Positions 1 to 64,000 of a DNA stretch of 64,000 nt are shown in pieces. A program made the position numbers and the translations under genes. Each line of letters opens with the position of its first letter. Position 1 is the stretch's first letter. The stretch covers positions 34,658,001 through 34,722,000 of the forward strand of contig NC_082720.1 in NCBI RefSeq assembly GCF_030144855.1, in the 5' to 3' direction. This stretch comes from Hypanus sabinus. Lineage: Eukaryota. The notes under the pieces were generated by a model that did no database searches, had not been told where the DNA came from, and worked only from the letters and a program-made list of their open reading frames with translations.

Positions 1-3000
1 TTCCTTAATTGTGCATATCTTGTGACAATGAGCTAATGTCCTGTGTGGCAACTGTCTGGCGAGCTGAGACTGAAGCCCATGGGATGTGTAAATTGGTGTT
101 CATCTCTCTTAGTTCACATCCCAGAGAATTGCATTTCCAGCACTGAGTAGTCTTCTGGGTACTCCGCAGGAAATTTAGGTCTCTGCCCCTGTTCTACATT
201 CACAAAACCATCAGCAGCTTCCAACTTGTCCAGTGACTGGGAAGAATCCAAGACCCTCAAACCTGTGAAAATGTAAACAATGTAATTATACATCATATTA
301 CTATTTGTACAGAACAGAAGAGTCTTAATGAAATGTAGTTGTAAAATCCAGGATCATAGTCATTCTTAGAGTAATCACTTTGACATTCGTTTTTGGTGAC
401 AGTGAATTATAGGTGAGGTGACTCGATTACTTCATCGAGGTAATAAAAGAAAGCATGTGCTTTTTATGAAACATCTGGAAATGCTGAAACCTGTACCATG
501 AAAGAAAGCATTTAACCCATTGAACCTAATTCTTTAAACATACATTTTATCCTGTTATGTATTTTCCACAGTTTGAACTGGTGAATCTTCCATAAAGCAA
601 AAATAATATGTAAAACCTTTACCTCATGCTGGCCGTCTCAGCAAAGATCCCAGGAAAATCAATCTAACTATTATTTTATTCTGGTTAAATGCTCAATTGA
701 TGTGTTACCATTATCCTTTTGAATGGAACAGAACTACACAATGTATTCATCTTCATTTATGTCTCTGTTTTGCCTTTTGTCCTTAAGCTCATTCTTTAGG
801 GAAATAATCAATGGTAGAGCTACATAAAAGATTGGACTTGGAAGCTGAATAAAAGGGATGTGAATTATTGGGGAAAAAATCAGTTCAGACTGGAAATATT
901 AAAAATGGAAATGGAACTGCTGCTGCTACCACAGACTGTTATATTTTGTAAATCAGCACTCTGGTGTGTGTTTGCTGGAAACTGATACTGCAGTAACATG
1001 CTCTGGTCAGACAGAATCCATGCTGTTAGCTCATCTTCAAATCTATTCTTGATAATCAGTTTTACATTAATTTATACAGCATTGGTGTAAGCCTGATGAA
1101 TCTGAAAATCCCTCAGGAAGTTCTGTTGGAACAAACACCCCAAACAGTAATCTGTCCACAATCTTCATTCATTTGATCTGAAAATGTTTATGTTTTAGTT
1201 ATGGTTTGATAAAACTCTGTTTAAATCTGACACAACCAAATGGGTGGATAAGTAGGAGTTGAATTCATGACTGACCTCTTTGAATGTTATTTTCATTGTA
1301 GCAACACTGTTTTGCTTTTGTGGCTTGGTAAGATAATGCTTGATGAATCTGTTTTAACCAGGCTAGGAAACCAAAATGAGAGCTAACAGAAATACAAAAC
1401 ATTCATTTCAGAGATTAAAAATGGTTGAATTTTAAAAGGATTTTAAATCATAGGAAATGGACTCACTGCCATTTGAAAAATGAAACAATTACTTTATTAT
1501 GTTCCCCTTGTCCTCAGCGTCTTTAAAACATCCAATTAGCATATATCCTTCACTAAGTGAATACGAGCTTTCTGAGGATTTGTCAGAGAAGAGCCTCCTG
1601 TAGGACACTTGTCAGTTCTCGTAAAAGAGTCTAACAGCCAGAGATACCAGATAGTTATACGTCAAGGGAAATCACCCCTCAACACAACTCACCCATGCTG
1701 GCCAAAATGTCTTCCAGAACCTGTTCAATTTTTCGGAATTTGGCTCATATCCTGTCAGTCTCTCCTATCAACTGAGCTAGCCAAATGTTTTTTTGAAACA
1801 TTGCAATTGTCTCCACCTCTGCTTTCTCTGGCAGCTCATTCCATGGTAGCTGTACCAAATCTCCCCCCGAGGATGTTGGCACACCTCCAGCTCAGATGCA
1901 ACTCATTGCTCTTATATAGGTCCATTTGTGCCCTGGAAGAGAAGCAATGGTCCAAGAATCTGAATCCCTCCATCCTAGTCCAGCTCCTCAGCCATGCTGT
2001 CCTCCTGTTCCTACCCTCACTAGTATGTGGCACCTGGAGTAATTCCAAGATCACAAACCTTGAGACCTTGCTTTTTGTCCTTCGTCCTTCTCCTTAACTC
2101 TCTATATTCAGTCTGCAGAACCTCATCCCTTTCTCAACATACCATTTTGGAACCAGTGACCTCCAGCTACCTCATGTTAATATATCTTTCTTCCTTTGAG
2201 TTTTGAGAAAGAAAATCCCCCCCCCCCACCATGATTTTGTTCTGTCTCTCCTGAATGAGAAACTTCCTCCATGATCCATCCATTTAGCCATTGTGCTGGA
2301 TCGCATCGAACCAGGCTACAGCCTTGTTTGCTGGCCTGTTCATAGGTGTAGGGTACCAATGTAGTGCTGCCGTTGCCATCACATCCCTTCCACGAGTGCC
2401 AGCTAGACAGCAGCAGATCGCAATTATTGCCCTGTCCAAGCATCTCCAATGGCATTCTGACTTGTGCTGCCAAGGGCCTTTTCCACTGATCACAGACAGT
2501 TTCAGCCAAACTGTTGAGCAAGTGTAATTTATCTCATGATTCTATTAGTTGAACCAGAAAAGTTCTGAACTTGCCTTTGAATAAAGTTAGGTGACTCCTT
2601 TCCAATGAATGGAACTGTGCAAGATGCACAGATGTAAAGCTAAGAGGCCGAGTACAAAGCATACCTGGTCCGTTGGCTTGGCAATTTACAGAACACCCCC
2701 AAGCTCAATGGGAAGTCTAGTGGGAGAATAATCCACATCTCATTGGCACTTGTCTATGTTACCAACCTAGCCATCAGCTTATTCTGGCTAATCATCTGTT
2801 TGGAAAGTTTTTAACTGTAGATGTACTTGAATATTTATAGTACATACCTTCCAACAGGAGATACTGTCCAGTAGTTTGTGAAGGATAGTTTTTCTAAGTT
2901 GCCCACTACCTGACCTGAGACAGTGAAGTCAACTGTCTTCAGAAACACTTTGAAATGGATTAATTCTGCTTAGACAAAGGATCAGATCTTGAGATTGCTC

Positions 3001-3869
3001 ATGTATTTTGGCCAGTATTAAAATGCTTAGGGTACTGATCCACTGAATTTTTGAGAAAGTCTGAATTAATTTTACTATGTCAGTCAGTTCCAGGGAGCTT
3101 TGGCATGTCAGTTGGCAAAAGTAAATATAATTATCACTTTGCAAAGTTCCCTGCAGGAATTAATTCATTGAATTAAATTATAAACTAGGCACTAACATTC
3201 TATGCAATGCCACTTCTAAATTGAATTGTTGGCACAATGTAGTATCTCATTTAATCATCGGTTGTCTTTATACAGCTTCCTTGAAATAGAAATTTCACCC
3301 CAAAATAATTGACAATTTATTTGTGGTATATTTGCTTCTGCTTATACTGCTTTAGAATTTGTTAATGGATTTGTGTCTCTTTACTGGGGTATACCCTGGT
3401 GCACACAATGAACCAGAATTTATCTCCTGCGTTCATAATGACTGTGACATGATGACTGTGCCAGGCTATGAGGTTACAGATTGTGGTGGCGTACTTTTCC
3501 GCTGCTGCTCACGGTCCGCAGTGCTCTATGGATACCTGGCTTTGAGCTGCTTGGTTTGTCCTGTGCCCTTTCCATCTGTCGTGATTATAGCACTGCACAA
3601 CACCACAGACTGTTATTATCTCTGCAAGAAATGTGCAATAGTCATTTCTACCAGTGTGTCATGGACAGACACATCCACAAGTACACTTGCTGTGGACCCT
3701 GTCAATTCCAGTTTTCCTGGAGCTACATTTTGGATCCCAAAGTCCCCTTACACTCTCTGTATCTGCTACTTCTAGAGCTTCTTTCAAATGAAGCAATTTG
3801 GTTCATCTGTAAAGGAAGGACAGTACGTGTTAATCAGGAGGAGGTTTCCTTGCATATGTTTGACAAATA

Positions 3870-5655
3870 CTATACCATAGAACACTACAGCGCAGTACAG
3901 GCCCTTCAGCCTTCCATGTTGTGCCGACCCATATAATCCTTTAAAAAAACTACTAAACCCACACTACCCCATAACCCTCCATTTTTCTTTCATCCATGTG
4001 CCTGTCCAAGAGTCTTTTAAATACCCCCAATATTTTAGCCTCCACCACCATCCCTGGCAAGTCATTCCAGGCACTCACAACCCTCTGTGTATAAAAATTT
4101 ACCCCTGATGTCTCCCCTAAACTTCCCTCCCTTAATTTTGTACATATGCCCTCTGGTGTTTGCTATTGGTGCCCTGGGAAACAGGTACTGACTACCTACC
4201 CTATCTATGCCTCTCATAATCTTGTAGACCTCTATCAAGTCCCCTCTCATTCTTCTACGCTCCAAAGAGAAAAGTCCCAGCTCTGCTAACCTTGCTTCAT
4301 ATGACTTGTTCTCCAAACCAGGCAACATCCTGGTAAATCTCCTCTGCACCCTCTCCATAGCTTCCACATCCTTCCTATAATGAGGTGACCAGAATTGAAC
4401 ACAGTACTCACCAGTTTGGTCTCACCAGAGATTTGTAGAGTTGCAACGTGACCTCTCTACTCTTGAACTCAATCCCCCTGTTAGTGAAGCCTAGCATCCC
4501 ATAGGCCTTCTTAACTACCCTATCAACCTGCGCAGCATCCTTGAGGGATGTATGGATTTGAACCCCAAGGTCCCTTTGTTCATCCACACTCTTAAGTAAC
4601 TGACCATTAATTCTGTACTCAGTCTTCTGGTTTGTCCTTCCAAAATGCATCATCTCACACTTGTCCGGATTGAACTCCATCTGCCATTTTTCTGCCCAAC
4701 TCTGCAGCCTGTCTGTATCCTCTTGTAACCTTCGACAACCTACAACTCCATCCACAACTCTTCCAATCTTTGTGTCATCCGCAAACTTACTCACCCATCC
4801 CTCCGCCTCTACATCTATGTCATTTATAAAAATCACAAATAGCAGGGGTCCCAGAACAGATCACTGAGGCACTCCACTAGTTCCTGACCTCCAAGCAGAA
4901 TACTTTCCTTCCACAACCACCCTCTGCTTTCTTCCTTTAAGCCAATTTTTAATCCACACAGCCAAGGTTCAGCTTATCCCATGCCTCATGACTTTCTGGA
5001 TGAATATCTCCTGAGGGACCTTGTCAAATGCCTTGCTAAAGTCCATGTAGACCACATCCACTGCCTTACCCTCATCAGTTTCTTTTGTTACCTCTTCAAA
5101 AAACTCTATCAGGCTTGTGAGGCACAATCTTCTGTTACAAAGCCATGTTGACTATCCATGAGTAGACTGTACTTCTCCAAATGCTTGTAGATCCTATCCT
5201 TAAGAATCCTTTCCAGTAGTTTGCAGACCACTGACATAAGACTCACCGATCTATAGTTCCCAGGTTCTCCCTGTTACCTTTTTTAAACAAGGGAACTACA
5301 TTTGCCATTCTCCAGTCCTCCGGCACTTCCCTGCAGCCAAAGAGGATTCAAAGATCATAACTAATGCCCCTGCGATCTCTTCTCTCAATTCCCACAATCA
5401 CCTGGGGTGTATCATATCTGGCCCTGGGGATTTATCAATCTTAATGTTTTTAAGAATATCCAGCACTACGTCTTCTTTAATCTCCTCATTGTTCAGCACA
5501 CAGGCCTGCTCTACTTTGACCTCATCCTGATCAAGATGCTTTTCACTTGTGAATACTGAAGCAAAGTATTCATTTAGGACCTCCCCAACCTACTCCCCTC
5601 TTTATCCTTTAGCAGCCCCACCTTAGTTCTCGTCATCCTCCTGTTCTTCAAAATG
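3870..5655 (-). mobile_element. CR1 LINE, 5'-truncated (reverse transcriptase and 3' UTR)
   Basis: ORFs 4408-4836 (FINDID..SKFADDTK) and 4062-4367 (ERVQRRFTRMLPGL..RGDLIEVYKIM) are typical of CR1 ORF2. Confidence 0.92.
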
Positions 5656-6010
5656 GTGAGTACCTGGGTTCATTGCCCACTCAGAAATCTGATGGAGGGG
5701 AAGAAGCTGTTCCTGAAATGTTACATCTGTGTACCTGCCCTTGATAGTAGCAATGAGAAGAGGGCATGTCCTGGGTGATGGGGTCCTTAATAATGGATTG
5801 TGTTGCAACACCACTCAACTACTTAATCTGTCTCACTCTTGTACCCCTCCTTGTCATCATCTGAAATTCTGCCAACAGTAGTCATGTCATTGGCAAACTT
5901 ACAGATGGTGTTTGAGCTGTGCCTAGCTGCAGAGTAATGGGTGTAGAGGGAGTAGAGCAGTGGCTGTGCATGTTTCCTTGAGGAGTGCCAGTGTTGTTTG
6001 TCAGTGAAGT
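5656..6010 (-). mobile_element. Rex-Babar-like LINE fragment
   Basis: Degenerate KFANDMT RT motif, and a C-terminal segment similar to the copies at 30093 and 37796. Confidence 0.55.
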
Positions 6011-6189
6011 TCTTCCAATGTAGAGTTCTTGTTCCCAGATGGTTAGATGAAAACTTTAGTCCCTCAGGGTGGGGAGTAACTTGATGTCAAAGTTTCATGA
6101 CTAGGCCAATACCAGGTTTATTCCTTTCCTGAGTAATGTCTTGTCTTGTCTTGTCCATACTGTACCGACTGCTGCCACAGGGCTATAAA

Positions 6190-6312
6190 CATGCAAGAGC
6201 AGTGTGTGGTTAAGTGCCTTGCTCAAGGACACACACGCTGCCTCAGCTGAGGCTCGAACTAACGACCTTAAGATTGCTAGCCCAAAGCCTTAACCGCTTG
6301 GCCGCTTGCCAC
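6190..6312 (-). mobile_element. tRNA-derived SINE with CORE-like domain
   Basis: On the - strand: A box (gcggccaagcgg), B box (gttcgagcc), then gtgtccttgagcaaggcacttaacc. Confidence 0.7.
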
Positions 6313-7634
6313 ATAATGGCAATGGAACAGATGAATGGTGTGCAAGGCCACTTCAGACGACACTGGAAGGAAGATCAATCACAAAAAGATGGCCAGGATG
6401 ACAGATTCCCTCTCAGAACCACATGGTGAACCAGATTGTTTTTTTTAAATAAAACAATCTGGTAGGTTTCAGGGTCATCATCACTATGGTTTGTACTTTT
6501 GTCACCAGTTGGTTGAGTGTGCTTGACCTTACCAGCATCACTTGTGTGTGCAAGTCAATGATAGTAATTTAGAGGTAGAGCTCAGCCTGTTGTGGCTACA
6601 GTATAGCTGAAGCCTTCAATTTCATATTTTAGGTATTGGTTCAAGGGCATTGTATTGTTTCCTTGAAGCCATGCTTCAAAAAAATCAGGCCCTATCTTCT
6701 TTGTTAATGTACAGTCATAATTTTCAAAAGACCTTGTTTACCCTTCAATGCAATTAGATTGGACTTCAGTGTAATTGGAATATTTCTGAAGAATTGCCAA
6801 AGTTAAAAGACAATCTTAAGGATTGAAAAGCTACCTGGTAAATCTGTCATTTTCAGAATTGTATCTCATCAGCTAGATTATAGATTTGCATTATAAACTG
6901 AACTGTCAGAAAGTCAAGCTGCATTAGAGAGACCAAAAATGTAGGGACATATTCAGTATCAGAAAAGCCCATCGTGTTAGATGGAAACTATATTTGTGAT
7001 CAATTGTGCATAGTCAATATTTTAACATGATTGTCCATAGCTGTCTGCGGAACAAGGCATCATTCAGCTGTTTGTCCTGACATGCATATCTTGTATATTT
7101 ATTATCTACAAAGATGGCTCTTTTCCAGGACATGTCAGTTTCCAGTTCCTTTAGCACACCCGTTACAGGATTTGTATTGATCTTGCATAATGTTGTCTTC
7201 CAATGGATGGTGCTTTAATGCTTGATCTGGACTTGGAAACGTGAAGGCACCTAGCCTGATTTTTCATTTGCTAAATCCAGAATTTAATTTCTATTTTGGC
7301 TTTTGGCAAATACAGCCTCATTACACATCATGGAGTATGTTGGAGTGGTTTCCCATGTTGGTGTTACTTCTTGCACCTATACAGAACTCCAAAATTTCAT
7401 TACTTTCACTGCCAACTTTCCACCTTATTCTCATATTTACACAGCCCATCTCTGACACCACCCTTTCTTTATCTTGCTGTTTCTATCTCAAGTGATAGCC
7501 CAGCCACAAATACCTTTTACTAGCCCTGAGACTCAAACAGCTACCTTTGCCATACATTCCCTCACTCTGTTTCTTGTAAGGATGCCATACCTTGCAAAGA
7601 GATCATTTTGGTTCCCCTTTTAAAACTAGTATGA

Positions 7635-7885
7635 GTGATATCCTTGACTCATTTGAAGTTTACATCCCGTATAGAGAAAGTTACCAGAGGAACAATTCTA
7701 CATTTAAGAAATCTTGCAAAGATTTGTCTGATTCTGTCATGTAATGATGCTGAAAAACTAATTCACAGCTTTATATCAAATGGATTAGATTACTGGCCTT
7801 CAAAAGCAATCTATTGACAAAGTTCAACTCATTCAGAACGCTGCTGCTAGACTTTTAACTAAAACCAATATGAGGGAGCCTATCA
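7635..7885 (+). mobile_element. L2-clade LINE fragment
   Basis: HLRNLAKI..DAEKLIHSFISNGLDY and LIQNAAARLL are L2 ORF2 C-terminal motifs. Confidence 0.75.
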
Positions 7886-9204
7886 CCACTCCCCAGCTAA
7901 AGAGATTCCTCCTCATCTCTGTTCTAAAAGGACATCCTTGTATTCTGAGGCTCTGCCCTCTGGTGCTAGACTCCCCCACTATAGGAAACATCCTCTCTAA
8001 GTCCACTCTATATAGGTCTTTCTATTTTCGATAGTCTATTAAGTAGCAACACTGGCCTGTAGCTGGAAGAATGTGTCATGGTGTGCGCTGGCAACACCTG
8101 AACCCAGGTGTGGAGGAGTGACAGGCTCCTGTGTAGATACAGAAACAAATGTTTAAACATCGGTGGCGCGACTGAGCGACTTTGCAAGACAAACCATTCT
8201 CAGAACAAGGACCCCGCAGTAAGCACTAATTGGGAGTCCATTTTAAATAATCACAGTATGTGGAAAACCCGTGCCAGTCAAAGTAAACTTGACAAGGTTA
8301 AACAGAAAGCACAGGGGCTTAATGGTTCTGGTTAAAACAACAATGGACAAGGGCAGGTGCTGTAGAAACCTCTCTACGGCTTTCCGCACAGGCCCACAGG
8401 GCTGATGAAGGAGAGGGTACTTGTATTATTGTCTGTCCCTTTAAAAGCCAACTGTAGACCAAGCACGAGAGCTTGCAATGCAGGAAATGTGTACACACTG
8501 AAACTCAAACTTTTGGTTACAGTACAGTGTTACAGAGAGAAATCTAACACTATGATGAAAACCTCAATTGAAATTGTGCGTATTTGTGTGACTTCCATGG
8601 ATAACATCAGGTTTTTCATCCATTAAGCAAAAAAAGAAGGTATTTGAATGAGTGCAACAATTACCATCTTTTTGAAAACAAGGTGCTTTGAGGGCAACTA
8701 GGCACTAAAACTTAATGTCAGAAGAGAAGGGAAACAAATAAAGTACCAACTGTTAAATGTCCCATTATATTCACACTAGCACTGGGAAACAAGTTGCAAT
8801 GATTGGAGAAGTGATTCTAATCATAATTAATATTCTGTATGCTTACTCAAGAGAGTAAATAGAGTAGCTTATTCATTCTTACGAACTTACTGAGGAGTAA
8901 GCATTTGCCTGCTTTAGCAATGGAGAGGCTGAGTTAAATAGATGCTCATAAATCATTCTGTGTTAAATCCTGATCAGGAGGAGCCACAATCTGAACAACC
9001 CTGCGATAAGCAATTTCATGAGTAGATATGTGTCAATGTTCATTAAAAATAGGATACATTTCCAGAATCTGATATTTTGTTTTGAGAACACCCTTCATAC
9101 AAACACCAGTTGGATGCCGGCAGTCAATAGCTCAGCAACCAATGATTATAAAGAATTCACATGCTTTGGGTCAAGATGCTTCACAGGACTAGCTCAGAGA
9201 CCTT

Positions 9205-9392
9205 TCTTCCCATTCCCCTTCTCCTCTCTATGCTGGCCATAGCTCCAGGCCAGTCTTAGCCCTGATGCAGGGTTTCGACCAGAAACATTAACAGTTCTGT
9301 TCTTCCCGTGCATGGATGCTGCTCGACCCACTGAATTCCTCCAGCACATTGTTTGTTGCTGCAGATTCCAGCATCTGCAGGCTCTTGTGTGT
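9205..9392 (+). mobile_element. Penelope-like element terminal repeat (degenerate hammerhead motif)
   Basis: cctgatgcagggtttcgaccagaaacatt followed by the gatgctgc..cctccagca..gattccagcatctgca tail shared by this family. Confidence 0.7.
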
Positions 9393-10099
9393 CCCTATTT
9401 GAGTATTTAACCTAATCCTTAAAGAAAGAAGAGTGAAATCTTTTTAGGTGATGGCATCCTTGTGCACAGCAGCTTGTCTTTCTAACTGTTAAGAACTTGA
9501 ATCACTGGCCTCTGCAGGTGAATGTGGTGAAGGTAATGAATATCTAGAGTGGTCGCCTGGGTACCAATCCAGTGACTCCTTTCTCTTGAATCTCCTGAAT
9601 TTTACACCTGTAGTAACAAAGCAGTGTGTCTGCATGTAACGGTGTGTCTTTTAAGCATAGGTTGGTATGTGGTAGGAAAATTCCATCTGGTGTCTACCCA
9701 TGAAATTTGTGGCATTATAATTTCCAGACCCCTTCCTTCAGCACTCTGGGGATCATAGCTGAGCAGAAGCTCACTGAGATTGGCCACATAAAAGCTGTGG
9801 CTGTCAGATATTTGCCATCTTGCAGTGACTGATTCTTTCTGGCTTGGAGGTAGACTTCCTAATGTCTGATGGGACGCTGTTCCTGAATACAACTCAACAA
9901 ACTTCGCCATTCAGGACAAAGCGGTTGGCTTGATTAGTACCTTTCCAGAATGCTTAAATATTTATTCTCTTCACCACCATCACAGCATAGTTGCAGTATA
10001 TACTATCTACCAAATGCCCTGCATTTACTTACTTAGTTTACTTTGACAAAAAAAACCCCATAAAAACACAGGATAAGATGTTACTATCCCTTGTGCCAC

Positions 10100-10830
10100 T
10101 GGGTCATGAGTACTTGCTCGAGACTGCCTTGATGTTGGGAGTGGCACAGGGTTGACGTGCAGGGATTTTCAAGTGGGCACTCTCCTTCCTTGAGGCTTCA
10201 TCGACTAGCCCACGACATCTCTGGAGGGTTCAACAGTGACTTCTGGTGTCTCAGAGCCTCATCCTGTTGTGTCCTCCCACTCTCTTGATGCTATCTTGGA
10301 GGCCAAGAGAAGTATTTTCGCTTGATCCAAAGCCATTGACTGCTTCTTTCCACTGCCTCTGATGAGGCTCCGATGGTTTGCCATAGTCCGACCTTGAACC
10401 CATAGCTCTTTCAGCAATTTGATGTTGGATGTGAGTATAAATCCCCTAGAACCCACTTCCACAGGAAAAACTTTGATACTCTAGCCTCATTGCTGAGCTT
10501 CAGTTGCTAAAACTGCATAGTGCAGCCTCTTGCGTTCATGCTTCAGCCACTCAGTCCCCCACAGGACTGCAAGTTCCATGATGTAGATGTTCTGTAATGA
10601 ATTGGACCAGAGAACCAAGTCTGGCCTGAGGTCAGTGGTAGCAATTTCTGATGGAAAGGTGAGATGTTCATTGTCATCCACCAGCATTTTCCAGTCTCAG
10701 ACCATGTTCATCTGTCCTTTTTCTGGCTTAGAAGGGGGATAGCAACTTCCCAATCTCACTGCCTCTTGTCCCAGGAATGACAAGTAGAACAGCTGCACAG
10801 GAACCCCACCACTTGCAGGTTCCCCTCCAT
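10100..10830 (-). mobile_element. Hero/NeSL-type (R2 group) non-LTR retrotransposon, restriction-like endonuclease end
   Basis: LRPDLVLWS..IYIMELAVLW..ERKRLHYA and VEVGSRGF motifs (ORFs 10487-10687, 10259-10462). Confidence 0.8.
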
Positions 10831-11168
10831 ATAACCATATAACAATCACAGCACGGAAACAGGCCATCTTTGCCCTCCTAGTCCATGCCGAACTCTTAAT
10901 CTCACCTAGTCCCACCTACCCGCACTCAGCCCATAACCCTCCACTCCTTTCCTGTCCATATACCTATCCAATTTTACCTTAAATGACACAACTGAACTGG
11001 CCTCTACTACTTCTACAGGAAGCTCATTCCACACAGCTATCACTCTCTGAGTAAAGAAATACCCCCTCGTGTTTCCCTTAAACTTCTGTCCCCTAACTCT
11101 CAAATCATGTCCTCTCGTTTGAATCTCCCCTACTCTCAATGGAAACAGCCTATTCACATCAACTCTAC
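10828..11168 (-). mobile_element. Young CR1 3' end
   Basis: ORF 10906-11157 (TRGHDLRVRG..FFTQRVIAVWNELP) and an octamer-repeat tail (ccatataaccatataac). Confidence 0.88.
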
Positions 11169-12300
11169 AAGTGGCGCACTATCATCCCAGAATCCTCAAG
11201 GCAATAACTTTGCTGAAGGACCTTCACCAGAGGATTGTAGCAATTCAAGAAAGCAGCTCAGCATCACCTATAAGGGGCATGTGGTGATGGTCAATAAATG
11301 CTACCCTTACAACAATGCCCAGATCCCATAAAAACGTGGTGTACGGATTTCCTGCTGCTCTTTTGGACTTGTTCCTTAATGAGTTGTTCCAGTCTTCAAA
11401 TGTCTGTCTTGAGTTTTGACCTCCAAATAATGTGACCTGAAATTGTAATGGTATTTCCTGTGTCAGAACAGCACTTTCTGTGTCTGTGCTACTGACTTTG
11501 TGCTGAACAAGGCCTGTGATACTATTTGTCCAGTGCTTTCAAACTTCACTAACTGACCTTGCCTCGCCTGGCTACTTCTTTTAAATTCTTTTGGTATTTA
11601 AATAAATGTTTTTCACCTCGTTATTTAAAAGAATCTTCCCAGTAGTGCTTTAAATACTCAAATGCCTGATATTAAAGATAAGTATTTTGCTTCCACTTCA
11701 ATTGATTACCCATGGTCTTCATTTTAAATGATGCCAAAAGAATTCAAAGGAACCCAGAGTCGAAAGGTAAGCCAGCGACACTACCAGGGGCATAACTCGA
11801 TGCCAGCTGCTGTCTCACAGCTTCAGAACTCAGGGTCCCTGAACTCCAGTGCTGCCTATGTGGAGATGGCACCATTGTTCCCATGAAGCCCTTGGTTTCC
11901 ACCCAGTGTCCTGCTTTTTTCTGACCACCCACAGACTCGCTGGCTATTGTAAAACCATGCAATGCAGGTGAAGGTGGCAAAATAAGCTAAGGGGAGTTTT
12001 TGGACATGTAAGGGAATAAAGGAAATAAGGCGAGAGAAGATGGGAGATTGCAAGGTAGCATGGGCCCGATGTGTCAATAGGTTTTCTTGTGCTGTAACAA
12101 GTAAGCAATCAAAATACAACAACAAAATGCAACTCCATGTACAAAGTCAGGCTGTAACTAATAGAATGCAAAGATCGAGTTCATTCTATGTACATTAGAG
12201 AGGACCACACAAAATCATTTATATTATCCAACAGGTTAATGCTGAGAGGTCTACATAGAATATCTTATAGATAGTTACCAAAGAACAATGTTTTTACTCT

Positions 12301-12448
12301 AGGCAACACACACAAAATGCTGCTGAAGAGTTTCGGCCTGAAACGTTGACTGTGCTTTGTTCCAGAGATGCTACCTGGCCTGCTGAGTTCCTCCTTCACT
12401 CTGTGTGTATTACTTGGATTTCTAGCATCTGTAGATTTTCTCTTGTTT
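12301..12448 (+). mobile_element. Penelope-like terminal repeat insertion
   Basis: ctgctgaagagtttcggcctgaaacgttgac plus the family tail, with a short inverted copy at the 5' side. Confidence 0.75.
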
Positions 12449-13611
12449 ATGCTTTTACACTCTCTATTTTGCTCTTTGTATGTAAGATCCCAGTCTTGTG
12501 CTTTATCTAACTTAAAATGAAATATACTTTTGACGTTCATTTTGAAATTTGACATTTCCAAATCATAAGAAATCAATGTCTCCCCTTGACCAGTGTCATA
12601 ATAGACTTTTCAGAATCAATCCTTTCAAGGTTATATTTAATTGGGTTGATCTTGGTTGGTATTCTGTTTGCACTATCCATTTTATGGCGGTATCTGCTTC
12701 TTCACTGTTCAAAGACAGAATTGATTGAGGATTGTGGAATCTGGAATAACAAACAGAAAGTCCATCGCTTCTCAGCTTCTATCCCAACCACTCACCTCCT
12801 GGTACTGATTATATACAAGCAATCATTCCTCTTTCCTCTCAGTCCATCTTGACCCCAAACATCAACCTGCAACTTTTGCTTCTACAGATGCTGCCTGACC
12901 GGCAGAGTTTGCCCAGTGTTAGCTATAGACAGTCTTCACTGTACTAGCAACCACTTCATAAAGTAGTTTGCAGAAATGAGACATTTTGAATTCTTCCTCT
13001 TGTAATCTTTTGATCTGATCAATATCTGAAAATGGAAATCTAAAGAATACATACAAGATAAATGTACACAACAGGTGTTTAACTTGTGTTTAACATTTTT
13101 GTTTAACATGGTTAAACAAAAATATATTCCCTATTTTGTACAGAGAAACTGTAAGTTCTAATAAAGTATTTACAGGTCAAACTATTTTCAGATTCTGAAG
13201 TATTTCTTCTATATTTTCAACATTTTTGATTTTCTTTGGCTGCATTTTAAGTAGCCAGTAAATTATATTAAACATTGTCCAATCAATATCTTTTGTATGA
13301 CTAGAGGGATCAGAGTGCCATTTAGAAATGCACTAACCAATAACATGATCCCTATGGTTGTTTTTTTCCTCTTAATATTGATTCAAAACCTAATTTATAC
13401 CGGACATGATTGACTTTCCTGAATCAACACAGATAGTCAGAACATGGATAGAAGTTTAAAATAAAAGAAATAGCAAACTCCAAATAAATTAAATCTTCAG
13501 CTTTGGGATTTCAGTTGATATAAATTTTGAACTGACATTGTTCAATGTCTAGTAATTTAAAAATTCATTAGAAAAGTTATGAGTACATAGAACACCACTT
13601 TATTTGAATTT

Positions 13612-16248
13612 CGCCCAATCGCTGGACAGGAGCATAAGAGGAAGAGGCAACTTCACACATGTCTGAGATTGAAGATTAAAAAGCAGTACTTTTCAGCAGT
13701 TTTCAGGGTTTGAATAGCACCCAGTCAGTGAATGGGCGTGCAAGAAGAGGCAACTTCACAGGTGTCTGAGATTGAAGATAAAAAAGCAGAGCTTCGTGGT
13801 GTCTTCAGGATTTAAACTGTGTCCAATCAGTGAATGGGATTCATCAGCAAGTGTGAACTAAAATAAGGCAGGGCCAAGTGGAGTGGCCATTGCGGGAGTG
13901 GCCCAGTGTTAGGGCGGGGAGGCTTCAGTTCATTATGCTTAGGCAAGTACAGTCTCGGGCAAGGTAAGTATCTGGTAAGTTCCTTCTTGTTTTTTCTTCT
14001 TCATTCCTCATCTGTTAGGGCAGAGTTAGTGCAGTGAAAATGGTGCCGGGGCTGTGTTGTGGTTTTTTGTGTGCAGTGTGGGAATACTGGAGAGCAGCAG
14101 TTTCCCGGATAACCACATCTGCATCAGGTTCACTGAGCTGGAGCTCCTCAGAGAATGTGTTAAGCAACTGGAGATGCAGCTCATTGACCTTTGGTTCATA
14201 CTGGAGACTGAGGAAGTTATAGTCAGGAGCTACAAGTGGGTAATCACCCCTAGGTTGCAGGAGGCAGGTAACTGGATGATAGTCAGAAGAAAGGGAATTT
14301 GTCAGCCAGTACAGAGTACCCCTGTAACTGTTCCCCTCAATAATAAGTATACCATTTTGGATACTGTTGAAGTCGATGACCTTCCAAGGGTTAGCTACAG
14401 TGACTAGATCTCTGACACTGAATCTGGTGTTGTGGCTCAGAAGAGAATAGAGGTGAACAGGACTGGAGTAATCGTAAAGATGGAAAAGATGAAATTTAAG
14501 GGTAAGTTAGACAATAATATAAAAGAGGATACCAGAAGTTTCTTCTGATATATAAAGTGTAAAAGAAAAGCAAGAATAAAGATTGAACCACTGGAAAATG
14601 ATGCTGACGAGATAGCAATGGGGGACAAGGAAATAGTGGATGAACTGAATAAGTATTTTGCAACAGTCTTCAATATGGAGACAGTAAGCAGCAGTCTGCT
14701 GGAAGTTCAACGGTGTCCAGGGCAGAAGTGAGTGAAGTTGCCATTACTAGGGAGAAAGTGCTCAGGGAAACTGAAAGGTCTGAAGGTAGATAATCACCTG
14801 GACCACCAAATAGACTACACCCCAGTGTTCTGAAAGAGGTGGCAGAAGAGATTGTGGAGCCATTAGTAATGATCTTTCGAGAATCATTAGATTCTGGCAT
14901 GATTCTGGGAAATTGCAAATGTTACTTCACTCTTCAAGAAGGGAGAAGGAAATTACAGGCGATTTAGTCTGACCTCAATGTTTGGGAGGATATTGAAGTC
15001 AATTGTTAAGGATGTGGTTTTGGTTTGGGTGCACTTGGAGACGCATGATGAAATAGGCCAAAGTCAGCATGGTTTTTATCCAACAAATCTGTTGGAAATC
15101 CTTGAAGAAATAACAAGCAGGATAGACAAAGGAGAATCGGTAGATGTTGTGTCCTTGAATTCTCTGAAGGACTTTGACAAGGTGGCACAAGGAGACTTCT
15201 TAACAAGTTAAAAGTCCATGGTATTAGAGGAAAGATGCTAGCATGGATAGATCATTGTCTGATTAGCAGGGAGCAAAGTGTGGGAATAAAGGGAGCCTTT
15301 TCTGGTTGGCTGCTGGTGATGAGTGGCATTCCACAGGGGTCTGTGTCAAGACCACTTCTTTTTACGTTATATATGAATGATTTGAATGTGGAATGAATGG
15401 CTTTGTGACCAAGTTTGCTGACAGTACGAAGATAGGTGGAGATGCATATAGTTTTGAAGAAGCAGAGAGGCTGTAGAAGGACTTAGGCAGATTAGGAGAA
15501 TGGCCAAAAAAGTGACAGATGGAATACAGTGTCAGAAAGTGTGTAGTCATGCACTTCGGTAGAAGAAAATTCAAATATCCAAGGTGCAAAGGGACTTGGA
15601 AGTCCTTGTGCAGGATTCCCTAAAGGCCAACTTGCAGGCTGAGTCAGCCAAATGCGATGTTAGCATCCATTTTGTGAGGACTAGAATATGAAAGCAAGAT
15701 GTAATGCATTGGTAAGGCCTTTCTTGGAGTATTGTGAACAGTTTTGGGCCACTTATCTATGAAAGGGTTCAAAGGAGGCTCACGAAAATAATTCCAGGAT
15801 TGAAAGGCTTATTATCTGGTGAGTGTTTGATGGCTCTGTGCATGTACTCAGTGGAATTCAGAAGAATGAGGGGGGACCTTATTGAAACCTATAGACTGTT
15901 GAAAGGCCTCAGAGTGGATGTGGCGATGATGTTTCCTATGGTGAGGGAGTATAAAATGAGGACACAGCCTTAGAATAGAGCGGCGTCCTTTTAGAATGGT
16001 GATGAGAAATATCTCTAGCCAGAGAGTGGCGAATCTGTGGAATTAATTACCATATCTGGTTGTGGAAGCCAAGCCATTGGGTATATTTAAGGCAGAGGTT
16101 AATAGTTCTTTGATTAGTTAGGGCATGAAGGGTTATGGGGGAAAAGCAGGAGGTTGGGGCTGAGAGGAAAATTGGATGAGCCATGGTGAAATGTCTGAGC
16201 AGTCTCGATGAGCCAAAGGCCTAATTCTACCCCTATATCTTATGGTCA
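13612..16248 (+). mobile_element. CR1 LINE with 5' UTR, ORF1 remnant and decayed ORF2 (large internal deletion near 14480, or two abutting copies)
   Basis: ORF1 zinc-finger/coiled-coil remnant (PDNHICIRFTELELLRECVKQLEMQL); RT motifs (ITSRIDKGESVDVV, GIPQGSV, KFADSTK); 3' tail ending tcttatggtc. Confidence 0.85.
13641..13840 (+). repeat. Tandem ~103-bp monomers in the CR1 5' region
   Basis: gaagaggcaacttcaca..tgtctgagattgaagat at 13641 and 13744. Each unit is bounded by a CCAAT-like motif (cccaatc, cccagtc, tccaatc). Confidence 0.8.
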
Positions 16249-16324
16249 TGTGGTTTCCATTGGTCTGCTCTGTGTTAAGTAGAAATGGATTGAATTTGTC
16301 TTTGTTTCTTGTCTGGTCCTGCAG

Positions 16325-16354
16325 GATTGCACTGCACTCAACTATAAAGCAAAG
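16325..16354 (+). CDS. SH3PXD2B: Candidate 30-nt micro-exon of SH3PXD2B (IALHSTIKQR)
   Basis: tttgtctttgtttcttgtctggtcctgcag|GATTGCACTGCACTCAACTATAAAGCAAAG|gtaatg. Open in the phase-2 frame needed to join the 26-nt exon. Confidence 0.45.
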
Positions 16355-16446
16355 GTAATGCTTTGGAGAAATTGAGTTTGAATTTGTATAATAGATGAGT
16401 CATGCATTTGAGTCCATGAAATCCATGAATCTTGAACAACACATTT

Positions 16447-16820
16447 GAGGGCCATGGATCAGAGTTGATCGTGGATATTGCGTCTTAGCTGTCTAGCTAT
16501 GCAAGTCTGATCAGTACGATGTGGAGAGCAAGCTGTTGCCCATGTACCGAGCTCCCCCTCTCCAAGCAACTGATGAACCCAAAGGAATGGCAGAGACCAA
16601 TACAGTTTGGTACCAGCACCATCACAGGAGTTGCCAGTCAACATTGAACTCAACATTAGGGACTGCCTTAGGGACTCCAGCTCCAGATTTTTCCCTTGGG
16701 GTTTACACCCGAAGCCTTCCCCATAAGTGGGTATAACCACAAGGCAGCTGAAGTCTGAGATAAGTTTTCCTTCTCCTAGATGAGCTGCTGACCATGGCTG
16801 ACGAGCACCATCTGCCCAAG
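16447..16820 (-). mobile_element. Short non-autonomous retroposon resembling an RTE/Vingi-type 5' UTR
   Basis: 10-bp target-site duplication caacacattt (16437-16446 and 16821-16830); - strand motif gcagctcatctaggagaaggaaaact. Confidence 0.6.
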
Positions 16821-16959
16821 CAACACATTTACAGTAATAAAAAATATATGGCAGCCAAAGAAACTTGATTATGATTTCTAATCCTGGGATGCAGGTTCTT
16901 GGTTCGAAGAAACTTATAACTATACAGTTTCGTTGATTTCTTCAGAATTGTTGCATATC

Positions 16960-19850
16960 CTCTTTCACCCTAAACTTGTAGACAGCCACTGTGTTAGGGG
17001 ATTTTCTGTGTCTTCTATTAAGACAAACAAAATATGTTTCATTTTTCAGCCATTTTCTTATTCCCCAATATTAGTTCTTCAGTCTCAGTCTGTAACAGAC
17101 TCATAATAACTTTCCTAATCCTTTACTGTATATACATTTATGAAGGCTTTGCATTCTTTTGTCATTTCTCTTGAGAGATTACTCCTGTTTCCCCCCTTTT
17201 CTATTTCTCTCATGCCCCTCTTCTGTTGAAAGCTGTAATGTTTCAATCATCATGGTCCCAGGTTTACTTTTGGCTATAGTGTATTGGCCTTTTCATTTGA
17301 TCAAATACTATTTTTGACTTCTAGGTAACTGTGGCTGGATAAAACTTTCTGTTGGTTTATTTTAAGGGGATGTGTAGGAACAGGCAAATGTCACAACTTC
17401 TCATTTCTACCCTACAATTTAATATAATCATGGCTGATCTGATTGCAAACTGAGCTCTGCATTCCCATCTAACCGTAGTAGACCTTTCACTCCCTTGCTT
17501 ATTAAGTATCAATCTTTGTATGCCTTAAAGATCCCATCCAGACTATAGTCAAAGTCCAGTTTCCAAACCCATCACCCTTTGAGAAAGACAATTCCAAAAG
17601 CTCATGAGATTTTGAGAAGTAAAAGTTGCCTCCTTTCTGCCTTCAGTAAGTTGCCTGTTGTTTTTTAAATACTGACTGCCGAGTTTAAGATTATCCCATA
17701 ACAACAAATGCGTTCTCCTTATACAGAGATACCCTGCCAAGACCTCACAAGATCTTGGATTAATTATATACAGGATATTCATTCTTTAATCATTAATCAT
17801 TACATGTTTTCTGTCATATCTTCTAACTTAATTTCTCTCTATTGCACAAAGAAGTCATGCCGCATCTTCTTGGTTTGTTTTGTTTAAACCGAGAAATCTA
17901 CTAATTTACTAATGTACCAACAGAAAGTGAACTAAATCACTTTTAATCTTGATATAATATTCTACAACATCATGATTAGTGTTCCCTAAAGGCCCCGTAG
18001 CTAGCAAATTAACTCTTTCTCAATGGATGATACTAGGATCTAATAGAACACAATTCCATCTGCTTTCTTAACATATTGAGATGTATCTCTAATTATTCTC
18101 TTGAATTTATCCTCCAAACTATTGCAACTACTTTGTTTTGTCCAGTAACACATAGAACATGGATCAATGTTGCAAAGAAACAGGCCCTTTGGCCCATGAA
18201 GTTGTGCTGAACTATTTAAACTAACAACTAAACACCAAACTAAATTAGTTCCTTCTGCCTAAGCAGTGCCCACATCCCTCCGTTCTCTGCAGATTAATGG
18301 GCCTATCTGAGGGCCTCATAAATGACCCTGTTGTGTTTGCCTCCATTACCATCTTCGCGGCACTCTCCAGTCTTGTCGTATCCATCCCCTTTGAGCTTAC
18401 CCTTCCCACCTTAAGTGCATCTTAGACATTTTGACTTTAGGAAAACACATTGGCTATCTACTCTATCTATGCCTTTCAAAATTTTATAAACTTCTATTGA
18501 GTGTCCCCTCAGCTTCTGCCACTCCAGAAAAAAATGCCCATGTTAATCAGTCTTTTTTTGTGTGTGTATGCCCTCTAAGTCAGGTAGCATTCTGGTAAAC
18601 TTCTGCCTTCCTTCCAAAGCCTCCATATTTCCTATCATGGATTGACCAAAGGTGAATGTAATACTCCAGATGCAGCCTAACCAGATTTTATTAAGCTGCA
18701 AAGAAATGAATCTTCCCCAGGATTGTTGTTTTAGATCCTGCGATATTTACCTCCAATTTCCTGATTTGCAAAACATCTATATTAAAAATAGTACTTGGAG
18801 ATCTACAGACACTTCCAATATACATCCCTTCCTGTGTATTATGTGTCTTAGTTCCACCCAAGATTATTGATTTTCCCAACTAAGATCTTTTCAACTACTG
18901 TGTTTATCCAGTCCTGTATTTTGAAGGCTGCCCATTCACATTTTGCCCATCTGTTCTAAGAGTTTAACGTCTTTGGAATATTGAATTCTCAAGCCTGGTT
19001 ACTTTACAACCACACCCAAACTATGTGCCATTGTTTTACCCATAATCCATGTCTTCAGATAAAGGTACTTCATTTTGAGTCTTTATACCATTTGTTCCTG
19101 CTCTGACTCAAGTTGGAGGTAAGTGTGTACACTCTGTCCCATCCTGGCCAGCTTTGTCAATCAGTGATGCTGTGCTGTCATCATGTTGTTGGTCATCAAC
19201 CTCCTGAGGAATGACTAACTAGACCCATCCCACAACTACATAAATTAAAACCATGTCTACAGGTCAGTTATGCAATTCACTAAAATGCTGGTCCCCATAT
19301 AGTCTAATTGAAGCCCAGTCCAACAGGGTAACTCCTTCTTTCCACAGTACTGATGCTCATGCTCCATGAATTGAACGACTTTCTCTCACGCCAATCTTTG
19401 AGCCATGCCTTTAACTTTTGTATCTTATGGAACTTATATAATTTGCATTTGGGTAAAGCACTAATCGAAAGATTGATGCATCTGTGGCTCCTTGCTTTAA
19501 GTAGGACCATAGTTAGACAAACTCCTTAAGCAGATCACCTTAGTTTCTTTGTCGTTGATTCCCACTCACTTCCTTCCTCTGCCACTCCCAAGTTCCTCAC
19601 TAACATTGAAGAGAAGCTGCAAACCCTGAAAACAGAGTGTTAGAGACCTTTGATAGTGAATTCCGAGTAAAGTACAGTATTTACAATCCTACCTATATTG
19701 CCTTCTTTCATTACTGCATTCCTTTTCACTCCCCCAACTTGTATGGACCCTTGTCCCATGGTGCAGTAGTTAATTTGCTCACCTACACACAGTCATTGTT
19801 ACCCAGACTGCCGGAGTATCCATCGCTGTTGAATAGTTGCAAAGGATGAG
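16960..19850 (-). mobile_element. Cluster of old CR1 fragments (3' ends, ORF2 start, ORF1 esterase-like remnant)
   Basis: CR1 3'-end motifs at ~17400 and ~18150, and degenerate ORF1-like LKAWLKDWRE. Confidence 0.55.
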
Positions 19851-20638
19851 GCTCTGCCAAAATGAACTGTCTCACTTGCAATTAAATTTCACGTTCCTCT
19901 TCATTTTTGAATTCTGCACTACTTAACAGAATCATTGCAGATGATTTCTTCAGATGTGGTCATTGTAGATTTATGATCTCCATTGGCTGGTGCATTCCGT
20001 CATCTTCCCTGCACTGTCTACCTTAATGAAGTCGGAGTATTAATTCCTTGATTCTTTAAATAGAAAGCTACACCAGTGCCCTTTTCTCACCAATGTTCCT
20101 ATCTAGCAGGGTAGGAACTTAGTCGATCTCACACTTGGGCAGAACATACTGTAGACAGACATTGTGAGAAGTTAAAATGAGTCATTGTACTGTGGATATC
20201 TCTTTACCTTAATACCTTCATTCAGCCTCTGCCACGATTGAGAATTTTTGTATGCTGTATTCAAACCTTATTCTCCCTTTGTGATAACTTCAGATCAATA
20301 ATTATCAAAATTATTCTTCTGAATCTATCTATGTGTCAATTGCTGTGCATTAATTAGAGTTTAATTACAGACTGGCAGCCAGCCAGTTTCTTCAGACTTT
20401 CTGAAAAGCAGTCCTGGCAAGGGAGCGTAATTATTTCAATTATATTTTTATGGAAATTTGGTTAGCACTTCAAAAAGATTGAAAATTGCACTGAGTATAA
20501 TGTTAGCATTTGAACCATTCAATATAGCGTACTTTAAATTTTAGTAATATAATTTGATTAAAAATACTGGAAATTAAGATGCTACATTTTAACAAAATAA
20601 TTCATTCATTTATTAAATATTATTTCTTTTTATTTCAG

Positions 20639-20664
20639 AGAACCAATTACAAAGAAGAAATCAG
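20639..20664 (+). CDS. SH3PXD2B: SH3PXD2B (Tks4) 26-nt PX-SH3 linker exon, (E)EPITKKKS(G); equivalent to human exon 6
   Basis: tttctttttatttcag|AGAACCAATTACAAAGAAGAAATCAG|gtaaga. Phase 2 in, phase 1 out. Matches the Tks4 linker EEHIGKKKSG and joins in frame to the exon at 37023. Confidence 0.9.
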
Positions 20665-22395
20665 GTAAGAAGCATTTAATTGAATTGATTATGTTATCAA
20701 AATGTTTTATTTGTTTATGAGGGATGTTAGAATATTTTTTTTTGTTTACTCTTGATAATAGTAGTTTACTGAATTATTGTGAATTGGAAAAGTTGGTCTT
20801 AACCAGTTTGACTAGTTTTACCTGCCCTTGAAGATCTTTCTTTGGAATATATTGACAGTATCCTTTGTGTAGCATCAGTATGGGATGCTGAGAAATTCTG
20901 ACGACCAGTCTAAAGAACCGCTCATGGGAATCGAATCTGCTACAAGTGGTAACAGAGTTCCTTATCATCGTGTAAGAATTTCCAATTGAAAAAATCCTGT
21001 TAGTAGCTGTACCATTTATCCATGAGAGTCACACAAGAGTCTAGGGAATCGAAATGAGCAGAGCGTTCTTTTGAAAAATGACAGGGACTGTAGACCATAA
21101 TGGAGCAAAGCAGTAAATTACCTATTAGCCAGAGAAGAGCCTGAAGCCTAAATGACTTTTAAAAGTAAATCAAAGCTTCTGCTATTAATCAGGAAGCACT
21201 CTTTCAAAAGGTTATGTGATCCTGCTCCAGACATTCTAAGCAGACTGTATCTGGATTTCCCGAATAGAAGCAAAGGTCGAGTGACATTATTTACATTGAA
21301 AACTGAGCACGAGACAACAGAAAGAATCAAGAATGGAACAAATGTTCTGAAGAGATTAGAAAAGATCTTTCCTGATATGTTGCACAAAAATACATCAGCT
21401 GTTTACAAGCAAATGGTATTTACGATGGACAACGATTACTAGTTTTGAGAAACATCTTGGTCATCTGTGGATGAGTCATTTCTGCAAATTGATGGCTCAT
21501 ATGATAGTATATAAGTACGAAATCTCTGGAATGACCTAACAAATTACCACACTATTTACATTAGTCTTAATCCATTCTATATACCACAAATAGGATTCTG
21601 TGCAAATGATCTAATTAGTCAAAAGCTAGTGTGATTCATGGGAAACAGCTAGAAAATGTAAGAACTTTGTATTCCCCTTATGTCTCATCTGGGGTTTCAG
21701 TGATTCATTGTTAACCAGCAACTGGAATACTGTTTGCAGGTTTGGTCACAGGGAGTGATGGCATGAAAGAGAAAGCAAAGATGATACAAGAGGAGGTTCC
21801 TGAGGCTGGAGAATAGAATACATGCCAGTTATTAGGCTGGGGCTATATTCTTGACATCAAAGGAGGCTAAAAGGTTTAATGATATATAAAGATGGGGAGT
21901 ACAAACGATGTGAACAGGAAGGGTCTGCTTTCTTAGCAGAGAGATGAATAACTAGGAGTGATGAATTTGTGGTAATTAGCAGACAGATTAATGGGGAACT
22001 AGGATTTTTTTTACACTGAAAGAATTGATGGTCTAGACTTGCAGCTTGATGGAGGGAGAAGGCCTTAAAAGTGTCAGGATGCTCACTTGGAGTGCCAGTG
22101 TCAATGCAATTATTGTCCAGGAACTGGGAGTAGTCTGAATATCACGTTATTTCCACCGTAGATGTAGTAAGCATAATGGCCTTCCCCAGTTGTATAGATT
22201 TTCTGATTCAATGATTTCATTTCTAGTTTCTTCATGGAGTATCCACATGTATTTAATGGTGCTGCTGCCAAGCTAATGGTGCAAAATCGGACTGATGAGA
22301 ATGGAGAGTGACACTTCTTTCTTGCGCTTTGGACGCTGCTGTAGATTTGCACTCAAGTTAAACACGATTATACGTTCAGGCTTTTATTGGACATG

Positions 22396-22536
22396 GCAAC
22401 AAAGGTTATGGGGAGAAGGCTGGGAACTGGGGTTGAGGGGGAGAGAAAAGAAGGACCAGCCATGATTGAATGGCGGAGCGGACTCGATGGGCCAGATGGC
22501 CTAGTTTTGTTCCCATGTCCTATGGTCTTATGGTTT
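22396..22536 (+). mobile_element. CR1 3' end
   Basis: aaaggttatggggagaaggc..gactcgatgggcc..tatggtcttatggt tail. Confidence 0.8.
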
Positions 22537-23871
22537 TAAGTTACCATTGCAGTTTAAATGCACTCTCTGAGCCCACTTCTCAAAATGGTTATGGGCTCCA
22601 AGATTCTTGGAAAAGTGCTAATTTTTTGAAAGAACAAATGATACCAAACTCCTGGGAAAATTTTCAGTGCAAATATCAACCATGTCAGACAACAGAATCT
22701 TTGAAACTAAGAACTAAGATGCAAGGGAGAAAGATGCTCAAATAGGAATGACTATTAACTCAACCGATAATTAATACTTCTCCATTATCATTCATGCTGA
22801 ATGCTGGACTATTTCACAGTGCATACATAATAGATGATGGGAGGCTTAAGATGGACCAATCAAATATGAAAGTAGATCATAGGAAAATCTTGTTATTTTT
22901 TCAAATGACCATTGGAATAATCTAATAAAATATGGTAGTTTAGAACCTGATTGAATATTATTTCATTGGGATGGAACTTGGGTGAAATTCCAAAGATTTT
23001 TTTGAATATATATCATGGTAAGAAAGCAACATGGTGATTGTTGGGGACTGGAATATGAAACTGGAGGGTCAACACAGGTATGATAAGTCCACTCTATGAT
23101 CAGATCACAAGGGTGTGAAGATAAATATTGAGTGATAAACTTCTTTGTGAAAAAGTAACTTTTGCTACAACACACGCACACACACATATATATAAGAAAA
23201 ATAGTTCGGTGTGGTACTTTGGGTGGATTCTGATCTACTTTGGGAAAATACGTAGTATTTATGTTTTGGGTGTTAAAGTGATTAACTACATAGTTCATGG
23301 TGACAGAACAGATAAAGCGCAGGAAAACATTTGAGATTTTGAGACAAACAACAGCAAATAAAGCCAAAGCTTTGCTGTCATCAGTCATTGAAACATTGGT
23401 AAATGTTGATATCAAAGCACATGCAAGTAAAATTGTAATTGATGGAAGTGCAAATCATTATTCAAGTTATATATTCCCATATTTGGTTCTCAAGACTGGT
23501 CATTTGAAACTCTCTCCTGATGTGCTTGGAGCACAATTATGTTGTCACCAGGCGTTAATATTTCCAATGAACAATGCTGTTTTTTTACTTTTGTCAGATC
23601 ATAAAAATTAACATGGTCTAAGCTGCTGATGTGCTTCTGACAAAGTGGCCTTCTTATAATTCATTCATGCAGTATAGACTTTCAAAATTCATTACAACAC
23701 AAAGCAAGCAATGAGTTTTGTATGCTTCTGCTGAATGATTGAATTATACTCATATATAGGGTAAATTATCCAGCATTGCATGTAATTCACTTTCTCAACA
23801 TCTCAATTCAAAACCTTCTTAAAATAATTTCATTTTCCTCACATGTACTTTCATTCATTTTCCTTCATTAG

Positions 23872-23913
23872 GGCTTGCAATAATCCAGAGAACGGCATCG
23901 TTTCTAAAAAGAG
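23872..23913 (+). CDS. SH3PXD2B: 42-nt alternative cassette exon of SH3PXD2B in the PX-SH3 linker (GLAIIQRTASFLKR)
   Basis: ttcattcattttccttcattag|...AAAAGAG|gtatta. Symmetric phase 1 and open in the required frame. Flanked by TGCATG and CTTAAC motifs. Same intron as a Tks5 cassette. Confidence 0.65.
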
Positions 23914-26019
23914 GTATTAGAGAAACTCGCTTGGCCATAACTTAACTGATCCTTAACATTGCTGGATGGTCCTTAACCATTATGATTTTGGACCATGCAG
24001 CTGGCTGATTAGCAGTGGTTGGGGCCAGCTTAATGCTAAATGCGGTGTGATTCATGCATGCTCAGTACCTGTGTAATATTGATTAAAATGGGATTAATTT
24101 GGGACTGATTTTTGTTCTTTTCACTTAATTCAACTTTTTCTTTGATGATACCACTCAAGAAAGTTTCACTTAAAATATGTTTTTGTCCCCCTATATATAG
24201 GTGCACTGTCATTCAAGTAATTGTTCAAATAATCACCGGCTAACCCTTTCATTGGCACAAAGCAATTTGGATATTAAATTTCTTAAATATTTCCCTAAAT
24301 ATGGTTTTGTGGCATATATCAAATTTGGAAATGCTTGCTAGTCTTAATGAACAATTGATCAAAAAAACCTAAATATTATATTAATAAAATGTGACTTTAT
24401 AGCACCTCATCTTAACTGAAGGAAGCAAGTGGCCTATAAGAGGGTTATTCAACAGCAATTTATTTAAAGCTACACTTAATCCAAGCAGGTTCTGAGAACT
24501 GTCTATCTCACTATGTAACCTCTCAGTAATCAATATTATTTTACAGCAATTCTTATTACTTTTCTTGAAAATGTAAACTAATGACTTATTCCACCACTAT
24601 GTCCTTTGTCATTTTCTTGGTGTTGATGGCTTATTCCACTTCGGAACAGATATGTCCTTTTGTCATTTCCTTGGTGCTGTTGATTGGCATCATTTGTGCT
24701 TTGTTTTCTTTTTAAATGCATACATTTTTAAAATGACTTGAAAGTAGATGGAAATACAGAATAATGACAATTATTTATATGTGTGGTATAAAAACAAAAA
24801 ATACTGAAAGAAGTTGGCAAGTCAAGCAGTATTTCTGGAAAGAGAAAGAAAAATAATGCCCTTCTATTGACCAGAAACGTTAACTTCTCTTTCCATGGGC
24901 TCTGCCGGAATTGTTGAGTGTTTCAGTATCTTCTGTTGTTATGTCAGATTTCCAGCACCTGCACTCGTTCGATTTTCAGGCATTTTAATATGTGTGGCGT
25001 TTGATGGAAGCTCTGGAAAATGTTTACAAAATCAGCACTGCAGCAGTAAAGGGATTAATGGTGTTCATCAGGTTTTTTTAAAATAAGATTTTATTAAAAT
25101 ACCATCTAATTTATTTTTCATTTATGAAGTGTTTTAAGATGAGTTTACTAATTAGAAGAAGTACGCTGGGGAAATATGAATACAGCTATGACTATTGCTT
25201 TGTAAATTTCCAAGTGAAATTATAAGTATTATAAAATGATTGCATTGTACACTGTTTGGGATCTTGAGAAAATTCATAGCCTATGTAGAAATTCGTCTTT
25301 GGTCAGTAACATTAAACTGGACCTTGGATATCATGTGTTGTTGCTATCACTGCTATAACACTGTGAATGAGGGATGGATTTCTTAGTGAAGTATAAGATT
25401 GTTTATACTTCAGGATTATGATGCATGATGTGCACTTCTTAAAAATTTAGAATTAAAGCTTATGTGTTGAAATATTCTTGTTAAAATAATATTCAGTAAG
25501 AAGAAGCCATTGCTTGATGCTTTTTATCACAGCAAGTTTTACTTAAAAAGTGTAAATTGACAGTTTTTCCATTTTCTATTCTCTTGGAATACCTGGTTTC
25601 TGCTACAGTATAATACTACATGCATTGAAGGATTTTTATCTATTAGTAAAGTAGCTTATTGTTATCTGTAAGTAAAGTCAGGATCATTACCACTTGCACT
25701 AAGGGGTTGAAGTGTTGCTGAGGCACTCTCCAGCCTTATTTCTTATTCCAAAAGGAATTATTAACCAAACAGCGAATCTTCCTGATCCAAATGTGCTTTG
25801 TACTGGCTTATCTCATGGATTTTCCTCATGACCTGCTGAAGTGCTAATAACTTAAATACTATTTATAACAACATTCAAAAATTGACACTGGATCTGTGGT
25901 CATTTGGCAGGACCCTTAAGGTACTATATGTGAAATGAGCATATCATCAGCCCAGAATGAAGTGATCATTCCACACTCGATGCTAAAGAAACTAGTTTTT
26001 GTGCGCACTGAGGCTGAAC

Positions 26020-27290
26020 TCTTGTCTGTTGATGGTCTCTTTACCTCAGCGTACAAGAGAACATGCCTTTCTAAGATGCAGTCCTTCAGCAACTTGTTCC
26101 GGTGTCACAAAACCATTCTCTGACAATCAAGATCTACAATGAGAACCTTACCAACTTGGATCACTTTATGTATATCAGGAACCATGCCTCAGCAAGGTTA
26201 GACAATAATGATGTAATTCACCACTGTCATCAATGTGCACTTCAACTGCCTGAGGAAAAGGACTGTTCAAAGACCAAGACATAGTAAGAAAGTAGTACAA
26301 CACAGAAACAGGTTATTTGGTATGCCTCATCCATGTTGTGGTGCCCAGCAAGCTCATCCCATTTGCTGACACATGGCCCATATCACTCTCAGCTCTTCCT
26401 ATTCATGGATTTGTCCAAATATTCTAAACTTTGTTATTGTCACTTCTCAACCATTTCTTTGTAGAACTCATTCCATTTAAGAATTCATTTAAGACCACAA
26501 GCCTGGCACCAAGATCATAGACCATTGAAATACAGTAATCCGTATCTGGTATGCCTTGGAGTGGTAGGGTCTCCATTTATTTTCTGATCATTATGGTTCT
26601 TGTAGTCAAACATGGCGAGCAGTCTTAATTCAGTTTATGTTTAGAGTGCGAATGAACTTACAAATTTTAAGGAAACTAAATAAAGAGCTAAGAAACAATG
26701 CTCAGAGGGCAATTAATGCTAAGGGGCGTATAGACAAAAGGTGCTTCTGAAATATCTATCAATTTTATAGATAAGAGAAATTCCCTAGATAGAGATTATT
26801 GTAGACAATAACTGGAGAAGTATTACGAACATCACCTCCAAAAAATTGTCCAAGTACACTGGCAGGTTAGGTGAATCAACATTCTCGGTATTGAGGTACT
26901 GATCCAGCTTAGCTAACTCCATTCTATATCCACACCTGATGCCAAATTCCTGAAAAAATACTCTGTGCTGTTCTCTGTCATGGCAAGCAATTTCCAGCAG
27001 GATAGAAGACATTTCAAGGGAGAATTAGAAGCCTCTTCAAAAAACTGTAAAGTCTTGTCTAACTCATGGGCAGGTCTGACCCATTAGTGCATAAATTATC
27101 TGAAAGGCCTGTGGACACTCTGAACCTTTTCAATAGGAACACAAAGGCGGCAAACTGTAGAAGGAGCATTTAACAAATCCCACCTGCTCACCTATGGCAG
27201 CATCTATATGTCCTGTATAGAACTCATTTGTCACCTCAAATTTTGTAGTCCTAAGATAGAAGCATATCACCCTTGACTTGGAGGGTCAGT
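26020..27290 (+). mobile_element. Decayed, interrupted RTE-clade LINE
   Basis: IKIYNENLTNLDHFMYI..VIHHCHQCA motif and an RTE-like 3' end near 27270. Confidence 0.5.
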
Positions 27291-30092
27291 CCAAGAAAAA
27301 ACCATTTTGAAAATGGTGTTGACTTTTGGAAACCATCATTTACTGTGATCCATGCTCCATAGAATAATTGAGACCAAAATCAATTTTTTTGGCTCACCAT
27401 CCTTTTCTTAAATCTTATCTGTGTAAAATACTTGGGAACATTTAATTTACCTTGAGTACAAAGTATAAACACACATTTTTACCAGAATGGCAAATGAAAA
27501 GTGGCAAAGTGCTAAATCTATTGGATCTAATAATTTTTGTATTAAATAAAACAGTCTGAGATTTGGTAATGTAGAAGTAAAAGTATAATTAAAGTCCCAG
27601 TAATCGTCATTGCCTAGTTTGCATAACTTCTCAATATTTGCCTCATAGCTCTGAAGTTGTTTGCATGCACTGGCTTTTTACAGAAAAATGAGTAATATCT
27701 TTTGAAATTTAAGGAACAGAGGACTACAGTAAATGCTGCAATACATATTTCATAATGACTGTTTTTGGCTACAAAGTGAATTTTAGTCAAGTTCAAACAC
27801 GAGATTTCTCTTCATGTACTGCCCTTTCAAGAAGAATGTCATAAATTGCAAAGCTATTTACATATGACCTTGTTATATCTTTAATGTAACGAGAAGGTAT
27901 TTCAGTGGCACTGTTCGTACAGTTATTTTGTGCCTTGGGGTTGGGTGAGCATTTATATGTTGACAGAGTGTTGGGCTGGTTCAGTTTTTTTCTGCAAAGG
28001 AAAGGATAGTGATGTGATGGTTCAGTGTTGAGTGCATTGTCAAAGAAAATAGATTAATTGTCATGTTCGTATAATAAACTCATACAAACTGGTTTCTAGC
28101 AGTCCCAAGTCTTCTCTGCATTATGAGCTCTTTCCCCAAAAGCTGCTGAGTATTTCCAGGAATCCTTGCTTATCACTTCCGAACCATCTAATTTAGTATC
28201 AAGTCAGATACACGCTGTTCAGAAATGAGTCCTTTGTCTTTACTTTCAGGCTCTGATACGACTCATAGGAGATGTCCTGACCACTCATTCACTCTCCTGT
28301 CTCAATCCCCAGGGTACTGTGCTCCAGCCATTTATTTTAATTATTTTTGCATTATTTTTCTCTGCTCTCAGCTAATAGCCCACATCGATCTTCCGCTGCA
28401 CATTCCAAGACATCCAGTCTTGGATTCAAAGACTTCATCTGACTGCCAGATATGGTGAATTGGGCACTAACTTTCTAAGCTATTCTTTTAATTTCAGCGA
28501 CATAATTTTTATTCCAGCTAACTGGTGAGATTCACATCCATTTTAACTTGGTGTGATCTCAACATGTGAATAACTTAAAACTGAGAAAATTTTTATCTGC
28601 AAGTATAGAAAAACCAGATTTCATCCAATCTGCTTTGTGATTTTTCTGACTGCTGGGTAAGGCGAGTACATTGAAGTTAAATGCATAACCCATTTGCCTG
28701 TGGCGACAAGACTGGGAGAAATGCATCTCCTTGCTATGTGGAGAAGAGTGTGGGGAAATTTAATCAGGGTATTCAAAGACAGACATTGTTTCTTGGCAAA
28801 GTGATAGGTGAGCAAAGGACAGAGATTTACACTACATCATGTATTCAATGTGCTGGCATAAGGTACCTGTGTATCAGTTGATCCCTTAGTAGCCTAGTAC
28901 AAGTGCAAAGATGACTTGAGTGGATATAACTTCCCTGCATTGCCGTTAGATATTTTCCCACATGTTTTAATTTTAAAATTATACTAGGGTTGGATGGATG
29001 ATCATGCTTCAGGTTTCTTGATTGAGAGCAGATGTACGTTATTTTTCCACAGAATACACGCTGCCTGTTCTGTGACTCTTACCTGGGTAAATGCTGGGTA
29101 GCAATTTTTATCAGTGCCCACTTCAGTTTTCCCTTAAGATGATAAATTGTGCAGCCTGTTTAAAGTAAACATGTATTAAATTTTGCCAAGCATATGGGAG
29201 TAAGACTTATTGTACAAAAGTGCATTTAAATCAGGTTTACTAGTGTCCCCCCCAAGCTTGCAAGGAATCTCTGTTCCTAAGCAATGTGGAACGAATACAA
29301 AATCTATTGGGGTTTATTATTGGTAAATTGGTGTGCTATTCTCTTTGGTGTCCCTCTAAACAGAAATGAATTTTAGGTACTGAGCACAGTGGAACTTCAA
29401 GTGATTGTTTGCCAGTCCACATGGTCTTGCAGTGCTCAGATGAATGATATCACCTGCTGACTTCATCAGGTTAAAGATCTTACAGTGTGATGAGGGAAAT
29501 CCACAGTGAGAATGTATCAAGTCCCAATTCCATACAGATTAATTTTGGTTTTCTAAATTTTAAGTCTGTCAATTTTTACTGAGTTTTTTTTCCCCTGTGA
29601 TAATGACATATCTTTATTTTTGCTTCATTTTGATATTAAGGTGACACTATTATATGAAATGGTATAAGCAACAACCATTGACTATATATTATCAAAAGAG
29701 GTTTTCCTTTTTTCTGTCACACATCTTTTCTGAATATGTTCTGAACTAGTGAATAAAGGACCATACAACTTGCTTCTGTTTCAGCATTCTGTAGTGGCAG
29801 TAGGAAATGTTATTTGAACAGAGGTAGTTTAAAATTAAGGTACTTCTAATTACTCTCCATTGGCAGTATTACAATCACAAAACATTTTGTTAATTGGAAA
29901 ACTGGCATGCATTATTATTACATTTCAAAAGAATATGCCCAATTTCTTTGTTCCCCGGATCAGAGAATAGTCACTACCACAAATAGAGCAGTTTTGAAGA
30001 AAAGGAGGAGATAACCAAACTCAAGGTTGAATTTTGTGTCTTGAGCATTTTCAGTAAACATTTGATTCTATATCTGATCTTTCTTCTTCACA

Positions 30093-30660
30093 GATTAAAG
30101 TTCAAAGTAAATTTATTACCAAAATATATACATATACATCATCATATACTACCCTGAGATTCATTTTCTTGCAGACCTTCACAGCAAATGAAAAGAAACA
30201 CAATAAAATCGATGAAGAACCACATATAACAAAGTGTAGGAAAACTACCAACGTGCACAAGACAATAAATAGTGCAAATACAAAAAGGGGGGGGGGAGAA
30301 ATAATATTCATAAATAAATAATTAATACATATTAAGAATGTAAGTTAAAGTGTCCTTGAAAATGTGTCCATAGTTTGTGGAATTAGTTCAGTGTTGGGGT
30401 GAATGAAGTTGTTCACTGATGGTTGAGGAGTAATAATTGTCCCTGAACCTGGTAGTGTGGGATTTAAGAATCCTGTGCCTCCTTCTTGATTACAGCAGCA
30501 AGAAGAGAACATAGACTGGATGGTGGGGGTCGTTGATGATGAATGCTGCTGTCCTATAGCAGCACCACGTTTTGGAGGGCTTTACCTGTGATGGAGTGGA
30601 CTGTTTCCACTATATTTTGTAGGGTTTTCTGTTCAAGGATATTGGTATTTCCACACTTGT
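30093..30660 (-). mobile_element. Rex-Babar-like LINE 3' end
   Basis: LQNIVETVHSITGKAL motif and 3' tail (aaagttcaaagtaaatttatt on +). Confidence 0.65.
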
Positions 30661-31109
30661 AACTAATTGATTCATTTTTCACGTTGTCTTTTTCTTGCAT
30701 TTGTTCTGTTGGTCTTGATAGTATTACACTAAATATCTCCACTTATTTGCATTATTAAACTTACAGTGAGAAATTTGAAATTCTGTGGCATTAGTTTCAA
30801 TTCTTACAGCTCAGCAAATTGAATCTTAAGTGGAGTGCTGGATGAGCTAAGCCCTTAAAGAATAAGAACTGGCTTTTCTCTGTTGTTTATCATAATAAAC
30901 TAATAATGATTTGATTTTCTGTGTTATTCATAAATAGTGCTTGTAATCAGAGATTAGTTTTTTTAGTTTGGAAGTTACTGTGTTTGCACAGGGAGACCTA
31001 TTTCATGATACCAGGGGAATACATAATGTCAAGAGAAACAAAAAGCTTTCATTTGCATGATGGATCTTCCAGCAGTTTTAAGTGTCAGAATAACTCCAGG
31101 CTGTATCTA

Positions 31110-31196
31110 ATGAAAAGTCTCAGCCCGAAACGTTGACTGTGCTTCTCCCTATAGATGCTGCTTAGCCTGCTGTGTTCTATCAGCATTTTGTGTGTG
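31110..31196 (+). mobile_element. 87-bp Penelope-like terminal repeat insertion with 12-bp TSD
   Basis: aggctgtatcta duplicated at 31098-31109 and 31197-31208. The insert begins inside the hammerhead core (atgaaaagtctcagcccgaaacgttgac). Confidence 0.85.
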
Positions 31197-31313
31197 AGGC
31201 TGTATCTAGACCTATTTTGTCACCTCGAGTAATAAACTTTTGTTCAATTACTACAATTTCCTATATGTAGTGTTAACCATAAGGCCATATAACGTGCATG
31301 TTAAATATGATTA

Positions 31314-32846
31314 CAGTGCCTATAAAAAGTATTCACCCCCCCCCCCCCCCCCAATGTTTTACAACGTTGAATCACAGTGGTTTTAATTTGGCTTTTTTGA
31401 CACTGATCAACAGAAAAAGACCCTTTCATGTCAAAGTGAAAACAGATCTCTACAAAGTGATCTAAATCAATTGCAAATATAAAACACAAAATGATTGGTT
31501 GCAGAAGTATTCGCCCCTATCAAGTCAGTATGTAGTAGATGCACCTGTGGCAGCAATTACAGCCTTGAGTCTGTGTGAGTTGGTCTCTTATCAGCTTTGC
31601 ACATCTGGACACTGAAATTGTTCCACATTCTTCTTTACAAAATTGCTCATGCTTTGTCAACTTGCATGGGGATCATGAGTGAACAGCCCTTTTCAATTCC
31701 AGCAACAAATTCTCAATTGCATTGAGGTCTGGTCTCTGACTTTGCCACTCCATGACATGAACTTTGTTGTTTTAAGCCTTTCCTGTGTAGCTTTGGGTTT
31801 ATGCTTGGGGTCATTGTCGTGCTGAAAAACTAATCTTCTCCCAAGTTGCGGTTTTCTTGCAGACTGCATCAGGTTTTCCTCCAGGATTTCCTTGTATTTG
31901 CTGCATTCATTTTACCCTCTGCCTTCACACACCTTCCTGGGCCTGCTGCAGTGAAGCATTCCCACAGCATGATGCAGCCACCACCGTGCTTCACGGTAGG
32001 GATGGTGTATGGTGTTTGGTGTTTGGCTTACACCAAACATAGCGTTTAGTCTGATGGCCAAAAAGCTCATTTAGGTTTCATCAGACCATAGAACCTTCTT
32101 TCAGCTGACTTCAGAGTCTCCACACACCTTCTGGCAAACTAACTGAGATTTCATGTGAGTTTTTTTTTTAACAACAATGGCTTTCTCTTTGGCCCTCTCC
32201 CATAAAGCTGTGACCGGTGAAGTACCCGGGAACCAGTTGTTCTATGTGCAGATTCTCCCATCTCAGCCACTGAAGCTTGTAACTCCTCCGGAGTTTTCAT
32301 AGGTCTCTTGGTGGCTTCCCTCACTATTTCCCTTCTTGCATGGTCACTCAGTTTTTGAAGACAGCCTGCTCTAGGCAGATTTACTGCTCTGCCATGTTAT
32401 TTCCATTTCTTGATGATTGACATAACTGTACTCCATGGGATATTCAGTGACTTGAAGTCTTCTTTTATCCATCTCCTGACTTGTGCCAGGATACTGACTC
32501 ACCAGCAGTTGGACCCTTCTGATACAGGAGTATTTATACTACAATCAATTGAAACACCTTGACTGCACACAGGTCCCCAAAACAAATCTCCATTTAATTA
32601 ATTATGTGACTTTTAAAACCAGTTGGCTGCACTGGTGATGATTTGGTGTGTTATAGTAAAGGGAGGGGGTGAATACTTAATGCAATCAATCATTTTGAGT
32701 TTTATATTTGTAATTAATTTAGATCACTTTGTAGAGACGTTCTCACTTTGACACAAAAGAGTCTTTTTTGTTGATCAGTGTTGTAAAACAATAAAACATG
32801 AAAATTTCTGGGGGGAGGGCAGTGTTAACGCTTTTTATAGGTATTG
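31314..32846 (-). mobile_element. Tc1-like DNA transposon, IR/DR type, decayed transposase
   Basis: TA|CAGTGCCTATAAAAAG ... CTTTTTATAGGTATTG|TA. ~200-bp inverted repeats with internal aagtattc(a/g)cccc repeats. The - strand reads [23 protein letters not shown]. Confidence 0.92.
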
Positions 32847-32855
32847 TATATTCTG

Positions 32856-33280
32856 GCCCTTCTCCGTGGATTGTCATCTTGTCGCGGTGGAGAAGCTTGT
32901 GTGGTTCTGAGATCCCGAGGGTGATGCCTCTGGAGCTATGCTCCTGGTAGGGTCACCCATGGCAGTAAGATCGAGGGTGAGGTCCCTGACAAGGAACAAT
33001 CCAACCAAGACCTCAACGGTGGAACAGGTGGAGGTAGTTACTTCAAACTCAATGTCTGTGAAGGCGGATGAAGGCTGCAACAAATCCATCAGCTCCAATC
33101 GTCGTGGTTTCCATGCCATTGGAATCAGTGGGTTGATTTGTGAAATAGTGTGTACTTCTTGGAGTGCAACATTGAGAACATGTTAAACAAATACACGCAC
33201 AGGCGTCTTTGCTCTGTGGGCCACTTCTTCAGAACAAAGACCATCATCCTCGACCTCAAGGGATAGCCACGGTGCCGATG
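32856..33280 (+). mobile_element. Bipartite non-autonomous RTE-clade element (Rex3/BovB-like 5' UTR joined to an RTE 3' end)
   Basis: cttgtcgcggtggagaagcttg and cctggtagggtcacccatggca 5' motifs; 3' end catcatcctcgacctcaagggatagcc; no RT ORF. Confidence 0.7.
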
Positions 33281-35492
33281 ATTCTGCCAATGATTTTAGA
33301 GAACGATTTCTTAAAAACTGGACTAGTTTTAACTTTAATTGTTACAATTATAAATAGAAAATAGTTGCAGCACTCAGTACTGTTTTTTCTCACGTTCTCA
33401 GGAAGCGATGAGTATCTGAATTTTGGGGATGACCTTATGCAGCAGAGGTCTTGCAGGATCAATTGTCCCAAATGTCAGAGCGTATGAATGCTGAACGGTG
33501 TGGTAGGGCAGTCATGGACATAGGGCTGGATTTTGCCAATGGTTCTGAATGAAGCCGCTGGCTTTTAAATGGTAGTATGTTTCTCAGTGTTAGATTTGTT
33601 AACACTGTGCAGTTTTTGCATGTGATCAATTTTAATTGTGCTTCCTTGTTGCATCTCAGTGAAATGCCAAGTTGACATTGCATTGTCCATCTAGCCTTAA
33701 TGTTATGACACTTCATTACAATTGATATTATAAATATATTGATATAATTGATACTTTTACTTACATCACTTCAGGAGCCAAATTAAATTGAATAATTTGG
33801 GATTAAAATCATATTTAACCAGACTTGGTAAGGATATTAGATTTCCTTTCCTAAAGGGCATAAGTGAAGCAGATGGATTTTTTTGAGGAAGTCGTAGTTG
33901 TATATTAACTATTTGTGAATAGTTAATTGCTCTGTGTGACAAAATGTACTGAACTGCCAAATTAGCCTGTATAGTCATGTATAAGTTAATGGACAAGAAA
34001 GTATTTTATCCAACTCCAACATGGTCAAAACATTGAACCATTTGGCATGCAGCCAATGTTTCTTTACCAGCAAGTACAACCTCCAACTGTGGTACCCATT
34101 ATTTTTAAGATGTGTGATTGCAGGGCATAGGGTCAAACACTGGAATTTGGGACAGGGAAGTTCTTTTTTGTGTGGCACACATCAAATGGAGCAAATTACG
34201 TTATAGAGATTAATCTAAATAGTGGAGGTACTAGTTAAATCTTATGGCTCAAATTCTACAAGATTGTGATAAAAATGAATCAGTGGAAGAAAAGTAGGTG
34301 AAATAATTTAGATAGGATAACTGGTTTAGGAAGTAACCCAGTAAAGCACTATTAAAACAGGCCTGATCATAATAGATTATTGAAGGAAGTGGAATTATCT
34401 TATCTAAGGATTTAAATATATTTACTTATTTATTTGTTTGTTTATTTTTTAACATCAATGTTTTGCAACGTGTCTTTCCAAAGAAAGTAAGAGCATCCCA
34501 CAAGATTACCAAAGACTCGCTAGTCTAATTAAAGTCTAATTAAAAATTCTTATTTAAAAATGGATCAAACATAACCAACATAGATTTATATAAAAGATGG
34601 TTATATATTTGACTAATTAACATTCAAGGAAATAAATAATTAGACAAAATGCAGTGAGTAAGATTACCATAGCTTTTCAAACGGTATTTGAAAAATAAGG
34701 GGCTTATTAACCTTGTATTAAGACAAATACAGATTTAAAATTGACTGAAGGGCAGAAATACAAAGGATAGCTACCATCTTATTTTGGAATTAAAACATGA
34801 ATACCATCGACTAAAATGAGCGTGGGGACACAAAGGTTTTCAGATTATTGACAGATTTGGTTCACAAAGCAAATTTTAACATGTGGAATGTGCTGTCTGC
34901 TCAAATGACATCTAACCAATCCCCTTTGAAAAGTTATTTGCTTAGAATATGCAACACAGAAACAGGCAACTCTGTCCAATGGCTAACACTGGCATTTATG
35001 TCCTACTTAAAGCCATTTGTAGCTGTGGGAGAAGCACCGAATAATGGATTTAAATGAATAATTCTTGCAGAGAGCCAGCATAAGGCTGAATATTTTCCCA
35101 GGACATTATTATTTTATCAATTATCAGTACAAAAATAAGAAACATAATAAGACACTTTCAAGCAATTTCATGAGGACATAAGCAAATTGATAATTGAGCA
35201 ATCTTAATGTGGGGAAAATGTGAGGTTACCTGTTGGGAGATGGATATATACTTTTTCTGGCTGGTATTTGTAGCTTGGCAGCAAAACCTGGATTGCATTT
35301 ACGATTTTGATAGGATTGAAGGACACTGATCCGGAGGCAGCTAAAAAGGAAAATTAATTTGGTTTGGTTTAAAATTTTATTTTTTGGTAGTAATTTAGGG
35401 TTTCTTTAAAGTACAAAATATTTTAAATTAAAATATGTACCTCACATAGCTTTTAAATGTGTCTGAAATTTAGAAATACTTATACGTTGTCT

Positions 35493-35615
35493 TAAAGAAG
35501 GGTCTCAGTCCAAAATGTCGACTGTTTATTCATCTCTATAGATGCTGCCTGACCTGCTGAGTTCCTCCAGCATTTTGTGTGTGTTGCTTTGGATTTCCAG
35601 CATCTGCGGACTTTT
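35493..35615 (+). mobile_element. Penelope-like terminal repeat
   Basis: gaagggtctcagtccaaaatgtcgactg..gatgctgcctgacctgctgagttcctccagcattttgtgtgtg. Confidence 0.8.
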
Positions 35616-37022
35616 GCATGCTTATGCACAGTGCGCCACATTATTAGGTACCTCCTGTATCTAATAAAGTGGCCACTGAGTGTATGGCAATGGTCTTCTG
35701 CTACCGTAGCCATTCACTTCAAGGTTCGATGGTCTCAAAGATGAATATTAAGGACATGAATAAGATGCAACCAGTTTACTGAGATAAAACATGGATGAGA
35801 AACCAGAAGAGCTGGACTCTTCACTAGAGAACAGGAAACTAATATTGAACAAAGGGGTTCATACTGAAATTTGCTTTGGAAAGTAATTAGAAACTTGTAT
35901 CACAGGGTAACAAATTGAGACATTATTAGTGCCATTACACAGGAAGAAAGAGAGGTGGGAGTATTTGTTAAGCAGCTTCAAGTACCTTATCAAAAAAATG
36001 ATTGAAGTAAATAATTTTAAAGAAGGATTGGATAATAAGCAAAGGTAAGGCAGAAGTATTGAAGTAAGTGGATAGCCCTTTTAAGGTATTCATTGAAAAA
36101 TAGAAAATTCAGTTATTTTTATCAACAAAGAGCAAGCAAGGCTAATTCCTGAGATTATAACAGGCTGTTTTGTTTTAAGGCATTAGTATGTGTTGGAAGT
36201 CACTGTATAAATGGCTAGAAAGTGCTTTTTCAATGTATAATTTGCCATATTGACACTATAAATCAGAATGATCTCTGAGAATAATATAGTGGTCCTTTTG
36301 TTGTCAAAACCAATTTGCTACTAGTCTATGGGTGGAAAAGCTTTGAATTTATTTGCATATGCAAATAAGGATTGCCTTGAATCCACCCAGTGCCGAGTGC
36401 TGAGATCAGAAGAACCAAGGTTACTGGCAATGCAGACAACCCTAAATTCCAACCCTCTTTCTTTTGCTGCCATCAGTTCAAAGCTCTCCAGGTTCATTCA
36501 ATATAAGCTTCATTATCTGTCCCTTTCCAATCAAGAATAATTGTCACCGGCCAGATTGACGAAGACAACTTTTCAGATTGTGAGTCATGACTGATATCTC
36601 AAAAACAGGATATACAAAAGCTGAGAATGATATAGTGGTAAAGTCCTTTTGCTGTCAAAGTCAATTTGTAACTCATTGTAATTATAGTAAAAGAAATGTA
36701 TTTTTTAAATCTGCTGGGATTCTGTACATAGTACCTTTGGATTATAGTAATTTTCTTCAAGATAACAAGGTTACAATTCTGTGGTATAGTTGTTTATTTT
36801 GAGGATTGATATCTACAGCAAGTCAACAACTCAACTGAAGACTGATCAATTTAACCGTGTCTGCTTCAGAGTCAACTGTAGGACTATCCTTGTGTGCTAA
36901 GAAAGAGATCAGGATTGTGGTTGCTTGGAGTACAGTGAAACTCCATCAATTTGTTGTTGAGTGTCCCATCATTCCCTTTATTATTAGTGTCACTCTCTTA
37001 CATTGGATCTTTTTGTTTGCAG

Positions 37023-37157
37023 GTGGAGATGGAACATCTGCAGACCAGTTTTTTCTGGATCAGTATGTGGCAGTGACCAATTATGACAAACAGGAAAGCA
37101 CTGAGATTAGTCTGTATCAAGGCCAAGTCGTGGAAGTAATAGAGAAAAATGAATCTG
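37023..37157 (+). CDS. SH3PXD2B: SH3PXD2B exon, N-terminal half of SH3 domain 1 ([44 protein letters not shown])
   Basis: ttttgtttgcag acceptor and G|gtaagt donor; 135 nt, phase 1/1. Resembles Tks4 [46 protein letters not shown]. Confidence 0.96.
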
Positions 37158-37414
37158 GTAAGTTAATTCTGGAAATATGAACAATTTTGCTGTCTAATAC
37201 AAAAAAATTAGGAGTTGTTCAACATTTCCACTCAAATCTCTTTCATCACTCTAGTAAGCGGCCAATTTCAGAAAATGCGGTTTGCTTTAATTCTATAACA
37301 ATTAATGTAATCTCCACTGTATGCTTTCTGTTTACTTTAGCTATTATTTGGTAAGTATACATTCACAGATTCCTGTGATTTGCATATTCAATTACAGAAA
37401 TCCACTTCCAAACA

Positions 37415-39745
37415 TATAGAACACAGTACGGTCCTTCTAACCATGATGCTGTAACAACCTTTTAACTTACTCAAGATCGATCTACTCCTTCACCCTTAAT
37501 AACCCTCCGTTTTTCTAGCATCCATGTGCCTATCTAAGTGCTTCTTAAATGGCCCCGATTTACCATCATTCCTGGGTGTGTTCCACTGTGTAAAGAATTA
37601 CCTCTGGCATCACTCCTCTACTTTCCTTCAATCAACTTAAACTTTATGCTGGCTTGTGTTAGCCGTTTTTGCCCTGGAAAAAATCCTCTGGCTATCTACT
37701 CTTTCTTTGCCTCATTATCTTGCACACCTCTATCAAGTCACCTCTCATCTTCCTTTGCTCCAAAGAGAAAAGCCTTATCTCACTCAGCTTATCTTCAAAG
37801 TACAAAGTTCAATGTACACTTAATATCAAAGTATGTATACATCACCGTATACTACCCTGAGATGCATTTTCTTGCGTGCATTCTGAGTAGACCCAAGAAA
37901 TACAATAGAATCAATGAAAAACTACACACAAGGATCGACAAACAGCCAGTGTACAAAAGGAATCAAACTGTGCAAATACAAAAATAATAATAATAACAAT
38001 AAGTTAGTAAATAAATAATACAGAAAACAGGAGTTGTAGGGTCCTGGAAAGTGAGTTTGTGGGTTGTGGAATCAATTTACTGTTGAGGTGATTCAGGAAA
38101 GTGATGGTTGAAGGGTAATAACTATTCCCGAATCTGGTAGTTTTGGAGATGAGGCTCATATACCTTCTTCCGGATGGCAGCAGCAAGAAGAGAGCATGGC
38201 TTGGAAGGTGGGTGTCCTTGATGATGGATGCTGCTTTCTTGTGGCAACACTCCTTGTGAATGTTCTCAGTGGTGGGAAGGGCTTTTCCTGTGCTGGACTG
38301 GGCTTTTTGCACCACTTTTTGCAGCTTTTTTTATTCTTCAGCACTGGTATTTTCATATCAGACCATTATGCAATCAGTCAGGATACTCTTCACTGTGCAG
38401 TTAGACAAGTTTGTCAGAGTTTTAAATGACATGCTGCATCTGTGCAAACTCCTAAGAAAGTGGAGGTGCTGCAGTGCCCCTTTGAAATGGCACTTGCGTG
38501 CTGGCCCCAGGACAGATTCCCTGATATGATAACAACAAGGAGTTTAAAACTACTGGCCCGCTCCACTTCCAATCCCCTACTGAGGACTGACTCCTGGATC
38601 CCTGCTTTCTCCTCTCTGTAATCAATAATCAGCTTTTTGGTTTTGCTGGTGTTGAGTGAGAGGTTGCTGTTGTGGCACCATTGAACTCAATTCTCAATCT
38701 CCCTTCTATATTCTGATTTGACAACACCTTTGATTCAGCCAACAACAGAGGGGTTGTCAGCAAACTTAAATATGGCATTGGAGCTGCACTTAGCCTCATA
38801 GCAGATGAAGGCAAGGCAGTAGATGTTGTCTATATGGACTTTAGCAAGGCCATAGACAAGATCCCACAATGGGAGGTTGGTCGAGAAGGTTCATTTGCTT
38901 GGTTTTTAAGGTGAGGTAGTAAATTGGATTAGACATTGGCTTTGTGGGAGAAGTCAAAGAGTGATGTGGTCTGGACCGGCTGGAAAAAGGAGCTGAAAAA
39001 TGGCAGATTGAATTTACTGCAGGCAAGTGTGGATTTTGGCACTTTGGAGTACACACCAGGATAGGGCTTGCATGCTGAGCAGTAGGTCGTTGAGTGCAGT
39101 AGAACAGAAAGATCCGGGAATACAGATCCATAGTTCCTTGAAAGTAGTGTCGCAGGTTGATAGGTTGATAGGGTCATAAAAATGCTTTTGACACATTGAC
39201 CTTCATAAACGGTATTGAGTACAGGAGTTAGGATGTTATGTTGTAGTTGTTTAAGATGTTGGTGAGGCTAAATTTGGGTCACGGTGTCAGCTTGGGTCAC
39301 CTACCTACAGGAAAGAGATCAATAAGTTGAAAGAGTGCAGAGAAAATTCAAACAGATGTTGCCAGGACTTAAGGACCTGAGTTATAGAGAAAGGTTGAAT
39401 GTGTTAGGAATTTATTCCCTGGAATGTAGAAGAAAGAGGGGATATTTTGACAGAGATATACGAAGTGATGAGGGGTATACTGTAGTCAGGGTAAATGCAA
39501 GCAGGATTTTTCCACTGAGGTTGGCTAAGACGAGAACTAGAGGTCATGGGTTAAGCAATCTCTTCTCTCGCTTCTCACAGTTACCTAAAGTATATCCCAT
39601 TTGGCCCCAGGGCTTATCTATCCTCATGTTTTTCAAGATTTCTAGCACATCCTCCTTTGTAACAGCAACATGTTCAAACATATCAGCGTACTTTATGCTG
39701 TCCCCCCCCAATCATCAAAGTCCCACATTCCCATTGTTTTCCTGA
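37415..39745. mobile_element. Nested LINE cluster: CR1(-), Rex-Babar-like(-) 37796-38805, CR1(+) 38800-39555, CR1(-)
   Basis: ORF 38004-38315 (AASIIKDTHLPSHALFLLLPSGRRY) and ORF 39335-39745 (VQRKFKQMLPGLKDLSYRERL). Confidence 0.75.
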
Positions 39746-62250: not shown

Positions 62251-64000
62251 CTCCCAAACAGTGTCCGGCCCAGACTGTGGACATTGGGGGGTGTATCGCC
62301 GGTTCTGGGGGGGGCGGGGGTTATGTGGCGACCCGCTTCCTAGCGCACTCGAACCGGCTCACAAATAGCCAGCGCGCCGCCACAAAGGCCAGTCCCAAAA
62401 GGTCGCCAGGTCTGCTTCACCAACAAAGAGAAAAACCTGCAGGGGATTGTGAGTATGTGCCCCTACAGCATCCGCGGCCGGGGAGGGCGGGATCAGGGAG
62501 GCTTTAAAGCAAGGCTGTGAAGTTTGAATAAAATCTTTCTCTAACTGCAGTTTACCGACTCCGTGTCATTATTTTAGCGTTGCGTGTAGCACACCGCTAC
62601 AATATTATCTTTTGCTTTTATTCTGTCTTTTAAACTTCCCTTGTCAGCCTTGGTTGGCTCTTCCTCCCTTAAGAATATTTCAACAAAATGCATCTATCAA
62701 GTGCCTTCCAAATTGCTCCCAGAAACTCCAGCCATTGCTGTTCTGCCATCATCCCTGCTAGTGTCCCCTTCCAATCAGCTTTGGCCAGCTCCTCTCTCAT
62801 GCCTCTGTAATTCCCATTACTCCACTGTAATAGTGATACATTTAGTTATTTAGTTCATCCACTATTTCCTTGTCCCTCGTTATACTTCTCCAGCATTCTG
62901 TTAAGTACTGTCATCTCCCATTTACTGTTTATATAGCTGAAAAACCTTCTGGTATCCTCTTTGATATTATATTATATATATTTCATCTTTTCTCTCCTTG
63001 TGGCTTTTTAGTTTCCTTCTGTTGGTTTTTAAATCTTCCCAATCCTCTAACATCATACTAATTTTTCTTTATTATATGTCCTAACTTTGGCTTTTGTTTT
63101 GTTTTTTCACTTCCCTTGTCAGCAATGGTTGCATAAATCTGCCTTTAGAATAATTCTTTTGGATGTATGTATACTGCTCTTTCTGAATATCTTGCAGAAA
63201 CTCCAGACATTGCTGTTCTGCTATCATCCCTGCTAGTGTCCCCTTCCAATCAATTTTCACCAGTTCCTCTCTTATAGCTTTTTAATTCCCTTTACTCCAC
63301 GGTAATACTGACACATCTGAGTTTAGCTTCTTCCTCTGAAAATGCAGGGTCAGTTCTATCATTTGATCACTGCCTCCTAAGGGTTCCTTTATTTTAAGCT
63401 CCCTAATCAAATCGGATTTATTACACCAAACCCAATCTTGAATTCTCTTTTTCTTATTAGGAAAAGGCAACTCACAGGTATTCTACAAGTTCGCTGTCAG
63501 GGATCGAGCGCTAACCTGATTTTCCAAATTTACCTGCATATTGAAATCACCATGACTATCGTAACATTGCCCTTTTTTTCATCCCCTTTCTATCTCCTGT
63601 TTTAACTTGTTCGCTATGTACTGGCTGTTGTTCAGAGGCCTTTATGTTACTTCCTTCAGGATTTTCTGTTACCCCTTCAGTTTCTTAACTCTATCCACAA
63701 GCATTCTACATCTTTCTAAGGATTTTTCATTTTTTACCAACAGAGCCACCCCACACACTCTGCCTACCCACCTCTCCTTTCAGTACATAGTGTATCCTTG
63801 GATGTTAAGCCCCCAACTATGATCTTCTTTCAGCCACTACTCAGTGATGCCCACAATGTCATACTGCCAATCTTGAACTGTGCAACAAGATGATCTGACT
63901 TATTCTGTGCATTGTGTGCATTCAGATATAAGAGCTTCAGTCTTGTATTCATCACCCTTTTTGATTTTGCCCCCATGTTACACTTTAGCTCACCTGTAAT

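Follow-up and report, generated by a model that had tools for sequence, protein, structure and literature searches.

TKS4, encoded by SH3PXD2B, organises podosomes and invadopodia; its loss leads to Frank-ter Haar syndrome, and its PX domain is thought to be restrained by intramolecular contacts. The related scaffold TKS5 (SH3PXD2A) carries an alternatively spliced exon 7 at the site corresponding to the one analysed here (PMC4178035), a small cassette that sits, as in TKS4, between a short polybasic exon 6 and the first SH3-1 exon. The peptide found at this site in TKS5 (protein P0020), VWLSSWAESPKKDVT, has 15 residues as against 12-14 in TKS4, a low hydrophobic moment and no recognisable sequence similarity to the TKS4 insert; a common origin of the two cassettes is possible. 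The human TKS4 isoforms TKS4L, TKS4b, TKS4c and TKS4d include none with an insert between PX and SH3-1, and TKS4c contains a 28-residue cassette (exon 8a) between SH3-1 and SH3-2 (PMC13486968). An ortholog of that exon 8a lies at 50088-50171 of the DNA described below. The nearest described counterpart is the RefSeq annotation of the stingray itself, where the Hypanus sabinus X1/X2 pair XP_059846180.1 and XP_059846181.1 has the identical insert at the identical site, X2 being exactly 14 residues shorter; the Scyliorhinus canicula pair XP_038651468.1 and XP_038651469.1 shows the same 14-residue difference. This annotation describes the same protein and is silent on regulation, flank conservation and function, and our literature searches, including those pairing SH3PXD2B with microexon or RBFOX, found no paper discussing the TKS4 cassette. 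The exon is thus already in public gene annotation, and its earlier call from raw sequence was correct without being a new discovery.

The window, by which we mean the whole 64,000-nucleotide stretch of Hypanus sabinus DNA analysed, contains this cassette at 23872-23913, where it belongs to SH3PXD2B as a genuine, optionally included exon. The features on which the analysis turns, all on the forward strand, are the following.

20639-20664, +: constitutive micro-exon of 26 nt, encoding EPITKKKS plus the first base of a split Gly codon, with AG and GT present at its borders.
23777-23782, +: upstream TGCATG, unconserved.
23849-23871, +: pyrimidine tract with UCAU repeats, and the acceptor AG.
23872-23913, +: 42-nt cassette exon, phase 1-1, adding GLAIIQRTASFLKR; seen in annotation, in orthologs and as an RNA joint.
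23914-23936, +: weak donor GAG/GTATTA and conserved proximal intronic element (..CTCGCTTGGCC).
23941-23977, +: three CTTAAC copies, two of them as TCCTTAAC; ray-specific among the species aligned.
24015-24075, +: conserved downstream intronic block with TGCATG at 24055-24060, +142 from the exon; candidate RBFOX-type enhancer.
37023-37157, +: downstream exon, encoding the linker end and the first half of SH3-1, its peptide exact in Hypanus X1.

Assignment to the host gene is secured by the neighbouring exons, since each of the five exon peptides tested from the window has an exact match in Hypanus sabinus isoform X1, the peptide of exon 20639-20664 is exact in both Hypanus and Hemitrygon SH3PXD2B, and that of 37023-37157, used as a search query, retrieved TKS4 and TKS5 proteins. 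The 26-nt KKKS exon is the counterpart of the 29-nt exon 6 of TKS5. Motif search and tblastn found no PX exons within the window, which places them upstream of position 1. The cassette lies on the coding strand of the intron that separates the KKKS micro-exon from the first SH3-1 exon, 3.2 kb after the former as compared with 0.7-1 kb at the other loci compared. It is bordered by AG at 23870-23871 and GT at 23914-23915, its 42 nt are a multiple of three, and translation with the leftover G of the upstream exon gives G-LAIIQRTASFLKR-G and continues in frame into 37023. The sequence-only reading, which had proposed a real exon in this phase directly after the KKKS patch adjoining the PX domain of a Tks4-type gene, is borne out on each of these points, and the motif positions it gave (TGCATG at 23777 and 24055; CTTAAC at 23941, 23952 and 23972) were all correct on rechecking. 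As to the surroundings, which it had described as looking transposon-free, no piece of 23300-24500 recurs elsewhere within the 64-kb window. A very high-copy repeat, at about 22334-22595, lies 1.3 kb upstream of the cassette region.

Both forms of the protein are widely annotated. RefSeq X1 models carry GLAIIQRTASFLKR exactly in four ray and three shark species and with a single A-to-T change in five more sharks, and X2 or X3 isoforms that omit the cassette peptide, 14 residues shorter, are annotated in nine elasmobranch species; skipping isoforms are annotated also in Amia, Scatophagus and Archocentrus, in agreement with the alternative use that had been predicted. A 12-residue ortholog occupies the same site in sturgeon, gar, bichir, many teleosts, lizards, a snake, an alligator and birds, amounting to 128 bony-vertebrate proteins, sturgeon P0001 is one protein with such an insert, and 151 of the 169 TKS4-type proteins retrieved have an insert at the cassette site. 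Zebrafish and chicken have the cassette. A lizard protein (P0233) aligned to the window by tblastn with 83% identity at 23880-23915, and the ray segment IIQRTASFLKR differs from the bird IIQRTASFLQR at just one of its 11 positions. The bony-vertebrate cassettes (teleost GIVERATTFLKR, gar GFVERAASFLKR, bird GFIQRTASFLQR) share with the ray the intron, the phase, the R-x-x-S/T-F-L-x-R core, the acceptor tract, the weak donor and the proximal element; the elasmobranch cassette differs in six extra bases, hence two more residues (G-L-A-I-I as against G-Φ-Φ in bony vertebrates), an extension common to all 23 elasmobranch inclusion isoforms retrieved.

Spliced contigs support the upstream joint. In contigs of runs X7 (organism B), X21 and X23 (both organism I), position 20664 is joined to 23872 with removal of a 3207-nt GT..AG intron; these organisms are related to, and not provably, the window's own individual, and the runs are RNA-like, their RNA nature being guessed. 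X21 and X23 carry a synonymous A20663T change. Coverage reached 5 of 30 bins in X7 and X21 (exon 6, the cassette and a repeat) and 14 of 30 in X23, some intron included, and the DNA-like run X13 covered all 30. The 70-nt run search relied on two index words only, and the half-share seen in X21 and X23 served merely as a lead; Logan contigs give junctions rather than inclusion levels. Of the two junctions proposed for checking, 20664-23872 was therefore seen, and 23913-37023, like the skipping junction 20664-37023, is deduced from isoforms annotated in this species or in sister species.

The exon and its flanks are, by alignment, conserved across jawed vertebrates. Divergence of run X13 from the window is 0.7% over 23814-24400 as against 2.7% elsewhere (Fisher P = 0.001), and index words of the exon are held by more organisms than those of the neighbouring intron; together with the cross-species alignments, these values place the flanks far above neutral intron, as the earlier reading required of a regulated exon. 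Sturgeon has almost the same acceptor tract as the ray (CTTTCATTCATTTTCCTTCATYAG), gar and tarpon have a close version, and Astyanax and ostrich keep part of it. The acceptor region had been called rich in YCAY, and it is: six copies fall in the 100 nt upstream of the exon against an intron mean of 1.7, within the top 1.6% of windows, with 8 in sturgeon, 4 in gar, 6 in Astyanax and 2 in ostrich, although part of this density is a 10-nt tandem (TTTCATTCAT x2.1) and YCAY is confounded with an ordinary pyrimidine tract. On the donor side the cassette scores 2.7 bits against 10.6-11.1 for the neighbouring exons (11.1 for exon 20639-20664). The sequence GAG/GTAGTAAC..CTTGCTTGGCC is common to sturgeon, gar, tarpon and Astyanax and looser in ostrich, and among the intronic pieces the proximal element CTYGCTTGGCC is conserved most widely, reaching ostrich. 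A hairpin between exon and downstream intron (GAGAGC with GCUCUC; RNAalifold) was rejected: it is weak (-7.1 kcal/mol), its covariation term is unfavourable, just one pair is compensatory, and in the ray the stem is broken.

(U)GCAUG is the recognition motif of RBFOX proteins, and the two TGCATG copies flagged in the sequence-only reading fared differently. The copy at 24055 lies in a conserved block in which sturgeon (+187), gar (+185) and tarpon (+183) also have TGCATG and Astyanax (+122) has GCATG, the GCATG core being the best conserved run of the block in five fish lineages; the copy at 23777 is unconserved and probably a chance occurrence, as judged from alignment. In the one bird examined, ostrich, no GCATG was present within 600 nt downstream. 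The weak donor and the UGCAUG 140-190 nt downstream, in a block kept across distant species, liken this exon to RBFOX-dependent cassette exons with a conserved downstream UGCAUG, a likeness that here comes from sequence; at +142 the ray copy falls within the roughly 300 nt downstream taken as the limit for (U)GCAUG of such exons.

Several other readings of the exon and its regulation have to be weighed against these data. A chance pseudo-exon, that is, an open AG..GT segment of a long intron that is never spliced in, has virtually no probability left. The same intron holds 682 frame-preserving open AG..GT segments, among which the cassette ranks just seventh by a crude splice-site score, and with its weak donor this makes sequence insufficient to prove the exon, the proof lying in homology and RNA; nor is TGCATG enriched across the window (41 found, 52 expected). 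Against this stand a peptide present in annotated isoforms of 12 elasmobranch species (five with the A-to-T change), orthologs up to birds, a spliced junction in three RNA-like runs and flank conservation over more than 400 million years, and it is the orthologs, the elasmobranch isoforms and the junction that refute the pseudo-exon. It is also very unlikely that the exon is effectively constitutive in this ray, with the X2 models representing rare mis-splicing or annotation noise and no regulated switch. All three RNA-like runs do show the inclusion junction, in a compared stretch unable to reveal skipping, but skipping is annotated independently in the elasmobranchs and ray-finned fishes named above, a conserved weak donor and conserved intronic blocks, both seen here, are usual features of regulated exons, and a mammal-type locus is without the exon, a loss from which it follows that the skipped form is functional.

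Regulation mainly by factors other than RBFOX, whether NOVA or PTBP acting on the UCAU-rich tract or an unknown factor acting on CTYGCTTGGCC, with GCAUG kept for another reason, is a serious if rather unlikely alternative. It draws on the upstream YCAY density, on UCAU repeats retained in ray, sturgeon, gar, tarpon and Astyanax, on the breadth of conservation of the proximal element and on the ostrich that has no downstream GCATG; what speaks against it is that YCAY is inseparable from an ordinary pyrimidine tract and that the GCATG core is the best kept run of its own block. The three CTTAAC copies had been likened to QKI-type elements, and it is very unlikely that they serve as such a response element and promote inclusion in muscle or glia. 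They do form a distinctive cluster, the sole group of three within 40 nt among 16 plus-strand copies in the 64 kb (three copies within 37 nt), and each contains a UAAC half-site, but CTTAAC differs from the QKI core, ACUAAY; between -500 and +600 around the ray exon there is no ACTAAY, and the aligned positions of sturgeon, gar, Astyanax and ostrich lack CTTAAC.

The inserted peptide itself is conserved. The consensus of 128 inserts is G-Φ-Φ-x-R-x-x-S/T-F-L-x-R, which the ray peptide fits, with R5 kept in 97%, S/T8 in 95%, F9 in 93%, L10 in 97% and R12 in 97% of these orthologs; the RxxS site singled out earlier is accordingly a lasting feature, R-x-x-S/T being retained in about 95% of the 128. 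The amphipathic helix proposed alongside it was not predicted. In an AlphaFold2 model of Hemitrygon residues 1-232 (40 sequences), residues 133-166 have pLDDT 26-42 and no secondary structure, and the helical hydrophobic moment of 0.56-0.72 is only moderately above that of shuffles, 6-9% of which exceed it (P ~0.06-0.09). The helix is unproven because the model puts the insert in a low-confidence region, and the insert is apparently part of a disordered linker between PX and SH3-1.

The cassette seems, from the sequences compared, to be missing from mammals. One mammal-type locus (L005) had no cassette-like peptide and no trace of the exon in its 7-kb intron; its best 60-nt match to the ostrich exon was 31/60, as against 27 in a shorter control. 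A look-alike at 12119-12178 of that locus (GFQKIRTSCLGP) was faint and indistinguishable from chance. The hit lists consist of representatives of 90% clusters, within which an insert-bearing mammal isoform could hide, so that the absence of mammals from them is weak evidence.

Taken together, the exon exists and occurs in RNA, annotation gives both isoforms for many species, and we hold with high confidence that it is the stingray ortholog of an ancient SH3PXD2B cassette that is spliced in or skipped and that inserts a motif into the linker. Inclusion would yield an X1-type protein, in which Φ-Φ-x-R-x-x-S/T-F-L-x-R enters the flexible linker that runs from the lipid-binding PX domain and its KKKS patch to the first SH3 domain, and skipping an X2-type protein 14 residues shorter. 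With slightly better than even confidence, the weak donor may make inclusion dependent on the downstream (U)GCAUG block, so that inclusion would be favoured in RBFOX-expressing cells, for example muscle, heart, neurons and mesenchymal cells. More tentatively, and a little short of an even chance, the insert may act as a short linear motif, rather than a stable helix, that tunes PX membrane binding or the autoinhibited TKS4 fold. Judging from the consensus, the motif would most likely be either a docking site or a phosphosite for basophilic kinases, with R at -3 and hydrophobic residues at -5 and +1. A more speculative and on balance improbable extension is that the cassette is one half of an alternative-exon pair older than the TKS4/TKS5 duplication, descended from a small optional exon between PX and SH3-1 of the ancestral vertebrate Tks gene. 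In TKS4 this exon would have persisted as an R-x-x-S/T-F-L switch, gated by a kinase and governed by a conserved GCAUG enhancer, that controls the scaffold's membrane recruitment or autoinhibition, and mammalian TKS4 would later have lost it; if this were true, the mammalian loss would explain the absence of the cassette from the invadosome literature.

In summary, a real exon of 42 nt was recognised within a 16-kb intron by reading the raw sequence, and only part of the nearby motifs merited the weight they had been given. The apparent absence of the cassette from mammals would explain why it has been overlooked. An insert of 12-14 residues that adjoins the PX domain, conserved together with its splicing signals since before the split between sharks and bony vertebrates, is a natural candidate for a membrane-targeting switch in TKS4.

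The cassette exon of SH3PXD2B (TKS4) lies between the exon encoding the polybasic KKKS patch and the first SH3-1 exon. A sequence-only reading had proposed it as a tissue-regulated exon, and on re-reading of the window its coordinates proved exact, as did the positions of the surrounding motifs (TGCATG at 23777 and 24055; CTTAAC at 23941, 23952 and 23972).

20639-20664, + strand: upstream exon, codes EPITKKKS with one G left over
23872-23913, + strand: cassette exon, an open 42-nt segment with AG at 23870-71 and GT at 23914-15
37023-37157, + strand: downstream exon, opens with GT and continues into the first half of the SH3 domain
50088-50171: 84-nt segment coding ..WSLPRHFGRRRTLGDLY.., matching the 28-residue TKS4c exon 8a insert

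With the cassette included, the reading frame runs on unbroken from the KKKS exon into the SH3-1 exon. From sequence statistics alone the case for the exon is weak: a crude splice-site score places it 7th among 682 frame-preserving open AG..GT segments of the 16.4-kb intron, its donor reaches 2.7 bits compared with 10.6-11.1 bits for the neighbouring exons' donors, and a motif count found no TGCATG enrichment across the window.

Protein comparison provides a broader view of the exon. Querying 1.84 billion protein representatives with the SH3-1 exon recovered a full-length sturgeon SH3PXD2B (P0001) with GLVKRATSILKR at exactly the cassette site, and two word-index searches placed an insert there in 151 of approximately 170 TKS4-type proteins, including GIVERATTFLKR in teleosts, GFVERAASFLKR in gar, GFVQRASSFLKR in bichir, GLIQRTASFLLR in lizards and GFIQRTASFLQR or GIIQRTASFLQR in birds. 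The consensus is G-Φ-Φ-x-R-x-x-S/T-F-L-x-R. Conservation reaches 95% for S/T8 and lies between 93 and 97% for R5, F9, L10 and R12; the RxxS site claimed from the ray sequence is thus kept, as R-x-x-S/T, across orthologous inserts. The window peptide occurs letter for letter in RefSeq isoform X1 of rays (Hemitrygon, Hypanus, two Mobula species and Pristis) and sharks (two Chiloscyllium species and Hemiscyllium), and with one A-to-T change in Mustelus, two Scyliorhinus species, Carcharodon and Cetorhinus; Hypanus sabinus X1 matches 5/5 window exon peptides tested, exactly. An X2 or X3 isoform lacking the insert, exactly 14 residues shorter, accompanies X1 in nine of these elasmobranch species. 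The cassette measures 42 nt in elasmobranchs and 36 nt in bony vertebrates (five loci, L001-L004 and L006), the gap being a 6-base indel at 23878-23883, just past the first codons, and the two extra residues are present in 23/23 retrieved shark and ray inclusion isoforms. Because RefSeq models of many species contain the exon, it is already known as annotation and its novelty is low. Our literature search found no paper on it.

Four sequencing runs of related organisms were mapped on 20500-24400, a stretch out of reach of the 23913|37023 and skipped junctions. X7 (organism B) and X21 and X23 (organism I) were judged RNA by guess, and their contigs speak to the presence of the included form rather than its level. 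One contig in each joins 20664 to 23872 over a 3207-nt GT..AG intron, the junction expected of the proposed exon; together with the annotated isoforms with (X1) and without (X2/X3) the insert, this join upholds the proposal of a real alternative exon. A20663T at the join in X21 and X23 is a synonymous change of a serine codon (TCA to TCT). Coverage is limited to 5/30 bins in X7 and X21 (KKKS exon, cassette and a high-copy repeat), extends to 14/30 in X23, some intron included, and is complete (30/30) in the DNA-like X13. For X21 and X23, the two bins at the cassette have a depth compatible with coverage ending at 23913; in X7 the depth exceeds what the single joined contig accounts for, so a second X7 contig probably covers the cassette. 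The interspersed repeat (~22334-22595) is very high-copy, with a summed contig depth of 10^3-10^5 in 4/4 runs and many loose contig ends at 22386, 22457 and 22503; as it is seen in RNA-like runs too, it is transcribed or part of many transcripts.

The predicted conservation of the flanks was also observed. X13 diverges from the window by 0.7% over 23814-24400, against 2.7% in the rest of the stretch (Fisher P = 0.001) and 3.3% in the piece directly upstream (Fisher P = 0.0003). Index words of the exon region are held by more organisms than those of neighbouring intron, and the two words sampled hint at conservation past the closest relatives. X13, X14 and X15 (organisms D, E and F) hold both words, sampled from a 70-nt exon region, and are not among the holders of a 9.9-kb intronic stretch. 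Alignment of the ray exon and flanks with the loci of gar, sturgeon, ostrich, Astyanax and tarpon revealed four common features reaching distant species: the acceptor tract CTTTCATTCATTTTCCTTCATYAG, which barely differs between ray and sturgeon; a weak donor reading GAG|GTAGTA (GAG|GTATTA in ray); a proximal element, CTYGCTTGGCC, ~15-25 nt inside the intron; and a ~45-nt downstream block in all five fish lineages. The best conserved run of this block, TCATGCATGG, lies at +142 in ray and at +183 to +187 in sturgeon, gar and tarpon, and Astyanax keeps GCATG at +122. Ostrich retains the first three features but lacks GCATG in the 600 nt downstream. A second TGCATG occurs at +345 in sturgeon, +359 in gar and +307 in tarpon, ~120-175 nt past the conserved copy, and ray has none at that distance.

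A conserved weak donor plus conserved intronic blocks typically marks a regulated cassette, and (U)GCAUG is the recognition motif of the RBFOX family. Deep conservation of the downstream TGCATG (24055) supports the proposed RBFOX-type element; the upstream copy (23777) is not conserved, and its proposed role does not hold. The most economical reading, which we hold to be somewhat the likelier one, is that inclusion would require an activator, an RBFOX family member, on the downstream (U)GCAUG. Factors on the UCAU tract or the proximal element possibly contribute to control as well. The YCAY richness invoked for NOVA is real, with six copies in the 100 nt upstream ranking among the top 1.6% of windows, and it is conserved in part, but is inseparable from a pyrimidine tract with a 10-nt tandem. 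The CTTAAC triplet is a genuine local oddity of ray; its QKI-type interpretation was rejected, as the copies are absent from the other aligned species and a motif search found no ACUAAY core near the cassette.

At the protein level, an AlphaFold2 model of Hemitrygon X1 residues 1-232 folds the PX and SH3 domains and leaves the linker containing the insert unstructured (pLDDT 26-42, residues 133-166). The helical hydrophobic moment of the insert, 0.56-0.72, is moderately high and is reached or exceeded by 6-9% of shuffles; given both results, the proposed amphipathic helix, which might form on binding, is possible but unproven. The invariant positions, namely the S/T (0), the F-L directly after it (+1, +2), R at -3 and hydrophobics at -5 or -6, agree with the general site preference of basophilic CAMK-group kinases. 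The insert adjoins the KKKS patch, and a passage of PMC13486968, citing Mero et al., reports TKS4 in a closed conformation involving the PX domain. On these three grounds we tentatively favor an insert that would act as a phospho-regulated short linear motif tuning membrane binding or autoinhibition.

Unlike ray TKS4, none of the human isoforms in a 2026 survey (TKS4L, TKS4b, TKS4c and TKS4d; PMC13486968) has an insert between PX and SH3-1. The 7-kb intron of the mammal-type locus L005 contains no recognisable remnant, and no mammal is among the best 120 matches of an insert-containing lizard query, which is weak evidence because the matches are cluster representatives; the cassette thus appears to be missing from mammals. 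A faint look-alike at L005 12119-12178 (acceptor-like TTCAG|GGTTT.., internal CTTGGCC, peptide GFQKIRTSCLGP), 0.9 kb upstream of the SH3-1 exon and not close to the KKKS exon, is not distinguishable from chance. In the paralog TKS5 the site of the cassette is occupied by exon 7, which is alternatively spliced (PMC4178035); its peptide VWLSSWAESPKKDVT (P0020) shows no similarity to the TKS4 insert, so a common origin stays hypothetical. Judged by its peptide, 50088-50171 is another conserved cassette, this one between the SH3-1 and SH3-2 domains, because the human TKS4c exon 8a insert (PMC13486968) and that of a turkey protein (P0279) match it. The peptide occurs in 0/33 retrieved elasmobranch isoforms. 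Further downstream, 59354-61780 is GC-rich (55-59% vs ~38% elsewhere) and carries three long ORFs on the + strand (323, 283 and 149 residues), which resemble a retrotransposon polyprotein.

In summary, the initial observation is confirmed and its interpretation partly supported. For a cassette already present in annotation the interest is modest, and rests on how deeply the exon is conserved, on the conservation of its splicing signals and on mammals apparently lacking it.
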